DNA from: a virus
DNA length: 64,000 nt
Strand: one strand, 5' to 3'
Virus record (IMG/VR): IMGVR_UViG_3300008266_000014
Coordinates: 91,531 to 155,530 of that record
The position numbers and the translations under genes were made by a program. Shown piece after piece: positions 1 to 64,000 of the stretch; positions within the stretch are counted from its first letter, which is position 1, and the number at the start of each line of letters is the position of its first letter. The notes under the pieces were generated by a model, which worked only from the letters and a program-made list of their open reading frames with translations, searched no databases and had not been told where the DNA came from.

Positions 1-2
1 AT

Positions 3-143
3 GTAGGAGAACTGGAGGTTGCGGTATCATGTACACCAAATAGGATTGTTCTTTTTGATAGTGTAATTCCGCATAGATCAACTTTAATCTCACCTAAAGC
101 ACCCTCTTACAATCTAATATTTGTATCCCAATTTTTACTATGA
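3..143 (+). CDS. 2OG-Fe(II) oxygenase, C-terminal fragment (truncated by window edge)
   Basis: Manual translation VGELEVAVSCTPNRIVLFDSVIPHRST...FLL*; PNRxVLFD..xPH is typical of the distal His strand of phage 2OG oxygenases. Confidence 0.6.
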   Translation, partial: VGELEVAVSCTPNRIVLFDSVIPHRSTLISPKAPSYNLIFVSQFLL

Positions 144-511
144 CTCCTTTTGATTTTGTCAATGCAATAAACAAGACTAAAGAAGATCTACTAAAAGACC
201 CTACCAACGAGAAGCTTTATCAGCCATTTATGGTCAATAAAGCATTGTCATATTTCTCTGATACTGCATTATATGCAAATGAGATGAATCTGTATCGTGA
301 TCTTGACCATAAACTGCAATTTCATTTTTTTCTAAATAGTATAAGACCTGCCAAGCGGTTTGCAAAGTGGGTGAAGAGGCAAGAAGATAATGATCTTTCA
401 GCAGTAATGGAATATTATGGTTATAGCACCGAAAAAGCTCAAAAAGCATTATCTGTCCTTTCTTCTGATCAAATTACAATAATAAAACAAAAATTAGAAA
501 AAGGTGGTTAG
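140..511 (+). CDS. gp62: Clamp loader small subunit (T4 gp62-like)
   Basis: PFDFVNAIN...YQPFMVNKALS...ANEMN motifs; directly upstream of regA as in T4-like phages. Confidence 0.9.
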   Translation: MTPFDFVNAINKTKEDLLKDPTNEKLYQPFMVNKALSYFSDTALYANEMNLYRDLDHKLQFHFFLNSIRPAKRFAKWVKRQEDNDLSAVMEYYGYSTEKAQKALSVLSSDQITIIKQKLEKGG

Positions 512-513
512 CT

Positions 514-912
514 ATGAGTATTATCGATAGTCTTGTAGAGGTTGCACTTTCAGCAGAAGATGATTTTCTAAAAGTGAAAGAAACACTCACACGTATTGGG
601 GTTGCATCAAGAAAAGACCGCAAATTGTTTCAGTCATGTCATATTCTCCATAAGCAGGGTAGGTATTATATTGTTCATTTTAAAGAGTTGTTTGCTCTTG
701 ATGGCAAACCTTCTAACTTTTCCGATGATGATAGAGCACGAAGAAACACGATCATTAATCTACTTGCAGAGTGGGGGTTAATCAAGCTACTAAATCCTCA
801 AAAGTCTAGTTCCCCTGTTGCACCATTCTCTCAGGTCAAAGTTATTACTCACAAAGAGAAAAACGACTGGGAGCTTGTTGCCAAATATAATATCGGCTCC
901 AAACGTGGATAA
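514..912 (+). CDS. regA: Translational repressor RegA
   Basis: DDFLKVKETLTRIGVAS...QSCHILHKQGRYYIVHFKELFALDG signature. Confidence 0.97.
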   Translation: MSIIDSLVEVALSAEDDFLKVKETLTRIGVASRKDRKLFQSCHILHKQGRYYIVHFKELFALDGKPSNFSDDDRARRNTIINLLAEWGLIKLLNPQKSSSPVAPFSQVKVITHKEKNDWELVAKYNIGSKRG

Positions 913-1528
913 TCAGAAGATATGGGACTATAGGTTTCTTGAGCTGGCAGAAACCGTGGCACAGTGGTCCAAAGACCCATCAACGAAAGTTGGTAGTGTG
1001 ATTGTTGATAACAATCGAAGAGTTATTGGGCTTGGTTATAACGGGTTTCCAAGAGGGATAGAAGACCACTCGGAGCGATATTCAGACCGCGATGTAAAAT
1101 ACCTGTTTGTTTGCCATGCAGAGCGAAATGCTCTTGATAATGCGCCGGGAAACGTGGAAGGGTCCACTCTCTATGTAACCCTGTTTCCATGCAACGAATG
1201 TTGTAAAAGTATTATCCAAAGAGGTGTTAAAAAAGTAGTAACTTTTGTTCCTTCCGCGGGGAAACGACTGTTGCACAACCATGACATTTCGTATATAATG
1301 TTAAAAGAGGCTGGTGTGGAACTGCACCAGTTAGCTCGGACATATTATGAGGAGTGGAAAAATGGAATTAGTATCAGTGGAAAAGATGAAGGAAGATCTG
1401 AGATCAAACAAGTGCAAAGTGACGTTCACCAAACAAGATGGGACGGTCCGAGATATGTTATGCACACTGATGGAAGCCTTTATTATACCTCAGGAGAAAA
1501 AGACAGAACGTGTAAAGACACCTTCTGA
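905..1528 (+). CDS. dCMP deaminase (probable GTG start at 905)
   Basis: SKDPSTKVG, GYNGFPRG, HAERNA and PCNEC zinc motifs; C-terminal tail overlaps the next gene. Confidence 0.9.
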   Translation: MDNQKIWDYRFLELAETVAQWSKDPSTKVGSVIVDNNRRVIGLGYNGFPRGIEDHSERYSDRDVKYLFVCHAERNALDNAPGNVEGSTLYVTLFPCNECCKSIIQRGVKKVVTFVPSAGKRLLHNHDISYIMLKEAGVELHQLARTYYEEWKNGISISGKDEGRSEIKQVQSDVHQTRWDGPRYVMHTDGSLYYTSGEKDRTCKDTF

Positions 1529-1613
1529 GAATACTTTGGCAGTATGGGATCTTGAAAAAAATGCATGGAGATCTTTCAGAACTGACTCGGTTTCAGCCTT
1601 TCAGGTATTATAA
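1362..1613 (+). CDS. WYL_2/Sm-like beta-barrel protein
   Basis: VTFTKQDGTVRDMLCTL...VWDLEKNAWRSFR; GGAG RBS before ATG 1362. Confidence 0.8.
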   Translation: MELVSVEKMKEDLRSNKCKVTFTKQDGTVRDMLCTLMEAFIIPQEKKTERVKTPSENTLAVWDLEKNAWRSFRTDSVSAFQVL

Positions 1614-1616
1614 ATA
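1609..1616 (+). promoter_or_regulatory. T4-type late promoter TATAAATA
   Basis: Exact gp55 consensus upstream of phoH. Confidence 0.7.
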
Positions 1617-1677
1617 ATGTAAAGTACAACTAGGACAACTGCATGCATCGTAAAAAAGAAGTAAAGCAGTCGTAGGG

Positions 1678-1714
1678 AAAAGGGCACATAGCTGAGAGGC
1701 GTGTGCCCTTTTTT
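1678..1714 (+). terminator. Intrinsic terminator-like hairpin upstream of phoH
   Basis: AAAAGGGCACA...TGTGCCCTTTTTT. Confidence 0.65.
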
Positions 1715-1743
1715 GTTTTATAACCATAACAAGAAGGACAGCC

Positions 1744-2487
1744 ATGAAACACAAAGCAAGAATTGCTGAAGCCTCAATCCACAATTTCCCAGACCAACCA
1801 AAAAGAAAACTCAAATTAAGAATAGATGATTTATCAGTTTTTGATCCTCTCACCAGAAACCAATCACTGTTTTTCGAAACATACAAGCAAGGAGCCAAAG
1901 CAATGATGCTGCATGGTGCAGCAGGTACAGGAAAAACCTTCATAGCCATGTATAAGGCGTTGGAAGAGGTTATGGATAAGGGTAATCCCTATCAGAAGGT
2001 GGTTCTTGTACGGTCTGTTGTTCCTTCACGTGAGATCGGTCATCTTCCAGGTGATGAAAAAGAAAAGACCGATGTATACCTTGCACCGTATAAAGCAACG
2101 TGTCAACAACTCTTTAACATAGATCAGGCATATGAAAGACTTGTTGAACAGAAAAACATTGAGTTCATGATTACATCTTTTGTTCGTGGCATTACAATCG
2201 ATAACGCAGTTATAATTGTCGATGAATGTCAAAACATGAACTTCCAGGAACTTAGTTCAATCATGACAAGGGTTGGTGAAAACACAAAGATCATTTTCTG
2301 CGGGGACTTCAAGCAGACAGATCTCTGCAAGAAAAATGATCAATCTGGCTTGCGGGACTTTGTAGAAATTATAAAGCACATGCCATCGTTCAGATCCATT
2401 GAGTTTGGGATTGAGGATATTGTTCGCAGTGATCTAGTTCGTGAATTTATCGTGGCAAACCTACACATTCAAACAATAAAAAGTTGA
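1744..2487 (+). CDS. phoH: PhoH-like ATPase
   Basis: GAAGTGKT Walker A, IGHLPG, RGITIDNAVIIVDECQN, GDFKQTD, DIVRS. Confidence 0.95.
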   Translation: MKHKARIAEASIHNFPDQPKRKLKLRIDDLSVFDPLTRNQSLFFETYKQGAKAMMLHGAAGTGKTFIAMYKALEEVMDKGNPYQKVVLVRSVVPSREIGHLPGDEKEKTDVYLAPYKATCQQLFNIDQAYERLVEQKNIEFMITSFVRGITIDNAVIIVDECQNMNFQELSSIMTRVGENTKIIFCGDFKQTDLCKKNDQSGLRDFVEIIKHMPSFRSIEFGIEDIVRSDLVREFIVANLHIQTIKS

Positions 2488-2506
2488 AATAGTTTAGTAA
2501 CTTTAG

Positions 2507-2514
2507 TATAAATA
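2507..2514 (+). promoter_or_regulatory. T4-type late promoter TATAAATA
   Basis: Exact consensus, followed by a GGTGCGT...ACGCACC leader hairpin before hsp20. Confidence 0.75.
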
Positions 2515-2580
2515 TGGGGTGCGTTGCCAATCGGGACGCACCTTTTTAATTTAATAAACCTTGCTTAATAGGAGGTCGTA

Positions 2581-2973
2581 ATGACTAATGATGAGCTGAC
2601 AAAGAACATTCCTAACTATCCTCCATACAACATCAAAAAAGTTGATGAAAACAAATATACAATCGAGCTTGCAGTGGCTGGTTTTGCAAAGCAAGATGTT
2701 GAAATCACTTTCGAAGATAACAAACTAATCATCTCAGGCAAAGCTTCTGACGATTCCGATGGTGAAAACTTCATCTGGAAGGGTATTGCTAATCGTGCCT
2801 TCACTCGTACTTTTGTTCTCGATGATCAGGTTGAGATTGAAAACGCGGAGATGTTGAATGGAATGTTGAAGATCTTTCTTGAGCGCATCATTCCAGAGCA
2901 CAAGAAGCCAAAGAAGATTGATATCAACGAGAAGCCTTCAAAAAGTGATAAGCAGCTACTGACGGAGGAATAA
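2581..2973 (+). CDS. hsp20: Small heat shock protein (Hsp20/IbpA-like)
   Basis: NYPPYNI, ELAVAGF, GIANRAFTRTF, NGMLKIFLER..PE..KP. Confidence 0.95.
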   Translation: MTNDELTKNIPNYPPYNIKKVDENKYTIELAVAGFAKQDVEITFEDNKLIISGKASDDSDGENFIWKGIANRAFTRTFVLDDQVEIENAEMLNGMLKIFLERIIPEHKKPKKIDINEKPSKSDKQLLTEE

Positions 2974-3143
2974 TGAGTAATCCAGTTGAAGACTTTCTCA
3001 GAGTAACGAGAGAGTTTTTGTTTGGTGACAACTCTCATTTTTCCAAAACAGAACTCACTTATTTGAATCAATCTGTTGATGCGGTAGATCTTGAATACCG
3101 TATGAAGCAGCTTGAAAGAAATCGTAATTATCTTCGTTACTAA
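2973..3143 (+). CDS. Small DUF3563-like protein (56 aa, not in ORF track)
   Basis: Manual translation MSNPVEDFLRVTREFLFGDNSHFSKTELTYLNQSVDAVDLEYRMKQLERNRNYLRY; YL.QSVD..DLE.RM..LE motif. Confidence 0.65.
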   Translation: MSNPVEDFLRVTREFLFGDNSHFSKTELTYLNQSVDAVDLEYRMKQLERNRNYLRY

Positions 3144-3185
3144 AACATAGGGGACGATTGTCCCCTATCTCAAAGGAAATATATT

Positions 3186-3476
3186 ATGACCATCAAAGTT
3201 ATTCGACTTGTCAATGGTGAAGAATTGATCGGCAAGTATTCAGAAGCACCTACTCATGTTACTCTAGATAAGGTCGGAGTAGTTCAAATGATCCCAACCC
3301 AAAAAGGTGTAAATATTGGATTGTTCCCTTTTGCACCATATGCTGAAGAAGACTCGTTTAAATTTAGTCATGAACATATCGTGACAACCTTTACTCCCGC
3401 AACTGATCTACTTAACAACTACAACCAAATGTTTGGATCTGGGATACAAATTGCTGGTGCGGGTTCATTGAAGTAA
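3186..3476 (+). CDS. Conserved Sm-like small protein upstream of DNA polymerase
   Basis: IKVIRLVNGEELIG...YNQMFGSGI pattern; usual position in T4-like phages. Confidence 0.7.
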   Translation: MTIKVIRLVNGEELIGKYSEAPTHVTLDKVGVVQMIPTQKGVNIGLFPFAPYAEEDSFKFSHEHIVTTFTPATDLLNNYNQMFGSGIQIAGAGSLK

Positions 3477-3491
3477 TCTCCAAGAGGTAAT

Positions 3492-6029
3492 ATGCGTTTC
3501 TACACCAATGTTCATGTGAACAGTAGTTCTGCTTTTGTACGTGGGTACGAGGATGGAAAGAGGTTTCAGTATCGACAGGACTTCTCCCCATACCTCTTTG
3601 CTCCATCACAAATCCCAACGGGGTATAGAACCCTTGATGGTAAGTATGTAAAACCTCTGCATTTTACTGATGTGAGAGAAGCAAGAGATTTTCTGAAGAG
3701 GTATGAGGAAGTCTCAAACTTTGCTCTCTACGGTTCTAATATGTTTACGTATCAATGCATATACGACACATTCAAAGGCGAGATTGAATATAACGTCGAT
3801 GACATTAGTGTCGTATCTCTTGATATAGAAACATCAACGAAGAATGGTTTTCCAAATATTGCCCTTGCGGATAAAGAAGTAATCACTCTTTCTATGCGAA
3901 AGAATGGAAAGTGTGCAGTTATTGGTACGAGACCGTATACACCAAAGTCTGATGATATTGTTTATTATCAGTGTAAGAATGAGTCTGATCTTCTCACTAC
4001 ATTTCTTAATCTTTGGAATTCTGAAGAATGGAAACCAGATGTTGTGACTGGCTGGAACGTCGAGGTATTTGATATTCCCTATCTGTACGTTCGGATATCA
4101 AACATACTTGGTGAGAAGGAGGCAAAGAGAATGTCTCCATGGAAACTTGTTAACTCGAGGTCCATTAGTGCAGAGAATCAAGGTCCGTTTGTTTATGATC
4201 TGATTGGTATTTCAACTCTAGACTATCTTGCCTTATACAAAAAGTTCTCATACACACCTCAAGAGTCATATAAGCTCGATCACATTGCTGAATACGAGCT
4301 TGGTGAAAATAAACTAGACTACTCTGAATATGAATCGATGCATGAGTTTTATGTTCAGAATTACGAAAAGTTTATTGACTATAACATCCACGACGTTGTT
4401 CTTGTTGATAAGCTGGAAGAGAAGTTGAAGTTTATCGAGCAGGTATTTGCTATCGCATATGATGCGAAGGTCAACTACGTTGACACATTCACAACTGTTC
4501 GTATCTGGGATATTATTATTACCAATTATCTCCTCGACAAGAAGATCGTTGTTCCTCATCACAAGTCCGAGGTATTAGAGAAACGAATCGAGTACGATAG
4601 ACAAAAAGGTCCGATCGTTGGTGCATATGTGAAAGATCCTCAAGTTGGGTTACATAAATGGGTTTGTTCTTTCGATTTGAACTCTCTCTATCCTCACTTG
4701 ATCATGCAGTACAACATCTCACCTGAAACATATAAAGGATTGGAGAGTGATATAACAATCGAGAATCTTCTCGAAAGTGAAAAGAGTAATGATCTGATTA
4801 AGAGACTTGATGATACCAATCAAACAATGACTCCCAATGGTGCTCTGTTTGATAAAGACTTTAAAGGATTCTTACCAACGCTGATGGAGAACATGTACAA
4901 CGATCGTTCTGAGTGGAAGAAGCGAATGATCGAAGCAAAGAAGGCATATGAAAAGAATCCATCTCGTAAAATAAGTAATGAGATTGCTCGATGCCATAAC
5001 ATGCAAATGGCAAAGAAGATTCAATTGAACTCCTGCTACGGTGCTCTTGGTAACACCTACTTCAGATGGTATCAACGTAATCTTGCAGAAGCAATTACAA
5101 TGTCTGGCCAACTTTCTATTCGCTGGATGGAAAAGAACATCAACAAGTATCTAAACAAGTTGTTCAAGACTGATAATGAAGACTATGTGATTGCTTGTGA
5201 TACCGACTCGATGTACATTCGACTTGATCGCCTAGTGCAAACGATGTTCGAGGATGATTCTGATAAAGCGAAGATCGTGAAATTTCTTGATGATGTTTGT
5301 GAAAAGAAGATCCAACCCTTTATTGATAAGACGTATGAAGATCTTGGCAATTACATGCAAGTGATGGATCAGAAGATGGTAATGAAGCGTGAAGCGATTG
5401 CAGATAAAGGAATTTGGACAGGGAAGAAGCATTACATTCTCAATGTGTACAATAACGAAGGTGTACAGTATGCAGAACCAAAGTTGAAGATGCAGGGTAT
5501 TGAAGCTGTTCGTTCTTCAACCCCCTCAGCTTGTAGAAAGAACATTGAGAAAGCTCTTAAGATTATCATGAACAAAAATGAGAGTGATATGATTGAGTTC
5601 ATTCGCAACTTCAAAGAAGAATTCGTATCACTTCCTTTTGAAGAGATTGCTTTTCCAAGAGGCGTTAAAGATCTGAAAAAGTATGCTGATAGTTCTTCGA
5701 TCTACAGAAAATCAACTCCTATCCACGTTAAAGGATCGCTGATCTACAACAACCTTCTGAGGGAGTATAAGATGCAGGATAAATATCCTTTCATCGGCGA
5801 TGGAGATAAGGTCAAGTTTTCTTATCTTGTGAAGCCAAATCCTGCAAGAGATTCCGTTATTTCTTGCCCAGGTGAATTGCCTAAACAACTCGGTCTAGAA
5901 AAATACATCGACTACGATACCCAGTTTGATAAATCATTTCTGGAACCGATTCGCTCTATCACAGATGCCATTGGTTGGAAGACAGAAGTCAAACAACAAA
6001 GAGCAACATTGGAAGATCTTTTTGCATAG
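3492..6029 (+). CDS. gp43: Family B DNA polymerase (gp43)
   Basis: Exo I DIET, SFDLNSLYP, KIQLNSCYG, DTDS motifs. Confidence 0.98.
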   Translation: MRFYTNVHVNSSSAFVRGYEDGKRFQYRQDFSPYLFAPSQIPTGYRTLDGKYVKPLHFTDVREARDFLKRYEEVSNFALYGSNMFTYQCIYDTFKGEIEYNVDDISVVSLDIETSTKNGFPNIALADKEVITLSMRKNGKCAVIGTRPYTPKSDDIVYYQCKNESDLLTTFLNLWNSEEWKPDVVTGWNVEVFDIPYLYVRISNILGEKEAKRMSPWKLVNSRSISAENQGPFVYDLIGISTLDYLALYKKFSYTPQESYKLDHIAEYELGENKLDYSEYESMHEFYVQNYEKFIDYNIHDVVLVDKLEEKLKFIEQVFAIAYDAKVNYVDTFTTVRIWDIIITNYLLDKKIVVPHHKSEVLEKRIEYDRQKGPIVGAYVKDPQVGLHKWVCSFDLNSLYPHLIMQYNISPETYKGLESDITIENLLESEKSNDLIKRLDDTNQTMTPNGALFDKDFKGFLPTLMENMYNDRSEWKKRMIEAKKAYEKNPSRKISNEIARCHNMQMAKKIQLNSCYGALGNTYFRWYQRNLAEAITMSGQLSIRWMEKNINKYLNKLFKTDNEDYVIACDTDSMYIRLDRLVQTMFEDDSDKAKIVKFLDDVCEKKIQPFIDKTYEDLGNYMQVMDQKMVMKREAIADKGIWTGKKHYILNVYNNEGVQYAEPKLKMQGIEAVRSSTPSACRKNIEKALKIIMNKNESDMIEFIRNFKEEFVSLPFEEIAFPRGVKDLKKYADSSSIYRKSTPIHVKGSLIYNNLLREYKMQDKYPFIGDGDKVKFSYLVKPNPARDSVISCPGELPKQLGLEKYIDYDTQFDKSFLEPIRSITDAIGWKTEVKQQRATLEDLFA

Positions 6030-6037
6030 GAAATAAA

Positions 6038-6334
6038 ATGAGCAAACCTATTTTTGATCTTGATGATGTAGAGGACTTTGGGTTCTCTGCAGTCAGTGAA
6101 GACGAGCTCAAATCACTTGAAAGAGAGCTAAAACAGCAGGTTGAACAGAAAGAGCAAGAGCTATCGTTGACTTCGAAGGAGTACAAGGATAAACTAGAAG
6201 CTCTTTATAAACTAATTATGCCTTTGCTCTTGAATTTGCAAAAAGATCCAGAAAAAGAATATATCCTTTGGCCAGATAGGTCAAAGAAAATGACAGCGTT
6301 TATTGCAAGGGTAAACAAGATAGTTCAGGATTAA
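6038..6334 (+). CDS. Conserved hypothetical phage protein
   Basis: DFGFSAV...PLL.NL.KDPEKEYILWPDR; ATG 6038 after AGGA. Confidence 0.7.
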   Translation: MSKPIFDLDDVEDFGFSAVSEDELKSLERELKQQVEQKEQELSLTSKEYKDKLEALYKLIMPLLLNLQKDPEKEYILWPDRSKKMTAFIARVNKIVQD

Positions 6335-6335
6335 A

Positions 6336-6935
6336 ATGATTGTACAGACATTTGGTAATGGAGTGCCAATTGTAATCCTTAAAAACATTATAAAAGACAA
6401 ATATATCTTAGTAATGTTGAAAGAAATTGAACAGATTATCGTCAACAATCTGTTAGAAGATGCTTCATCGTCAACCTCTGCTATCAGCGATCTTAAAAGG
6501 ATTAAAAATAACAGAGGACTGTTTATCGATGACTATTATAATGAGAGACGCGATGAAAGTGATATACTTAACGTACATCAGATCGTCAATACAATACTCC
6601 TTGACGAATTAGAAAACAAACACCAGCTGTTCAGATATTTTTCGGCAACTAACTCCCATAACACGCTACTGAGTGTTTATACAAACAGCAACAGTTACTT
6701 CGAGCATTTTGATAGATCCGTTATAACAGCCATAACGTATTTGTGGAATCAACCAAAGAAGTTCACTGGCGGTAACCTATTATTCAATGAGTATGATATA
6801 CAGTATGAACCAGAGCTGGGGGATGTTGTTGTTTTTCCAGGTTTTGTTAGACATGAGGTTTCGGAAGTTCAAATGAACAACGATGATCCACTTCACGGAA
6901 GATATGCTATTTCACAATTCTTTCACATTAGATGA
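6336..6935 (+). CDS. 2OG-Fe(II) oxygenase (prolyl-hydroxylase-like)
   Basis: HFD...FTGG.L.F...FPG..RHEV...GR. Confidence 0.85.
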   Translation: MIVQTFGNGVPIVILKNIIKDKYILVMLKEIEQIIVNNLLEDASSSTSAISDLKRIKNNRGLFIDDYYNERRDESDILNVHQIVNTILLDELENKHQLFRYFSATNSHNTLLSVYTNSNSYFEHFDRSVITAITYLWNQPKKFTGGNLLFNEYDIQYEPELGDVVVFPGFVRHEVSEVQMNNDDPLHGRYAISQFFHIR

Positions 6936-7837
6936 TTAATTATATCGCACTTCTGGTAGCAATTTGCTTGTCTGCGGTTGCAGCTTACTTTTCAATACTA
7001 GGCCTTGCAGCAATCTTTGCAGCATCGTTCTGGCCGATTGTTATTATGGGGTCTGCTCTTGAAGCAGCCAAGGTTGTTGCTGCTTCATGGGCATTTAGGA
7101 ATTGGCACACAGCTCCTGCTTTCATAAAGTACTATCTTGCATCTGCTGTTGTTGTATTAATGTTCATTACATCAATGGGCACGTTTGGATATCTTTCAAA
7201 AGCTCACATTGAACAGACAGCATCGATTAGCGATGTGTCAGCTCAAGTTGATGTTTATGATGAAAGGATTAAATCACTAAATGAAACAATCGAAGCCAAC
7301 CGTAAACTTCTTAAACAGTACGACGAGGCAGTTGACCAAGTCATGGCACGCTCGACAGATTCAAAGGGGGCGGAACGTGCGCTCCAAATTAGAAAGACCC
7401 AACAGAAAGATCGTGGCAGGATTATGGAAGAAATCAGTTCTCTCCAGAAAGAAGTTTCAAAGGTCACTGCAGAGAGGGCTCCTCTTATCTCTCAAGTTAA
7501 GAAAGTTGAAAGGGAAGTGGGTCCTATTAAGTACATTGCCGAACTCTTTATCGATAAAGCTGATGATACGTTTTTGGAGAAGACAGTTCGGTGGGTAATT
7601 ATTATGATTGTTGCGGTATTTGATCCTCTTGCTGTTTTGCTATTGATCGCTGCTAATCAAGGTATCCTCAGAGCCAAGCGATATCAGAAAGCAATGAACA
7701 CAAGAATCAAGAATAAATGGCAGCCAGAAAAAGATGAAGCAGCTGAGAAGAGGTATCAAAAATTGGTTTCGTTGATTGGAAAGGGATCAAAGAAGAAGAT
7801 CTCGATTGACAAAGATAAAATAAGGAAGATGACATGA
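6932..7837 (+). CDS. Membrane protein with coiled coil
   Basis: N-terminal hydrophobic helices, central heptads, FDPLAVLLL C-terminal TM segment. Confidence 0.75.
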   Translation: MINYIALLVAICLSAVAAYFSILGLAAIFAASFWPIVIMGSALEAAKVVAASWAFRNWHTAPAFIKYYLASAVVVLMFITSMGTFGYLSKAHIEQTASISDVSAQVDVYDERIKSLNETIEANRKLLKQYDEAVDQVMARSTDSKGAERALQIRKTQQKDRGRIMEEISSLQKEVSKVTAERAPLISQVKKVEREVGPIKYIAELFIDKADDTFLEKTVRWVIIMIVAVFDPLAVLLLIAANQGILRAKRYQKAMNTRIKNKWQPEKDEAAEKRYQKLVSLIGKGSKKKISIDKDKIRKMT

Positions 7838-8883
7838 GCTTTTTGAAAAATTTGATTAAGGAGATTGGTGATGAGGATACTCACCTGGCCAGTGACGGCG
7901 ATGGTAGTGCTGAGTTTTCTGGTTGTATTGATACTGGCAGCTATATTCTCAACGCTCTTCTCTCTGGTAGCCTCTATGGCGGCGTACCTGATAACAAAAT
8001 TACTGCTTTTGCAGGAGAGTCCGCTACTGGTAAAACTTTCTTCGTACTTGGTATCGTTAGAGCCTTCCTTGACAAGAACCCAACAGGAGCAGTCGTCTAC
8101 TACGATACAGAAGCAGCGGTTACCAGAGCAATGATGGAGTCCCGTGGGGTTGACACCACACGTGTTATTATTGCAGAGCCAGATACTATTCAGAAATTCA
8201 AGACACACGCATTAAAGATGATCGATGCTTATGAAAAGCAGCAAGATCGTCCACCAATGATGTTTGTGTTAGATAGTCTTGGTCTTTTGTCTACTAATAA
8301 AGAGATGGAAGACTCGCTAGATGGAAAAGATGTTCGCGACATGACAAAAGCTCAGGTTATCAAAGCAGCTTTTCGTGTACTTACTTTAAAGCTGGCAAAG
8401 GTGAAAGTACCAATGCTTGTTACAAACCACGTCTATGAGGTAGTCGGATCATATGTACCAACAAAAGAACTCGGTGGAGGAACAGGCCTCAAGTACGCAG
8501 CTAGCACTATTGCTATGCTCTCCAAAAAGAAAGAAAAGGATTCTGATGGAGACGTCATCGGGAGCCAGATCAAGATCAAAACATACAAATCAAGACTCTC
8601 AAAAGAAAACCAAGACGCAACTGTGTTACTTACTTTCGACAAGGGATTAGATAGGTACTTTGGACTTCTTGAGCTTGCGGAAGAAGCTGGTTTGTTTAAA
8701 AAAGTTGGTAATAGATACGAACTACCAGATGGTCGTAAAGTATATGGTAAGGAAATAATTACCAAACCAGAATCCTTCTTTGATGACACCTATATGCAAC
8801 AACTTGAAGAGTATGCAAAAAGGAAATTTAGCTATGGATCAGCAATCGCAGAAGTACAAGGTGACGTACAAGAACCAGCATGA
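7834..8883 (+). CDS. uvsX: RecA-like recombinase UvsX
   Basis: DTGSYILNALLSGS, AGESATGKT, YDTE, LDSLG, GGGTGLKYAAS. Confidence 0.96.
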   Translation: MSFLKNLIKEIGDEDTHLASDGDGSAEFSGCIDTGSYILNALLSGSLYGGVPDNKITAFAGESATGKTFFVLGIVRAFLDKNPTGAVVYYDTEAAVTRAMMESRGVDTTRVIIAEPDTIQKFKTHALKMIDAYEKQQDRPPMMFVLDSLGLLSTNKEMEDSLDGKDVRDMTKAQVIKAAFRVLTLKLAKVKVPMLVTNHVYEVVGSYVPTKELGGGTGLKYAASTIAMLSKKKEKDSDGDVIGSQIKIKTYKSRLSKENQDATVLLTFDKGLDRYFGLLELAEEAGLFKKVGNRYELPDGRKVYGKEIITKPESFFDDTYMQQLEEYAKRKFSYGSAIAEVQGDVQEPA

Positions 8884-9019
8884 CGAAATTGGCTTTAAGT
8901 ATTTTTTTCGTGATAGAGATATACTAGACTTTCTCTCAAAAAGACCAAATGGTGCCCTTGTAGTTAAACTGGAGCAATATGATAGAGAAACTAATTCTTT
9001 CCAATCTATTAAACAATGA
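8834..9019 (+). CDS. Small hypothetical protein overlapping the uvsX end and gp41 start
   Basis: ATG 8834 after AGGA; fills the gap between uvsX and helicase. Confidence 0.45.
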   Translation: MDQQSQKYKVTYKNQHDEIGFKYFFRDRDILDFLSKRPNGALVVKLEQYDRETNSFQSIKQ

Positions 9020-10367
9020 GGAGTATGGCCGCAAGGCCATTCCTTTTTTAAAGGTTGAATATTTTCAAGATAGGGTTCACAAAGCAGTATTTGATTGCGT
9101 GCATGCATTCACAAACAAATACAATAAGTTCCCATCAAAAGAAGCACTTGTTGTTGAGTTAGACAACGATAAAAATATATCTTCTTACTTTAATGAGGTA
9201 GAAGAGTTTGTAAATGCGCTTGAAGACACTCCTTCACAGAACATTCACTGGTTACTAGACCACACAGAGAAGTTCTGTCAAGATAAAGCAATTTACAATG
9301 CCATCATGAAATCAATAACGATTCTTGATGATGGCAAAGGAAACGAAAGTAAAGGGTCGATACCTCAGATCCTTTCTGATGCATTAGCAGTTTCTTTCGA
9401 TTCACATATAGGACATGATTTTCTAGAAGACTACGATGCTCGATACGATTACTACCATAAAAAAGAAAAGAGAGTACCGTTCGATTTGGAACTACTTAAC
9501 AAGATTTCCAAGGGTGGGCTACCAAACAAGACTCTCAATGTTATACTTGCTGGCACTGGTGTTGGTAAGTCTCTCTTTATGTGTCATTGTGCAGCAGCTA
9601 ACCTTTCCAAAGGTAATAATGTCCTTTACATAACAATGGAGATGGCAGAAGAGCGTATTGCAGAACGTATTGATGCCAATCTACTCAATGTCACAGTCGA
9701 TGAGTTGAGTATTCTACCAAAGGACGCATATGAGAAAAAGATTGCTCGTGTAAGAGAGAAGACAAGTGGAAAGTTGATAATTAAAGAGTATCCGACAGCA
9801 TCTGCTGGTGCTGGTCACATGAGACATCTTCTCAATGAGCTGAAAATCAAACGAAACTTTGCTCCAGACATCATCTATATTGATTACCTCAATATTTGTA
9901 CATCATCGAGACTCAAGTATGGTGCAAATGTAAACTCATATACATACATTAAGGCGATTGCAGAGGAGTTGCGAGGACTTGCTGTCGAGTTTGATGTGCC
10001 TATTGTAACTGCTACTCAAACAACGAGAAGTGGTTACACATCGAGTGATCTTGGACTTGAAGATACTAGTGAATCGTTTGGTCTTCCTGCAACAGCAGAT
10101 TTCATGATTGCGCTAATTAGTTCTGATGAACTTCAAGATCTGAATCAGTTCATGGTAAAGCAGTTAAAGAACAGATATAGTGATCCTAACATCAACAGAC
10201 GTTTTGTTATTGGTGTCGATAGACCAAAGATGCGTTTGTATGATGTCGAACAGAGTGCTCAAGAGGATGTGGTTGACGACACTCCCGTATTCGATAAATC
10301 CGATACTGGTGCAAGATTGAAACAAGAGAAGGGAAAATTCAAAGATGCTTTTAAGACGTTTGTTTAG
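8979..10367 (+). CDS. gp41: Replicative DnaB-like helicase (gp41)
   Basis: LAGTGVGKS, ITMEMAEE, IDYLNI, TATQTTR, SESFGLPATAD, QLKNRY. Confidence 0.97.
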   Translation: MIEKLILSNLLNNEEYGRKAIPFLKVEYFQDRVHKAVFDCVHAFTNKYNKFPSKEALVVELDNDKNISSYFNEVEEFVNALEDTPSQNIHWLLDHTEKFCQDKAIYNAIMKSITILDDGKGNESKGSIPQILSDALAVSFDSHIGHDFLEDYDARYDYYHKKEKRVPFDLELLNKISKGGLPNKTLNVILAGTGVGKSLFMCHCAAANLSKGNNVLYITMEMAEERIAERIDANLLNVTVDELSILPKDAYEKKIARVREKTSGKLIIKEYPTASAGAGHMRHLLNELKIKRNFAPDIIYIDYLNICTSSRLKYGANVNSYTYIKAIAEELRGLAVEFDVPIVTATQTTRSGYTSSDLGLEDTSESFGLPATADFMIALISSDELQDLNQFMVKQLKNRYSDPNINRRFVIGVDRPKMRLYDVEQSAQEDVVDDTPVFDKSDTGARLKQEKGKFKDAFKTFV

Positions 10368-10539
10368 TTTTATTACCGTAATATTCCTTTTCTCGTGGAT
10401 ATTTGCTCTTTCCGCTGTTATAATTACGATTCAAACAATCTTCTACTACATCATGAGAATGTTTGATCTTCCAGCTGATGTTATTCATGCCATGATTGAG
10501 ACCAATAAACTACATGATAGTAAAAACGAGAAAGTTTAA
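10345..10539 (+). CDS. Small membrane protein
   Basis: Hydrophobic N-half; overlaps flanking genes in tandem. Confidence 0.5.
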   Translation: MLLRRLFSFITVIFLFSWIFALSAVIITIQTIFYYIMRMFDLPADVIHAMIETNKLHDSKNEKV

Positions 10540-10975
10540 TAATAGATACCTTGCAAAAGTTATTCGTGAGGCAACAAGGTTCTATCTCGGCAGACTCCTT
10601 CCCGAAACTAAATTCAAGAAGCTCAACATAATTGTCAAACAAACAGATAGTGATTATGCCGATGGTTCATGCTACTACAAGAGCAAGTATGAATACGAAA
10701 TTGAGCTCGGTGCTCATGTATCTGTTAATCACAAATTATTAACACTTGCACACGAGTGTGTTCACGTCAAGCAATATACAACAAGACAATTGAAGACGTT
10801 TTATGTTGGTCATTACCCAGTTGATATGTGGGAAGGAAAAAGATACAGGAATCTTAAGTACGACGATCAACCGTGGGAAAGAGAAGCACTGGAATCAGAA
10901 GAAGAACTACTTTACAGCTTTATCTCAGAATGTTATGCGTTAGGTAATCTGGATCTTGAAAAACTTAAAAGCTAA
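10514..10975 (+). CDS. Putative zinc metallopeptidase
   Basis: TLAHECVHVKQ (HExxH) and PWEREA. Confidence 0.8.
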   Translation: MIVKTRKFNNRYLAKVIREATRFYLGRLLPETKFKKLNIIVKQTDSDYADGSCYYKSKYEYEIELGAHVSVNHKLLTLAHECVHVKQYTTRQLKTFYVGHYPVDMWEGKRYRNLKYDDQPWEREALESEEELLYSFISECYALGNLDLEKLKS

Positions 10976-11411
10976 GTTATTACTACTTTTGTGCTTGTAC
11001 TCCCCATCGGTTTTTGCTATGTGGGATATAAACTCACTGCTCAATGACGCCAGAGTGCTGATGAATTATGATGGATATCTATCAACACCTACTCTGGTTC
11101 CAAGATCAAGACAAGAACTAGAGGAAGTGTTTTGCCATAGTTCTGGCTGTACTGTCTCTGCGATATATACCAAAGGAGTCGTTTACTATGACTATACCTT
11201 GGATCCTAATAACATTATCGACAGATCGATAATGGTTCATGAAATGATTCATCATATTCAACGAGCTCAGTGGGGAGATACATACACTTGCAGTAGATGG
11301 TTAAAAAAAGAAAGACAGGCTTACAGACTTCAGTCTTTATACCTTTATAGAAGAGGTGTAAAGCTACCATATATTGAAACTGTAATCTCAAACTTGAAGT
11401 GTCCAATATAG
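10956..11411 (+). CDS. Secreted HExxH protein
   Basis: Signal peptide (..SVFA), VHEMIHHIQ, E.QAY..Q. Confidence 0.7.
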   Translation: MKNLKAKLLLLLCLYSPSVFAMWDINSLLNDARVLMNYDGYLSTPTLVPRSRQELEEVFCHSSGCTVSAIYTKGVVYYDYTLDPNNIIDRSIMVHEMIHHIQRAQWGDTYTCSRWLKKERQAYRLQSLYLYRRGVKLPYIETVISNLKCPI

Positions 11412-11418
11412 GAAAATT

Positions 11419-11982
11419 ATGAACGATATTCCAAACGCATCAACAGTGCAGGATCAAATAGATTGGAATCTGTACAGAAGTGGTACTTTCTATCTGACTG
11501 GAGATATTGACGAAGTTAGCTGCGGAGAGGTTATTCGTTGGATACTTTCAGAAAATATTACAGGTCAGCACAAGGAACTGAGACTATTCATTAATAGTTG
11601 TGGTGGTGAACTGTATAGTGCCTTTGCTCTGATCGATATCATGAAAGCAAGTCGTATTCCTGTTTATACAGTTGGAACAGGAAGCCTGATGAGCGCTGCA
11701 TTCTTGATCTTTATCTCTGGTGCGAGAGGCCACAGATCAATTACAAAGAATACTAGCGTCATGTCTCATCAGTTTTCTACCTTTTATGAAGGTAAAGAAC
11801 ATGACATCAAAGCATCAGAAAAAGAGACAAGATATGTCAAACAAAGGATGCTAGATATAATGAAGGAACAATGCCCGATGGATGAAAAAACAATAAAAAG
11901 AAAGCTACTGCCTCCTTCGGATGTATGGCTATCTGCGCAGGAGTGTATAGATCTAGGAGTTGCAGATGGAATCTTCGAATAA
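11419..11982 (+). CDS. clpP: ClpP-like serine protease
   Basis: INSCGG, G.LMSAA (catalytic Ser), MSHQ, DVWLSA.EC..LG.AD. Confidence 0.9.
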   Translation: MNDIPNASTVQDQIDWNLYRSGTFYLTGDIDEVSCGEVIRWILSENITGQHKELRLFINSCGGELYSAFALIDIMKASRIPVYTVGTGSLMSAAFLIFISGARGHRSITKNTSVMSHQFSTFYEGKEHDIKASEKETRYVKQRMLDIMKEQCPMDEKTIKRKLLPPSDVWLSAQECIDLGVADGIFE

Positions 11983-12613
11983 CGGTTTAAATGATTTAGT
12001 ACTGTTTAAGCATCACAATATCGACGGTATAGAAAAATGGATGTGGCCAAAATCAGATACTGGTCTTTGGGAAGGTCCTCTCTACGACTGGCCAAAACTA
12101 AAAGAAGGATTTTTAAGCCACGTAAAAAAATTTGATGTTGTCGTTCAGGCAGGTGGTGCTTGTGGAATGTATCCAAAACTTTTAAGAAACCATTTTAACT
12201 ATGTCTATACATTTGAACCGGACCCACTTAATTTTTATTGCCTTTCTCATAATTGTGACGATCCAAACATAATTAAAATTAATGCAGCGCTTGGTGATCG
12301 TAATGAGATGATGGCAATATTGAACCATAACAAAGAAAATGTAGGAACTCATCGAGTAACAACTGATGGTGAGAGATACATTCCTATGTTCACTATTGAT
12401 CAGCTAAATTTAACCGCATGTGATTATATTCAACTTGATTGTGAGACATTTGAAGAAAATGTTATTAGAGGAGCAATCAATACAATTCAAAAGTTTAAAC
12501 CTGTAATAACCTTAGAAACATGCAGTCCGGGAATAGAGCAAATGCTTTTACCGCTAGGATACTCTTTCCGAGGTAGGTTCGGGCATATAGATCAGCTCCT
12601 TTCTGTAGATTAA
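11960..12613 (+). CDS. FkbM-family SAM methyltransferase
   Basis: VQAGGACG, TFEP, IQLDCE.FE..V..GA..TI.KFKP. Confidence 0.85.
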   Translation: MQMESSNNGLNDLVLFKHHNIDGIEKWMWPKSDTGLWEGPLYDWPKLKEGFLSHVKKFDVVVQAGGACGMYPKLLRNHFNYVYTFEPDPLNFYCLSHNCDDPNIIKINAALGDRNEMMAILNHNKENVGTHRVTTDGERYIPMFTIDQLNLTACDYIQLDCETFEENVIRGAINTIQKFKPVITLETCSPGIEQMLLPLGYSFRGRFGHIDQLLSVD

Positions 12614-12634
12614 CCCACTTCGGTGGGTTTTTTT
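12612..12634 (+). terminator. Intrinsic terminator with UUCG loop
   Basis: AACCCAC-TTCG-GTGGGTT followed by T-run. Confidence 0.9.
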
Positions 12635-12648
12635 ACGAGCTAAATAAT

Positions 12649-12656
12649 TATAAATA
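12649..12656 (+). promoter_or_regulatory. T4-type late promoter TATAAATA
   Basis: Exact consensus heading the 12.7-25 kb late block. Confidence 0.8.
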
Positions 12657-12701
12657 CAAACAATGTGCAGTTAAACGGCCTAGGTAAACCTGCGGAAAAA
12701 T

Positions 12702-14234
12702 ATGAAAAAGACAAAAAAGAAACCACAAGACGTGGCACTCATCACTGGTAACCCTGCTGACAAGGTTGTTATCAGTCCAGAAGACCCACCTAAAAAATTC
12801 CAGACGGAAGCTATCAAGCTGCTCAAAACAAAGCTGAATGCTCCGGAATTCAAATACTTGGCACCAACTGATCGTGTTGAAATCGATAATCAGAATGTCG
12901 ATAAGCAGGTAAAGCATATTCGTAAAGTCGTGACAAAGATCAGCACTCAGCCTGTCACAGAGCAAGAACTCAATGATATTTTCAGTGCAGTGAATGAAGC
13001 GGGGAGAATTGGATCAATACTTTCATCTCCAGTTCGTGCTGCAGGACTTGCTGGAAAAGCACTTACTGGTCTAGGAACAGCAGCAACATTCTTATCAACA
13101 CCCCAGTCCGCAGCATTGTCGACCGCACTTGCTACCAAAGTTGTTTCTCAGAAAATGTCTGAGTTTGGTAAGTACCAGAAGAAAGCACCAACAACTACTA
13201 CATCTAAACCTGCTCAGAAAGCTTCTCCACCAAAGCAGGCAGTAAAAACTAAACCAGAGCTGGAATACGAACCACTGCCACCTAAGTTCCCTATTAAGGA
13301 TGAGCCTAAGGTACAAGTTCCACAGGCAACTGCCGCAGTGTCGCAGAAACCTAGGGAAACCACAGTGATGGGTAAAAAGTATATCGAACCTCAGGCACCG
13401 GCTCCTGCAGCCCCTTCAAGACCACAGGGTGGAGGCAAGCAAAAAGGTCAACTGAGTCAGACTCCTGGTGCAGTAAAGAAAAGACAACAAAGAGCTCAGG
13501 CAAAAGGAACAGTTGTATCTCACAGAGAATGGGACTACGACACATACATCATTGAAAAGCTCGAGCAATCGCTTTTCAGGAAATCAGAAAGAAGTGGTGT
13601 TGATGCTGAGATTCTAAGTGATGTATTTGAAAGAGGGATGAATTCCTGGAATGAAGAGTCCACAATTTCACAACAACAATTTGCAATGCAGCGTGTTAAC
13701 TCTTTCATTGCAAAGGGAAAAACCTATTACAACGAAGATGCTGATCTACAAGAAAAGTCTGTTGTGATTGGTGGTAGAAGGCATCAGCAAGCTGGTGAAG
13801 GTCCAAGAGATATTGTAAAGAGAAAGCTATCAAAGCTGTTTGGTAAACATACTCTCATTAAGAAACCTCTCACACCAACTCAGAGAGTCAAAATTGCTTT
13901 GCAAAGACTAAAGAGAAAGTATGCTCAGAGCGCAGCAGCTGTCAAGTTCAAAAAAGGACTTGGGGAGTCCATATCTAAAATCCAACAATCAATAGATGAA
14001 AGTTTCGTAGTAGATCGTGCTGCTGGTTATAGCACTACTTACACTGCTGCAGATCTTGGAATCAAGATTCAAGGTGGGTTTGCATTACATCCTTCTGTAG
14101 CAGAAGAGGGTGGAGCAGGCGACATTGGTACTACAAAACTGGTCAATAAATATAAGAAAGACACTCCAGGCGAAGCAGTGGAGCAATTGCAGCGAATGAT
14201 TCGTGCAAAAAGAAAGGCGAACACTCAATGCTAG
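12702..14234 (+). CDS. Late protein, probable head-internal polyprotein
   Basis: Downstream of late promoter; Lys/Pro-rich segments; QQFAMQRVNSF and GGAGDIGT.KL...YKKDTPGE modules. Confidence 0.65.
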   Translation: MKKTKKKPQDVALITGNPADKVVISPEDPPKKFQTEAIKLLKTKLNAPEFKYLAPTDRVEIDNQNVDKQVKHIRKVVTKISTQPVTEQELNDIFSAVNEAGRIGSILSSPVRAAGLAGKALTGLGTAATFLSTPQSAALSTALATKVVSQKMSEFGKYQKKAPTTTTSKPAQKASPPKQAVKTKPELEYEPLPPKFPIKDEPKVQVPQATAAVSQKPRETTVMGKKYIEPQAPAPAAPSRPQGGGKQKGQLSQTPGAVKKRQQRAQAKGTVVSHREWDYDTYIIEKLEQSLFRKSERSGVDAEILSDVFERGMNSWNEESTISQQQFAMQRVNSFIAKGKTYYNEDADLQEKSVVIGGRRHQQAGEGPRDIVKRKLSKLFGKHTLIKKPLTPTQRVKIALQRLKRKYAQSAAAVKFKKGLGESISKIQQSIDESFVVDRAAGYSTTYTAADLGIKIQGGFALHPSVAEEGGAGDIGTTKLVNKYKKDTPGEAVEQLQRMIRAKRKANTQC

Positions 14235-14695
14235 GTGCCAACATTCATACTAAAGAACTTCATAGAGTTCTCAAGAAAGAAGGATGGCAGCTAACAAGAA
14301 CATCAGGAGATCATGATGTATATACTCACCCTGAGGCAAAACATCATCTCTCCATTCCAAGACACAAGCAGCTTAAAGCTCCTTTAGTAGTGAAAGTGTT
14401 GAAGGCAATGAAAGTAAACGAAACCAAACTTCTTTCTTTTTCGCAATTTATTGCTGAAGCAGAATACCAAGGTCGTGATGTTCAATTGAACAAACCTATG
14501 GCAGGGGACGTCAAAAAGTCTAAGGTGTTTGTAAGAAATGCAGAAGGTAATGTCGTAAAAGTAAACTTTGGTGATAAAAACATGACGATCAAGAAAAACA
14601 TTCCGGCTCGTCGTAGAAGTTTCAGAGCAAGACATAATTGTGATGATCCAGGACCAAAGACAAAAGCAAGGTATTGGAGCTGCAAAGCATGGTAA
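14228..14695 (+). CDS. HicA-like domain fused to a conserved T4-like phage small domain
   Basis: KEL.RVLKKEGW...RTSGDH..YTHP.....IPRH (HicA); then SFSQFIAE and AEYQGR.V.LNKP...VNFGD...RARHNC..ARYWSC. Confidence 0.75.
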   Translation: MLGANIHTKELHRVLKKEGWQLTRTSGDHDVYTHPEAKHHLSIPRHKQLKAPLVVKVLKAMKVNETKLLSFSQFIAEAEYQGRDVQLNKPMAGDVKKSKVFVRNAEGNVVKVNFGDKNMTIKKNIPARRRSFRARHNCDDPGPKTKARYWSCKAW

Positions 14696-15117
14696 AAAGA
14701 TATATTACATTTTTAACTGAGGCAACTAACTCCTGTCCTCGTGCAACATACGACCTTGCCATGAATCTGGAAAACAGACAAAAGGCAATTGATGAGTATG
14801 GGTATGGCCCTTTGAATCCTCTTGAGCCTTCATCGGACTTTTGGAATGAGAAGGCAGATATGTGGAATGTATCTGTTAAGGATGCAAAGACAGCAAGATG
14901 TGGCAATTGTGCTGCGTTTGTTATTACAGACGATATGAGACAGTGTATCGTCAGTGGAAGAAAAGATGAAGATGATGAAAATGAGAACGATCACTTTGAT
15001 GTGACTGTAGAGAAGGCAGATCTTGGGTACTGTAACATCTTACACTTTAAGTGTGCAGGAGAGAGAACTTGTGATGCATGGATCGCTGGTGGTCCAATAG
15101 ATAATAAGGATGTGTAA
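14689..15117 (+). CDS. Cys-rich late protein with capsid-targeting-like N-terminus
   Basis: MVKRYITFLTEA; RCGNCAAF...GYC....FKCA..RTCDAW. Confidence 0.7.
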   Translation: MVKRYITFLTEATNSCPRATYDLAMNLENRQKAIDEYGYGPLNPLEPSSDFWNEKADMWNVSVKDAKTARCGNCAAFVITDDMRQCIVSGRKDEDDENENDHFDVTVEKADLGYCNILHFKCAGERTCDAWIAGGPIDNKDV

Positions 15118-15560
15118 TGGAATCGTTAATTGAAGAAATGAAGGTAGTTCTTGCTGATACGTTTGCAATGTATTTGAAAGCACATAACTATCACTGGAAT
15201 GTGGAGGGAAGTAACTTCCCTCAGTACCATGATTTTCTTGGCAACCTATATGAAGAGCTTCATGGTGCAGTAGATCCTATTGCAGAGCATATCAGAGCGC
15301 TAGACGCATATGCTCCTGGATCGTTAACAAGATTTAGAGAACTATCTTCTATCAGAGACAGCATGACCCCTCCTCCAACAATGGGAATGATATCAGAGCT
15401 ATATGGAGATAACGAGATTGTTATGGCATCGCTAGTGAGAACATATAAATTAGCAGAGCAGGCGAATGAAATTGGTCTGTCTAACTTTATTCAAGATAGA
15501 TATGATATCCACAAGAAGCATGCATGGATGCTACGTTCTATACTTAAGAGAGCAGAATGA
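15117..15560 (+). CDS. dps: Dps/ferritin-like DNA protection protein
   Basis: YLKAHNYHWNVEG..F...H....YEE.....D.IAEHIRAL; H.K.AWML. Confidence 0.95.
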   Translation: MESLIEEMKVVLADTFAMYLKAHNYHWNVEGSNFPQYHDFLGNLYEELHGAVDPIAEHIRALDAYAPGSLTRFRELSSIRDSMTPPPTMGMISELYGDNEIVMASLVRTYKLAEQANEIGLSNFIQDRYDIHKKHAWMLRSILKRAE

Positions 15561-16165
15561 AAACAATAAGAAGACTTTTTGAGACCAGAAAGCAAGGGAA
15601 GAGGTATAGAACTGTTGAGAATCTCATCAGAGATGTTCTTCGCGGTAAGATCTTTGAGCAAAGAGAAAAGATCGAGAAAGATCAAAGCGATCAGATTGTT
15701 GCTGGCACATACAAAACAAAGAACTTTGAGATGTGCCCTAGAGCACAAAAATTATTCACCCAGCTACCAAAAGGTACGAGTCCTAATGACGCAGAGCATG
15801 CTGCTATTCATCACGATGAGTTGTTTGCATTGGAAAAGCAGGCTGTGGCAAAGGAAAGAAGTACCAAGGCGGATGTTGAAGAAGCCAAACATCTTGTTGC
15901 AATGATTCGTCAGTTAGGTAAGACGATGAAGATCGAAGGTAAGATGGATTATCTTGACGATCACGTTGCAAAAATAGCTTCGTATATGCAAGATGAAAAA
16001 GAAACATATGATAACCCATCACCGGAAATGATGAAGAAGAGATTCACATCTCCTCCAATGTCAAGAACAAAAGAGCCTGATGATAGAGACATTGATAACT
16101 CAAAGTTTCTAGTTTCCAGAAACATTAAGGCACAAAGAAAACTTAAAATTATCGACGCAGACTAA
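15557..16165 (+). CDS. Late hypothetical protein
   Basis: Intact ORF in late operon; MKTIRRLFE N-terminus. Confidence 0.7.
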   Translation: MKTIRRLFETRKQGKRYRTVENLIRDVLRGKIFEQREKIEKDQSDQIVAGTYKTKNFEMCPRAQKLFTQLPKGTSPNDAEHAAIHHDELFALEKQAVAKERSTKADVEEAKHLVAMIRQLGKTMKIEGKMDYLDDHVAKIASYMQDEKETYDNPSPEMMKKRFTSPPMSRTKEPDDRDIDNSKFLVSRNIKAQRKLKIIDAD

Positions 16166-16166
16166 A

Positions 16167-18083
16167 ATGAAGAATCTCTACGAATCAATCAAACAAGTTA
16201 TCTCTGAGAAAACTCTTACACCTTTTCAGCAAGAGTTTGCAAAGCAGATGAAGGAGAAGGGTGCTGGTAAGACCTTTACATGGCAAGATCCTAAGACAGG
16301 AAAGAGCACAGAAATCCTTTTGAAGTATAAAGAGGAACCAAAGCCTCAGGCTGCAGTTAAGCCAGAAGCAAAAAAAGAACCACCTAAGGTAGAGCCAGCA
16401 AAACCAGAAGTCAAAAAGCCAGAGCCAGAGGCTGGTGTTGATAAGAAGAAAAGCGATGAGCTGTTTGCCGACATCAGAAAAGATGCGCAAGGTAAGTCAC
16501 CAGAAGAGGTTCGTGCTGCTGCTCAGAAGGCATTAAAAGACACAGAAGCTGATCTTGCCAAGAAGGAAGGTCCAAAGCCAGCCGAACCAATTAAGACAGA
16601 ACCACAGTCTGCAGAGATGGAAATCAAAACTGTAGACATGATTAAAGACAAAGAAAAGAATTCTAAAAAAACTAACGAGGAAATTAAAATGTCAATAAAC
16701 AAGAAATTTAATGTTTCTGACGCTCTTTACAGCTCTGTCATGGAAGTTATGGCAAAGTCTTCTGGGGGCACAGTCCCAAAGAACGAAAAACAGAAGCAAC
16801 TTGCTGCAAAGCATGGAGATCCAAATGTCATTACTCACGGTGATGTGTTGAAAGCACGTGGCGTAAAGATGAAGGAAGAGACTGAACAAGTTGATGAACT
16901 GAGCACAAAGACTCTTTCTTCTTACGTCAAAAAACGTGGTGCCCAATTAAGAGGTGGGTATGAGGACTCGGAGAAAGTTAAAGGTATTAATGCTGCTCTT
17001 AGAAAGATTAAACAAAATTCAGTTAAAGAAGATATCGAGCAGGTTGATGAACTCTCGCGTGGCAAGTTAGTTGGATACATTGAGAAAGCATCAAAGACCA
17101 AGGGTTCAGAAGCAATTGCACGGGTTGCTGGTATCAAGAAAGCAGCTCAGAAGTTGAAAGACATCAAGAAGCAGTCGATGCAGTCTGAGGATGTTGAGCA
17201 GGTCGATGAGATTAGTAAAGGTACTCTAGGATCATACATTTCTAAATCTGCAGACAAGGCTCGTGAACATGGTTTTTATGGTGGTGTTGCCTTCACTAAA
17301 GGAAAGCTGGGTCAAAGCGATTATCATGCAAAAAAAGAGTTGAAACGTACCACAGGAATCAACAAAGCATTAGGTCGTCTAACAAAAGAAGAAGCTCTTG
17401 ATGAAGCCAAGAAACTAATTTCTAAGCACGGTGAAGATCAGCCTATCTCTGCTAAGGTCTATAAAGACACAGAGTGGAATGAGTATCAGGTTCATTTCTT
17501 CAAAGATGGTAAGCACATGGGAGAAGGCCCTGTTAGCTATCACGATGACAAAGAAGATGCTCAGAATACAGCAGATCATGCATTGGAAAAGATGAATAAG
17601 TCAAAAACCAATGCAGCCTCGATCGTTGCAGCTGCAAAGAAGCGTTCAGCTGGTGAACATGCAATGGAAGAGAGAATCATCGAAGGTACAATGAGAGGTG
17701 GTAAGTATGTTGATGATGCACCACGTCCAGGAACAAATGAAGTTCCAGTTCCTGACGAGGGGTACAGACCACCAAAGTCTCAACCAAAGAAGCCAGTCAA
17801 ATCTTCTGATACAACAAAGTTGAATGACGTGGAAGAATCAAAGAACATGGACACTCCTGGTAACAGCTACGAGCATCAGTGTGCGATCCATGTAAGAAGT
17901 GAGTCATTTGGTGACGGTCGTACTATTACCACACAACATGCTGATCCAGACGAGTATGGTAACATTGCATGGTACGATGTTATGTTTGAGCACGGAATCG
18001 AGAAGTTTGTTCCAACAAACTCACTTGAGATCCTTGTTTCTGAGTCGCATATGCATTCCAAGCGTAAGAAAAAAGGAATGTAA
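16167..18083 (+). CDS. Probable head-internal polyprotein with EQVDE repeats
   Basis: Three EQVDE(L/I)S..L..Y..K modules; C-terminal HQCA.HV...WYDVMFEHGIE domain. Confidence 0.75.
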   Translation: MKNLYESIKQVISEKTLTPFQQEFAKQMKEKGAGKTFTWQDPKTGKSTEILLKYKEEPKPQAAVKPEAKKEPPKVEPAKPEVKKPEPEAGVDKKKSDELFADIRKDAQGKSPEEVRAAAQKALKDTEADLAKKEGPKPAEPIKTEPQSAEMEIKTVDMIKDKEKNSKKTNEEIKMSINKKFNVSDALYSSVMEVMAKSSGGTVPKNEKQKQLAAKHGDPNVITHGDVLKARGVKMKEETEQVDELSTKTLSSYVKKRGAQLRGGYEDSEKVKGINAALRKIKQNSVKEDIEQVDELSRGKLVGYIEKASKTKGSEAIARVAGIKKAAQKLKDIKKQSMQSEDVEQVDEISKGTLGSYISKSADKAREHGFYGGVAFTKGKLGQSDYHAKKELKRTTGINKALGRLTKEEALDEAKKLISKHGEDQPISAKVYKDTEWNEYQVHFFKDGKHMGEGPVSYHDDKEDAQNTADHALEKMNKSKTNAASIVAAAKKRSAGEHAMEERIIEGTMRGGKYVDDAPRPGTNEVPVPDEGYRPPKSQPKKPVKSSDTTKLNDVEESKNMDTPGNSYEHQCAIHVRSESFGDGRTITTQHADPDEYGNIAWYDVMFEHGIEKFVPTNSLEILVSESHMHSKRKKKGM

Positions 18084-20674
18084 TGAACGAAGATTTGCGT
18101 AACTGGTTCCGTGAGAAATGGGTTCGTATGGATACCAAAGGCAATATCAAAGGTGATTGTGCAAGAGAGGAAGGTGAAGGTAAACCCAAATGTCTTCCTC
18201 TTGCCAAAGCATCTAGTATGAGTAAAGAGAAACGTGCAGCAGCGGCAAGAAGAAAAAGAAGAGAAGATCCAGTTGCAGACAGACCAGGTAAAGGCGGCAA
18301 GCCAGTCAATGTTGCAACAGAAGAAGCAAGTACATCAGAGCTAATCAAAAAGAGTCATGAGAAACGAGGAGCTCCTGGTACACTGAAAGCAAAGATTAAA
18401 GGTCCAATCACTTTAGAGAAAGTAAGACAACTAAAGAACAGACCGAATGCAACCACACTAGATAAGAAACAAGCTAACTTTTATATCAATATGCACACAG
18501 AAGAATATCTAGAAGAAAAGAATACACCAACCAATCCATCACTATGGAGCAAAGCAAAGTCACTTGCAAAACAAAAGTTTGACGTGTATCCATCTGCATA
18601 TGCAAATGGCTGGGCATCCAAATGGTACAAATCAAAAGGTGGTGGTTGGAAATCCGTACAAGAGGAAAGACCAATGAAGACGTTAAGAGATATTACTGAA
18701 GGCGCAGATGAAGATCGTCCTTTCGAAATAGTTCATAAGAGTGGTAAAAGTATTGGACGATATAAAACCCTTAAAACTGCTCGTATGGTAGCAGATAAAA
18801 AAGATCTAGAATATGGAGCAATTGCTCATTCAGTAAGGAGAGTAAAACAAGATGATCAAAAGACTACTTCAGAAGGTGTTGTAGTTATGTCTGACTATAA
18901 ACTAGACAAAAAAGGTCGTAAATACAAAGCTCACAGAAAAACAATAAGTCCTACGGCAATGGATGTCGCAAAAGGAATGAGGAAAGGTCCTCAATCAGAG
19001 CTTGGTGAGGCAGTCAACCCTTATCAAATTCAAGAAGAGGGTGACTATCCTCATGTAGGAACAGGTACAAGCAGAAGTATGCAGATGGCAAGAGATATCG
19101 CTACCAATAAAGCAAGATCATCGATGATGAAAGCAAAATATGGTGATGACGTATCTGGTAAAGAGATTCCTGCATATGATGAAGATAAACTAGATTTGAA
19201 GTCTGATGACAAAGGAAACTATGTTGCTACTGTAAAGATGCGTGAAAAGATTGCTGCTATGAAGGAAAGTATCAATCCATATTACGAGGCTGTGAATATT
19301 CAGGGTCACAATATTAATGATGATGACTGGTATATTGTTCATAACAAAACCAAGAAGATAGTTAGTTCTGTTGGTGGAAAGAGTCATGTTGGAAAGCAAA
19401 TATCATTCAATGCAGGATATTCCGGAAACAAAGCCAAGGTAGATGACGAGCACACTGCATATACAGGAATGAAAGTAAAGAGTGTCATGGCAGAGGAAGT
19501 CGATCAAATTGACGAGGTTGGTAACACACCTGAAGGCAAAAAGACTCTCCAGGCATATATGTCAAGATCAATAACCAATATGATGAAGAATCCAGAAAAA
19601 GGTTCGCAGAGAGAAAGAGGCATGCAAAGGGCAGCAGATCGTCTAGATAAAATTAGACAATCAGAAAGAAGTTCCAAACGTAAAGATACTATTATTAAAA
19701 AAGCTAAAGAAATTGATAATTTGATGTGGCAAAACGAAGAAGCTATTCAAGTTGATGAGATTTCCAAAAAGGCAGCTGCTTCATATATTTCCAAAGCAGC
19801 TAAAGATATTGCATATGATGCAAACTACGTTGGTTTTGTTGCTGGAAAGAAAACAAAAGGACATAATCCAACTGAAGAATCTCCAAGAGAGTTAAAGCGT
19901 CATGCAGGTATTGCAAACGCATTAAAAAGACTTGTGAAGGAAGCAAGGATTGAGCAGGTTGATGAAATTAGCAAAAAGACTGTAAAGAGCTATCTTGAAA
20001 AGACTGTTGATCCTGTCTATGGTATTCCTAAAAGCAAGGAAAAGATTGCTCAAAGAATGCAAGGTATTTCCCGTGCTCATCAAAGAGTTGTAGGAAACAA
20101 ACCTACAAGTGAAGAAGTAGAATTAGATGAGGCTTCTGATTACGCAATTGTAAGCACACACCACTTTCCAGATAAATCAATGGCTGTTAAAGTCAAAGAC
20201 AAAGAATCGGGTAAGGAGTTTCATCATGTAGGTAGCCCTACACACTTGAATAACACACTGAAATCTAGATATAAAATTAACTATAGATTGGTGTGGGATG
20301 AAAGAAATGTCAAACCAGCAAATGAAGAGTTTGAACAAGTAGATGAGATCAGCAAAGCAACTGCCACAAGCTATGTAAGAAAGAAGCTATCTCAGATGGG
20401 TAAGCGTTCTGGTGATGCAACTCCAAAAGACTTTGAAAATCTTGCAAGAGCATATAAGCGTATGGGTGTTAGCGACAAAGCAATGAGAGAGAATGTGAAT
20501 CAGATTGAAGAAGCATCGCTTGTCAAAGTATCTACAAATCCAGATGGATCAAGAACAGCTTCTGTTAAAACTGACACCGGTAAAATTGTAAATCACACAT
20601 TCAGAAAAGCGGCCTCTATCAATAAACTTTTGAAGAGACGATATAATATTTCAGGATCTATTCCAGAAAACTAA
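18083..20674 (+). CDS. Probable head-internal polyprotein with QVDE repeats
   Basis: EDLRNWFREKWV and PTNPSLW...YPSAYANGW..KWYK.KGGGWK modules, then QVDEISK/QIDE/ELDE/QIEE linkers. Confidence 0.75.
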   Translation: MNEDLRNWFREKWVRMDTKGNIKGDCAREEGEGKPKCLPLAKASSMSKEKRAAAARRKRREDPVADRPGKGGKPVNVATEEASTSELIKKSHEKRGAPGTLKAKIKGPITLEKVRQLKNRPNATTLDKKQANFYINMHTEEYLEEKNTPTNPSLWSKAKSLAKQKFDVYPSAYANGWASKWYKSKGGGWKSVQEERPMKTLRDITEGADEDRPFEIVHKSGKSIGRYKTLKTARMVADKKDLEYGAIAHSVRRVKQDDQKTTSEGVVVMSDYKLDKKGRKYKAHRKTISPTAMDVAKGMRKGPQSELGEAVNPYQIQEEGDYPHVGTGTSRSMQMARDIATNKARSSMMKAKYGDDVSGKEIPAYDEDKLDLKSDDKGNYVATVKMREKIAAMKESINPYYEAVNIQGHNINDDDWYIVHNKTKKIVSSVGGKSHVGKQISFNAGYSGNKAKVDDEHTAYTGMKVKSVMAEEVDQIDEVGNTPEGKKTLQAYMSRSITNMMKNPEKGSQRERGMQRAADRLDKIRQSERSSKRKDTIIKKAKEIDNLMWQNEEAIQVDEISKKAAASYISKAAKDIAYDANYVGFVAGKKTKGHNPTEESPRELKRHAGIANALKRLVKEARIEQVDEISKKTVKSYLEKTVDPVYGIPKSKEKIAQRMQGISRAHQRVVGNKPTSEEVELDEASDYAIVSTHHFPDKSMAVKVKDKESGKEFHHVGSPTHLNNTLKSRYKINYRLVWDERNVKPANEEFEQVDEISKATATSYVRKKLSQMGKRSGDATPKDFENLARAYKRMGVSDKAMRENVNQIEEASLVKVSTNPDGSRTASVKTDTGKIVNHTFRKAASINKLLKRRYNISGSIPEN

Positions 20675-20675
20675 G

Positions 20676-20912
20676 ATGCCAATTATTCTTCAGAGCGATA
20701 TTACCTTTAAAGAACCTCCGCAACCTCAAATTAGAGGAGGTGGTCAGGCTACTTCACTGCAATCACTTAGAGCAAGGTTAGAACCCAAAGTTGAAAAACC
20801 AAATGAGATCAAAAGAGAGTTCAAACCAAAGGTAAGAGACACGAATACCACCCTGATTCAATACAAAGAATCTTCGTTTTTAAACGATATGCTGTCGAAC
20901 AATAAAGAATAA
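20676..20912 (+). CDS. Hypothetical protein
   Basis: Intact ORF in tandem operon. Confidence 0.55.
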   Translation: MPIILQSDITFKEPPQPQIRGGGQATSLQSLRARLEPKVEKPNEIKREFKPKVRDTNTTLIQYKESSFLNDMLSNNKE

Positions 20913-20945
20913 ATAATAAAACAAACCTAGTCAAGGAGTAAGAAA

Positions 20946-21803
20946 ATGCCATTATGGGGAAATCAAGACGCAGCCAGTAACTCAGTTATTTCTGCGCCTG
21001 CTCAATTTAAACAATCACCAAACACTGCAAATAGAGATGCTTTGTACGGTAATACTACACAAGATGCAGTAGTGGCTGGTCAGACAGTTGGTATGTACGC
21101 TGCTGATACCACAGAAATGAGTGTTGGATCAGGTCCAGTAGTTGATGCCGTGATTACTTTTGCTGGTTCTGGATATGGAGCAAATACAACTGTAGCATTC
21201 AGCTCCAATAACACAGGATCAAGTGCTGCTGCTAATGCTCAATCAAATGCTTCTGGTAGAATCACTGCTGTTAATCTAACAAACAATGGTTCTGGATATA
21301 CTACATCACCAATTATCACGATTGCTGCTCCATCAGCTCAAACATTTGCTGGTAACACAACATCTGTTACAGTTGGTAATACAACAAATACTGGTTGGAT
21401 CACACTTGGAACCAACAGAGCATTTTTTGTTAACAACGACATCGTAACATACCTTGTTGCTGCAAGTAATACTGCTATTGGTGGTCTAACAAACAACACC
21501 ACGTATGCTGTGCAAACAATTAACTCAACAGCTATTCAGTTGCTGGTTAGTGTTGGTGGTGCTTCTGTTAACCTCTCTTCTGCTGAAACATCTGCGCAGG
21601 CTGGTCACTCAATTACTGGTGAAACAGCAACTGGTGCAGTTACTGTTGGTGGTGCAAAGAACAGAGGTATCACTCACGCTGGATGGGTAATTAGAACTGA
21701 AGGTACTGGTAACCGTGCAGGACGTGTACAGTATGAAACATTGGTAGCTATGAGCTCCATCACTGGTGATGGATCGGACGACAATCCACTACCTGACGCA
21801 TAA
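20946..21803 (+). CDS. Virion structural protein (Gly/Ser/Thr-rich)
   Basis: MPLWG N-terminus, GSGY repeats, HAGWV...GR.GRVQYETLVAM C-terminus; AGGAG RBS. Confidence 0.8.
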   Translation: MPLWGNQDAASNSVISAPAQFKQSPNTANRDALYGNTTQDAVVAGQTVGMYAADTTEMSVGSGPVVDAVITFAGSGYGANTTVAFSSNNTGSSAAANAQSNASGRITAVNLTNNGSGYTTSPIITIAAPSAQTFAGNTTSVTVGNTTNTGWITLGTNRAFFVNNDIVTYLVAASNTAIGGLTNNTTYAVQTINSTAIQLLVSVGGASVNLSSAETSAQAGHSITGETATGAVTVGGAKNRGITHAGWVIRTEGTGNRAGRVQYETLVAMSSITGDGSDDNPLPDA

Positions 21804-22087
21804 TGAGTGATCGTGCTAAAAAGATCACGGAGCTGTCTGCCCTGACAGCTCCGGCTGGTGATGACTTACTCGTTATTGTTGACGATGTTGCTGGAACTGC
21901 AACAACTAAGAAAGTAACTGTTGCTAACCTCTTTGGTAACAGTTCTGCTAATGTTGTGATTTTTAATGCAACACCTGCAAATAGCACGATAACAGTCAAA
22001 AAAGGTACATTGTTATTTGATAACAACTACATATACATTGCAACATCAAACAACAACTTGAAAAGGGTGTCCTTGAGTTCTTTCTAA
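21803..22087 (+). CDS. Small structural/fibre-associated protein
   Basis: KKITEL...DLLVIVD...TKKVTV; D.NYIYIA. Confidence 0.65.
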   Translation: MSDRAKKITELSALTAPAGDDLLVIVDDVAGTATTKKVTVANLFGNSSANVVIFNATPANSTITVKKGTLLFDNNYIYIATSNNNLKRVSLSSF

Positions 22088-22088
22088 T

Positions 22089-22484
22089 ATGCCTATTGAT
22101 GATTTGAATGAAGCTAATGCATTAGTTTATGCAGCAAAACATTATGACAATCCACACTTCTTTGATACCGTAGAGTTCTACGAAGATCTTAGTAGGTTTA
22201 AATATCTGAAGAAGCTTTTTGGAAGATATGAGGAGACAGGCGAGATCAATGAAAGACTGGTACTCAACCACCTCACTGTGATATACAATGTATTTGGTGT
22301 AGAAGCAGCAACAAAGCTGCTGTTCTTAAAAATGGATAATTACGGCTCATATTTGAAGCCGTTTTTATTGCTTCTAAATTATCTACCAGAGGTCATCTTT
22401 GGTGTCCAAGGAAAAAACATAAACACTTCTGATATCATCATGGATCAGAATATAGTAGAGAAGCTGAGAAAAATAAATGAGTGA
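22089..22484 (+). CDS. Conserved T4-like phage hypothetical protein
   Basis: YAAKHYDNP..EFYEDL.RFKYLK...ERLVLNH..V.YNVFG. Confidence 0.75.
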   Translation: MPIDDLNEANALVYAAKHYDNPHFFDTVEFYEDLSRFKYLKKLFGRYEETGEINERLVLNHLTVIYNVFGVEAATKLLFLKMDNYGSYLKPFLLLLNYLPEVIFGVQGKNINTSDIIMDQNIVEKLRKINE

Positions 22485-23004
22485 TCCAACGATTCCATCG
22501 TACATCAAGAATGTTCCCTCCATGTCACAAAATCCTCTTGTTGATATGTTTCTCACCTACCAGCTCTTAAAAAGAATCAATACACCTTTCGAACAATGGC
22601 CAGCATACAGACTAGGAATCATTGACAAGAAAGGAAAAGTATTAAAGAAAAAGTCTTCATTGAAGACAGACAAAGAAAAGGCAGCATGGGGATATTTTGA
22701 CATTGTTGCTACCAACCTCAAAAAGATTATCGCAAAAGCTCCTGGTGGTTCTTCTCAGGCAGGAACAATGGTTGCGTCCTATCTGCTAATGAAAGAATCG
22801 AGAGACTACAACCTCAACGAAGAGCAAGTATCAAGCCTTTGCGAGAATGTTTTTGGTATTGCGAGTATGAATGCAGGGGATGCTTCTGGTGCTGGAGTAA
22901 CACCTGTAAATAATATTGGGCAGGGAAATGTCAAGCTGTTTGATCCCTTGCTACCTAGAATGAAAAAGATATTGAGAAGAAAGAAACCAAATGTGGATAC
23001 TTAA
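22477..23004 (+). CDS. Conserved T4-like phage hypothetical protein
   Basis: TPFEQWPAY.LGIID.KG.VL. Confidence 0.7.
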   Translation: MSDPTIPSYIKNVPSMSQNPLVDMFLTYQLLKRINTPFEQWPAYRLGIIDKKGKVLKKKSSLKTDKEKAAWGYFDIVATNLKKIIAKAPGGSSQAGTMVASYLLMKESRDYNLNEEQVSSLCENVFGIASMNAGDASGAGVTPVNNIGQGNVKLFDPLLPRMKKILRRKKPNVDT

Positions 23005-23422
23005 CTTTTTACCTGACTGGTTTTTTCATGCGTTGTTGGTTCTGGGTGTTGCAGGATACACATCAACATTCCTTTTAAGATTCCTTCCTTCGTTTGTTTA
23101 CGTCTACAAACTTCCAATTCAACTTGTTTCCATTGCGCTGATTGCTGTCAGTGTTTATATGTTTGGTGCCTTTGCAGAAAAGGCTGCATGGGAAGCCAGA
23201 GTAAAAGAAATGGAAGCTAAAGTCAAAATTGCTGAAGAAAAAGCAAAAGAAGAGAATATTAAGATTGTGACCAAGCTCGTCACGAAGACGAAGGTTATTA
23301 GAGAGAAGGCTAAGGAAAGAGTAGCGTACATTGATAGGGAAATTGTGAAATTTGATAATAAGTGTGAGATTCCGAAAGAATTTGTGAAAGTGGTAAATGA
23401 TGCAGTGGAGCCACCAAAATGA
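22991..23422 (+). CDS. Putative inner-membrane spanin (Rz-like)
   Basis: N-terminal TM helices, coiled coil, C-terminal Cys; overlaps a lipoprotein gene. Confidence 0.65.
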   Translation: MWILNFLPDWFFHALLVLGVAGYTSTFLLRFLPSFVYVYKLPIQLVSIALIAVSVYMFGAFAEKAAWEARVKEMEAKVKIAEEKAKEENIKIVTKLVTKTKVIREKAKERVAYIDREIVKFDNKCEIPKEFVKVVNDAVEPPK

Positions 23423-23676
23423 AATACTTAATTCCTTTAGTTTTACTATGTGGGTGTTCAACAACAGTTCCAGTTAAGGCAAAGTTCCCTGACGCTCCGG
23501 AACCTCTAATGGAAAAGTGTATACCTTTAATTAAACTTCAAGATGAAGCCAAACTAAGTGATGTCGCTAAGAATATGTCATATAACTATTCACTGTATCA
23601 TGAGTGTTCAGTAAAGGTGGAAGCATGGCAGGAATGGTATACGAGCCAGAAGAAGATCTTTGATGAGGTCAAGTAA
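23419..23676 (+). CDS. Putative outer-membrane spanin lipoprotein (Rz1-like)
   Basis: Lipobox LCGC, Pro-rich FPDAPEPLM.KC. Confidence 0.7.
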   Translation: MKYLIPLVLLCGCSTTVPVKAKFPDAPEPLMEKCIPLIKLQDEAKLSDVAKNMSYNYSLYHECSVKVEAWQEWYTSQKKIFDEVK

Positions 23677-24983
23677 TGGCTCAGTTCAGAACTGATCAAA
23701 ACAAATTAGACTTTTCAAATAACAAAACACGATATGAAGTGTTCATGTTATCTGATAGGTTGACTCCATCTGGTAATCTTACAGATGCATTTGGTCGCCT
23801 AAGAATATCTCAACCCTTCACTCTTTTTGATAGCAGCCACAGATTTGCTGATAATGGACTCTGGTCAACTTCCAATACAGCTGGCGGCACATATGCTTTC
23901 GTCACTAATCAATCAACAATTGATATGACTGTCAATACAACAGCAGATGCTGAAGTAATAAGAGAAACGACTAAAGTATTCTCATACCAGCCTGGTAAGT
24001 CTTTGTTAGTTATGAACACGTTTGCAATGAGTACCCCTAAGGCTAATTTAAGGCAGCGGGTTGGTTATTTTGGTGCACAGAATGGTGTATATTTAGAAAA
24101 CGATGGTACGACGAATTATCTAGTACTTAGAAGTTACACGACAGGGGCGGTTGTTGAGACCCGTGCAGCACAGACAAACTGGAACATCGATAAATTTGAT
24201 GGTACTGGCTATTCAGGTCAAGGATCAGAACAAGCTCATACAACAGGCCTTGATGTTTCAAAAACTAACATTCTTTGGTTTGATATAGAGTGGCTAGGCG
24301 TTGGTGATGTTAGATGTGGTTTCGTGGTTGATGGAAGATTCGTTACTGCCCATGTGTTTCATAACGATAACAGGAACACAATTCCTTATATGACTACAGC
24401 ATCGTTACCTTTGAGATATGAGATAAAGAACACAGGAACTACTGCCAGCTCAAGTACTCTGAAACAAATATGTTCTACTGTAATTTCTGAAGGTGGATAT
24501 GAATTGAGAGGCGCTCAACAAGGTGTAGGAAATGTAGTGACATCACCTGTTGATATTACCACTGCAGGAACATATTACACACTTATTTCTCTCAGATTGA
24601 AATCAGCTCGTCTTGATGCAATAGCAGTTCTGACCGCTATATCTCTTTTAGCTGTTACAAATAACGCTGTGGTGAATTGGCAGATGAGATCTAATGGAAC
24701 AACAACAGGAGGAACCTGGGTTAGTGCAGGTGCTGATTCTTCGGTTGAGTATAAATTAGATGGCGGAACTATTACTGGAGGTCGTATCTTAGCACAAGGA
24801 TACACCACAGCATCAACCCAAAGCTCCATTCCAGTAGATATTCTTAGAGAAGCACTTTTCAAGTTTCAAATGGAAAGAAATGGATTAACTAATACTCCAT
24901 TCGAATTGACATTATGTGCAACCAGTGATGTTAACGGTACGGATGTACATGCAGCATTGGACTGGGAAGAGATAACAAGATAA
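23676..24983 (+). CDS. Probable virion structural protein
   Basis: DAFGRLR, YQPGKS, WLGVG.VR.GF; beta-rich, Thr/Gly-rich. Confidence 0.7.
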   Translation: MAQFRTDQNKLDFSNNKTRYEVFMLSDRLTPSGNLTDAFGRLRISQPFTLFDSSHRFADNGLWSTSNTAGGTYAFVTNQSTIDMTVNTTADAEVIRETTKVFSYQPGKSLLVMNTFAMSTPKANLRQRVGYFGAQNGVYLENDGTTNYLVLRSYTTGAVVETRAAQTNWNIDKFDGTGYSGQGSEQAHTTGLDVSKTNILWFDIEWLGVGDVRCGFVVDGRFVTAHVFHNDNRNTIPYMTTASLPLRYEIKNTGTTASSSTLKQICSTVISEGGYELRGAQQGVGNVVTSPVDITTAGTYYTLISLRLKSARLDAIAVLTAISLLAVTNNAVVNWQMRSNGTTTGGTWVSAGADSSVEYKLDGGTITGGRILAQGYTTASTQSSIPVDILREALFKFQMERNGLTNTPFELTLCATSDVNGTDVHAALDWEEITR

Positions 24984-25119
24984 ATATTTTTCTAATACAC
25001 ACCTTAGGACCGTTAATCTTTAAGAGTGTATAGGGAGGCCCCTGCCTACTACATCTGCATTACAATTGCAGAGGACATAAGTGGGGCAACACCAATAACT
25101 ATAATTAAAAAGGTGAAAC

Positions 25120-25773
25120 ATGAAGGTAACGAAACAACAATTGAAAGAATTGCTCCCTAAAAATCCTTACGTGGATTACTGGTATGACACTCTGTTCGGC
25201 CCACAACATGAACTTGGTGGCTCGACCCTTTTGGACGAATACGACATCAACACCCCGAAGCGAGTTGCTGCTTTTATTGCACAGTGCGCGCACGAATCTG
25301 GTGGATTCATGGTTTTGAAAGAGAATCTGAACTACAAAGCTCCTTCTCTTCGTAAACTATTCTCAAAGTACTTTCCTACGGATGCGCTTGCAGAGCAGTA
25401 TGCTTCGAGACCAAACAGACAAGAAGCAATTGCAAATAGAATCTACGCAAGCCGCATGGGCAACGGTGATGAGGCTAGCGGGGATGGGTTTAGATACTGC
25501 GGACGTGGATTAATTCAGCTGACTGGTAAATCTAACTATCAAAACTTTGCAGATAGTCTTGAAATGAGAGTTGAGGATGTTCCAGCCTATCTAGCCACGT
25601 TTGAAGGTGCTGCACAGTCTGCATGCTGGTTCTGGGAAACAAATAAACTAAACAGATTTGCTGATGCAGGAGACATCAAGGGTCTAACAAAGGCGATTAA
25701 CGGTGGTTTCATCGGTCTTGAAGATAGAATCAAGCATTATGAGCATGCACTTCATGTAATAGGAGCTCACTGA
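25120..25773 (+). CDS. Glycoside hydrolase family 19 endolysin
   Basis: AAFIAQCAHESGG, ENLNY, GDG.RY.GRGLIQLTG..NY, INGG..GL.DR. Confidence 0.92.
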   Translation: MKVTKQQLKELLPKNPYVDYWYDTLFGPQHELGGSTLLDEYDINTPKRVAAFIAQCAHESGGFMVLKENLNYKAPSLRKLFSKYFPTDALAEQYASRPNRQEAIANRIYASRMGNGDEASGDGFRYCGRGLIQLTGKSNYQNFADSLEMRVEDVPAYLATFEGAAQSACWFWETNKLNRFADAGDIKGLTKAINGGFIGLEDRIKHYEHALHVIGAH

Positions 25774-26003
25774 TGAAATATCTACCCCTAATAATGCTTG
25801 TAGCGTTGATGGGATGTGAAGAGCGCTATAGATATCCATGTCAAGATCCAAGTAACTGGCAAGAAGAGCAATGCAAGAAACCAATTTGCAGTGCAAATGG
25901 AACTTGCCCAGAAGATCTTACCCCATATGAAAAAGAAAAGGTTGGAGGCACAACTGGAAATCCAAATCTACAGCCTGCACCTAGTAAAGGAGATTGTAAA
26001 TGA
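25773..26003 (+). CDS. Small Cys-rich lipoprotein
   Basis: LMGC lipobox; RYPCQDP.NW...C..P.C...G.C. Confidence 0.7.
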   Translation: MKYLPLIMLVALMGCEERYRYPCQDPSNWQEEQCKKPICSANGTCPEDLTPYEKEKVGGTTGNPNLQPAPSKGDCK

Positions 26004-26437
26004 TTAAGCAACTATGGTCTGAAGATAAGTACACTACAGAAGAACTAAATGCGAGACTAAAGTTCTTCATTGGAATTATTCTTGGCTTAACACTTTTTGG
26101 TATTGTATTCGTTGTTCTTTACAGCTTGATTTTTGTAACTCAGCCAATGAATGGAATGAGTCCTGTTGATAATAAGTTCTTTGAGCTAATTATTCCTGTT
26201 GCAACATTCCTAACTGGTACCCTATCTGGAATCATGCTAGCAGGAGATGATAAGGATTTGAGAGCAAAGGCGCTGGAAGCAGCTAACAAGCCACCTCCTC
26301 CTTCTGCACCACCACCAGCACCAGTTCCAGTAACAAGAACATTTACTGAAACAACTTATGCAGGTGCACCTCCATCAATTACAACTGGGTTTGGTGGCAA
26401 AGCAGCTCCTCCTCCTGCACCTGAGCCAGAACTATGA
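26000..26437 (+). CDS. Membrane protein, holin/antiholin candidate
   Basis: Two TM helices, Pro-rich tail; next to endolysin. Confidence 0.6.
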   Translation: MIKQLWSEDKYTTEELNARLKFFIGIILGLTLFGIVFVVLYSLIFVTQPMNGMSPVDNKFFELIIPVATFLTGTLSGIMLAGDDKDLRAKALEAANKPPPPSAPPPAPVPVTRTFTETTYAGAPPSITTGFGGKAAPPPAPEPEL

Positions 26438-26661
26438 TAGCATTTATCTCAAAGATGCTTGCTGGTGAGGGAGAGAACAACCCAAGCAGTAAGAGAGTAA
26501 TTACATTTCTTGCATTCCTGCTTTTAGCAGCTGGATATATAGCAGAGATGTTCTTTGAGAAGAAAGTTAATCCCCATACCTTCGATACAATAATGTATAT
26601 TGTTATTGGTGGTTTGGGGTTTACTGCTTCAGAAAAATTCACTAACAAGGAAAAGAAATGA
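26434..26661 (+). CDS. Small 2-TM protein, holin candidate
   Basis: PSSKRV..F; GGLGFTASEKF. Confidence 0.6.
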   Translation: MIAFISKMLAGEGENNPSSKRVITFLAFLLLAAGYIAEMFFEKKVNPHTFDTIMYIVIGGLGFTASEKFTNKEKK

Positions 26662-26861
26662 AAAAGGAAATTGTATTTGCATCTATGATTCTATTTCTTC
26701 TTTTTGCTCCACTATCCAAGGCAGCTTTTGCTGGAGGTGAGATGAAAGAAGTCTGCCGTAAGGAAACGAAGAACGGTAAAGAGGTTGAAGTGTGCAAGAA
26801 GATCAAAGTACACAAGAAACTAGAAGGCACAGCTGTTCCAGAGAAAGCACCAAAGAAGTAA
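26658..26861 (+). CDS. Small secreted protein
   Basis: Signal peptide AFA; two Cys. Confidence 0.6.
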   Translation: MKKEIVFASMILFLLFAPLSKAAFAGGEMKEVCRKETKNGKEVEVCKKIKVHKKLEGTAVPEKAPKK

Positions 26862-27113
26862 ATGTCAATGGAACTATTCGATACTCAATCAAGGATCGCT
26901 ATTTTGGAACACGAAGTAAAAAACGTCTCTGAAATGATGAAAGAGCTTCGTAAGGAGCAGAAAGAGCAACACGAAGCAATGATGAAAAGAATCGATTCTA
27001 TTGACCATAGAATTGCAGTTCTTGAAAAATGGCGGTTCATGTTGATTGGTGGCTCGCTCGTGATTGGCTACCTAGTAGCTCAGCTTGTTCAGCTTGCAAA
27101 GGTCCTTAGTTGA
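26862..27113 (+). CDS. Coiled-coil protein with C-terminal TM anchor
   Basis: RIAVLEKWR plus hydrophobic tail; typical gene upstream of primase. Confidence 0.65.
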   Translation: MSMELFDTQSRIAILEHEVKNVSEMMKELRKEQKEQHEAMMKRIDSIDHRIAVLEKWRFMLIGGSLVIGYLVAQLVQLAKVLS

Positions 27114-27138
27114 CGTTGTAAGTAACTCTACATATAAT
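27110..27138 (+). promoter_or_regulatory. Sigma70-type promoter for primase
   Basis: TTGACG-N17-TATAAT. Confidence 0.75.
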
Positions 27139-27162
27139 TCTCCTGCTATCTGAGGAGAGTTT

Positions 27163-28197
27163 ATGCAACCTATTGATTACAAATATATTGGTCTGATATC
27201 ATCCCACCTACCGCTCTTCACGAGAAAGCGAGACGGTACATATAATTTTAGATGTATACTATGTGGTGATTCTCAAACCAACAAAACAAAGAAACGCGGT
27301 TTCCTTCTTGCACAAGGTGACCGCGTTACTTATTACTGCCACAATTGTAATGCCTCACTGAGTCTCCCAAATCTTATCAAGCACGTCGATGTAAATCTTT
27401 TTGAGGAATATCAAAAAGAAAAACTAGCAGAAAAATATATTTCCAAACAAACTGGAATAACCGCAAGACCCCGTGACATTACTCGCATAAGTTTTCCTAA
27501 ATACCTTCGCTCTCATATGAAGGAGCTAGTCAAAGTTTCTTCACTTCGGTATGACCATCCTGCGAAAAAGTATGTTGACCAGCGAAAGATCCCCAGCAAA
27601 CACCATCATAAACTGTTCTTTGCTGGAACTTTCAAAAAATGGGTCAACACTCTAATCCCAGATAAATTTGACCTTGAGAGTGGTAAAGATGAAGCAAGGC
27701 TCGTAATCCCTTTTATTGATATGGATGGTTCGCTAATAGGGTTTACCGGCAGGTCTTTTGATCCCAATAGTAAGCTGAGATACATTACTATTGCAGTCGA
27801 TCCAGAAAAGCCAATGCTGTATGGTTTAGACAATATTGACAAAACCAGAAAGATATACGTGACGGAAGGACCTATTGATTCACTATTCCTTCCAAACTGT
27901 CTTGCGATGTCTTCATCTAATAATTTTGATGGATTAAAAACATTCAACAGTGACCCATCAAAATACATTATCGTTATGGATAATGAACCGAAAAATAAAG
28001 ATATATGTAGAATTGTTGAGAAGGCAATAGATCTTGGTTATAGTGTTTGTATATGGCCAAATCATATCGAACACAAAGATGTAAATGAGATGGTGTTGTC
28101 TGGGATCTCTCCAGAAAACATAAAACTGATTATCGACAACAATACATATTCTGGTTTGCAAGCAAAGGCTACCCTGATGCAGTGGAAAAAATGCTAG
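27163..28197 (+). CDS. gp61: DNA primase (gp61)
   Basis: NFRC.LCGDS...CHNC zinc finger; EGPIDS, DNEP, KDVNEM TOPRIM. Confidence 0.96.
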   Translation: MQPIDYKYIGLISSHLPLFTRKRDGTYNFRCILCGDSQTNKTKKRGFLLAQGDRVTYYCHNCNASLSLPNLIKHVDVNLFEEYQKEKLAEKYISKQTGITARPRDITRISFPKYLRSHMKELVKVSSLRYDHPAKKYVDQRKIPSKHHHKLFFAGTFKKWVNTLIPDKFDLESGKDEARLVIPFIDMDGSLIGFTGRSFDPNSKLRYITIAVDPEKPMLYGLDNIDKTRKIYVTEGPIDSLFLPNCLAMSSSNNFDGLKTFNSDPSKYIIVMDNEPKNKDICRIVEKAIDLGYSVCIWPNHIEHKDVNEMVLSGISPENIKLIIDNNTYSGLQAKATLMQWKKC

Positions 28198-28415
28198 AGA
28201 TAGAAAGAAAAGCAAAAATATATCTTCGCTCGATGGATAAGTTAGTTATGTCCTGTGACAATGAAGAAGAGTTGAGAATGCTTGCTTGTGCAATGATGAC
28301 GTCTTCAATTCATATTTTAGAACAGCAAATAGGAATTAACCGTACTCGTAAGTTACTAGACGCAACCATGGAGGCACGTTATGGTGAAAGAGAAGGAGAC
28401 AGAAGAGCAAAATGA
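28191..28415 (+). CDS. Hypothetical protein
   Basis: Tandem ORF. Confidence 0.55.
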   Translation: MLEIERKAKIYLRSMDKLVMSCDNEEELRMLACAMMTSSIHILEQQIGINRTRKLLDATMEARYGEREGDRRAK

Positions 28416-28704
28416 ATACACAAAGCCAACAAAAAGCAAACATCAAACAAGACTCGGCCAGAAACAAAATCACATACAAAAACAATTAAAAATAGTAAAG
28501 ACGAGTGGTGGTAATAAAAGGTATCTTAGAGAGCCACACCGTCTTGCTAAACACAATGCTATGGACTGTGGCAAGCCTAATTGTTTTCTCTGTGGAAATA
28601 GACGAAAGATGGCTGGCAAAACAGTACAAGAATTAAAATTCGAACAAACTGAGAAATGGAATAATTATGAAAGTGAAACTGATAAGTTACTCGGGACTCA
28701 ATAA
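28381..28704 (+). CDS. Basic hypothetical protein with Cys cluster
   Basis: PHRL.KH.AMDCG.PNC.LCGN. Confidence 0.6.
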   Translation: MVKEKETEEQNEYTKPTKSKHQTRLGQKQNHIQKQLKIVKTSGGNKRYLREPHRLAKHNAMDCGKPNCFLCGNRRKMAGKTVQELKFEQTEKWNNYESETDKLLGTQ

Positions 28705-29341
28705 TGAATTACATGCTGAACGGGATAGTCGATCAATTCAAGACCTTATTGCATACTGTGCAAGAGTATCGAATCCATCGAACCAGTCGAACAAAGAGAC
28801 CTCTGAAAAACTCATCAAGTACCTTGCAGCACACAAGCACTGGAGTCCGTTTGAAATGGTCAACGCATGCCTCGAAATTGAAACAACAAGAGACATTGCA
28901 AGACAGATCCTCAGGCACCGTAGTTTTAGTTTCCAAGAGTTCAGTCAGCGATATGCTGATCCTACGAAGGAACTCGAATTCGTATACCGAGATGCCCGAC
29001 TACAGGATACAAAGAATAGACAAAACAGTATAGAAACAGACGATCGAGAACTAAAACGTCTTTGGCAAGAACAGCAACAAGAGGTACTCAAAACAGCTCA
29101 GCACGCGTATCAGTGGGCAATATTAAACGGAATTGCAAAAGAACAAGCAAGGGCCGTACTACCTGAAGGGCTTACAGTATCAAGAATCTACATGAATGGA
29201 ACTATCAGATCATGGATACACTATATAGAGCTCCGAACCGCAAATGGTACACAAAAAGAACACATGGAGATAGCAAGAGCATGCGCTGACGCAATTTCAC
29301 CAATCTTTCCTATGATCGAACAATATGTCCAACAACAATAA
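28667..29341 (+). CDS. thyX: Flavin-dependent thymidylate synthase
   Basis: HWSPFE; RHRSFSFQEFSQRY ThyX motif; ARAVLP. Confidence 0.96.
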   Translation: MKVKLISYSGLNNELHAERDSRSIQDLIAYCARVSNPSNQSNKETSEKLIKYLAAHKHWSPFEMVNACLEIETTRDIARQILRHRSFSFQEFSQRYADPTKELEFVYRDARLQDTKNRQNSIETDDRELKRLWQEQQQEVLKTAQHAYQWAILNGIAKEQARAVLPEGLTVSRIYMNGTIRSWIHYIELRTANGTQKEHMEIARACADAISPIFPMIEQYVQQQ

Positions 29342-31181
29342 TAATAACGAGGTAGAGATGCATCTTTCAGTAGTCCCTAAACAGAAACAACTTCCAGATT
29401 ATCACATCACAGTCGACCTAGAAAGAGATAAATTATTTGATGAGCATGGAATGAAACGACTGCGTGAGTCGTACATGCTCGATTCAGAACAGTCACCTCA
29501 AGATAGATTTGCCTTTGTTTCGAAAGTATTTGCATCGAATCAAGACCACGCACAACGTCTATACGACTACTCCTCAAAGCACTGGCTGTCTTACTCTACC
29601 CCTATCCTCTCGTTTGGAAGAACTCAAAAGGGACTACCCATCTCTTGTTTTTTGAACTTCATGCATGACAGCTCTGCTGGTCTTGTCGACAATTTATCCG
29701 AGACAAACTGGTTGTCGATGCTGGGTGGTGGTGTAGGTATTGGTTTTGGTATTCGTTCTGCGGACGAAAAATCTACTGGTGTTATGCCACATCTTAGAAT
29801 TTACGATGCATCATCTCTTGCATACAGACAAGGAAGAACACGTCGTGGTTCATATGCAGCATACTTAGATATCGACCACCCAGATATTGCGTTGTTCTTG
29901 GATATGAGAAAACCAACTGGTGATCCAAACATGCGCGCACCAAATCTCCATCATGGTATCAATATGTCGGATAAGTTCATGCAGCTAATCGAAAAGTGCA
30001 TGCTGGATCCAGAAGCAGATGATAGCTGGGAGTTGAATGATCCACACGATGGACAGGTTCGTGAGGTCGTCTCTGCGAAAGCGCTTTGGCAACAAATCCT
30101 TGAACTAAGAATGCATACCGGTGAACCATATCTACACTTCATCGATACGAGTAATAGAGCACTCCCACAATGGTTGAAAGATAAAGGATTGAAAGTTAGA
30201 CAGTCAAACCTTTGTTCAGAGATTGTCCTTCCAACTGATAAAGATAGAACTGCTGTATGCTGCCTGTCTTCTGTAAATCTGGAGTATTATGATGAGTGGA
30301 AAAATGATCCCCTTTTCTTGCGTGATATTGCTGAAATGCTTGACAATGTTCTTCAGTATTTCATTGATAACGCACCCTCACCAGTTCATAGAGCTGTATA
30401 CAGTGCTACTCGAGAAAGGTCTATTGGCGTTGGGGCTCTTGGCTTCCATGCTTATCTACAGCGTAATAATATTCCATTCGAGTCATCAATGGCAGTCGGA
30501 AGAAACAAACAAATCTTCAAACACGTAAGGAGTAAGTTGGATGAAGCAAACCGGCAACTTGGTAATGAGCGTGGGGAAGCGCCGGATGCTGCAGGGACTG
30601 GTCTTCGTTTCAGCCATCTCATGGCTGTGGCACCCAATGCCAGCTCTTCTATTATCATGGGCAACACATCTCCTAGTATTGAACCATATAGAGCAAATGC
30701 ATATAGACAAGATACTCTCTCAGGGGCACATCTCAACAAAAACAAATGGCTAGACAGAATCATTCGTATGTCTTGCGAGACTAACAAAGATCTTGACTAT
30801 GATGATATTTGGTCTTCGATTATTGCTAACGATGGGTCGGTGCAGCACTTAGAGTGGATGGATGACTGGACAAAGGATGTGTTTAAAACATCCATGGAGA
30901 TCGATCAGCGTTGGATTGTACAGCATGCATCTGATCGTCAAGAGTTTATTGATCAGGCACAATCAGTCAACCTCTTCTTTAGACCAGATGTAAATATCAT
31001 GTATCTTCATGCAGTGCATTTCCAGGCGTGGAAGCAAGGATTGAAGAGTCTTTACTATTGCAGAAGTGAGAAACTTGCAAAAGCAGATAAGGTGTCAAAG
31101 CGCATTGAGCGTCAGGTAATCGAAGAGATTGATATGAGAGCCCTCGCAGAGGGTAATGAATGCTTGGCTTGCGAAGGATAA
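29325..31181 (+). CDS. nrdA: Class I ribonucleotide reductase alpha subunit (no ATP cone)
   Basis: PISCF, GGGVG, SNLCSEI, APNASSS, C-terminal CLACEG. Confidence 0.95.
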   Translation: MSNNNNNNEVEMHLSVVPKQKQLPDYHITVDLERDKLFDEHGMKRLRESYMLDSEQSPQDRFAFVSKVFASNQDHAQRLYDYSSKHWLSYSTPILSFGRTQKGLPISCFLNFMHDSSAGLVDNLSETNWLSMLGGGVGIGFGIRSADEKSTGVMPHLRIYDASSLAYRQGRTRRGSYAAYLDIDHPDIALFLDMRKPTGDPNMRAPNLHHGINMSDKFMQLIEKCMLDPEADDSWELNDPHDGQVREVVSAKALWQQILELRMHTGEPYLHFIDTSNRALPQWLKDKGLKVRQSNLCSEIVLPTDKDRTAVCCLSSVNLEYYDEWKNDPLFLRDIAEMLDNVLQYFIDNAPSPVHRAVYSATRERSIGVGALGFHAYLQRNNIPFESSMAVGRNKQIFKHVRSKLDEANRQLGNERGEAPDAAGTGLRFSHLMAVAPNASSSIIMGNTSPSIEPYRANAYRQDTLSGAHLNKNKWLDRIIRMSCETNKDLDYDDIWSSIIANDGSVQHLEWMDDWTKDVFKTSMEIDQRWIVQHASDRQEFIDQAQSVNLFFRPDVNIMYLHAVHFQAWKQGLKSLYYCRSEKLAKADKVSKRIERQVIEEIDMRALAEGNECLACEG

Positions 31182-31200
31182 TAATTAACACAAAAGAAAC

Positions 31201-32268
31201 ATGAAACCATCTCATTTCTATTTTGATGAAAATATTCTTGAAAAGGAAAGTATACTATTTCGTCACGCAAGATATCTTGGACATGAGCTGCTAGTTCCAG
31301 AAGTTGGAAATTACTCCGTTATCCCTCACGATGATAACGGAAGATTTCTCTACCACTCGAAAGAAGGGTTACAGTGTGTCTCTAATGTGTGTCGACATAG
31401 GCAAGCGTCTATATTAAAAGGGTCTGGTAGTACTTCTAATATCGTATGTCCACTGCACGGATGGACGTACGATACAACTGGTAGGTTGATTGGTGCTCCA
31501 CACTTTGACCCTTGTCCCAATACTTCCCTTCGTAAGTTTGAAACACAACAGTGGAACGGAATACTTTTTGAAAAAGGAACCCTAGATCTGCTCAATGATC
31601 TAGAGGGAATGAGACTATCAAAACACTTCAACTTTAATGGATATGTTTTTCATTCCAGAAAAGAACATGAATGCAACTACAACTGGAAAACATTTATTGA
31701 GGTTTACTTAGACGATTATCACGTTGATCCGTTCCATCCTGGACTAGGTAATTTTGTTGATTGCAGTAATCTCGATTGGCAGTTTGGAAATAGGTACTCT
31801 GTTCAGTCCGTTGGTGTGAATAATAAATTGATGCTAGCTGGAACACCAGTCTACAAGCAGTGGCACAGAGTACTAATGGATTATAGAAAAGGAATTGTTC
31901 CAGAGTTTGGGGCAATCTGGCTCACAATATACCCCAACGTAATGGTAGAGTGGTATCCAGAAGTGCTTGTCATTTCAACTGTATGGCCGGTGACCCCACA
32001 AAAGACAAGAAACGTAGTTGACTTCTATTACCCAGAAGAGATTGTTCATTTTGAACCTCAATTTGTAGAAGCTCATCAAGCAGCGTATATGGAAACCTGT
32101 TTTGAAGATGACGAAATTGCAGAAAGAATGGATCAAGGTAGAAAGCATTTAAATAGTGTTAATTTTAATGATTATGGGCTTGTCCACGACCCAATGGAAA
32201 AGGGATTAGAGTACTTCTATAAGTATTACGATAACTTTATTTTTTCAGACTGGACAAAGAGAGTGTAA
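31201..32268 (+). CDS. Rieske non-heme iron oxygenase alpha subunit
   Basis: NVCRHR...CPLHGW Rieske cluster; NWK...DYH...FH and ED mononuclear iron site. Confidence 0.9.
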   Translation: MKPSHFYFDENILEKESILFRHARYLGHELLVPEVGNYSVIPHDDNGRFLYHSKEGLQCVSNVCRHRQASILKGSGSTSNIVCPLHGWTYDTTGRLIGAPHFDPCPNTSLRKFETQQWNGILFEKGTLDLLNDLEGMRLSKHFNFNGYVFHSRKEHECNYNWKTFIEVYLDDYHVDPFHPGLGNFVDCSNLDWQFGNRYSVQSVGVNNKLMLAGTPVYKQWHRVLMDYRKGIVPEFGAIWLTIYPNVMVEWYPEVLVISTVWPVTPQKTRNVVDFYYPEEIVHFEPQFVEAHQAAYMETCFEDDEIAERMDQGRKHLNSVNFNDYGLVHDPMEKGLEYFYKYYDNFIFSDWTKRV

Positions 32269-32269
32269 A

Positions 32270-32383
32270 TTGGACCCACATACAGTATACTTTCTTTTTG
32301 GATTTACTCTTGGATGTCTCCTGATGGGTTGTGTAGCAGTTTTTTCTATGATCATCATGTATGAATATATGTCTATCAAATGA
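32270..32383 (+). CDS. Small membrane peptide (37 aa, TTG start, not in ORF track)
   Basis: MDPHTVYFLFGFTLGCLLMGCVAVFSMIIMYEYMSIK fills the gap exactly and overlaps the next start. Confidence 0.4.
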   Translation: MDPHTVYFLFGFTLGCLLMGCVAVFSMIIMYEYMSIK

Positions 32384-33018
32384 AAACGATTGCTATTTTT
32401 GTTCACCAACCAAGGTGTTCGGTGCAGTCAGGTAATGGAATAATCAAAGCCCTAACTCCTCATTATAGATTTAAGGTTTTTACTAAACATGAACTTGAAG
32501 ATGACTTTTTTGATGATGTTGATATGGTCGCTTTTCCTGGTGGCACTGGCGATTCCGATAGTTGGAATCGTTTATTTAAATCTCATGTTGACCGCATCCG
32601 TGGCTTCGTTGCTGGTGGTGGGCATTACTTGGGTATATGCATGGGAGCGTATTGGACGGGACCTGACTACTTTAACATACTTGATGGCGTTCAAGTATGT
32701 CAATATATAACTCGTCCCAATACAGATACTAGAAGACCACATGCAAAGCAAATGAAGGTTACCTGGAATGACCAACCAGAAGAACTCTTTTTTTATGATG
32801 GCTGTGCGATTGTAGGTGATGAAGCTAAGTACAATGTAGTATCACGATATCCAAATGGTGATGCTATGGCGATCATACAAAACAGAGTAGGATTGATTGG
32901 GTGTCATCCGGAAGCTGAGCAACACTGGTACAATAGCTATTCGTGGATGAAGAAACGCTGGACAGGCAACAAACACAATTTACTACTTGACTTCGTGAAC
33001 AAAATAATGGAGAAATAG
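32380..33018 (+). CDS. BPL-N / class I glutamine amidotransferase-like protein
   Basis: FPGG, YLGICMGAY nucleophile elbow, HPE. Confidence 0.85.
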   Translation: MKTIAIFVHQPRCSVQSGNGIIKALTPHYRFKVFTKHELEDDFFDDVDMVAFPGGTGDSDSWNRLFKSHVDRIRGFVAGGGHYLGICMGAYWTGPDYFNILDGVQVCQYITRPNTDTRRPHAKQMKVTWNDQPEELFFYDGCAIVGDEAKYNVVSRYPNGDAMAIIQNRVGLIGCHPEAEQHWYNSYSWMKKRWTGNKHNLLLDFVNKIMEK

Positions 33019-33019
33019 T

Positions 33020-33205
33020 ATGATAGGTGAGATTCCATACATGATCGTGTGGGGTTTCTTTTCTGCTTTGGGCTGGATGACAGCTAACTGGGTTGTCGAA
33101 AAGAACTTTCCAGACAAGCAGCAAGAAAAACCTCCTGTGATTGAACGTCAGGTTGAGGAGATGAATAATGGCAGAGATCCTAAGCTTCCAGAGCAAAAAA
33201 GATGA
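33020..33205 (+). CDS. Small membrane protein
   Basis: GFFSALGW TM segment. Confidence 0.55.
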   Translation: MIGEIPYMIVWGFFSALGWMTANWVVEKNFPDKQQEKPPVIERQVEEMNNGRDPKLPEQKR

Positions 33206-33356
33206 AAAGAATCTTGCAAAACAACACGATGATGTGCTAATTGAAGAGCATAGAATCAAATTACTTACTTTATACGCTCAAATGGAGCATATAATAAAAG
33301 AGATAAATTATCATAAAGAAGTAATACAACTACTAGAAAAAGGCACGAAGAAATGA
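33168..33356 (+). CDS. Small hypothetical protein
   Basis: GAGGAG RBS; tandem ORF. Confidence 0.55.
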   Translation: MAEILSFQSKKDEKNLAKQHDDVLIEEHRIKLLTLYAQMEHIIKEINYHKEVIQLLEKGTKK

Positions 33357-33904
33357 AAAACTTTTCTCATTTCATTGAGGAAAAAGATAATCTAGTACTA
33401 GAACCTCTTCCATACAAAGACACTGATTTAAAGGGTGTTATGAGTAAAGAGACGCTAGATTATCATTACAGCACACTTGCAGCAGGGTATGTAAAGAGAT
33501 TCAATCAGGGAAAAGGTGATCCTAAGTTCAACACAGCAGGAGCATATCTTCACAACTTGTTCTTTCCTCAGTTGAAACCTCCAGTTGATGATAATATGCC
33601 AGAAGGATCCAGTGACGCTCTGATCAAAAGTGCTTTTGGGTCGTTTCAAAAGTTCCAAGAAGAGATCAAAAAAATTGCAATGAAGATTCAAGGATCGGGG
33701 TGGGTCTATATGGATACGTCTGGAAAAATTAAAACGATCGTAAACCACGAGGTTGTTCCAAACATCGCACTGATTATTGATTGGTGGGAGCATGCCTGGG
33801 CTCTTGACTACCAAGCTGATAAGGAAAAGTATCTCGATAACATCTGGAAAGTTATCGACTGGAAAGTTGTCAATGACAGAATAAATAATGAAAGATCTAC
33901 TTAA
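33353..33904 (+). CDS. sod: Fe/Mn superoxide dismutase
   Basis: LPY....L...MS.ETLDYHY, LHNLFF, GSGW, DWWEHAW. Confidence 0.93.
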   Translation: MKNFSHFIEEKDNLVLEPLPYKDTDLKGVMSKETLDYHYSTLAAGYVKRFNQGKGDPKFNTAGAYLHNLFFPQLKPPVDDNMPEGSSDALIKSAFGSFQKFQEEIKKIAMKIQGSGWVYMDTSGKIKTIVNHEVVPNIALIIDWWEHAWALDYQADKEKYLDNIWKVIDWKVVNDRINNERST

Positions 33905-34142
33905 GTTCCTTCCTCAGGTACTGCAAGCGTTACCTGAAGTAATCAAGTACATAAAATACATTCCAGTTCTAATGGTCCTTGCTGGCATTGGATATGGGGT
34001 GTATATGTTTTTCTTAAATTACAAAGATCCCTACAAGTGTTACAACAACCAGCTTTTTGAACAAAAAAGCATTCTATCCAATGTTTATATTTTTAACGGC
34101 GATACGTGTATAGATAACTCAGAAACCATACAAAAAGAATAA
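33888..34142 (+). CDS. Small membrane protein
   Basis: One TM helix, two Cys. Confidence 0.55.
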   Translation: MKDLLKFLPQVLQALPEVIKYIKYIPVLMVLAGIGYGVYMFFLNYKDPYKCYNNQLFEQKSILSNVYIFNGDTCIDNSETIQKE

Positions 34143-34358
34143 ATGTCAGAAGACAATAAAGATGTAAAAAATGAACTCAAGAAGTTCAAACCAAAGAAAA
34201 ACAAAATAACAGTTCCCGCTGAGTTTTTAGATAATGCAAAGAGTTATGAGGACAAGCTAGTACTGGTCCAACACCTGACTGAGAGGGAGAAGGGTAGAGT
34301 TTTGTTGATCATAAAATCAATGTTAAAAGATGCTGTAAGTAAGAAAAACAAAGTATAG
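34143..34358 (+). CDS. Small hypothetical protein
   Basis: Tandem ORF. Confidence 0.55.
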   Translation: MSEDNKDVKNELKKFKPKKNKITVPAEFLDNAKSYEDKLVLVQHLTEREKGRVLLIIKSMLKDAVSKKNKV

Positions 34359-34366
34359 GGTATAAA

Positions 34367-34894
34367 ATGTTTGATAATGATTCTATTGGATTCCAGAGGT
34401 TTTATGATGTTCTACCCAACAAAGATCATAATGAGTGTTATCAAAAATTAATTAATGGTTCTTGGAATTTTTCTGGGTGGTCGAATGCAGACGATCCAAC
34501 AAGATTCTGGAACATGCCTTTACAGCACGATGATTTTTTTACATCATACTTCTTAAACGTGATATGTAGCACAACAGGTCGAAAATTTTACACTGAAAGA
34601 GTTTACGCTAACGGACAAACTCACGGACAGTGTGGTAGCTTGCATACAGATCACATAGAAGGTAGAGAAGACGTATCGTATACTTTTTTATACTACGCAA
34701 ATCCTGAGTGGTATTCAGTGTGGGGTGGAGGTACTGCATTCTGGGCTTCAAGGAATCAGCATAAAGTAGAAGAGTACATACCGAACTCTGCAGTTATTTT
34801 CAAAGGTAATACTCTTCATGCAGGACTAGAACCAACTAGACATTGCTACGGTCTAAGGATTACTGTGGCATACAAACTAATAGAGATTAAATGA
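34367..34894 (+). CDS. 2OG-Fe(II) oxygenase
   Basis: NGQT.GQ...HTD, WGGGT, H.G..P...RITVAYK. Confidence 0.85.
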   Translation: MFDNDSIGFQRFYDVLPNKDHNECYQKLINGSWNFSGWSNADDPTRFWNMPLQHDDFFTSYFLNVICSTTGRKFYTERVYANGQTHGQCGSLHTDHIEGREDVSYTFLYYANPEWYSVWGGGTAFWASRNQHKVEEYIPNSAVIFKGNTLHAGLEPTRHCYGLRITVAYKLIEIK

Positions 34895-35520
34895 ACCCTC
34901 TTTTTTCTATTACAGCAAACAAATTTGACGAGAACCTGAATCTAACAAAAAGAGTCAGCAATGATTACTTTACCAATCAATACATATCGTACTTCGATAA
35001 TGATGGGTTTGAGCTTTCTTATCTGGAACAAGAATTTTACAGAGAGCATAATATTATCCTGACAGATATTCTCAACCATCGTAGTAATCAACTTCCATGG
35101 GTTGAGTGTAGTAGTGAAGATTTCAAGATAGACCATAGTACAATATCTCAGCGTTGGTCTTTTGACGGCGAAGCAAGATGTCAACTACTTAATCATGTTC
35201 ACAAATTTCCTGAGCTTCTTAAATATCTAAATCTCAGACCAAAGTGGGGCTTGGACTTTGCACTAGAATACTACAAAAAAGATAGGTTTGTTGAGGTAAT
35301 GCACTTTGAGATGGACTACGATAGCTACGATCAAGCAGTACAAGCAAAAAGATATTTCCAAAATAAAATTCTTGAAACCGACTGGTACCTATTTGTTAGT
35401 ATGCTTTTATCATGTGAGGAAGATTGGATTCATTTGAAGGGCATCGAACAAAACGACTGGAAAGCGAGAATGTGGGGGCTGGATAAAGCAGAAGTAACAC
35501 TTAAAACTTGGGGTCATTAA
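34891..35520 (+). CDS. Hypothetical protein
   Basis: Intact 209-aa ORF. Confidence 0.7.
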   Translation: MNPLFSITANKFDENLNLTKRVSNDYFTNQYISYFDNDGFELSYLEQEFYREHNIILTDILNHRSNQLPWVECSSEDFKIDHSTISQRWSFDGEARCQLLNHVHKFPELLKYLNLRPKWGLDFALEYYKKDRFVEVMHFEMDYDSYDQAVQAKRYFQNKILETDWYLFVSMLLSCEEDWIHLKGIEQNDWKARMWGLDKAEVTLKTWGH

Positions 35521-36503
35521 TGGTTAAACAAAAACTAAAACTAACGGACGAACGTAACTCTTTCAAACCTTTTCATTATCCTTGGGCGTATGATGCGTGG
35601 TTGAAGCACGAGCAGAGCCATTGGATGCACACTGAAGTTCCAATGCTTGAAGATGTCAAAGACTGGAAAAACAAATTGACAGAACAAGAAAAACATTTCC
35701 TAACAAACATCCTACGCTTCTTTACACAGGGTGATGTTGATGTTGCAGGGGGATATGTAAAGAACTACCTCCCATACTTTCCACAGCCAGAAGTAAGAAT
35801 GATGCTAACAGGGTTTGCTGCACGTGAAGCACTTCATGTAGCAGCATACAGCCATCTCATTGAGACTCTTGGCATGCCAGAATCAACATACAATGAGTTC
35901 CTTCAGTATGATGAGATGAGAGCCAAGCATGATTACTTTCTGTCTATTGCTGGACAAGATGCATCAACTATCGCTCAGCAGATTGCAGCGTTCAGTGCCT
36001 TTACTGAAGGCATGCAGCTATTCTCTTCTTTCATCATGCTACTCAACTTCCCTCGTCACGGAAAGATGAAAGGGATGGGTCAGATCATTACATGGTCAAT
36101 TGTTGATGAGACAATCCATGCAGAGTCAATGATCAAACTATTCAGAACATTTGTCGAAGAGAATCGAGACATCTGGAAAGACGAGTTAAAGAGTGAGATA
36201 TATACGATCGCAGAAAAGATGGTCGAACTAGAAGACAAATTTATTGATCTCGCCTTCTCGCTGGGTCAAATGGAGGATCTCAATGCTGAGGATGTTAAGC
36301 GTTATATTCGCTACATTGCTGACCGTAGGCTTATTTCTCTTGGTCTTAAAGGGATTTTCAAAGTAAAGAAAAACCCCCTGCCATGGGTTGAGGAAATGAT
36401 TAATGCACCTACTCACACAAACTTTTTTGAAAACCGTGCAACAGATTATGCAAAGGGGGCTCTGTCTGGCGATTGGTCAGACGTTTGGGCAAAGGCTGCA
36501 TAA
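35520..36503 (+). CDS. nrdB: Class I ribonucleotide reductase beta subunit
   Basis: FFTQGD, REALH..AYS, EGMQLFSSF, DETIH, NFFE. Confidence 0.96.
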   Translation: MVKQKLKLTDERNSFKPFHYPWAYDAWLKHEQSHWMHTEVPMLEDVKDWKNKLTEQEKHFLTNILRFFTQGDVDVAGGYVKNYLPYFPQPEVRMMLTGFAAREALHVAAYSHLIETLGMPESTYNEFLQYDEMRAKHDYFLSIAGQDASTIAQQIAAFSAFTEGMQLFSSFIMLLNFPRHGKMKGMGQIITWSIVDETIHAESMIKLFRTFVEENRDIWKDELKSEIYTIAEKMVELEDKFIDLAFSLGQMEDLNAEDVKRYIRYIADRRLISLGLKGIFKVKKNPLPWVEEMINAPTHTNFFENRATDYAKGALSGDWSDVWAKAA

Positions 36504-36540
36504 ACATAAATAAACAAGACCACTAGGGTCTTTACATCCA

Positions 36541-36580
36541 GAGCCTGCTACAGCTTCGTGCTGCAGCGGGCTCTTTTATT
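36541..36580 (+). terminator. Intrinsic terminator after nrdB
   Basis: GAGCCTGCT...AGCGGGCTC followed by TTTT. Confidence 0.65.
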
Positions 36581-36639
36581 ATGAGCTTCAAATATTACCA
36601 ATATATGAAATTATATACTATCCATAAACAGGAGAAAGC

Positions 36640-37662
36640 ATGAAAAAGCTATTACTATCCTTACTATTATTATCTGGTGTTGTAAATGCTGCTGAATTTA
36701 CTGGGGCAGGAGCAACATTCCCATTTCCAATCTATGCTAAGTGGGCAGAAGCATACAAAGCACAGACTGGTATTGGATTGAATTATCAATCAATCGGTTC
36801 AGGTGGCGGTATTCGTCAGATCAAAGCCAAGACAGTTGACTTTGGTGCAAGCGATATGCCATTGAAGAAAGAAGAACTAGACAAAGAAGGTCTTGTTCAG
36901 TTCCCAGCAATCATTGGTGGTGTCGTACCGGTATTCAACCTTGATGGTATTGAGCAAGGTAAACTTAAACTGACACCTGATGTCATTGCAAACATCCACC
37001 TAGGTAAAATTACCAAGTGGAACGATAAAGCAATTGCTGAAATCAATCCTGGTGTAAATCTACCTGCAATGAATATCACAGTTGTTCACCGTGCAGATGG
37101 TTCAGGTACTACATTCATCTGGACAAACTTTCTTAGTAAAGCCAACGCAGACTTCCAAAAGACTGTGGGTGAAGGCTCGGCAGTTAAGTGGCCAACTGGT
37201 GTAGGCGGCAAAGGTAACGAAGGTGTTGCAGCACAAGTACAAAGAATCAAAGGCGCATTTGGTTATGTTGAATACGCATATGCAAAACGCAATAAGATTC
37301 CTTATGCATCACTAAAAAATCGTGACGGTAACTTTGTGTCACCAGATGATTCAACATTCAAAGCAGCAACAGCTAATGCAGATTGGAACAATGCACCAGG
37401 AATGTATTTGTTGCTCACATGGCAAACAGGCAAGGATGCTTGGCCAGCAACAGGCGCAAGTTTTATTCTCATGCACAAACAACAAGCAGATACATTAACA
37501 GGTCGTGCAGTTCTTAAGTTCTTTGATTGGAGCTATAAGAATGGTAGCCAAATGGCAACTGAACTGGAATATGTTCACATGCCAGCTGATGTAATCAAAC
37601 TGGTTCAGGACAACTGGAAGAAAGACTTTCGTGGTCCAGACGGTAACCCAATTTGGAAATAA
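36640..37662 (+). CDS. pstS: Phosphate-binding protein PstS
   Basis: Signal peptide; GAGATFP, YQSIGSGGG, DFGASD, RADGSGTT. Confidence 0.97.
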   Translation: MKKLLLSLLLLSGVVNAAEFTGAGATFPFPIYAKWAEAYKAQTGIGLNYQSIGSGGGIRQIKAKTVDFGASDMPLKKEELDKEGLVQFPAIIGGVVPVFNLDGIEQGKLKLTPDVIANIHLGKITKWNDKAIAEINPGVNLPAMNITVVHRADGSGTTFIWTNFLSKANADFQKTVGEGSAVKWPTGVGGKGNEGVAAQVQRIKGAFGYVEYAYAKRNKIPYASLKNRDGNFVSPDDSTFKAATANADWNNAPGMYLLLTWQTGKDAWPATGASFILMHKQQADTLTGRAVLKFFDWSYKNGSQMATELEYVHMPADVIKLVQDNWKKDFRGPDGNPIWK

Positions 37663-37671
37663 GGATAAGTC

Positions 37672-39078
37672 ATGAAACTATTTAAAAAACTTTCTATTGT
37701 AGTTGCACTAGCAGCAGTAATTCCTGCATATGCTGATGAGTATAAAGACACATTGAATATTCTAAGAGAGAAGAATGTAATCACTCAAAAAGAATATAAT
37801 GATAAACTGAAAGCATATGAAGAAAAAGAAGAAAACAAAAAGTTTTCAGAATATAGAATTGACAAAGATGTTAGCGATAGCAACAAGTGGAGACAAGCTA
37901 GAGCAAACGATGGGTCAGTTACAGAAAACGGAATCGGACTCAAATCAAAAGATGGGAACAATACTGCACAGTTTACAGGTAGAATTCATATGGACTATCG
38001 ACACTACACACCAGATTATGGTGTCGGTCAAACCACGGATTCGTATCAAAACTTAACAGAAGTTCGTCGTGCAAGATTTGGTGTTCGTGGTCAGTTTGCC
38101 AAAGACTTCAAATATCAGTTGTTAGCCAACTTTGGAGCAAGTGATGGGTTTAGTTCTACATCATCAACGGCAGATGAAATGTGGGTGAACTACGCAGCAA
38201 ATCCAGAAGCGCAGTTTCAGTTTGGTCTGTTTAAGATGCCATTTAGTCTTGAGCAATTGACGAGCTCGAACAATCTGGATTTTATGGAACGTAGCTTGAT
38301 TGGTCAGAATGATTCGGAATTAATTCCTGCAAAAGAAACTGGTTTTATGTTACATGGTGTACCAAAGCCTGGTCTTACATATGCCATAGCAGCAAGTAGA
38401 GGCAAAGCCAACAAGAACGCAGAGTTCGACGGTTTTGATTATATCGGTCGTGTAACCACCAACATTGCTGAACTAACGGGTAGCAAATCATATACTGCAC
38501 ACCTAGGTGCGGCCTATAGCATAGGTGAAATTAAAGGTGGTGTTATACCAGTTAGTGGTAGAACAGAATCACGTATGCAGTCTGCTTGGTTTACTGGAAC
38601 TGCGTTGAGTGGTGACACTACAAGAACACGCCAAGGACTAGAAGCAGCATTTGCATACAATGCTTTCAAAGTTCAAGGTGAACAGTTCAACTTCAAATAC
38701 GATCCACTAACCGGCAACAATCAAGAAATCAAAGGTTATTATGTGCAAGCAGTATATAATTTGACTGGCGAATCTCATGCATACAAAGACGGTGCATTTG
38801 GTTGGATTAAACCAAACAATGCAATCGACAAAGGTGGTAAGGGTGCGTGGCAAGTTGGTGTTCGTATGAGTGAGTTTGATGCAAGCACAATCACAGTTGC
38901 GACTGGCAAATCAAATCGTGCTACTGCCATGACATATGGTTTAACTTGGTTCTGCACAGATAACCTAAGATTTATAATAAACTACACTGACACCAAATTT
39001 GATGCATTAGTTGGTAGTTCTGGTAGCCGTGTAAATGGTGAGAAAGCAATCATGTTCAGAAGTCAATTGAGTTTCTAA
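37672..39078 (+). CDS. Phosphate-selective porin (OprO/OprP family)
   Basis: Signal peptide; RRARFG, FKMPFSLEQLTSS...FMERS, GAWQVG.R, terminal Phe. Confidence 0.9.
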   Translation: MKLFKKLSIVVALAAVIPAYADEYKDTLNILREKNVITQKEYNDKLKAYEEKEENKKFSEYRIDKDVSDSNKWRQARANDGSVTENGIGLKSKDGNNTAQFTGRIHMDYRHYTPDYGVGQTTDSYQNLTEVRRARFGVRGQFAKDFKYQLLANFGASDGFSSTSSTADEMWVNYAANPEAQFQFGLFKMPFSLEQLTSSNNLDFMERSLIGQNDSELIPAKETGFMLHGVPKPGLTYAIAASRGKANKNAEFDGFDYIGRVTTNIAELTGSKSYTAHLGAAYSIGEIKGGVIPVSGRTESRMQSAWFTGTALSGDTTRTRQGLEAAFAYNAFKVQGEQFNFKYDPLTGNNQEIKGYYVQAVYNLTGESHAYKDGAFGWIKPNNAIDKGGKGAWQVGVRMSEFDASTITVATGKSNRATAMTYGLTWFCTDNLRFIINYTDTKFDALVGSSGSRVNGEKAIMFRSQLSF

Positions 39079-39139
39079 TATAAAAAATCGGTCACAACGA
39101 TCAGGTGACGCTGGAACCGTAACCAGTAATTTATAGAAC

Positions 39140-39147
39140 TATAAATA
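39140..39147 (+). promoter_or_regulatory. T4-type late promoter TATAAATA
   Basis: Exact consensus. Confidence 0.7.
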
Positions 39148-39172
39148 TTCACTCCAGCCCAAGGAGTGCAAA

Positions 39173-39646
39173 ATGAAGAAAATAGCAGCAGCAGTTCTCT
39201 CTTTTTTGTTGGCTGCTTCTTCTTTTGCCCAGCAAACAGAATACAGCATGACGTTCATCAGGGATAAAGATGGCCAGTTAATAGTTATAGATAATGAAAA
39301 GGACTGGACTCTTATTGGATCTGCAGCCATATTTGATCTCTACATAGACAAATATATGTTCGAGCAGATGAAAGATGATTACTATCTTCACGGAGTTACA
39401 GTATATAAACCTGGCGAAGAACAAAAATTTGATGGGTTACCCTTCACTGTAAAGAAGATATATACATATGGACATCTGGTCTGTAAAGATAAGGTTCTTT
39501 ATGTCCTTAATCAGTGGTACACAACTGATAAAGGAGTCATTGTTTACAGCCAGTCTTATAACTATGGTGAATTCATTTCAGACATGAATGACCCAAATAC
39601 AACCAGAAACAAGGCTTACCATTTACTATGTGGAGAAAAAGTATGA
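39173..39646 (+). CDS. Secreted hypothetical protein
   Basis: Signal peptide SSFA. Confidence 0.65.
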   Translation: MKKIAAAVLSFLLAASSFAQQTEYSMTFIRDKDGQLIVIDNEKDWTLIGSAAIFDLYIDKYMFEQMKDDYYLHGVTVYKPGEEQKFDGLPFTVKKIYTYGHLVCKDKVLYVLNQWYTTDKGVIVYSQSYNYGEFISDMNDPNTTRNKAYHLLCGEKV

Positions 39647-39807
39647 TTGGTGACGATAAAAATATTAGAATCTGTAGAACGTGTGATGCAGAGTTTGCTA
39701 TAGATGGTTACAATATTGACGAAGAGATTTCATTCTGTCCTTACTGCGGTCATTTGATGGACTCTGAGCTAGACGAGGAGTTTTATGATGACGACAACCT
39801 CGACTAA
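39643..39807 (+). CDS. Small zinc-ribbon protein (54 aa, not in ORF track)
   Basis: CRTC...FCPYCG with acidic tail. Confidence 0.65.
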   Translation: MIGDDKNIRICRTCDAEFAIDGYNIDEEISFCPYCGHLMDSELDEEFYDDDNLD

Positions 39808-40213
39808 TTGGAAATTTAGCAATATTGATCTAACAGAAATCCCAGAAGATTATTATGGTTTCGTGTATAGAATAGTTGATAAAATTACCAATAGAGAATA
39901 TATTGGTAAGAAGTTCTTTTACTCCTCAAAAACCAGACAGGTGAAGGGTAAGAAGAGGAAAACAAAAGTGGAATCGGATTGGAAAGATTACTATGGTTCT
40001 AACGAAGAGCTTTTAAAGAACATAGGTGAACATGGTAAACATAATTTTGAGAGATATATTCTCAAGCTATGTAAAACCAAAGGCGAATGTACCTACTACG
40101 AATCAAAACATCAATTTGAAGAAGACGTTCTCCTGAATCCAAAAAAGTATTACAATACGTGGATAATGTGCAAAGTGCACAGAAAACATTTAAAATTAAC
40201 TGAAGCAGGGTAG
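39785..40213 (+). CDS. GIY-YIG-like nuclease-family protein
   Basis: YGFVY.I......YIGKK...ESDWKDYYGS; stop codon lies inside the tRNA 5' end. Confidence 0.8.
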   Translation: MMTTTSTNWKFSNIDLTEIPEDYYGFVYRIVDKITNREYIGKKFFYSSKTRQVKGKKRKTKVESDWKDYYGSNEELLKNIGEHGKHNFERYILKLCKTKGECTYYESKHQFEEDVLLNPKKYYNTWIMCKVHRKHLKLTEAG

Positions 40214-40278
40214 CGCAGCGGTAGCGCGCTGGACTCATAATCCAGAGGACGGGGGTTCGATTCCCTCCCCTGCAACCA
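40204..40278 (+). tRNA. tRNA-Met (CAT), initiator-like acceptor stem
   Basis: Cloverleaf AGCAGGG/CCCTGCA, anticodon loop CTCATAA, TTCGA, encoded CCA. Confidence 0.93.
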
Positions 40279-40289
40279 AACATAACATC

Positions 40290-41141
40290 ATGCTAGCACA
40301 ATCAACAACTAGATACGGAACTGTCATCCATTTCTACAACGATGACCCAATTGGTGCCTGTCTAACTCATTATGGTGAATGGGCTCAACAGGAGATGGAT
40401 CTTCTTGCTTCTGTACTTAGGCCAGATTCTCTTGTTATTGATGTGGGTGCTAACATCGGTACGCATACATTGTTTTTTTCTCAATATTGTAAAGAAGGTA
40501 GTGTTCTTGCCTTTGAACCCCAACAATACATCTACAATCTTCTCGTCACCAACATCACTATCAATAATAGATACAACGTCGTTCCTGTAAGAGCTGGTAT
40601 TTCAGATAAAGACTCTAAGATTCAAATGATGAACATTAGTCCTTTTGAAGAAAAGAAAAAGATTAATTATGGCGAGTTTAAGGTAAACGACGAAGCTAAT
40701 GCAGGGATGTATACTGATATCGTGAAACTTGATAATTACATAGATAATCTTGCAAGGTTAGACCTTATCAAGGTAGATGTCGAAGGAATGGAGATCAAAG
40801 TACTGGATGGAGCAAAGAAGCTTCTCAAAAAGTTCAAGCCTATTTTATATCTGGAGTTTAGTGAAAAGAATGGTAATCCAGATTTGATAAAAAAGTTAGA
40901 CTCGCTTGGGTACAAAAGTTTCCTGCATGTATATGAAAAACACAATCCCAACAACTTCAATAAACAAACACAAAATGTTTGGGAAGAGGATGGGTTTATT
41001 CTAACCAAAGAAAATATGCATAAGCGATATGATGCCAGTATTATCTGTTTCCATAAAGATACAGGAGCGGAATGCGATCTTCCTTTAGTATCAGAAAAGA
41101 CTACCTTGTTTGACTTTTTGTTTGATAAGGCATTGATCTAG
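40290..41141 (+). CDS. FkbM-family SAM methyltransferase
   Basis: IDVGANIGTH, AFEPQ, IKVDVEGME..VL.GA. Confidence 0.92.
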   Translation: MLAQSTTRYGTVIHFYNDDPIGACLTHYGEWAQQEMDLLASVLRPDSLVIDVGANIGTHTLFFSQYCKEGSVLAFEPQQYIYNLLVTNITINNRYNVVPVRAGISDKDSKIQMMNISPFEEKKKINYGEFKVNDEANAGMYTDIVKLDNYIDNLARLDLIKVDVEGMEIKVLDGAKKLLKKFKPILYLEFSEKNGNPDLIKKLDSLGYKSFLHVYEKHNPNNFNKQTQNVWEEDGFILTKENMHKRYDASIICFHKDTGAECDLPLVSEKTTLFDFLFDKALI

Positions 41142-41311
41142 TACCGCCAGGTTTTCTTGCCCTGATGAAGCTGATATTTTTTAATAGTTTCTTTCACTAA
41201 TTGTTCTGGGTACCTCAACCTCAAGCATATCTCTTCTACATCGAAACCATGATCTCTGTACATTCTTGTAACTAGATCAACACGAATGTGGTTAAGTGCA
41301 CCATTACTCAT
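41138..41311 (-). CDS. Small HTH-like protein
   Basis: ATG 41311 overlaps upstream stop; GFDVEEICLRL. Confidence 0.5.
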   Translation of the reverse strand: MSNGALNHIRVDLVTRMYRDHGFDVEEICLRLRYPEQLVKETIKKYQLHQGKKTWRY

Positions 41312-42080
41312 CCTTGACCTCACAGTCAATCCACTTTAAATTGTTGTACCAATTGTAGACCGCATTTCCTTTTGGTATCAAACAACGTCCAAGCTCTGGA
41401 TAAACATCAATTCTAACCTGAACAACAGCCCATACTAACCATATCAAATACAACGACACTACCGAGGCTATTCCATACTTCCAAGCATTACACTTGATAT
41501 GTTGTATCCTACGACGTTTTTTGGCTGCAGTAATCTTATCTTCTGCTCTCTTCTTCTTCCAGGCAGCAGCTTGCTGCTTCTTCATTCTCTCCATCATTTT
41601 CTCTACACGTGTGTAGAGATCACCCAGCTCTGGTGGGCAATTGTAAACCATAAGCTCACGAAGCTCAGCTTGCATGGCAGTAAGACGACTCTGCATTAAT
41701 ACTCTTTGCAGCGCTCTCTTACCCAGGCTTACTTCACCTGTGTAAACTTCATTATCATGCTTTTCTTCTTCTTCAAATATTGCACTGCACTTAGCATAGT
41801 TTTCAAAATAAACACCTAGTTCTTCACCAATTTGAGTATAAATGTCATTCGGTTGCTGCTTGCTTAATTCTAATATACGGTTTTTTTCTTGGATGTACTG
41901 GTTGCGTTCAGCTGTACTGGGAGCTCTGTCTTTGAACTTGAAATTGAATTGTTCTTCAAGGTCATTTAATACTCCCTTCACATCACTTGCTGCACCTGCA
42001 ATTTCTTTATATAATTCACATCCTTTTTTTACTGCTTGAACGGCACCATTCGCTAATGCGAAAAGTGTCAATGGATCCAT
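41304..42080 (-). CDS. Membrane-anchored hypothetical protein
   Basis: MDP.T..A.A N-terminus, coiled coil, C-terminal TM. Confidence 0.7.
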   Translation of the reverse strand: MDPLTLFALANGAVQAVKKGCELYKEIAGAASDVKGVLNDLEEQFNFKFKDRAPSTAERNQYIQEKNRILELSKQQPNDIYTQIGEELGVYFENYAKCSAIFEEEEKHDNEVYTGEVSLGKRALQRVLMQSRLTAMQAELRELMVYNCPPELGDLYTRVEKMMERMKKQQAAAWKKKRAEDKITAAKKRRRIQHIKCNAWKYGIASVVSLYLIWLVWAVVQVRIDVYPELGRCLIPKGNAVYNWYNNLKWIDCEVKDE

Positions 42081-42506
42081 TTAGGGTTTAAGCTCTCCTC
42101 TTGCGATCAGTGCTTGTTTGTTCTTTAGATGCATTTCTTGTACGAGCTGTTTGTTCTCACCTTGGTACGCTACTGCATAGTTGTTCTCACACATCCACTC
42201 GTTGAGACTTTTACCATCTTCCATAACAAACACACCAAGGATTCGACCAAACTTATCGTCAACATCATCTGCTTTAAGAGTTCTAATTGTCTGCCAAGAC
42301 CCGAGTGGTAACTTCTCAGCCAACTTTTTTTTGGACAGCTGTCCTCTTGGCTTCTCTTCTTCATTAGATGTTCTTGACTCTGGTGTATCGATTCCTGCCA
42401 TACGAACTCTTTGATTGGCAAGAATAATATTGAAACCTAGATCAAGATCGATATCGACGGTGTCACCATCAAGAACTTTGTTTATTCTGCATCTATATTG
42501 AAACAT
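42081..42506 (-). CDS. Thermonuclease (SNase-like)
   Basis: DGDT, R.AGIDTPE, DKFGRILG. Confidence 0.92.
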   Translation of the reverse strand: MFQYRCRINKVLDGDTVDIDLDLGFNIILANQRVRMAGIDTPESRTSNEEEKPRGQLSKKKLAEKLPLGSWQTIRTLKADDVDDKFGRILGVFVMEDGKSLNEWMCENNYAVAYQGENKQLVQEMHLKNKQALIARGELKP

Positions 42507-42515
42507 TTTGATCCT

Positions 42516-42743
42516 CTATTTAAACCTCACACACAACTTCATGTGATCGGCAAGGTTAATGACGTATTGATCAGCTTCTTTTAACCAAGGGGACCAAAAA
42601 TGATTAGTATAATTATTTAATGCTTTTGTGTAGCTCAAAAAGCCTTCTTGCTTCAGATTAATAAAATCACAAAGAAACTGTTGATTTCTCTCTACCACAT
42701 GATTGATAGTGATAGTAGGGTATTGCGGCATTAGGTGGAACAT
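42516..42743 (-). CDS. Hypothetical protein
   Basis: ATG 42743 with GGGAG RBS, downstream of a minus-strand late promoter. Confidence 0.55.
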   Translation of the reverse strand: MFHLMPQYPTITINHVVERNQQFLCDFINLKQEGFLSYTKALNNYTNHFWSPWLKEADQYVINLADHMKLCVRFK

Positions 42744-42763
42744 TGCTTCTCCCTGTTTCCTTA

Positions 42764-42771
42764 TATTTATA
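42764..42771 (-). promoter_or_regulatory. T4-type late promoter TATAAATA (minus strand)
   Basis: TATTTATA on + strand heads the only clear minus-strand operon. Confidence 0.7.
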
Positions 42772-42783
42772 ATAACCTGCAAA

Positions 42784-43527
42784 ATGAAGAATGTATACAT
42801 TTTCGATGTAGATGGAACTCTGACCCCGAGCAGAGATTCAATGGATCCCACTTTCAAAAAGTGGTTCAAATCTTGGCTCAAAAAAGGAAGTAAAGAGGTC
42901 TATTTTGCCACTGGTAGCGACTATCCGAAGACACAGGAGCAGGTAGGAAATGATCTCCTAGACTCCGTTCAGGCAGTTTTCTGCTGCGCTGGTAACGCCA
43001 TCTACCATAAAGGTCAGCTAAAGTATTCGAGCAAGTGGACATTGAAAGAACCAATGGTTCAGTGGCTGAATGAGCAGTTATATTTTAGCTTGTTCACTGG
43101 AAAAACTGAGCGTCACATTGAAAACAGAATCGGTCTTGTCAACTTCAGTGTTGTTGGTAGAGCAGCTAATAAAGAGCAGCGTGCCAAGTATGTAGAGTAT
43201 GATAAAAAGACTGGTGAACGAAAAAAGATTGCCAAGCTCTTTAATGAGAAGTTTGGTAGCCAAGCCATTGCCCAAGTCGCGGGTGAAACTGGTATTGATA
43301 TTATGGAGCCAGCCAAAGATAAAAGTCAGATCGCCAAGTACTTTGCAGAACCATTTGTTCATGTTTACTTTTTTGGGGATCAGATGGAGATTGGTGGAAA
43401 CGACTTTCCTCTGGCTCTCGCTTTGAAAGAGAACTATATACACATGAAACAAAGTAAAGCTACTACGGTGAAAGTGAAGAGCTGGAAAGAAACTTGGAAT
43501 TATCTACAGAAAATGGAGAATAGCTAA
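42784..43527 (+). CDS. HAD-IIB phosphomannomutase-like protein
   Basis: FDVDGTLT, TGSD, NFS.VGR, FFGD....GND. Confidence 0.88.
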   Translation: MKNVYIFDVDGTLTPSRDSMDPTFKKWFKSWLKKGSKEVYFATGSDYPKTQEQVGNDLLDSVQAVFCCAGNAIYHKGQLKYSSKWTLKEPMVQWLNEQLYFSLFTGKTERHIENRIGLVNFSVVGRAANKEQRAKYVEYDKKTGERKKIAKLFNEKFGSQAIAQVAGETGIDIMEPAKDKSQIAKYFAEPFVHVYFFGDQMEIGGNDFPLALALKENYIHMKQSKATTVKVKSWKETWNYLQKMENS

Positions 43528-43706
43528 TGAAAGCTGGAAGCAACTTTAAGATGGAAAAGGAAGTTAAACGAGTTGCAGCTACGTTTACTGATTCGTCTTT
43601 ACGTGGTGAGTATAAGAGAGCGATGATTAGTGCTCAACTGGCCTTTGAAAAAGCCAAGCGTGATGCAATGAGACAGAAACGTATTGATGCTGGTGGTGAC
43701 GAATAA
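43527..43706 (+). CDS. Small hypothetical protein (59 aa, not in ORF track)
   Basis: MKAGSNFKMEKEVKR...; TAATG overlaps at both ends. Confidence 0.6.
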   Translation: MKAGSNFKMEKEVKRVAATFTDSSLRGEYKRAMISAQLAFEKAKRDAMRQKRIDAGGDE

Positions 43707-44653
43707 TGGAAGTTAATGAGTTGTCAAAGAATGCGAAGGGTGGAACCGAGCTAATGCTCGAAGCCCTCCACAACAACATCCCAAAAGATCTTCTCGAATA
43801 TTTTCAAATCATTCCTTCTCGTGTAAGAGAAATTGATGATTCTAAAATTAAAATATACTGGTTGCACGACTTACCAGGAGATCCAGAATCGGAACACTTA
43901 CGAAACGGTGGGTGGAATAGATTTGATAAACTGGTATTTGTTTCCAACTGGCAAATGCAAGCGTATCAGAAACACTATGGCCTTCCATGGTACAAGTGTG
44001 TTGTTCTTCATAACGCTATCGAACCTATCGACTATGTTCAAAAACCTACTGACAAAATCAGATTTATATATCATACTACTCCTCATCGTGGTCTCAATAT
44101 CCTGGTTTCCACTTTTGATGCTCTATCTAAGCGTCACCCTAACCTAGAGCTCGATGTCTATTCGAGCTTCAAGATCTACGGTTGGGAACAAAGAGATGAA
44201 CCATACAAAGAGTTGTTCGACTTCTGTAGAGAACATCCAAACATCAACTACCATGGGTCAGTACCAAATGACGAGATAAGAAAAGCTCTCCAGCGTTCTC
44301 ATTTCTATCTATACCCCAACACATGGCTTGAGACTTCTTGCATTAGTCTTCTCGAAGCAATGTCAGCTGGTGTCTTTTGTATTCATCCAAACTATGGTGC
44401 TCTGTATGAAACAGCTGCTAACTGGACATGGATGTATCAATGGCAAGAGAGTGAACGCGATCATATGAAAGCAGCATTTGATCTTGCATCCACTGCGATT
44501 GATATCTATCAGGAAAACGATGTGCAGAAAACTTTACTTGCACAAAAAGCATATATTGATGCCTTTTACAGTTGGTCGAATAGAAGAAATCAATGGATAA
44601 ATCTTTTCAAAGTTCTTCTGAAAGAGCACAGACGAATAGACTACGACAGGTGA
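43706..44653 (+). CDS. GT-B glycosyltransferase (GT4-like)
   Basis: GGTE, WLHD, HTTPHRGL, YP..W.ETSCISLLEAM.AG. Confidence 0.88.
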   Translation: MEVNELSKNAKGGTELMLEALHNNIPKDLLEYFQIIPSRVREIDDSKIKIYWLHDLPGDPESEHLRNGGWNRFDKLVFVSNWQMQAYQKHYGLPWYKCVVLHNAIEPIDYVQKPTDKIRFIYHTTPHRGLNILVSTFDALSKRHPNLELDVYSSFKIYGWEQRDEPYKELFDFCREHPNINYHGSVPNDEIRKALQRSHFYLYPNTWLETSCISLLEAMSAGVFCIHPNYGALYETAANWTWMYQWQESERDHMKAAFDLASTAIDIYQENDVQKTLLAQKAYIDAFYSWSNRRNQWINLFKVLLKEHRRIDYDR

Positions 44654-44660
44654 TAAAATT

Positions 44661-45506
44661 ATTATTGTAGATTTCAACCAAGTCTGCATCTCTAACTTAA
44701 TGATGCAGATTGGTAATCACACAAATCTTGCAGTTGAGGAGGGTCTTGTTCGTCACATGATCCTCAACTCTCTTCGTCTATACAAACAAAAGTTCGGACG
44801 TGTGTACGGTCAGATGGTGATTGCTTGTGATGACAAGCACTACTGGCGAAAGGATATCTTTCCTCACTATAAAGCTGGACGAAAAAAGATGAGAGAGCAA
44901 AGTGACCTTGATTGGCCTACTCTTTTCGAGACTCTAAATAAAATTAGAGACGAGATCAAACAGCATCTTCCATATACAGTTGTTCAGGTTGACAACTGCG
45001 AGGCTGATGATATTATTGCTACGATCTGTTTTAATAGTAGTGAAGATGTTTTGATTCTTTCAGCCGATAAGGATTTCATTCAGCTTCACAACGAACGTGT
45101 AATTCAATTTGATCCTATCAGAAAACGAAATGTTCAGGTTGATGATCCAAAGAGATACTTAAAAGAATTAGTAATTAAGGGTGATAGTGGTGATGGGATT
45201 CCTAATGCTTTGTCTAGTGATAATTGTTTTGTGGAGAACATACGTCAAAGACCAGTAAACAAACAAAGGCTTGCCGAGTGGTTGGATATGTCATGGGAAG
45301 ATCTTTACAATACAGTTCCCGAGCTAAAAGTTGGGTTAGAAAGAAATCACAAGTTAATTAGTCTCAAACAAATGCCAAAAGACATAAGTGAGAAGATTTG
45401 GCAGGAGTATCAGAAACAACTCGCAACACCAAAAAAGGTAAATATTGTTGGTTACCTACAAGAACATAAACTGAAAACATTGATGGAACACGCCGGAGAT
45501 TTTTAA
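44661..45506 (+). CDS. rnh: T4-type RNase H / 5'-3' exonuclease (probable ATT start at 44658-44664)
   Basis: IVDFNQ N-terminal motif upstream of the first ATG; WRK..FP.YKA.R, EADDII, SADKDF.QL, GDSGDGIPN. Confidence 0.92.
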   Translation: MIVDFNQVCISNLMMQIGNHTNLAVEEGLVRHMILNSLRLYKQKFGRVYGQMVIACDDKHYWRKDIFPHYKAGRKKMREQSDLDWPTLFETLNKIRDEIKQHLPYTVVQVDNCEADDIIATICFNSSEDVLILSADKDFIQLHNERVIQFDPIRKRNVQVDDPKRYLKELVIKGDSGDGIPNALSSDNCFVENIRQRPVNKQRLAEWLDMSWEDLYNTVPELKVGLERNHKLISLKQMPKDISEKIWQEYQKQLATPKKVNIVGYLQEHKLKTLMEHAGDF

Positions 45507-45922
45507 TGAAACTTAGTCTATCTGAAATTCTAAAGAATGCATCTGAATTTGATAAGAAGCAAGATAAATTTAACTACTTGCTTTCTAATGATTCTCCAGC
45601 ATTGAGAGCAATACTCAAATACGCCTACGATGAAAAAGTAAAGTTCTTGCTGCCCGAAGGTGATCCTCCGTACAAGCCAAACGAACTTCCTGACCAAGAA
45701 GGAATTCTCTACAGCGAGCTTCGTAGACTGTATTTGTTTATTGAAGGTGGTAACCCAAACTTGAAGCCAATGAGAAGAGAATATCTTTTTGTGCAGTTGC
45801 TAGAAACTGTCAACAAAGATGATGCTAAACTCCTCCTTGCTGTCAAGGACAAAAAGATCCCGTACAAGGGAATCACTAAGAAATTTGTTGAAGAACTATA
45901 CCCAGGACTTTTAGAGGGATGA
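45506..45922 (+). CDS. Conserved T4-like phage protein
   Basis: LPEG.PPY, RRE.LF.QLLE..KDK; usual position after rnh. Confidence 0.75.
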   Translation: MKLSLSEILKNASEFDKKQDKFNYLLSNDSPALRAILKYAYDEKVKFLLPEGDPPYKPNELPDQEGILYSELRRLYLFIEGGNPNLKPMRREYLFVQLLETVNKDDAKLLLAVKDKKIPYKGITKKFVEELYPGLLEG

Positions 45923-45923
45923 A

Positions 45924-46112
45924 ATGAGCAAGACGAACAAGCAGTACCGAACTCTTGATGAGAAACAACATCACATTTCCAAAGCAATAAAAAAAGAGTT
46001 TACAGAAAGGTCAGTAAAAAATATTGATCGAGCACTGAGAAGCAAACGATACGAACAGTTCTACGATGAACTAGATCACGACAGAGAAAAGGAGTATTGG
46101 GATGAACGGTAA
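45924..46112 (+). CDS. Small hypothetical protein
   Basis: Tandem ORF. Confidence 0.55.
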   Translation: MSKTNKQYRTLDEKQHHISKAIKKEFTERSVKNIDRALRSKRYEQFYDELDHDREKEYWDER

Positions 46113-46320
46113 TTGGTTTTGGCGAAGTTCATTCGCAATTTGGATAGAAGGAAAGTTAATTTCTCTTACAAACTGGTTCTGGAATAAAAGACATCCACCA
46201 ACCCCTAAACAGCGCAGCGCGCCTACCACAAATGAAATTTCGAAAGAGAACACGTCTAAAAAAAGAGCTGCTAAAAAAGCTCCTGCTAAAAAGAAAAGTG
46301 ACTGGAGCGTAAAAGAGTAA
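46102..46320 (+). CDS. Small basic hypothetical protein
   Basis: AGGAG RBS; Lys/Ala tail. Confidence 0.55.
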   Translation: MNGNWFWRSSFAIWIEGKLISLTNWFWNKRHPPTPKQRSAPTTNEISKENTSKKRAAKKAPAKKKSDWSVKE

Positions 46321-46622
46321 TGCCCTTTTATAAATTCTTGAATATGGATTCAGGTGAAGTTGAGCAGCACTCTTTAAGAATCTCTGAGTACGATCAATTC
46401 AAAGAAGCCAACCCTCATCTAGAAAGGTACTTCGAATCTGAGGATGTTCCCCCTACGATTGGTGGTGTAGGAGGAATCAAAACAGATGGTGGTTTCAAAG
46501 AAGTCCTTTCTAAGGTAGCAGAAGCTCATCCAAATAGTGCACTCGCACAGAAAACTACCACAAGATCTTCCACGCAAGTGAAGACTGATCAAGTGAAGAA
46601 AAAACACGGACTGACAACTTGA
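46320..46622 (+). CDS. Conserved small protein (FmdB-like N-terminus)
   Basis: MP.Y.F, NPHL, GF.EVLSK.AEAHP.S. Confidence 0.7.
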   Translation: MPFYKFLNMDSGEVEQHSLRISEYDQFKEANPHLERYFESEDVPPTIGGVGGIKTDGGFKEVLSKVAEAHPNSALAQKTTTRSSTQVKTDQVKKKHGLTT

Positions 46623-47275
46623 GAACAAAATACTTTGAGCATAATCCATTGCAGCGAATCGAGATACCGAGAATCGAAGTCAATGGCAAACGATATTATG
46701 TTACTCCTAACGGAGATCAATATAGATCTGTCACTACCGTATTGAGCAACCTTCCCAAAGAGGGTCTTGATAGGTGGCGCGAGATGGTTGGTGAAGAGGA
46801 AGCGACTCGTGTGATGAACAAAGCTGCAAGGCGAGGAACCAAACTTCACAGCATGATGGAAGATTATGTTGGAAACATAGAGGACTTTGCGTTGGGACGA
46901 ATGCCTAGTACTTTGTCCCTTTTTCTGGACATCCAACCATTTGTTGACGAACACGTTTCTGAGGTGTACGGTATTGAATATCCTTTGTTCTCAGATCGAT
47001 TGAGAGCTGCAGGAACATCAGATTTGATCTGCTTGTATGATGGAAAGCCAACTATTCTTGATTACAAGACATCAAATAAAAAGAAGAAAGTCGAGTGGAT
47101 CCATAATTATTTCATCCAGTCGACCGCATATTCTTTGATGGTGAAGGAACGATACGACATCGACATCGAGCAGATAGTAATTATGATTGCTGTTGATGAA
47201 GACAAACCTCAGGTGTTTGTGAGAGATCCAAATGAGTTCGTCAAAGAAACTATTGATATTTTTGATAACTACTAA
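46619..47275 (+). CDS. PD-(D/E)XK exonuclease (Cas4/RecB-like)
   Basis: SVTTVL, RGT.LH, AG..D, DYKTS, Q..AY. Confidence 0.9.
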   Translation: MRTKYFEHNPLQRIEIPRIEVNGKRYYVTPNGDQYRSVTTVLSNLPKEGLDRWREMVGEEEATRVMNKAARRGTKLHSMMEDYVGNIEDFALGRMPSTLSLFLDIQPFVDEHVSEVYGIEYPLFSDRLRAAGTSDLICLYDGKPTILDYKTSNKKKKVEWIHNYFIQSTAYSLMVKERYDIDIEQIVIMIAVDEDKPQVFVRDPNEFVKETIDIFDNY

Positions 47276-47660
47276 CCTCTTTGGTTGCGCGAGTACAAAG
47301 AATGAGCAGGGATCAATCTTAATGGAAGATGTAATTGTCGAGCGAACAACAGTACGGTCGACAAGACAAAACCCTCCTCCTGCAAAGGGCAGTGTTGTCA
47401 ATATCCAAGGTGACAACATCAATATTGGCACTCTTATCGTCAACTCACCAAACGCTCGAGTCGATAACTCCACAAGAGTGGTACAGGTTCAACAGAACTA
47501 CCAGTCCTCCAGAAATGTAAGACGTGAGTTTGAGAATCAATCCCACAGCGATCTCAGAGGCCCAGAGCCCCCAGCTAATTACCACAACGATAGAGACTTT
47601 TTCAAAAATATGGACTCAACACTAATGAGAATTATACCAAGCCTGATTATGATGCGATAA
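47232..47660 (+). CDS. Lipoprotein
   Basis: LFGC lipobox. Confidence 0.6.
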   Translation: MSSSKKLLIFLITTNLFGCASTKNEQGSILMEDVIVERTTVRSTRQNPPPAKGSVVNIQGDNINIGTLIVNSPNARVDNSTRVVQVQQNYQSSRNVRREFENQSHSDLRGPEPPANYHNDRDFFKNMDSTLMRIIPSLIMMR

Positions 47661-47682
47661 GAAGTTACTAGAAAAGTAACTG

Positions 47683-47711
47683 TTGACTTTATTTAATAAC
47701 AGGTTGAAGCT
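47683..47711 (+). promoter_or_regulatory. Putative early promoter
   Basis: TTGACT-N17-GAAGCT in an AT-rich gap before a strong GAGGAG RBS. Confidence 0.5.
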
Positions 47712-47762
47712 GCACTTGTAGTTTGAAGTTGTTATTTTATTAATAATTTATGAGGAGATGTA

Positions 47763-48263
47763 ATGAGCACTGTTGACGCAAAACAAGTTCTTTCTGACTA
47801 CGGCATCAAATCCTCTTCTGTTGGTGGCGCAATAAAACAAATAGGAGATACGATTGATGACTCGCGTGATCCTCTAGCATTATCAAACTCAATTATTAAT
47901 CAACTTGGAGGCATTGACCAGTACGATCTCACATCTGCAAAGATTATTGCCAAAGCTCTCATCGAGCAGGCAATGGTTCAAGATCAGTATGATACCACCA
48001 AGGCATCAGAGATTGCAGAAAGCAAGCTCGAAAAGATCCGTAAAGAGATGCCCTACGTCTTTACCAAGGCAGAAGAAGAGGCTGATGCTCAGCCTGCCAA
48101 GCAACAAAGCTCCTCGTCAAACGACAAGAAAGCAAAGGCAGAGGTGATCTTCAAGGCCAACAAACAACTTTCTAACGGTGATATTGCAAAGCTAATTCAA
48201 AAGGAATTGAATATCACATACGCTAACGCCTACTATTATGCCAGTAGAGTGTTCAAGCGATAA
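47763..48263 (+). CDS. Early protein with C-terminal HTH-like domain
   Basis: IAKLIQKELNITYANAYYY. Confidence 0.7.
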   Translation: MSTVDAKQVLSDYGIKSSSVGGAIKQIGDTIDDSRDPLALSNSIINQLGGIDQYDLTSAKIIAKALIEQAMVQDQYDTTKASEIAESKLEKIRKEMPYVFTKAEEEADAQPAKQQSSSSNDKKAKAEVIFKANKQLSNGDIAKLIQKELNITYANAYYYASRVFKR

Positions 48264-48272
48264 ACTCAACTC

Positions 48273-48295
48273 GCCCGACTCTGTCGGGCTTTTTT
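48273..48295 (+). terminator. Intrinsic terminator
   Basis: GCCCGAC-TCT-GTCGGGC followed by T6. Confidence 0.85.
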
Positions 48296-48307
48296 ATTGG
48301 AGAAGAT

Positions 48308-49038
48308 ATGTTTATTACACTGCAGCAAACTGATGATACATCTGTCACATTTAACGTAAATGAAATCGATTGGGTTCGTGAAGAAACAGGTTACCTTCGC
48401 CGATGCATTTTATCTTGCCGAGGAAAACTCTTCAACGTGAAAGAGTCTTATCTTGAACTCGTTGGTCAATTAAAAGGAATCACCGCTCATGGACAACGCT
48501 AGCGTAGATAAGGTAATAAATAGGCTGATGCAACTTCGGGAGTGGGAAGTGGTTATCAAGGTTCCAGACGACTTTTCGTTTTATGGTGTTGTTCCTTATA
48601 GTATGAACATCTCCAATGGTGTTGCATACGTTAAGGTCGTTGCAATGACTTTAGAAGAGGCAATGGAGAAAGCAAAAAGATATTTCGATGGGCCGCAAGA
48701 AGAAGATCAGACCTGAAAAGAAATGCCCCAGATGCGGTAATACACATACCAAGTCTGGGGCATTCTGTTCTTACGGATGTGCTAATGTAAGGCAGCACTC
48801 AGAGCAAGACAAACAAAACAAAGCTGCTGCTGTGGCAGCATATCATCGCACAGAAGCAGCAGAAGAGCATAAGTGGAAGTTGCAGTACATTGCTGCAGCA
48901 GCAAGAAGAACTCAGTTTGATTCAACAGTAGTGATGCCAAAAGAGGAAGACATGGGAATTCCTCTTCCCCCGAGCCAGTACGAGGATGACTTTGGCAGCA
49001 GAAAATCAGGTAGAGATATATGGTTTGATGCAGATTGA
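48308..49038 (+). CDS. Three small ORFs (48308-48502, 48489-48716, 48688-49038 zinc-finger)
   Basis: Overlapping tandem ORFs; the last has CPRC...FCS..C. Confidence 0.6.
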
Positions 49039-49063
49039 CCGCAATTCATGCGGTATTTGAGTG

Positions 49064-49092
49064 TTGACCAACTCGTTAGTACCTATGATAAT
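49064..49092 (+). promoter_or_regulatory. Putative early promoter
   Basis: TTGACC-N17-GATAAT, followed by an AGGAGG RBS. Confidence 0.65.
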
Positions 49093-49121
49093 GGCCTTAC
49101 TTACAACAGAAGGAGGACGTT

Positions 49122-50425
49122 ATGACTTTGTTAATGTTTGTTGTTCATATTGTAATGACTCTTGGAACGATCGTTTTGTTCTTGGCTCCTGTGGGTTATT
49201 TAATCGTTCGTGCGAAGCGCAAGAGTGGTGATCTACCGATCATGATGAGATTGCCTGATCGAGAGTACAAAGTAAATGTTCGTGCTGCAAAGGCATATCT
49301 TAAGTCTCGTGGTATTGTTTTGATCTAAGGAGGAATCATGGATCCGAATCAAGAACTAAGAATGATTGCAGAGGAGCGCATCGAGGAGATCGTCGACGCT
49401 ATGTATGATGAATATATTGACGAGCTCTGTGCACATAATGACATGATGGAGCTTGCTGCTCGTTCCTATGATATGGATGCAAGATCATACGGACAGTACT
49501 AATGGATATCACATTCATTACTATACTACTATCACTTGCAGTACTCATGGTGATAGCCTTACTGGCTGTGGCCTCCATCCTTGATGATATAGATAACGAT
49601 TTATGAAAAAGCCACTAATCCAAATTAACTTCTCACGACTGCTGGAAGACAAACGACTTGTGAATGATCACACGGTATATACAAGTTTGAAAGAAGCAGA
49701 GAAGCAGCTTGCGTTCTTCATCTTTAGTAAAGATATTTTCAATATTAAAGTTAAAAAGTTACCATGACCTACTCTCCTCCCATATACAATCCCGATCAGA
49801 TTGTAGCCAATAAAATCAGAACTCCAGATGGAACTATTCTTCAATCGTTCCACCGTCACGATTATAAAACTCATCTCGACAAGAATGGGTTTGAGTACAT
49901 GGTAGATGGTGGTCTTGATTACCTTCGCAGGAACGTAGCACCCGAGCCTTACGAAGATTTATCTGTTACACTGAGAGATGATTTCGAAAAGATTCGAGAG
50001 GCTTTTCACTGGGGTACAAGAGGTAGAGGTGGTAGAGAAGAGTTAAAGTGGAAGGCTTTGAAAGACCTTGATACAGACCACGTCGAGGCAATTCTTGAAA
50101 CACAAACTCATATCTCAGAGTGGTTGAGAGGTTTGTTTCTCTTAGAATTGAAATACCGCGCGAAGGAGAAAAGATGAAATCGCTCTGGAGAAAGAGACAA
50201 GTGCAGCCTGATCCAGTGTACTGGTCACATGGTGAGTTCGATGAGCATGGAGATTATCTTGTCACCATGACAGAAGACCAGATCATCGAGGAGTACTGGT
50301 GTCATTGGATGGAAAGAATGAGAGAGGTTGACAAGACTGATCAGATCAATAAAGAGAACTGTATTGATGATTGGAAAATTGGTCACTGGTCGTTCAGGTC
50401 AGATAAAGACGGAAATCCACTATGA
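49122..50425 (+). CDS. Cluster of small early ORFs (49122-49328, 49338-49502, 49764-50177, 50174-50425 and shorter)
   Basis: Strong RBSs on several; tandem packing; 49764 ORF has S.HRHDY..VDGG.DYLRR. Confidence 0.6.
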
Positions 50426-53059
50426 ACGAGAATGTTCGGTTCCTTGCTGAATGTGCTGACCTTAGATTAATTCACGAGGATGGTGATCACTACCAGATTT
50501 TTGCAGAGATGGTTGTTCGCGAGTGTCTTAATATGGTCCACTGCGCAGTACTCTCCAATACAGATCACTCTACATTAGACAAACAAATTCGAGATTACTT
50601 TGGAGTAAAAGATAATGATTACACTGGATGATGAAACTACAGATCGAATTACACTTCATTCCCTTCGAGAGCATAAACAAATACTAGAGAGCCAGCTTGT
50701 TGAGTATGAGCAGGGAAGCAAGTGGATGCATCTGGATGACGTCAGGTACAATAAAAAACTTGTGAAATCTTTTGCTAGACTCATTAAGTACTACGGAGGA
50801 GATAATGGATGAAAAGGTAAAGCAGCTTGCAGAGGAAGCTGGTTTTGTTTTTTGGCAAGATGAGATGTGGGCAGACAGCCAAGTAATCGATTGGTCCAGT
50901 AACTACGACAAAGAGATTGAAACCTTTGCTAGATTGATAGTCGACAAGTGCATTTCTATCTGTGAGGAAGGAACTCCTACACAGATGACGAGTAGAGGTG
51001 CTGCTCTCAGAATTAAACACTATTTTGGAGTTATCAATGAGTAAGTTTAGTTTCTGGGTACTTAAACATAGGTTGAAAATTGGATACACGATTGGTATCT
51101 TGAACATCTTCTGTGGATTGTTTAATATCGCAGTTGGAAGTGTCATTCCAGGTTTGTTCTGGAGTGCAGTTGGTGCTTTTATCATTTTTGATGTCAGGAG
51201 TTATCGATGACACTACTAGCTTGGACCACTTTCTTTTTTGGTGTGGCAGTAGGAGTTAGCATATCCATTGCAATAGTTCAATACACCTTTTGGTCTTTAC
51301 GGAAATAAAATGGAAGTGTGGATTCTTGTTTTGATCACTCAGCTCGGTCCAAATAAGATCTTGTATGACCCTTACCTCGAGACAAGAAATGAGCAAGATT
51401 GTATCAAACAATCTCAGTTCGTTTCTTTGAGGCAACCAGAAGTAAAAACAATCTGTGTGAAGAAAAAATGAACAGAAAATACGAATGGCGTGAGAGAAAT
51501 TCCAAATGGTACTATTTTGATACCGAAACCGGAATGATCGTAGGTTCATCTTTCAAGCTCGCACTACAAGACATATATGCATCTGTTGTCAATACTGGTA
51601 ACTATGAATACTCTTTCAAGTTAGATGATGAAAAAGCTCTTGGTCATTATCTTGAACAAGATTTTGCCAAAAAGGCAGTAGAGAAGTACTGGGACATTCA
51701 GTGTAGGACACTAATAGAATGAATGATTTAATTCGAGAACTTTCTGAACAGGCTGAAAAGTATGCTGATGATAACTTTAGAGGTGAACCCACCTGGTCTG
51801 AAGCATTTGAATCAAAGTTCGCCGAGTTGATTGTGAAAGAATGTGCATCATTATTTCCACTGACGTTTACTGACGAGCAGTATCAGCGTAGAATAGATAA
51901 GACTATTAAAAAGCATTTCGGAGTTGAATGATGGTTGATGTTTATGACCGCAAATCTAAATGGATAGATCTGAAACCATACTGTCATCACTCCAAGGATG
52001 ATGCATTCATGGAGATGGTTGAGTGGAGTAATGGTGAAGGGTTTGATATTACTATCGAGTCTCGAGGCAAGGAGCAGATATCAATGACTTGGGGTCAATG
52101 GGATGCTCTTCAAGTACTTGTAGCTTACAGAGAGCAAAATAAATGAACGAACGAATTCAAAAACTTGCCCATGAAGCTGGATTGCCCACATACAACCCTG
52201 ATGGTATCCCAACCAAACTGGAAAAGTTCGCCGAGTTGATTGTGCGAGAATGTGTTGCTATTTGCCAAGACATTGATGGTGAAGATAACACGGATGCCAG
52301 GTCAGGTAGGCAGGATTGTGCTGTGGAGATTCGAGAACATTTCGGATTAGAGCAAATTAGAAAATGTGATGTTTGTGATTGCATGTATCCTTGCTCCACA
52401 TCAAGAAACGAAAAACCATGGGACTAATCAATGAACAAGAATCTCAAATTGATAGCAGAAAGAGCAAGAGGATCTGTTCCTTCTGGCTTGACAACTGATC
52501 AATGGATTGAATACTATAATCAATCGTTTGCAGAGTTGATTGTAAATGAGTGTGCTGCTCAATGTGAGGTTGCTGGTGATTTTGTTCTTGCAGAGCAGAT
52601 GAGACAATGGTTTGGAGTGGGGGTGCACAATGAATCGTGAGTTAGTTTTCAACATCCTTAAAGAAACAAAGATGGTGAATACTTTTTCAGAGGAGTATAA
52701 AGAAGGTTTCAATGATTGCTATTGGCAGCTAGTAGAAAAATTCGAAGAGTATTTTCAAAATTTAGAAAAGCAATATGAATAAACTGATAAAAGACCTTGC
52801 CGACAAGTGCTGGGATCATCGAGTGCAGGGTCGTCTCATCGATGGTCAGCTTCATTTCGACTATGAAAAATTTGCAGAGATGATTGCTCTTGAGTGTGCT
52901 GCTGCATGCGGCAGTCAGGCAGACAAGAAGAACATTCGCAAGATGTTTGGTCTGCCTGTTGAGTCTAATGTGCAGTACGAGGGACCAGACGCACACGGAT
53001 CAATTACAAGCCAGTACACAAGAGAGTACAACTTGCCAAGAGACACTAAAAAAGATTAG
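50422..53059 (+). repeat. Array of six paralogous small ORFs (50422, 50805, 51719, 52143, 52431, 52775) interleaved with unrelated small ORFs
   Basis: Shared MN(E/K)....LA..A ... FAELIV.EC ... I..HFG(V/L) frame. Confidence 0.8.
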
Positions 53060-53092
53060 TAGTCATTGCTTTTTTAGTAACTTTATTTTCAG

Positions 53093-53118
53093 AAACCCGT
53101 ATTTACTGCGGGTTTTTT
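53093..53118 (+). terminator. Intrinsic terminator
   Basis: AAACCCGTA-TTTAC-TGCGGGTTTTTT. Confidence 0.7.
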
Positions 53119-53198
53119 GTTGTTGCCCAAGTTTGAATTTGACCTGAATATCCTCTTCACCGAAACGATATTCGGTTGGCAAACAAACAGGAGGAAGT

Positions 53199-53635
53199 AT
53201 GGGTTCCAAGATCTGGGAAAATCTTACCGAGCAGCAGAAGCGTGAAGTTCGCATGTACGGTGTCACAGTAGAAGGGATGAGAGAAGCGATTGAAAGAAGT
53301 TCTACGTTCAAGTTCTCTGGTCCTGCAATGGTTGCTGCTGGTATGATGTCTGATGCTCAAGAGATGTTGGCGCACGACAATGGTGGTCAGTATGATATGA
53401 TGATCATTGAAGACATTCGTCAGTTGTTGAATCGTGCAAAGTGGGTTTTGTTCACATATGTCAAAGAGGAGGCATAATCATGACCAAAGATGAAATCATT
53501 ACCGAGATGGAATATCTTCGCAAGAAGAACGAACACTGGAAGTCTTGCCAGGATGGGAGCTACGAGATGGCTCTCGACGCGAGTGGATACTATCGTTTGA
53601 TGAAACTACTAGATCAATATAAAGAGGAGGCGTAA
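53199..53635 (+). CDS. Two small early ORFs (53199-53477, 53480-53635)
   Basis: AGGAGG/GAGGAGG RBSs; both end in KEEA. Confidence 0.65.
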
Positions 53636-54117
53636 TGAGTTCTTTGCGTGTAGATCCGATTACATTCATCTCTAAGAGAGAGTGTGGGGATTGTAAGTCT
53701 TGCTGTGAGGGTTGGCTAGCTGGTGAGATTTATGACATAAGAATGTTTCCTGGTACTCCATGTCATTTCTCATGCGAGACTGGCTGTTCAATATATGAAA
53801 ACCGTCCTCAAGATCCATGTAGGTCGTTCGATTGTTTGTGGAAATCCAACAATACAGTTCCTTCATGGATGAAACCGAATAAATCAAAAGTTATTTTAGT
53901 AATGAGGACTACACCAGAGGGAATTAATTACATGCAGGCCCACTCTACTGGTGAGAAAATTAGTGTTGAAGTAATGAGTTGGTTATTCAGACAGTACGCT
54001 TATAATTCCGTCAATATTGTGTACGACGTTGACGGATCTGTAAACTATTTCGGGAACGCTGATTTTATTAAGTCGATGGAAGATGGAGTAGCAAAAACAA
54101 AAAAGGAGACGATATGA
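53635..54117 (+). CDS. YkgJ-like Cys-cluster (CxxCxxCC) protein
   Basis: CGDCKSCC...C.F....GCSIYE.RP..PC..F.C.W. Confidence 0.8.
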   Translation: MSSLRVDPITFISKRECGDCKSCCEGWLAGEIYDIRMFPGTPCHFSCETGCSIYENRPQDPCRSFDCLWKSNNTVPSWMKPNKSKVILVMRTTPEGINYMQAHSTGEKISVEVMSWLFRQYAYNSVNIVYDVDGSVNYFGNADFIKSMEDGVAKTKKETI

Positions 54118-54329
54118 CACGCGATAAGGCACTTAGCATTGTTCTTCGTATTCAAGAAGACATGGGTGAGCGGTTGCTAGAAACACTCACCTACATGTAC
54201 GATAACCTCGCTGATTTCGATTACGAAGAGCAAGTGGCGTTTCGAATCGTATACAGAGACTTCAGAAAAATGTTTCAACCAAAAGGAGGGTACGATAATG
54301 ATGAATCCGTGGGTGTGGACTGTGTTTGA
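54114..54329 (+). CDS. Small hypothetical protein
   Basis: AGGAG RBS. Confidence 0.55.
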   Translation: MTRDKALSIVLRIQEDMGERLLETLTYMYDNLADFDYEEQVAFRIVYRDFRKMFQPKGGYDNDESVGVDCV

Positions 54330-54726
54330 ATTGATGACGTTTCCGTTTGACAATACGATGATTCAGATTGCAAGGACGTATCGACTTGCCAGTACTGAGG
54401 AGTTAGTCGAGGAGACGAAGCAGGTTGTGATGGAACGAGGGTTCAGTTCAATCTTCTAGTGAGGATATATGTTTAATTTTATGGTTGGTACCATTTTTGG
54501 TATCGTCGTGAGTGCGGTAGGATTCTCTACTCTCGCTAGTATTGCAGACAGTGGAGTGCACAAGGTCCAGCAGGCAACTAAACAAGTGGTGAAGTGATGT
54601 TTACAGTATATATTTACGACACGAACTGGATCTCGGTTGCCATAGTCGAGCATGTAGAAGAGAAGGAGCTCGACAAGATGGTAAAGAAGTTAAAGAAGAG
54701 TGGGTTCAACGTCAATGCAGTACAAG

Positions 54727-54803
54727 GTGAGAGTGGCCGAGCGGTCTAAGGCGACAGTCTGCAAAACTGTTCTTCGTGGGTTCGAATCCCACCTCTCATT
54801 CCA
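54727..54803 (+). tRNA. tRNA-Cys (GCA)
   Basis: GTGAGAG/CTCTCAT acceptor, ACAGT-CTGCAAA-ACTGT, TTCGAAT, U73 discriminator, CCA. Confidence 0.95.
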
Positions 54804-54818
54804 ACCACGAGGAGAAGG

Positions 54819-55299
54819 TTGATGACAGCGATATGTGAATTAAACTACATTAATCGAGTGGTTCGCAGCGAGATTGAATATGTTCTTGGAAATTATCTTG
54901 ATGAGGATGAGGTTGCGAAGCTGCTCGCACCAATTTACAGTAGGGTAAAGATGCTTATTGATGAGGCGGAGATGGAATTTCCTGAATACAACTGGACTGA
55001 CCGCTCCTTGGCTAATGTTTTGAAAAGATCTTTAGGAAGGATTTGAAATGTTTAAGAATAGTTCGGCCAGACACAGTCGTGAAGAAGTAAGAGGCATGGT
55101 TGAGAAGTTTGTCACCACAGCAAGAGAAGTGCACGGTGAATCGTATCTCGTAGGGTATTTGAGTTCGATGGTGGGTACATTGATCATTAACACGACTGAT
55201 TTTGAACACGACGTAACATACAATCAGTTGAAGAGGCACGTCTCAGATCTGCACGAGACGAGTCACAATCGATTGATGCGTGAAAGGAAGGCAGCATGA
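54819..55299 (+). CDS. Two small ORFs (54819-55046, 55048-55299)
   Basis: RBSs, tandem arrangement. Confidence 0.6.
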
Positions 55300-55426
55300 T
55301 GATCATGGGAAGTGCATGGCCTTGGGCAATGTTTGGTGGATTGATCTTTTGTGCTATCGCATATGTTATTGAGAAGAACATTACGTACTGATTACCTCCT
55401 CCTGCTGCGGTTGATTGCAGCTTTTT

Positions 55427-55455
55427 CACCCCGACTCCGCTCGGGGTGTTTTTTT
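55427..55455 (+). terminator. Intrinsic terminator
   Basis: CACCCCGA...TCGGGGTG followed by T7. Confidence 0.85.
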
Positions 55456-55466
55456 AGGAAAAGAAA

Positions 55467-56054
55467 ATGCCGTTAGTTGAAACTTGGTTTCCTGTGTCAA
55501 TTTACATGGAGAAGGAATTGATCTCCGAAGTAGAGAGTGAATCCTTACTGAAACACTGTTTGAATATTCGGTCTTCGGAATTTTCTATAGACGAGGAGAT
55601 TGGCTGGATAGGAGGTACATTCAGTACATATGGAACGTATAATCTTTCAGAAGACAGGCGATTTGATAATTTGTTCGGTCTTATAACTGAGCATGTCAAT
55701 AATTTCGCTTCAATGCACGGATCAAAATCAAAGTATAAAATAGCAAATTCCTGGGTAAACATAAACACAAGAGGGACCTTTCAAGAGTTTCATGCTCATG
55801 CTGGGTCTGTCTTTAGCTGTGCGTTTTATCTATCTGCACCAATAGGATCTGGCAGAATCATTTTTGAAGATCCAAAACAACCAGATATGTGTCCGCTGAG
55901 GGAGATAGAAGAAGAGACTCAACTGAGCTTTGGGAGAGCAAGCTACCACGCAGAGCAAGGAACACTACTAATTTTTAGATCGTATCTCAGGCACATGGTA
56001 GAGCCAGGAAGTAATGAAGAGCCAAGAGTCTCTCTATCCGCTAACTTTGTTTAG
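55467..56054 (+). CDS. 2OG-Fe(II) oxygenase (TIGR02466-like)
   Basis: SWVN....H.H..S.FS..FY, F.DP, LIF.SYL.H.V, R.S.S.N. Confidence 0.88.
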   Translation: MPLVETWFPVSIYMEKELISEVESESLLKHCLNIRSSEFSIDEEIGWIGGTFSTYGTYNLSEDRRFDNLFGLITEHVNNFASMHGSKSKYKIANSWVNINTRGTFQEFHAHAGSVFSCAFYLSAPIGSGRIIFEDPKQPDMCPLREIEEETQLSFGRASYHAEQGTLLIFRSYLRHMVEPGSNEEPRVSLSANFV

Positions 56055-56081
56055 TTACTATTTTTGTAAGAAAACCAGTAG

Positions 56082-56110
56082 TTGACCGAGAATCGATTTT
56101 TGATGACAAT
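56082..56110 (+). promoter_or_regulatory. Putative early promoter
   Basis: TTGACC-N17-GACAAT. Confidence 0.65.
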
Positions 56111-56150
56111 CTTCTTGTGGTTATGAAATTCACTTGAGGAGATCTATATC

Positions 56151-56783
56151 ATGGACATCGGATTTGCAAAGACAGATGCAGGGCGTGTCGCAGCAGGGTT
56201 TATTTCAGAGAATAATGATTGTGCAGTGAGAGCATGGTCGATCTTTTATGATATTCCGTACAGTGAAGCGCATTGGATTCTTGAGAAAAAAGGAAGAAGG
56301 ACTGGCAAGGGAATTTCGACCATCAATCTCAGATATGCACTTCATGAGCACGGAGCCGTGTGTCAGCTCGGGAATCACTATCCCAACATTCGTAATGCAT
56401 CGATCACTCTCAATCAGTTGATCAAGAGGTTTCCCACTGGCAAGATCTATTGTATGAAGAGAGGTCATGCGTTCACCGTGATTGATGGGGTTGTGCATGA
56501 TCTTTCGAAGGTAGGGAAGAAGACGAGAGTGTTTGCGTTCTTTACTCCTCCTGGAACGGAGTACGTTGATTTCCGTGCGGAGAAAAGAGCAAAGCAAAGA
56601 GAGAGGCAGAGGAAGCCATCTAGTCAGTGGATCAGAAGGACGATTGCAAAGATCGTCAACGAGAATCCTGGTTTTAGTGATTACAGGGTTGCTAAAATAG
56701 TAAGTGCTGAGTTATCGATCACGATAGGTTCAGCCAATTATCACGTCACAAAGTATTCGAAATGTCAATTGACCAAGAATTGA
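56151..56783 (+). CDS. Early protein with DCAVRA/GH motif domain and C-terminal HTH-like domain
   Basis: NDCAVRA...RGHAF.V.DG; VAKIVSAELSITIGSANYH. Confidence 0.7.
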   Translation: MDIGFAKTDAGRVAAGFISENNDCAVRAWSIFYDIPYSEAHWILEKKGRRTGKGISTINLRYALHEHGAVCQLGNHYPNIRNASITLNQLIKRFPTGKIYCMKRGHAFTVIDGVVHDLSKVGKKTRVFAFFTPPGTEYVDFRAEKRAKQRERQRKPSSQWIRRTIAKIVNENPGFSDYRVAKIVSAELSITIGSANYHVTKYSKCQLTKN

Positions 56784-56797
56784 GATTTGAGGACACT
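56769..56797 (+). promoter_or_regulatory. Putative early promoter
   Basis: TTGACC-N17-GACACT, followed by AGGAGG. Confidence 0.6.
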
Positions 56798-56826
56798 GAG
56801 GGCTCTGAAAACAAAAGGAGGTTGAC

Positions 56827-57997
56827 ATGAAAGATTATGAAAAGATTAAGGAAGCTCTGGCAGCCGTGGACAAGGCGCTCGTGGCACTCGTTTTCACAGA
56901 GGGATATGGATCAGTGAAGGCAGAGTTAGAGAATTGTGCTTCGGAGTTGCAGAGTGAGATTTGGGCGTTGGAAGACATGATGGCGTATGAGCTTGATTTG
57001 ATGAAAGAGGAGATGGCGCATGACAATCGTTATTAATTCCGTGCAGCAGCAGATTCTTGATAAGCTAGCCGAGATCAAGAATCTGCTCGAGTTTGCGACA
57101 GTTGATGGACAGCCTTTTGATGATGTGTTGGTCGAGGCAGGAAGTAATTGGGCAAAGAACATCGAATTCTCGCTCAATGAGCTTTACAATGAAGTTGAAT
57201 ATTACATTGATAACTGAGGAGACAGACATGCTAGTAGATCAGATCACATCAAGTTTTGAGCGTGTTTATATTGGTAAGGCAGGTCACTGCTGCTGTGGGT
57301 GTGCTGGTGACTATTTTGACGATGACGCATCGAAGCAGTTAGTGATTGGAAAGATTTTGGCGTCGCAGAACGTAGAGGATCTTGATGTTTGTATCAACAC
57401 GACGATTGGCAAGAAGCTCTATATTGCGTACAGGACTGATGAGTCGATGAGGAAGATGGGTATTTTGCCTCAGAATGATTCCGTTGCGTGCTAGGAGAAT
57501 GAAAATGAACATTATTCCTGTTGACAGAGCAGGTCAATACAAGATGGCAACACTCAGCAATTACACCAAGGATCAGATCGAGCAAATACTTGGATTCGCT
57601 CCTAACATCAAGGATGATCCATCGAAGGTATCGTACAGCTGGGGGTTCACAATAGATGGAGAGCTGTGCGGGATTTGGGATTATTATCACTCGCACAATC
57701 AAAATGAATGGTCGGTCTTTGGTCCTATCTCTACTCTTCAGAAGTTATTTGGCTTTACCAATTTGACAAGCTGAAGGAGAAGATCAAATGACCACCATAG
57801 AATTACTAGAGACAGCAGAAGAATTCGCAACAACCCATGACATGCATGCTGAGTTCGTCAGACAGTACGTATCACTAAGAGAAGTTAACGGAATTGAGTT
57901 CTCTGCAATATGCGCCCTGCAGAAGATAGGCCTCTTTGACTCATTCTTCAAAGAGAAAATGCAGCACGCAATACAAAGAACCCAGATCCTCTCCTGA
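56827..57997 (+). CDS. Five small early ORFs (56827-57036, 57020-57217, 57228-57494, about 57499-57774, 57788-57997)
   Basis: Each has a GGAG RBS; mostly acidic. Confidence 0.65.
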
Positions 57998-58205
57998 CAC
58001 GATATAAAATACCCCGAAAGCACCCCCGCACGATATATTATTGCGTGAATAACGCGGATCCGCACCTATTTGAGACCCGCAGTTATTGCGGTGTTTGCGG
58101 GAAGTGAAATATTTTGAGATTTCCAGTGTTTCTGCGGGGTTTAACGTGTTGACCTCTTTTGAAAACTGTTGAAAATGAGCTTTACCGATAACAACGGAGG
58201 AAATC

Positions 58206-59429
58206 ATGATCAACTACGGAATGTTTACTGAATACGGCAATAGTGTCGTGGATGGTGTTGTGATTGCTGCCAAGCAGATTGGTTGGTCTCCAAAGGAAGT
58301 GATTGACATTCTGGATGACATCTCTACTGTGCGCGGGCTGCACGAAGCAGGGGATACCGAAGTTCGTGAGCGTGTCTATGCAGCAATCTTCAAGGAGGCA
58401 GTATGATTCAGGCGTACATCGATGATCTCTACGAGAAGGTAATATATCTATGTGAGATCAGAGGGGAGATGAGTCCCGAGGCAAACGCAATCACAGAAGA
58501 GCAGATTGCGAACATAATGAAGATGATCAAGGATGCAGAGGAGAAACAATATGCTAACCAGAGATGAATTCCAGGACATGATGGATGAAACATATCCCCC
58601 CTACAAGGCATTTGGCATTGAGATTGGTGCTGGTAGAGTGATAAGAGAGTGTGATCCAGAGCTCTTTAATGTTCTCTATCACGACTATATGAACAGCATG
58701 GAAACGGAGGAAGCATAATGCTAACTGAAAAGCAAAAGGGATTGTTCACACTTCTCGAGTTCGATGTCAACAGCGAAGATGTACTGCGGGAGCGACACAA
58801 GATGCTCGTTAAGGAGTACGGTGCAGTAAAAGACTTCACTCGCTGGCTGCAGAAGATTCTTGAGCATCGCTGGGCAGAAGATCGCCGGAGGAATTCAACT
58901 CCCTATCTTGGAGATTAATAAAATAGTAACTAAAAATATTTTCAAATACTTGTTGACCAACCACAAATAGTTTGAAGCTCCTGCACTGATCTACATGGAT
59001 GAAGTGCAGCATGAGTCGCGCGGTGAGAATCCAGTGTGTGTTGTTCCGATGGATGTTGAATAAAAGGAGATCATCATGTACACATTCGACGATAACGCTT
59101 TTAGTGATCTGCACAAGGATGCATTCGGTTTTCGTCCAGGCGAGAACTACTGGACATGGATGGGTGCAGCTAGCGATGATGATAAGCAGAAGGAATGGGA
59201 TTTTCTGATCCGAACAATGCACCAGCGCATGAAGGAAGAACACGAGGAAGAACAACGCTGCATTAAGGTGTTCGAAGATCGTATCGATAACCTGATGCAT
59301 ACTGGCACCACTCGCGAGAAGATCATCACATGGTTGATGGATGCCGAGGATGCATTGGGCGACATAGAATACTTTGAGTTCCTGGTGGGACTCCCCTACG
59401 GATATATCAAGAAGAACTACAAGATGTAA
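58206..59429 (+). CDS. Small early ORFs (58206-58406, 58551-58718, 58718-58918, 59076-59429 and one short ORF from 58403)
   Basis: GGAGG/AGGAG RBSs; GTTGACC boxes with TTGACC at 58149 and 58953. Confidence 0.65.
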
Positions 59430-59464
59430 CAGTTACCTCCCCTGCAGAGCAACTCTGCATTTAC

Positions 59465-59492
59465 AGCCCCAGGATGTCCTGGGGCTTTTTTT
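59465..59492 (+). terminator. Intrinsic terminator closing the ordinary early region
   Basis: AGCCCCAGGA-TG-TCCTGGGGCT followed by T-run. Confidence 0.85.
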
Positions 59493-59639
59493 GTCTGTTA
59501 TTTTTCCCATTATTTTTCCTGTTTTTTTTCCTGTTTTATTCCTACAGGATTACGGGAAGAGTTCCTACTCTTTTCCTACACTACTTCACTGGAAGATTCA
59601 CTTCGAGATACGCTAGCAGCTTCCTGCCAGGTCTTATTG

Positions 59640-59856
59640 AACTACTAACCTACACCTACCCTCATCTACCACATCCACTACACACCCCACAACCAACATC
59701 CCACATCAACAACTCACATCCAATCTAACATAACACCCTACATCATCTTCCCACATCCCACAACACACATCTTCACCTTATCAATCTCATAACATTATCA
59801 AACTATTAACACTATATCAAACCACATACAATTAAAACATAATCTATTAAACTATA
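59640..59856. other. G-free (+ strand) non-coding tract with CACATC repeats
   Basis: No G between 59639 and 59857; the minus strand is therefore C-free. Confidence 0.95.
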
Positions 59857-59862
59857 GATTAT
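59839..59862. repeat. 9-bp inverted repeat at the G-free/C-free switch point
   Basis: ATAATCTAT-taaact-ATAGATTAT. Confidence 0.85.
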
Positions 59863-60035
59863 TGAAATAGTAAGATATGAATTTATTAATGAGTGTTATT
59901 AAAATGTTAAGATGAAGTGGATAGAGGTGTTGTTAATAAAATGTTAAGTTTTGTGGGTAAAATGAATGAAGATTAGATAGATGTTTTTGAATAAAGTAAA
60001 ATTGGTTTTTTGTATTGGGTTGATAGAAAATTTAA

Positions 60036-60064
60036 ATGAACTTTTTATGTGGGTGTGATATGAT
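60036..60064 (+). promoter_or_regulatory. Putative promoter of the C-less operon
   Basis: ATGAAC-N17-TATGAT with extended -10 TG; contains the lone C (60041). Confidence 0.5.
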
Positions 60065-60103
60065 TTGTTTGTAGTAATTAATTTTAATTAGTGGGAGAGA
60101 TAG

Positions 60104-60544
60104 ATGGAAAAGATTGAATTTAGTAAGAGTGTGAATATTAATGAAGTGGAGAGAGTTATTAAAAAAGAGTATGAGTATTTGAATAATGGTTTTGAGTTTG
60201 AAGGTGTGATTGAGTTTATGAAAAAAAATGGAAGTGGAGTTTATGAGTTAATGTTTGGTTGTAGAGGTGGAATGGAAGATATTATTAAAAATGATATGAT
60301 TAAGAGTGAGGAAGAATGTTTTAATGATTTAGTAATGGGTTGTTATAGTAGTGAAAATAGTTTGGATGAAAGTATTGAGTTATTAATGGAAGAAAGTGAT
60401 TTTGATAATGTGGAAGAATTAAAAGAGAGTGTAATGGAATATTATGGTAAGATTGAAGAGATGTTTAAAGATGAAGATGATTATGTAATGGGGTTTGGTT
60501 TTTTTGAAGAAGATGTTAGTATTTTTATTAATGTGGAGGTATAA
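60104..60544 (+). CDS. C-less ORF1, highly acidic 146-aa protein
   Basis: GGGAG RBS; zero C in the CDS; no P/A/T/Q/H. Confidence 0.85.
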   Translation: MEKIEFSKSVNINEVERVIKKEYEYLNNGFEFEGVIEFMKKNGSGVYELMFGCRGGMEDIIKNDMIKSEEECFNDLVMGCYSSENSLDESIELLMEESDFDNVEELKESVMEYYGKIEEMFKDEDDYVMGFGFFEEDVSIFINVEV

Positions 60545-60545
60545 A

Positions 60546-60770
60546 ATGAGTAAGTATAAAATGATTAATGTTATAATGGGAAGAAATTATGATTATAATG
60601 ATAAGTTATTATATGGTAGAAGAAGTTTGAAATATTATGGATATATTAATGATGAAGATTATTTGAAAATTGTTGAAAGTTTAAGATTGATTGATTGTGT
60701 AGTAAATGTTTATAAAAAGGTAAGAAATAAAATGGATTGTTATGTAAGAATTATTGTGGAAGAGAAATAA
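60546..60770 (+). CDS. C-less ORF2, basic Tyr-rich 74-aa protein
   Basis: GGAGG RBS before ATG 60546, 1 nt after the ORF1 stop; zero C. Confidence 0.8.
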   Translation: MSKYKMINVIMGRNYDYNDKLLYGRRSLKYYGYINDEDYLKIVESLRLIDCVVNVYKKVRNKMDCYVRIIVEEK

Positions 60771-60875
60771 TTTGTGAATTGATATTTGAAAATTGATAGT
60801 TATTTTTAATTAGTATTTATTTGTAGTTGATGAGAAAATGTATTTGTTGTGATTATTAATTAAAGGGGATTAAAA

Positions 60876-61136
60876 ATGAGTGGAATTGTAAAAGTTATAG
60901 ATGTTAAAGATGGTGGTTTTTTTGATAATGGTTTGGTTTATGGTAGTTTGGATAATGTTGTTTTGGAAAAAGATGGTGAGTTTATGATGTGTGAAGGTAT
61001 TTTGATTTGGGAAGATTATGATGAGGAAGAATTGAGTTATATTTGGAGTAGTTGGAAAGATTGTTTTGATAATGGTGAAGAAGGATATTTTAAATTTATT
61101 AATGGTGTTTGGGTTGAAAATTGTAAGGTTGTGTAA
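60876..61136 (+). CDS. C-less ORF3, acidic 86-aa protein
   Basis: AAAGGGGATTAAAAATG initiation region; zero C. Confidence 0.85.
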   Translation: MSGIVKVIDVKDGGFFDNGLVYGSLDNVVLEKDGEFMMCEGILIWEDYDEEELSYIWSSWKDCFDNGEEGYFKFINGVWVENCKVV

Positions 61137-61155
61137 TTATTAAAGGGGATTAAAA

Positions 61156-61383
61156 ATGAAAATTGAAATTGAGATTAGTGATAAGATGATTGAGAAGTTT
61201 ATTAGTAAAATGGAAATTGAAGAGAAGTTAAGTTTTAGTAAAGAGGATATTGTAAAGAAAATAAAATTAAAATTGTATGATGATTTTAGTGATGAGGATT
61301 TAGATTTATTAGATGAGATTTTGTGGGATATGTATAATAATGAATGGTTTGAATATGAATATTTGGATGAAAATGAAGAGTAA
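61156..61383 (+). CDS. C-less ORF4, highly acidic 75-aa protein
   Basis: Same AAAGGGGATTAAAAATG initiation region; zero C. Confidence 0.85.
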   Translation: MKIEIEISDKMIEKFISKMEIEEKLSFSKEDIVKKIKLKLYDDFSDEDLDLLDEILWDMYNNEWFEYEYLDENEE

Positions 61384-61402
61384 TTAAAGTTAAAAGAATT
61401 TT

Positions 61403-61436
61403 AAGAAGAGTTACATTTTTTGTAACTCTTTTTTTT
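61403..61436 (+). terminator. Intrinsic terminator of the C-less operon
   Basis: AAGAGTTACA-TTTTT-TGTAACTCTT followed by T-run; holds 3 of the 4 Cs in 59853-61536. Confidence 0.88.
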
Positions 61437-61731
61437 ATTTAAAATGTTAATAAAAAAATAATAGTTATATTTAGAATGGTTATATTATTTAGTGTGGTGG
61501 GGGGTAGTTTTAGAATTTATAGTTGAAATTTAGATGCGCCTAGTCTCCAACTCGCCTCAGACACACTCTATATCACGCAGAAAAACACGAAGAGGCCAAA
61601 ACTTCCAAATCATTTCAAAAACAAATCTCACTGAAATTTTTTTCACGCCAAAAACCGAAAAAAAGACGAAGTCAAAAACACGAAGCGGAATAACTAATAA
61701 ATATTGATATTACTTGTTTGGATATAGAATA

Positions 61732-62097
61732 ATGAAATCCTTTTCAGCCTTTGTCCAAGAAGACATGGTTAATTACAATCACACTAATCAACAATGGCAA
61801 TTGCGTCATGATGACAAAGGTCATGGATTCAAGAGTGAGCATTCTAGAGTAATTCTGAAAGATGCAGTACCTCATGTTGATCATGATGCGCATGAGGCTG
61901 GTAAACGAGTATATGCGTACATGCATGGAACGCCAGTGAAATCAATACCAGAAAAGCACAAGAAACGAGAGATTAAGTTTAATCCAAATAACATCGATCA
62001 TCCGTTTATTCACAAGGATGATCATTCACCAGTCACTCATGCTAACTATGTAGAGTTTGATGGGCGTAATGTGTATGCTCATTACAAATCTCAATAA
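61732..62097 (+). CDS. His-rich late protein with capsid-targeting-like N-terminus
   Basis: MKSFSAFVQED; AATAAATA late-promoter variant upstream. Confidence 0.7.
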   Translation: MKSFSAFVQEDMVNYNHTNQQWQLRHDDKGHGFKSEHSRVILKDAVPHVDHDAHEAGKRVYAYMHGTPVKSIPEKHKKREIKFNPNNIDHPFIHKDDHSPVTHANYVEFDGRNVYAHYKSQ

Positions 62098-62129
62098 ATA
62101 TTAATATTACTGACACACCCCCTTCCCCT

Positions 62130-63947
62130 ATGTACAGATTCAAATCATTTCTTAGAGAGTATGTCGAGATCAAGGAATATCTGACTGATAAGCAGAGGGC
62201 TCGCTATTCGAGGATCAAGTTGACTCCAGAGGCCAAGAAAGCGACCGATCCTTTCTTTGGGGAGTCTGATCTTGTTCGCGAAGAGTTGCCATCGGATTAT
62301 GATCATGACAAGAGTGAAGTTCATAGAGAGGTGGAAAAGCATCTAGGAAAGGATATTTCTTCTGATGAGTATGTGAGTGGAATCACAAGGGACAAGTATG
62401 GTCGTGAGGCTCGTATTGGGAGAATGATCAAGGATAAGGGGTTGCAGGGTAAGTTTGCAAGTGATAATACAAGGGCAGGCAGCAAGGCAGGAAAGAATCA
62501 TTATGTGACGATTGTTCGTGGAACCGAGGTTGCAGGGCAGACAAACAGTGCACCGGACAAGAATCATCCAAAAGGGCATTCATGGGGTGATATGAGCTGC
62601 AAGAATGTCGACACAGGAACAAACAGAGAATATCTTGATGATGAGATTCGTCATGGATCTGTTGTGGTAAGAGTGCATGATCACAATGATCAGGAGATCT
62701 ATAGAGCGACCCTACATCCGCACGAGAATCAAAATGGAGATGTTGCCTATGCCGTGAATAGTGAATACGGAGTGAAGCATCCTTCATTTACCAATCACGC
62801 ACACGATGTTGCAAAGAGAATATCTGGAAAGCCAGATGTATCGAATGGAACAGATATGATCTATAACATTCATCCTGATGTATACAATGATAATGAGGCA
62901 GACACAATTGTACACCCAGGAGCAACAAAAGATCATCTTCATGCAATGATCGATCAGGCAGAAGACAATATTGATGATTTCTATAGAGATGACTACAAGG
63001 CAATTCTGAATCACAATCAAATTGATGACAAACATCTAAATCGTCTATACAATTTGTCAAAGAAGTTCGATATATCGGACGAGCACGATAACCATTTCAC
63101 ATCATCGGATTCAGAAAGAATCACGGCAAGACAACTAAAATCTGATTTGTTGTCTCATGAAAAGGTTCCGGAAAAAATTCTTCTAGACGCATTGAATAGC
63201 CCTGATAGAGGAACAAGAATTGATGTTGCGCTAAACAAGAATGCAACAGAAAAGGTTCTCGATACCGCATTGAGTGATGACACGGACGAAGTAAAGAGAT
63301 ATGCCGTAGAAAATCCAAATATGTCCGAAAAGCAACTATCACGTGTCTTTGATCATCCAAACGGAAGACCTCTTTTTGGTCATGTGACAAGATATGTTGC
63401 ATCAAGACATCCAAAAATCACAAGCAAACTGATTGATAAGATTCAAAATGATCCGGATGAATACGTAAGACAAGGAGTGGCATATCACAAGGCTCATGTG
63501 TTCAATTCTGATCAGATCAATAAAGCAATTAATGATACTCCAGATACCGCAATGTCGGTAATCAACGGATCATACAAACGAAACTTTGGTGGCGATACAA
63601 GAGAAATAAAAAATAGCAATTTTACCAAACAACATCTTGATGATGCAGTGAAAACAGGAAACGGTGATGTGATCACTGCAGCAATGTATCACCCTCTTGC
63701 AGAAAGAACTCATCTCGAGGCAGCAATTAATCACGAAAACTTTGCAACAAGACTCGCAGCAATCAATCACCCAGACATGACCAAAGAAGATCTTCAAAAA
63801 ATGGCTGAGCACGATCCGTCTGATTCCGTCAAAACCGAGGCAGAACGAAAACTAGGACATAGATTCGAAAAACGATACAAATTACAAAAAAGCGGAGAAT
63901 ACGATTGGCAAGAACCACCAAAAGGTGGATGGGTAGACTTTCGTTGA
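62130..63947 (+). CDS. HEAT/LRV-repeat protein with capsid-targeting-like N-terminus
   Basis: MYRFKSFLRE; repeated VR..VA.(N/H)P helical units in the C-terminal half. Confidence 0.75.
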   Translation: MYRFKSFLREYVEIKEYLTDKQRARYSRIKLTPEAKKATDPFFGESDLVREELPSDYDHDKSEVHREVEKHLGKDISSDEYVSGITRDKYGREARIGRMIKDKGLQGKFASDNTRAGSKAGKNHYVTIVRGTEVAGQTNSAPDKNHPKGHSWGDMSCKNVDTGTNREYLDDEIRHGSVVVRVHDHNDQEIYRATLHPHENQNGDVAYAVNSEYGVKHPSFTNHAHDVAKRISGKPDVSNGTDMIYNIHPDVYNDNEADTIVHPGATKDHLHAMIDQAEDNIDDFYRDDYKAILNHNQIDDKHLNRLYNLSKKFDISDEHDNHFTSSDSERITARQLKSDLLSHEKVPEKILLDALNSPDRGTRIDVALNKNATEKVLDTALSDDTDEVKRYAVENPNMSEKQLSRVFDHPNGRPLFGHVTRYVASRHPKITSKLIDKIQNDPDEYVRQGVAYHKAHVFNSDQINKAINDTPDTAMSVINGSYKRNFGGDTREIKNSNFTKQHLDDAVKTGNGDVITAAMYHPLAERTHLEAAINHENFATRLAAINHPDMTKEDLQKMAEHDPSDSVKTEAERKLGHRFEKRYKLQKSGEYDWQEPPKGGWVDFR

Positions 63948-64000
63948 GCAACTAATGCGCTGTTGCCTTTTCAATACTTCTAGGGTATAATCACTCTGCG

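Follow-up and report, generated by a model that had tools for sequence, protein, structure and literature searches.

The closest described counterparts of the gene block analyzed here are the promoter-early stem-loop (PeSL) cassettes of the T4-type phages RB49 and phi1 (Arbiol et al. 2010, PMC2839356). Like these cassettes, our block lies in a hyperplastic region and consists of small, early ORFan genes that have terminators and (in our case, candidate) sigma-70-like promoters and are shuffled as modules between close relatives. However, PeSL stem-loops are rich in poly-G and poly-C, whereas the sole terminator of the present block is AT rich with three G-C pairs, and no base-free trait was reported for PeSL cassettes, while the absence of one base is what defines the cassette described here. 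In a pattern scan that tolerated up to 2 mismatches, T4, KVP40, HTVC008M, T5, and RB49 lacked any C- or G-free run of ≥150 nt (for RB49, none with at most 2 Cs or Gs). A second parallel is the purine bias of bacterial sense strands: Rho targets are long, pyrimidine-rich stretches of RNA with more C than G, and Rho avoidance shapes sense-strand composition (Dierksheide et al. 2026, PMC13323073). In both cases, composition would be selected such that nascent RNA escapes Rho, a role that we infer for our locus; but the bacterial bias is genome-wide and quantitative and also disfavors T (PMC13323073), whereas here it is one 1.7-kb block that lacks C yet is 38% T, with proteins that are recoded.

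Restriction-site and motif avoidance, including ACA-less, MazF-resistant mRNAs, likewise removes sequence features that an enzyme requires, but known cases drop particular words, whereas here one letter is missing in any context, on one strand and in one block. The strand asymmetry caused by transcription and replication has the same polarity as our block (G and T up, C down on the nontemplate or displaced strand); to our knowledge, however, such skews are modest, never reach 100%, are not terminator bounded, and do not strip proteins of five amino acids. Finally, CTP limitation and viperin (via ddhCTP) have been proposed as a pressure lowering the C content of RNA viruses (bioRxiv 10.1101/2020.06.20.162933). 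That proposal shares with our case the idea of C as a costly or dangerous nucleotide for a virus but concerns a gradual, genome-wide drift in coronaviruses rather than a C-free gene block in a DNA phage. The author of a sequence-only reading of the locus knew of no described equivalent, and we found none in the published literature.

A gene block without cytosine

In a freshwater T4-like phage, the sense strand of a swappable block of early genes, promoters and spacers included, is without C, a state that is maintained by selection. The block lies in a stretch of 64,000 nucleotides (here called the window) of a 155,530-bp viral genome. Between positions 59853 and 61536, the plus strand contains 624 As, 647 Ts, 409 Gs, and 4 Cs, the latter at positions 60041, 61414, 61426, and 61428, leaving an uninterrupted C-free run of 1,372 nt (60042 to 61413); the longest other C-free run is 52 nt within the window and 61 nt across the whole genome. 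Our direct base count thereby bore out the C-poor tract, its four Cs, and the C-free core as claimed by the sequence-only reading, and the chance probability given there (~1e-118 at ~18% C) came to ~1e-116 when recomputed at the window's 17.7% C. T makes up 38% of the tract, versus 27% of the window, AT skew is reversed, and the RNA of the tract is predicted to be almost unstructured. Given the four encoded protein sequences and genome codon usage, 95 C-containing codons would be expected (P of none, 1e-61), and the complete lack of Pro, Ala, Thr, Gln, and His across 381 residues has a probability of 1e-44. All four Cs fall within the 528 nt of noncoding sequence. Since start codons require T and G and stop codons require T and A, C is the sole base that an ORF can drop; this point, Rho, and the conserved G-free arm upstream of the tract were all absent from the earlier reading.

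The four ORFs and the terminator are present as described by that reading (coordinates in Table 1), its location of the tract among small early-type genes was supported, and its assertions that the tract is coding, terminator bounded, and not AT-rich low complexity were upheld. Its "four-gene operon" stood in part: while the four genes and the terminator are present, at least two sigma-70-like promoter candidates (before ORF1 and before ORF3) and a mosaic of swappable genes set the block apart from a single simple operon.

Table 1. Features of the C-free block and its surroundings (window positions unless marked as genome positions)
Feature	Position	Strand	Description
Strong intrinsic terminator	59465..59493	+	9-bp stem, 7 G-C pairs, T run; ends upstream 117-aa gene; conserved in L038 and L039
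Periodic T-rich units	59486..59541	+	Four 12-nt units, each ending in CC (TTTTTCC); conserved in relatives
G-free arm	59640..59856	+	217 nt, 36% C; adjoins tract; candidate rut site or insulator
Inverted repeat	59839..59862		9 bp; loop marks switch from G-free to C-free; stem conserved, loop differs in L038
Leader region	59857..60035	+	C-free; 18-nt direct repeat; TTTTGTATTGGG motif, also seen near the L010 cassette
Promoter candidate P1	60036..60064	+	-35-like ATGAAC with lone C (60041), 17-nt spacer, extended -10 TGaTATGAT
ORF1	60104..60544	+	146 aa, acidic; fold without known match; founder of a family in which almost only 15 amino acids occur
ORF2	60546..60770	+	74 aa, basic; GGAGG Shine-Dalgarno lies within the end of ORF1; L006 and L038 have other C-free genes in place of ORF2
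Promoter candidate P2	60827..60856	+	Wholly C-free, TTGATG ... TGtGATTAT
ORF3	60876..61136	+	86 aa; recoded C-free member of an otherwise normal, C-containing family
ORF4	61156..61383	+	75 aa, very acidic; 81-85% aa identity in L006 and L038
Intrinsic terminator	61403 to about 61433-61437	+	AT-rich stem, only three G-C pairs; Cs at 61414, 61426, and 61428
Post-terminator C-free DNA	61438..61536	+	About 100 nt; not conserved as a feature
Right flank	61537..61700	+	A/C-rich, G-poor (43 C and 20 G in 164 nt); second region with C in excess of G, on the other side of the cassette
FolE	genome 84365-84889		Above Pfam cutoff
QueD-like	genome 73336-73749		

That the ORF1 protein matters follows from its dN/dS ratio of 0.14. 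Its structure model is confident (pLDDT, 92.5). Pro, Ala, Thr, Gln, and His are exceedingly rare in its family (25 clusters at 50% identity) and wholly absent from 13 of the 30 family members tabulated. Fold searches gave no clear match (best E value of 0.14 with Foldseek against the PDB, best Z score of 4.0 in the wide VIA-align search, TM scores of <0.4 in the atlas), and a search of BFVD returned uncharacterized phage proteins only. Neither the tract DNA nor ORF1 had a match in the phages collection, and ORF1 alone and a 605-aa neighbor had no relatives in viral_contigs. The ORF3 protein occurs as an identical copy on at least 23 contigs and deviates from its aligned normal homologues at T, T, Q, and A columns that these conserve, the replacements being Gln to Glu, Thr to Leu or Val, and Ala to Met. 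No PHROG or Pfam family was found for ORF1 to ORF4 or for the alternative genes of the related contig L006, and an Rfam search gave no match over threshold.

Ten independent contigs, from JGI and NCBI samples, carry the tract and are 98.8 to 100% identical across it. Between the window and L006, none of the 56 substitutions within the tract involves C (32 A<->G, 14 A<->T, and 10 G<->T), compared to 21 of the 54 single-nucleotide differences in the flanks. The C-free block contains four genes here, five in L006, and nine, over 2.9 kb, in L038; ORF1- and ORF4-type genes are common to all three, while the intervening genes differ, indicating modular replacement. The sequence-only reading had suggested scanning related contigs for nonhomologous genes that are also C-less, and the swapped genes in the L006 and L038 cassettes are indeed C-free; of 30 genes listed from eight contigs, 28 contain 0 or 1 C. 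The C-free state is thus real: it persists through divergence and gene swapping, spans noncoding parts, and forces the proteins into a 15-letter alphabet. These comparisons indicate that it is maintained by selection against C.

Cultured relatives are distant, the nearest being Synechococcus myoviruses with a DNA polymerase identity of only about 50%, and a pattern scan of five of these (without mismatches) revealed no C- or G-free run of ≥150 nt. The feature may have been overlooked so far because model phages do not have it.

Borders and flanks of the block

In several relatives, the onset and the end of the depletion can be located. In L002 and L021, it starts immediately after a -35 hexamer (TTGTAC), which holds the last C; in L010, the last C precedes the depleted stretch in a -35-like TTGACT, where the role of the hexamer is less sure. 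At the other end, depletion in L002, L010, and L038 stops at the terminator or just beyond it. The limits of the constraint match promoter-to-terminator units, and the constraint therefore appears to act through transcription.

Both promoter candidates within our tract were read from the sequence, and both promoter-like sites are conserved in relatives. The lone C of P1 is kept in L006, L038, and L039, and P2 is homologous to the promoter region preceding the ORF1 homologue of L010 (common TTGATGAGARAATGTRTTTGTT). A generic promoter scan found sites to be no more numerous than in shuffled sequences. The leader contains 23 variable columns, none of them with C, and has lost one copy of its 18-nt repeat in L020; a convincing promoter was not found within it. 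Another candidate, P0, with its -35 element in the loop of the junction hairpin, was dropped, as this loop differs in L038.

The terminator of the block is minimized in C, with three G-C pairs compared to the seven in the normal terminator at 59465, and three Cs are also found in the terminator hairpins of the L010 and L038 cassettes. No hairpins were found between the cassette genes. Beyond the terminator, the C-free state stops after ~35 nt in L038.

Upstream, the tract adjoins its compositional opposite. The G-free arm contains 79 Cs, no G, and 41 YC dimers in 217 nt, with seven CACATC-type units spaced 13 to 14 nt (or 24 to 27 nt) apart, and its RNA is predicted to have no structure (MFE, 0.0). 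It is the top C-minus-G window of the 64 kb (+38; 5.8 SD), and of the 27 columns that vary relative to L038 and L039, none contains G. The junction between arm and tract (59801 to 59900) is 81% A+T. In being long, G-poor, unstructured, and richer in C than in G, with spaced pyrimidine-C dimers, the arm matches the composition of a putative rut site.

Messages that might not be aborted through C

We consider it about an even chance (a probability of roughly 0.5) that these are mobile "three-letter" early genes, kept by phages of several lineages, in which the nucleic acid itself is selected: the module would be immune to a C-directed process, acting either on the nascent RNA (Rho, CTP supply, or chain terminators) or on the displaced strand (a cytosine deaminase or nuclease), and the G-free arm would be part of the device. 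Judged by sequence alone, a ban on C in the RNA looks the same as a ban on C in the displaced strand or on G in the template. We tentatively favor the first, that is, that the cassette messages, which use A, G, and U only, are blind to Rho, need no CTP, and cannot be aborted through C. Rho loads on nascent RNA via pyrimidine-C dinucleotides, so C-free messages would be invisible to it; in addition, a CTP shortage would not stall their synthesis, and ddhCTP-type chain terminators would not terminate it. While the C-free state itself is observed, we infer its pay-off, namely, that RNA polymerase always completes these messages. Two ideas of the sequence-only reading, a CTP-free mRNA and a strand that stays readable when C or G is modified or attacked, may hold; a third, independence from the tRNAs for C-containing codons, did not stand, as promoters, leaders, and spacers are C-free too.

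Rho would have no means of halting transcription of a C-free block, in which a strong hairpin cannot be encoded either, and the phage would therefore bracket it. The upstream bracket would consist of the strong terminator and the G-free arm, whose high C content and lack of structure would make it a nearly ideal loading site for Rho, and the downstream bracket would consist of the weak terminator and the second C-rich, G-poor stretch. In favor of this view, Escherichia coli rho (tabC) mutants restrict T4 through excessive termination of its early transcripts. Rho alone, however, would hardly seem to call for the removal of every C, as its targets are stretches of RNA and ORFs this short and well translated should be protected anyway. 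Viperins, in turn, are rare, which counts against a role for ddhCTP. Also counting against this explanation, some of the C-free DNA may be untranscribed, namely, positions 59857 to 60035 upstream of P1, the promoter spacers, and the ~100 nt past the terminator.

If the C-free state is functional, message chemistry would be under selection intense enough to cost entire protein families five amino acids, and a C-directed process in aquatic hosts (Rho, CTP supply, viperin-type terminators, or single-strand cytosine attack) would shape phage genomes. The block would then also be a natural reduced-alphabet experiment, in which the ORF1 model is still confident, a ready-made test object (native versus synonymous C-containing cassette), and a design rule for unstructured, Rho-invisible, CTP-independent expression modules. 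Should either the nascent-RNA or the displaced-strand explanation be true, it would mean that phage and host are in conflict along a new axis and that a family of proteins built from 15 kinds of amino acid occurs in nature.

Alternative explanations

In the displaced-strand explanation, strongly transcribed early units expose nontemplate single-stranded DNA (in the transcription bubble or R-loops) on the single infecting genome, and C-specific attack causes Cs to be lost by mutation and excluded by selection. Candidate attacks are spontaneous or enzymatic deamination followed by uracil excision and a dC-specific single-strand nuclease of the T4 Endo IV type. On balance, we regard this as unlikely, although much of the pattern fits. 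The effect is strand specific and tracks transcription units; C has mostly been replaced by T, as reflected in the T content of the tract; the ban is independent of context, leftover Cs in L002 occurring in AC, TC, and GC contexts; and Cs are tolerated in duplex or hairpinned DNA (the -35 element and the terminator stem). Over the seven consecutive cassettes of L021, C content climbs stepwise from 1.1 to 20.2%. Mitochondrial strand gradients are known to track single-stranded time, and C-to-T changes on the nontranscribed strand of E. coli rise with transcription. Furthermore, the other strand of the left arm can equally well be read as a mirror-image C-free arm, which points to a symmetric, DNA-level cause; then again, the arm, with its 36% C, would itself be exposed if ever transcribed rightward. 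In the late genes of this phage, which are highly expressed, no comparable purge is seen, the deaminase or nuclease responsible is hypothetical, and the amino acid replacements in ORF3 are not simple products of C-to-T changes. Pure mutation bias would require C-to-T changes to outpace T-to-C changes more than about 650-fold.

Avoidance of G in the template strand seems quite improbable. Here, the phage or a host defense would alter guanines (by 7-deazaguanine, ADP-ribosylation, or a glycosylase), and a G-free template would stay readable, such that the first genes are expressed. The genome does encode FolE, a QueD-like protein, and a QueE-like protein (the last with weak NCBIfam matches only), with a phosphoribosyltransferase-like gene between the latter two. 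However, no QueC or DpdA/TGT, both required by the known systems, turned up in the 155 kb of a record estimated to be 86% complete (no match to PF06508 and, even at an E value of ≤10, none to PF01702), and FolE and TGT are also absent from the 82-kb L010 contig, though this is only 36% complete. Moreover, all other genes of the phage have template G and must nevertheless be read, and 7-deaza changes leave the pairing face untouched.

It is very doubtful that a replication origin like T4 oriE/oriF sits at the 59853 junction, where unstructured early transcripts with maximal G-over-C skew would prime DNA synthesis through stable R-loops, with the genes as passengers. Such an origin would account for the mirror switch in skew at an inverted repeat, the AT-rich junction, the iteron-like CACATC units, the GGG clusters near the 5' end, the almost unstructured RNA, and the presence of only a few such blocks per genome. 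Against this, the C-free state ends abruptly at terminators without fading, the C-depleted cassettes of L002, L021, and L010 are without any mirror arm, and R-loop propensity requires neither zero C nor recoded proteins. The cumulative G-minus-C count climbs steadily over the 155 kb, with no minimum at this locus, which is weak evidence, as T4-like skew is dominated by gene orientation.

Weaker still is evasion of sequence motifs, an idea already raised by the sequence-only reading. It is a direct consequence of the composition that sites containing both G and C cannot occur, which would allow escape from G/C-containing palindromic restriction or methylation sites and from most MazF/PemK-type RNase motifs (ACA and UAC), and a general solution of this kind might be favored by the movement of cassettes among phages of differing G+C content (39% here and about 50% in L010). 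Nevertheless, a cut elsewhere in the genome would be equally lethal, such that local loss of sites gains little, the coincidence with promoter and terminator is left unexplained, and the Cs of partly depleted relatives persist in ACA, TC, and GC contexts alike. Lastly, while a G-free stretch beside a C-free one resembles converted reads from two strands, the probability of an artifact (chemical or enzymatic C-to-T conversion or an assembly chimera) is vanishingly small, given the agreement of ten independent assemblies from two centers, the sharing of the property with diverged relatives, and the unbroken ORFs under purifying selection, in which conversion would have made stops of all CAA, CAG, and CGA codons.

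Extent and authenticity of the C-free tract

On the + strand, the tract contains only four Cs and includes an unbroken C-free run of 1,372 nt; outside the tract, no C-free run exceeds 61 nt anywhere in the genome. Given the protein sequences and the codon usage of this genome, 95 C-containing codons would be expected in the four ORFs (probability of none, 1e-61), and the complete absence of Pro, Ala, Thr, Gln, and His from their 381 residues has a probability of 1e-44; the 528 noncoding bases hold just the four Cs. With G at 24%, the tract does not represent AT-rich simplicity. The sequence-only reading was therefore correct in describing a long C-free tract that is not of low complexity and whose proteins lack these five amino acids. 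C is the sole base dispensable to an ORF, since starts need T and G, stops need T and A, and a Shine-Dalgarno sequence needs G. As expected from TGT being one of only 24 usable codons, Cys is 3.5 times more frequent in the C-free proteins than in the other proteins of the phage (2.1% versus 0.6%).

At least 23 contigs encode an identical ORF3 protein, and 10 of the contigs carrying it, drawn from different samples (JGI and NCBI), are 98.8 to 100% identical over the entire tract, which answers the earlier concern about an assembly error: the C-free tract is neither chance nor artifact. The source, a 155,530-bp IMG/VR viral contig of which the window is the final 64 kb, is a T4-like myovirus (gp43-type DNA polymerase, DnaB-type helicase, primase, ribonucleotide reductase, and PstS), with a DNA polymerase sharing only ~50% identity with its counterparts in cultured Synechococcus myoviruses. 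At 58974-58975, its record represents a deletion variant or was collapsed in assembly.

Directly upstream of the tract lies an arm with no G and 36% C, built of CACATC-type units spaced 13 to 14 nt apart and preceded by four 12-nt T-rich units and a strong intrinsic terminator. Nowhere in the 64 kb is the excess of C over G greater than in this arm (+38, 5.8 SD), and another C-rich, G-poor stretch lies to the right of the cassette. Without C, the tract RNA has no G-C pairs; it is predicted to fold with -0.08 kcal/mol per nt, versus -0.21 ± 0.04 elsewhere in the window, and no folding at all is predicted for the arm RNA.

Coordinates of the tract and of other features (G000, full genome; L020, L021, and L038, related contigs)
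Feature	Sequence	Position	Remark
tRNA-Cys(GCA)	window	54727-54803	phage tRNA
Gap	window	58974-58975	114 bases absent relative to ten other contigs of the same phage, including ribosome-binding site and start of a 52-aa gene
G-free arm	window	59640-59856
C-poor tract	window	59853-61536 (+)
C-free leader	window	59857-60035
Leader repeat	window	59923-59942	exactly these 20 nt (one copy of the 18-nt direct repeat) missing in L020
P1	window	60036-60064	promoter candidate before ORF1
Unbroken C-free run	window	60042-61413 (+)
ORF1	window	60104-60544	146 aa
ORF2	window	60546-60770	74 aa
P2	window	60827-60856	promoter candidate before ORF3
ORF3	window	60876-61136	86 aa
ORF4	window	61156-61383	75 aa
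Terminator	window	~61403-61437
Gene after cassette	window	61732-62097	Phage_L5_gp82 domain
Next gene	window	62130-63947	605-aa His/Asp-rich protein; no family found; no relatives in viral_contigs
QueE-like radical-SAM, small phosphoribosyltransferase-like, and QueD-like genes	G000	71904-73749	outside window, in this order
FolE	G000	84365-84889	outside window, 11 kb from the preceding genes
ORF1-family paralogues	L038	1309-1656; 3208-3576	diverged, inside one C-free array
54-aa and 61-aa genes	L038	2356; 2963	likewise paralogues
Acb3 (anti-CBASS) domain protein	L021	543-1229	JGI 3300012933 contig, 105 kb
Seven small genes	L021	4681-7374	first three share promoter TTGTAC-N17-TATAAT; type before the fourth differs (TTGACC...)

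Exclusion of C among relatives

In L006, a contig from another sequencing run with 95% identity over ORF1 and its leader, one C was found in 1,653 nt, at the equivalent of window position 60041. None of the 56 substitutions separating it from the window involves C (32 A<->G, 14 A<->T, and 10 G<->T); in the flanks, 21 of 54 SNPs do. C is excluded from the tract by selection.

L038 and L039 represent this locus in a related phage and have in common with the window the upstream terminator, the T-rich units, the G-free arm, and an ORF1-type promoter with a single C. Among these three sequences, G occurs in 8 of 24 variable pre-arm columns and in none of 27 in the arm; C occurs in none of 23 in the leader. 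With regard to the earlier proposal to look for C-less genes at the syntenic locus, L038 has nine C-free genes spanning 2.9 kb. The L038 array grows through duplication as well as exchange. All but a few of 30 genes tabulated from eight contigs contain zero or one C, the exceptions being three L021 genes (6 to 29 Cs) and one gene not counted by that measure.

The ORFs encode genuine proteins, for which the C-free state has come at a cost. ORF1 is under purifying selection (dN/dS of 0.14, computed within the C-free code), and its structure is confidently modeled (pLDDT of 92.5); fold and family searches returned no recognizable fold or family. Clustered at 50% identity, its own family comprises 25 representatives. 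Thirteen of 30 tabulated members entirely lack Pro, Ala, Thr, Gln, and His, and these residues make up ≤5% of the remaining intact members, versus 23% in the ordinary genes of the phage. A distant member, on an 82-kb contig of ~50% G+C, lies within a 505-nt C-free run in which G reaches 36 to 45%. ORF3 shows the reverse route, that of a recoded copy from a normal family: an 87-aa L002 protein with which it shares 43% identity belongs to a family (33 homologues) of ordinary residue usage, and aligned T, T, Q, and A columns read L, V, E, and M in ORF3. The constraint therefore belongs to the cassette rather than to any one protein family. What the window contributes is evidence at the population level, a recoded protein from an otherwise normal family, and a G-free arm whose pairing with the C-free block is conserved.

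Limits of the depleted unit

In L002 to L005 and L021, depletion to 1 to 7% C starts directly past TTGTAC, the -35 hexamer of a promoter close to consensus, and stops at the terminator. In L010, the C-free run starts directly past a -35-like TTGACT and is followed by three Cs in a terminator stem; in L038, the C-free state stops ~35 nt beyond the terminator. In the window, the lone internal C of the tract, kept in three relatives, lies within a -35-like ATGAAC, 17 nt ahead of an extended -10 (TGaTATGAT), and the other three form the sole G-C pairs of the terminator. Since depletion starts at promoter elements and ends at or near terminators, the unit appears to consist of promoters, genes, and a terminator together. 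Of the four-gene operon proposed from sequence alone, the terminator stands; a second promoter-like region before ORF3, wholly C-free and homologous to its L010 counterpart, speaks against one simple operon. The conserved leader upstream of P1 and ~100 nt beyond the terminator of the window's tract fit such a unit less well. In L021, sense-strand C climbs stepwise over seven consecutive small genes (1.1, 3.3, 6.6, 11.0, 15.9, 17.4, and 20.2%).

Candidate causes and known systems

Because the constraint coincides with promoter and terminator, we argue that its cause probably acts through transcription. At the sequence level, a C-less RNA, a C-less displaced nontemplate strand, and a G-less template are indistinguishable readings of the same strand. 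We tentatively rank first, at a probability of about one in three (0.35), the absence of C from the RNA, yielding messages that cannot be aborted via C. Rho loading requires pyrimidine-C, CTP is typically the scarcest nucleoside triphosphate, and ddhCTP acts at C only; on a C-free message, Rho would fail to load, a shortage of CTP would have no effect, and ddhCTP would find no C to act at. A putative role for Rho is supported by the bracketing of the cassette, with the strong terminator and arm on its left and the C-rich, G-poor stretch on its right. A published study shows sense-strand composition to be shaped by Rho avoidance (PMC13323073). However, total exclusion of C seems to exceed what Rho alone would demand, part of the C-free DNA may be untranscribed, and an alternative reading of the arm is as a C-free strand in mirror image.

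A hazard to cytosine on the displaced strand is a rather unlikely cause. Avoidance of G in the template is more doubtful: FolE, QueD-like, and QueE-like genes are present in the genome, and the phosphoribosyltransferase-like gene might provide a nucleotide-level route for a deazapurine, but QueC and DpdA/TGT were not found there. An R-loop origin is improbable, given a global skew without a turn, and motif evasion is the least probable of these.

In line with the sequence-only reading, which could name no described equivalent, a full-text literature search found no account of base-free phage genes. No C- or G-free runs of ≥150 nt were found in five Synechococcus myoviruses (no mismatch allowed) or in T4, RB49, KVP40, HTVC008M, and T5 (up to two mismatches). 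Like the promoter-early stem-loop cassettes of RB49 and phi1 (Arbiol et al. 2010, PMC2839356), the block consists of small early genes that carry their own signals and are shuffled, but the G/C-rich stem-loops of those cassettes are missing from it, and no comparable C-free tract exists in RB49. The Acb3-domain protein of L021, ~3.5 kb upstream of the C-depleted cassettes, fits with such regions holding counter-defense genes.

Follow-up and report, generated by a model that had tools for sequence, protein, structure and literature searches.

Four residual cytosines in an otherwise cytosine-free early operon of an uncultured T4-like phage

The composition of coding strands can be shaped by the avoidance of Rho-dependent termination (PMC13323073), and regions without C>G bubbles mostly yield no Rho termination in vitro (PMC6144790). 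In Rho-avoiding genomes, the sense strand is depleted of the pyrimidine read by Rho, the antisense strand is a good Rho target, and C>G bubbles terminate transcription at the borders (PMC13323073, PMC6144790). A related arrangement is found in the PeSL cassettes of T4-type phages, in which small orphan early genes of the hyperplastic region lie between a conserved early promoter and a stem-loop, with their content shuffled between close relatives (PMC2839356, PMC4122927). C-less and G-less cassettes for in vitro transcription (e.g., PMC8969151), which are engineered and non-coding, run to a defined first C without CTP. The locus described here, a four-gene early operon of an uncultured freshwater T4-like phage, has points in common with each of these. 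Loss of an attacked sequence while the protein code is kept is also seen in ACA-less messages, which resist MazF. Gene 0.3 of phage T7 encodes a small acidic first-expressed product (Ocr) behind tandem early promoters, and ArdA and Arn are likewise acidic DNA mimics. T4-like genomes, unlike that of T7, have no fixed first-entering end.

The window, i.e., the whole stretch of DNA that was analyzed, comprises 64,000 nucleotides of a 155.5-kb metagenomic virus record. Within the 1684 nt from 59853 to 61536 (hereafter the cassette), only four cytosines are present, at 60041, 61414, 61426, and 61428, which leave C-free runs of 188, 1372, and 108 nt. As in PeSL cassettes, an early promoter and a stem-loop frame small orphan early genes of shuffled content in a hyperplastic region, but here the promoter is a C-less one with an extended -10 element, and one leader and one terminator serve the whole multi-gene unit. 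We know of no report of base exclusion in PeSL cassettes. ACA-less messages lose a single trinucleotide, whereas the cassette loses every C in any context together with five amino acids. Compared to the in vitro transcription cassettes, it would be a natural counterpart of 1.34 kb, conserved and encoding four proteins. It resembles the Ocr locus of T7 in encoding early, small, and very acidic proteins behind putative strong early promoters, although no sequence or fold similarity to Ocr, ArdA, or Arn was found with Pfam, PHROG, or a fold search of the first protein. It shares with Rho-avoiding genomes the depleted sense strand, the Rho-targetable antisense strand, and the C>G bubbles that would terminate transcription at the borders, but differs from them in its total loss of C, which is confined to one 1.7-kb phage operon and includes the promoters and the terminator flanks; no depletion as extreme is described in PMC13323073 or PMC6144790. 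The literature searched contained no published natural multi-gene message that lacks one of the four bases and encodes proteins of 15 amino acids. The features of the locus, in window coordinates, are as follows.

59465..59495, plus strand: intrinsic terminator of the co-directional upstream operon; 9-bp stem with 7 G-C pairs, T-run
59640..59856, plus strand: G-free, C-rich (36% C) tract of 217 nt; candidate Rho-loading (rut) insulator
59839..59862, no strand: palindrome ATAATCTAT-taaact-ATAGATTAT, at which the strand composition switches from G-free to C-free
59853..60103, plus strand: C-free leader, the constant head of a locus with variable gene content
60036..60064, plus strand: ATGAAC-N17-TGaTATGAT as candidate first promoter, with C60041 at the sixth position of the -35-like hexamer
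60104..60544, plus strand: P1, 146 aa, net charge -26, without A, P, T, H, or Q
60546..60770, plus strand: P2, 74 aa, the sole basic protein of the cassette
60826..60856, plus strand: candidate internal promoter, GTTGATG-N18-TGtGATTAT, a C-less version of the GTTGAC-type early promoter of the phage
60876..61136, plus strand: P3, 86 aa, acidic
61156..61383, plus strand: P4, 75 aa, acidic, the conserved last gene of the locus
61403..61440, plus strand: intrinsic terminator of the cassette; 13-bp stem with 3 G-C pairs, T-run
61429..61536, plus strand: tail without C that follows the terminator; TTAAAATGTTAA occurs in it for the third time, at 61439-61450
61537..61700, plus strand: right flank, rich in C (26%) and poor in G (12%); the weaker of the two rut-like tracts

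At the genome C content of 18.1%, the probability of 1372 nt without C is ~1e-119, which excludes chance as the origin of the tract, and no other C-free stretch of at least 104 nt occurs across the record. U accounts for 38% of the cassette despite the total depletion of C. The four open reading frames, each preceded by a Shine-Dalgarno site, total 381 codons, and in the absence of C their products are written in a 15-letter alphabet from which five amino acids are gone. In a comparison of P1-P4 and ten cassette proteins of relatives with Pfam and PHROGs, no family of known function was found. P1 founds a protein family in which the motif GSGVYE..FGCRGG..IKND is conserved; its AF2 model (pLDDT 78.7) has no fold match in PDB, BFVD, or a VIA-wide library, and the ESM Atlas gave nothing usable. 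An identical P3 protein is present on at least 23 metagenome contigs, and a word-index search with P3 returned only P3 itself. The idea that the cassette is adapted to the tRNA supply was rejected, since the set of 11 phage tRNAs is not complementary to the codons that the cassette lacks.

Relatives of the cassette were fetched from other metagenomes (loci L011-L026 and record G001). C-free or C-poor cassettes surround one protein family in at least six lineages, and up to 2.9 kb, with nine genes, can be devoid of C. Homologous C-free stretches were compared in three sets that partly overlap; C occupies 0 of 39, 0 of 35, and 0 of 32 of their variable columns, compared to 24 of 45 in the normal DNA of the flanks. 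Toward L015 and L016, the G-free tract behaves in the same manner, with G in none of 23 variable columns. Across seven loci, 24 cassette genes contain no C except for three Cs in L022, which also has two in its 5′ UTR. Among ten near-identical contigs (98.8-100% identity), the few SNPs that fall in the C-free tract all leave it C-free. Relaxed relatives with 0.9-7.5% C also exist, and they fit either a graded pressure or decay after an all-or-none pressure was lost. INPHARED nucleotide searches with the locus and with 19 kb upstream gave no match, nor did IMG/VR close-relative scans with P1, P3, and a 605-aa neighbor; relatives sought by DNA polymerase were short contigs only. When the residual Cs were compared among the relatives, as the earlier note had proposed, the C-free property proved to be conserved in diverged lineages.

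Comparison of these loci shows that the locus is a fixed platform, which consists of the G-free tract, the palindrome, the leader, and the promoter, followed by exchangeable C-free genes that encode small acidic proteins, by a last gene that is conserved, and by the terminator. Gene content varies among the window, L011, L015, and L021 between the conserved leader and the conserved terminator. The 250-nt leader is 88-95% identical in L011, L015, and L016, and P4 is 81-85% identical in L011 and L015. Both arms of the palindrome are kept in L015 and L016, whereas its loop differs. The leader carries repeats of TAAAATG and ATGAA and two TTAAAATGTTAA-like 12-mers. It matches no Rfam family, and no conserved RNA structure was found in it (consensus fold of -18 kcal/mol over 290 columns, no covariation). 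C-free tails comparable to that behind the terminator, of 33-145 nt, occur in L015, L012-L014, and L026. The tail was considered as a degenerate copy of the leader, but the similarity is not above that of shuffles and only the 12-mer is common to both. A leftward C-free transcript from the palindrome was also rejected, because a minus-strand TATAGT is present but no ORF, terminator, or -35 element accompanies it.

Selection holds the sense strand of this early operon C-free, and the four residual Cs are exceptions that it tolerates. Their coordinates, like the promoter candidates, the hairpin pairs, and the ~108-nt C-free tail given in the earlier note, hold on recheck. That the composition reflects selection rather than chemistry follows from where the remaining Cs sit, in a promoter-like box and in the terminator stem. 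The earlier argument for biology over conversion is borne out by in-silico C-to-T conversion of the other genes of the phage, which yields 15 stops per 381 codons (probability of none, 2e-7). Converted DNA as the source of the cassette was rejected: its frames are intact, where conversion would have broken them at former CAA, CAG, and CGA codons, and converted genes contain F, I, and V at 12-13% each, whereas the cassette is rich in E, D, K, and S. A mutational origin, through strand-specific cytosine deamination (enzymatic or associated with transcription or replication) or a laboratory C-to-T artefact, would account for the mirror pattern seen here, with a G-free left and a C-free right side around one point, as expected from divergent single-strand exposure. 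However, the same state recurs in independent assemblies from many samples, Cs persist precisely at paired stem positions, every other highly expressed gene of the phage lacks the pattern, and zero C in 2682 positions would require a bias of more than 1000-fold, so that we consider this origin very improbable.

In the terminator, an intrinsic hairpin must keep some C because C-less RNA cannot form G-C pairs. The hairpin (61403-61433) starts 20 nt past the P4 stop codon, has a 5-nt loop and a T8 tail, and folds at -16.1 kcal/mol by RNAfold (z = -3.8). Its only three G-C pairs are C61414-G61422, C61426-G61410, and C61428-G61408, i.e., 3 of 13, compared to 4-7 in the stems of 7-11 pairs in neighboring terminators; the stem length seems to make up for the poor G-C composition of this predicted terminator. 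The upstream terminator at 59465..59495 illustrates the normal terminators of the phage. The homologous terminator of L015 has the same three G-C pairs, and all stem Cs are paired with G in the window, L015, L012/L013, L026, and L022, which represent four non-homologous terminators. The return of C in the cassettes is confined to positions 3′ of the last stop codon. The earlier statement that C is kept only where needed is thus well founded for the terminator Cs; for C60041, the role of a needed -35 base in a candidate promoter is only plausible from the sequence.

C60041 sits in promoter-like DNA ~30 nt upstream of the predicted start of transcription, and the C-free run begins 188 nt further upstream. 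The candidate promoter combines ATGAAC (60036-60041), a 17-nt spacer, and TATGAT (60059-60064), the latter preceded by TGa as an extended -10 element and lying 40 nt upstream of the start codon; its A2 and T6 are present in four of four loci. Other lineages likewise have their last upstream C in -35- or -10-like hexamers, namely GTTGAC (L012), TATACT (L026), and TTGTAC (L025); the L025 counterpart, read by eye, is TTGTAC-N17-TATAAT with a C at the position equal to C60041. ATGAAC agrees with TTGACA at three of six positions and with the phage's own TTGACC at four of six, which is below the threshold of the promoter scan, and promoter-like matches in the AT-rich cassette tract are not more frequent than in shuffles. 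Because the -10 element is extended, a -35 element would be less necessary here, and the invariance of C60041 across four loci proves little given that the whole leader is conserved. Further promoter-like sites lie upstream of C60041, e.g., TTAAAA-N17-TAGATT (read by eye); if they are used, C60041 would fall inside the transcript. The proposal that CTP would first be needed at the terminator depends in the same way on a predicted, unmapped start site. The internal promoter candidate consists of GTTGATG (60826-60832), an 18-nt spacer, and GATTAT (60851-60856) with TGt in front. This earlier suggestion has gained support, since a near-identical copy recurs in a lineage whose protein is only ~34% identical; 21 of 23 bases are shared with the cassette promoter of L012/G001.

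As for the cause of the selection, the best mechanism, to which we assign a probability of about 40%, is a message without YC dinucleotides that is invisible to Rho and bracketed by rut-like tracts. On a YC-free message the termination factor could not load, and the operon would be transcribed without polarity through its long untranslated leader, tiny ORFs, and intergenic gaps. When the window was scored with the Rho descriptors of PMC6144790 (C>G bubble, YC chain), its longest stretch free of C>G proved to be the cassette (1681 positions, 0 YC). The tract at its left is the strongest C>G bubble of the window (C minus G of 38 in 78 nt), and its C-minus-G excess is the highest in the genome. 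The bubble spans 459 window positions, compared to the at least ~78-80 nt expected on the non-template strand, and contains a (YC)N9-13 chain of 6, where a rut site has at least four dimers spaced 9-13 nt. The G-free tract carries about seven CCCACATC-like units with a period of ~13-14 nt. Its RNA is unstructured (MFE of 0 kcal/mol), as is typical of rut sites, which are also untranslated; the only ORF of at least 30 aa to enter it, at 59474-59728 (84 aa), covers its first 89 nt. Its frame runs through T-rich repeats of low complexity, and we did not count it as a gene. The G-free tract, which adjoins the cassette at the palindrome, is absent from the earlier note. In the right flank, the C>G bubble extends over 147 positions, and the (YC)N9-13 chain reaches 5. 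The C-rich, G-free, structure-free upstream tract and the weaker downstream one would thus be Rho-loading sites that stop read-through into and out of the operon. Consistent with such a role, the G-free tract is present where the upstream genes are co-directional (the window, L015, and L016, with gene direction in the latter two derived from alignment of their upstream DNA to the window) and absent in divergent cassettes (L012 and L022). Cs in a hairpin or in untranscribed DNA would carry no cost under Rho avoidance. Some observations stand against it. Rho requires several YC dimers, and zero C over up to 2682 nt is not obviously explained; the minimal G-C pairs of the cassette terminators and the avoidance of C in the cassette promoters' own -35 element (GTTGATG for GTTGAC) are left unexplained as well. 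Zero C, C-poor terminators, and C-less promoters suggest that each C is costly, which better fits models at the level of the nucleotide or the template.

Two such models can be weighed. If the message needs or exposes no C, it could be transcribed without CTP and be immune to CTP shortage or to ddhCTP, a chain terminator produced by prokaryotic viperins, or, as RNA, to C-dependent endoribonucleases (MazF-type ACA/UAC cutters, MqsR) or C-to-U editing, so that the operon would respond first, with its message still expressed when others fail. In line with this explanation, C is completely missing over 1.3-2.7 kb whatever the sequence context, Cs return only past the last stop codon in terminators that use the fewest possible, and the products are small acidic proteins, typical of early anti-host factors. 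The explanation is nevertheless hard to reconcile with C-free DNA that is apparently untranscribed (188 nt above C60041, 244 nt in L022, -35 boxes that lack C, and the 33-145 nt after terminators) or with the Cs that L022 carries in its 5′ UTR and gene. Motif-specific RNases would purge motifs rather than all Cs, viperins are rare, we know of no CTP-depleting defense, and the cassette proteins match no known counter-defense family in Pfam or PHROG; altogether, we regard this explanation as quite unlikely. The template model, by which a C-free sense strand means a template strand lacking a modified guanine, accounts for the cost of each C, for terminators poor in C, and for promoters and flanks that lack it. 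The operon would stay readable under attack of a glycosylase or nuclease on the modified G, during base exchange, or when unadapted host polymerase reads this G poorly, and lesions could hit one strand only, with no double-strand break inside the cassette. FolE, QueD-like, and QueE-like genes are present in this genome, and a 7-deazaguanine probably takes the place of every G in the phage DNA. Complete G replacement is known from DpdA3-type phages, in which DpdA3 was identified by HHpred as a distant TGT homologue (PMC10516641). The Pfam TGT profile gave no hit here. In the other long cassette record, G001, no FolE or QueD was found, which is uninformative at 36% completeness. Moreover, 7-deaza-G pairs normally, other early genes are read from G-containing templates, and the G-free tract, where no leftward promoter, terminator, or ORF was found, is left unexplained. 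To our knowledge, no defense acts against 7-deazaguanine DNA, and the template model appears unlikely. Both models share the more general, still tentative proposal that the operon is a kind of boot sector, expressible when C in RNA or G in the template is unusable. Each single C would then come at a cost, and the count of zero, the scarcity of C in the terminators, and its lack in the promoters would be better accounted for than under Rho avoidance. If it is true, the transcripts need no CTP or the template has no modified guanine, and the acidic proteins would be the counter-measure.

Whether Rho evasion, which we favor, or one of the others applies, the residual Cs are the most informative part of the locus because they mark the limits of the constraint: it ends on one side in promoter-like DNA ahead of the predicted start and on the other past the last stop codon, and even there C is rationed. 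The outcome is a set of testable alternatives, namely Rho evasion, transcription without CTP, and a template that lacks modified guanine. The locus also supplies parts of practical use: a C-less cassette of natural origin, a candidate super-rut insulator, and proteins that fold from a reduced alphabet.

The plus strand of the cassette, an early operon at window 59853-61536, holds only four Cs (60041, 61414, 61426, and 61428), leaving C-free runs of 188, 1372, and 108 nt; both positions and run lengths were confirmed by a recount of the window sequence. At the genome C content of 18.1%, the probability of 1372 nt without C is approximately 1e-119, and no second C-free tract of at least 104 nt was found anywhere in the record. 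The tract is filled by four ORFs (146, 74, 86, and 75 aa), each preceded by a Shine-Dalgarno site, and the encoded proteins contain 15% E, 9% D, 9% K, and 6% S. Three of the four are strongly acidic (net −13 to −26); our own arithmetic from A/G/T composition alone predicts more basic than acidic residues.

Elements of the cassette and its flanks (window, plus strand)
59640-59856, G-free left tract of 217 nt, candidate rut
59839-59862, palindrome at which the G-free tract adjoins the C-free tract
59853-60103, leader
60036-60064, first promoter candidate
60104-60544, gene of P1, founder of the protein family
60826-60856, internal promoter
61403-61440, terminator
61537-61700, C-rich right flank

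An exhaustive HMMER search with P1 as query returned ten clusters of relatives in metagenome loci, several of which likewise contain no A, P, T, H, or Q.

Relatives of the cassette
L011, one C in 1653 nt
L015, 245-nt G-free tract, then 2.9 kb with nine genes and one internal C
L016 and L021, similar
L012-L014 and an 81.8-kb IMG/VR record, cassette of one gene
L026 and L023, separate lineage
L022, gene at 0.9% C
L017, relaxed form, 3.5% C
L025, relaxed form, about 4% C (14 Cs in the gene, counted by eye)
L018-L020, relaxed form, 7.5% C

Neighbours of the relaxed cassettes have about 20% C, and the 81.8-kb record, like that of the window, has no C-free tract besides the cassette. Across seven loci, 24 cassette genes are without C, except for 3 Cs in L022, and 23 of their products are acidic. 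Since leader, last gene, and terminator are common to the window, L011, and L015 while the gene content between them varies, the locus is a constant expression platform on which C-free genes are exchanged, and in this it is like the PeSL cassettes of T4-type phages (PMC2839356, PMC4122927). In L012-L014, a palindrome CCTACAATGTAGG lies upstream of the single-gene cassette (L012 about 3330-3345) and repeats, two copies each of TAGGAAATGATTTTGTATTGTGGGA and GTTGAGGTATGAAATGTT, lie downstream (about 4078-4190); such elements might serve as operators or in recombination.

The earlier note had argued for biology rather than chemical C-to-T conversion, and this was borne out when all Cs in the remaining genes of the phage were changed to T in silico. 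Such conversion creates 15 stops per 381 codons (probability of none, 2e-7) and proteins with F, I, and V at 12-13% each, unlike the E/D/K/S-rich cassette products, which rules it out as the origin. In three partly overlapping comparisons of homologous C-free stretches (leader with P1 versus L011, the leader alone across four loci, and the region of P4), C occupies 0/39, 0/35, and 0/32 variable columns; the count is 24/45 in normal DNA immediately upstream, and G occupies 0/23 in the G-free tract. These alignments indicate that selection against C in the cassette is ongoing, and a mutational origin is very improbable.

The cassette is also rationed in C within its terminator, whose hairpin (61403-61433) and T-run give −16.1 kcal/mol and z = −3.8 (RNAfold). 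As previously claimed, each terminator C pairs with a G, and the three form its only G-C pairs in a 13-bp stem, whereas in ordinary terminators nearby in the phage 4-7 of the 7-11 stem pairs are G-C. The terminators of the window and L015 are homologous, and those of L012/L013, L026, and L022 are unrelated; all stem Cs are nevertheless G-paired (3 in the window, 3 in L015, 3 in L012/L013, 1 in L026, and 4 in L022). The last upstream Cs of relatives lie in promoter-like hexamers: in L025, the sixth base of TTGTAC in TTGTAC-N17-TATAAT, positioned as in ATGAAC; in L012-L014, within GTTGAC, 27 nt upstream of a C-less GTTGATG-N17-TATAAT promoter; and in L026, within the −10-like TATACT. Together with the G-paired stem Cs, this placement answers the earlier proposal to compare related cassettes: residual Cs are not random.

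Both ATGAAC-N17-TATGAT and GTTGATG-N18-GATTAT were found where the earlier note had placed them, and TGn before both −10 hexamers makes these extended −10 promoters. Compared to the phage's ordinary early promoters, GTTGAC(C/A/T)-N17-TAnnnT or GAnnnT, those of the cassette have another base in place of the C of TTGAC and gain the extended −10. The assignment of C60041 to a −35 element is no more than plausible. The base is invariant in AAATGAAC in each of the four window-lineage loci, where A2 and T6 of the −10 are also kept (TATGAT; TAAGAT in L011), and it has the L025 analogue. However, ATGAAC matches TTGACA at 3/6 and TTGACC at 4/6 positions, an extended −10 reduces dependence on the −35, and the invariance says little because the entire leader is 88-95% conserved. 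C-free sequence starts 188 nt upstream of C60041 and includes other promoter-like sites.

TAGATA-N17-TAAAAT, 59974-60002, promoter scan
ATGAAT-N17-TAAAAT, 59877-59905, read by eye
TTAAAA-N17-TAGATT, at the palindrome, read by eye

If transcription began at these sites, the RNA would include C60041; promoter-like matches in this AT-rich tract are not commoner than in shuffles. The leader has no conserved fold and matched no Rfam family. The internal candidate gains support from GTTGATGAGARAATGTRTTTGTT, common to the L012 lineage at a protein identity of only about 34% and absent from all other IMG/VR records, so that this predicted promoter is real in the comparative sense.

The flanks and population contigs show further features. 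Four 12-nt T-rich repeats (TTATTTTTCC-like; 59486-59545), kept in L015 and L016, immediately follow the upstream intrinsic terminator and precede the G-free tract. The right flank is an A/C-rich spacer with three AAAAACACGAAG-like units, and the 57-aa basic ORF called at 61534-61707 is probably not a gene. A 114-nt segment containing the Shine-Dalgarno site and start of a 52-aa gene is missing at 58974-58975 but present in nine of ten near-identical contigs (the tenth, L037, begins downstream); the promoter spacing seen there is false, a product of the deletion, and the real promoter is TTGACC-N17-GATGAT. Contig L039 lacks 20 nt of the leader's most variable stretch (59921-59940), and L038 lacks 126 nt (59255-59380) within a 117-aa upstream gene. 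The two long records both stop 1.2-2.5 kb from the cassette, on the side towards which it reads (right end of the window's record, left end of the 81.8-kb record); assembly probably broke off there because cassette content varies among strains, not because the genome itself ends.

The 155.5-kb record is from an uncultured virus, and its final 64 kb, the window, encodes a T4-type DNA polymerase, gp41 helicase, gp61 primase, UvsX, clamp, clamp loader, NrdA, and PstS, by which the phage is T4-like; the plus strand holds all large genes except one. A 236-aa dCMP/cytidine deaminase-family gene (818-1528; PF00383, E = 2e-23) shows that the phage handles cytosine nucleotides, and no connection to the cassette was found. 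The FolE gene adjoins a 210-aa ORF (G000:C1:83236-83868 of the full record; 12237-12869 in L029) with a match in its middle part to the HNH region of IscB/Cas9d-type nucleases (E = 2e-12).

A C-free message may serve to evade Rho, to which we give a probability of roughly 0.4. When the descriptors of Nadiras et al. (PMC6144790) were applied to the window, the cassette proved its longest C>G-free region (1681 positions, zero YC dimers). Among the C>G bubbles, that of the left tract is the strongest: C minus G climbs to 38 of 78 nt, six YC dimers are chained at 9-13 nt spacing, the repeat units recur about every 13-14 nt, and the MFE of the RNA is 0 kcal/mol. On the right flank the bubble is weaker, and its YC chain has five members. 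Rho termination was absent in 28 of 32 bubble-free templates and present in all with bubbles over 78 bp (PMC6144790), and a 2026 study found coding-strand composition shaped by Rho avoidance (PMC13323073). The G-free tract is present with co-directional upstream genes (window, L015, and L016) and absent with divergent cassettes (L012 and L022), as would be expected of an insulator against read-through into the cassette.

Against Rho evasion, kilobases with zero C, C-starved terminators, and C-less −35 boxes suggest a cost per single C. Such a cost could arise if the template strand had to be free of modified guanine, an unlikely reading to which the FolE, QueD-like, and QueE-like genes lend some weight, as do DpdA3-type phages, which replace every G (PMC10516641); yet a search with the Pfam TGT model did not confirm a DpdA3 gene in the phage genome, 7-deaza-G pairs normally, and the G-free tract is left without explanation. 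A message needing no CTP, or presenting RNases or editing enzymes with no C, is slightly less probable still, as C-freeness also covers DNA probably outside any transcript.

Full-text literature searches for phage genes that lack cytosine returned nothing relevant. We rate the cassette as an extreme new form of strand-composition control, with a considerable, though less than even, probability that it is something categorically different.
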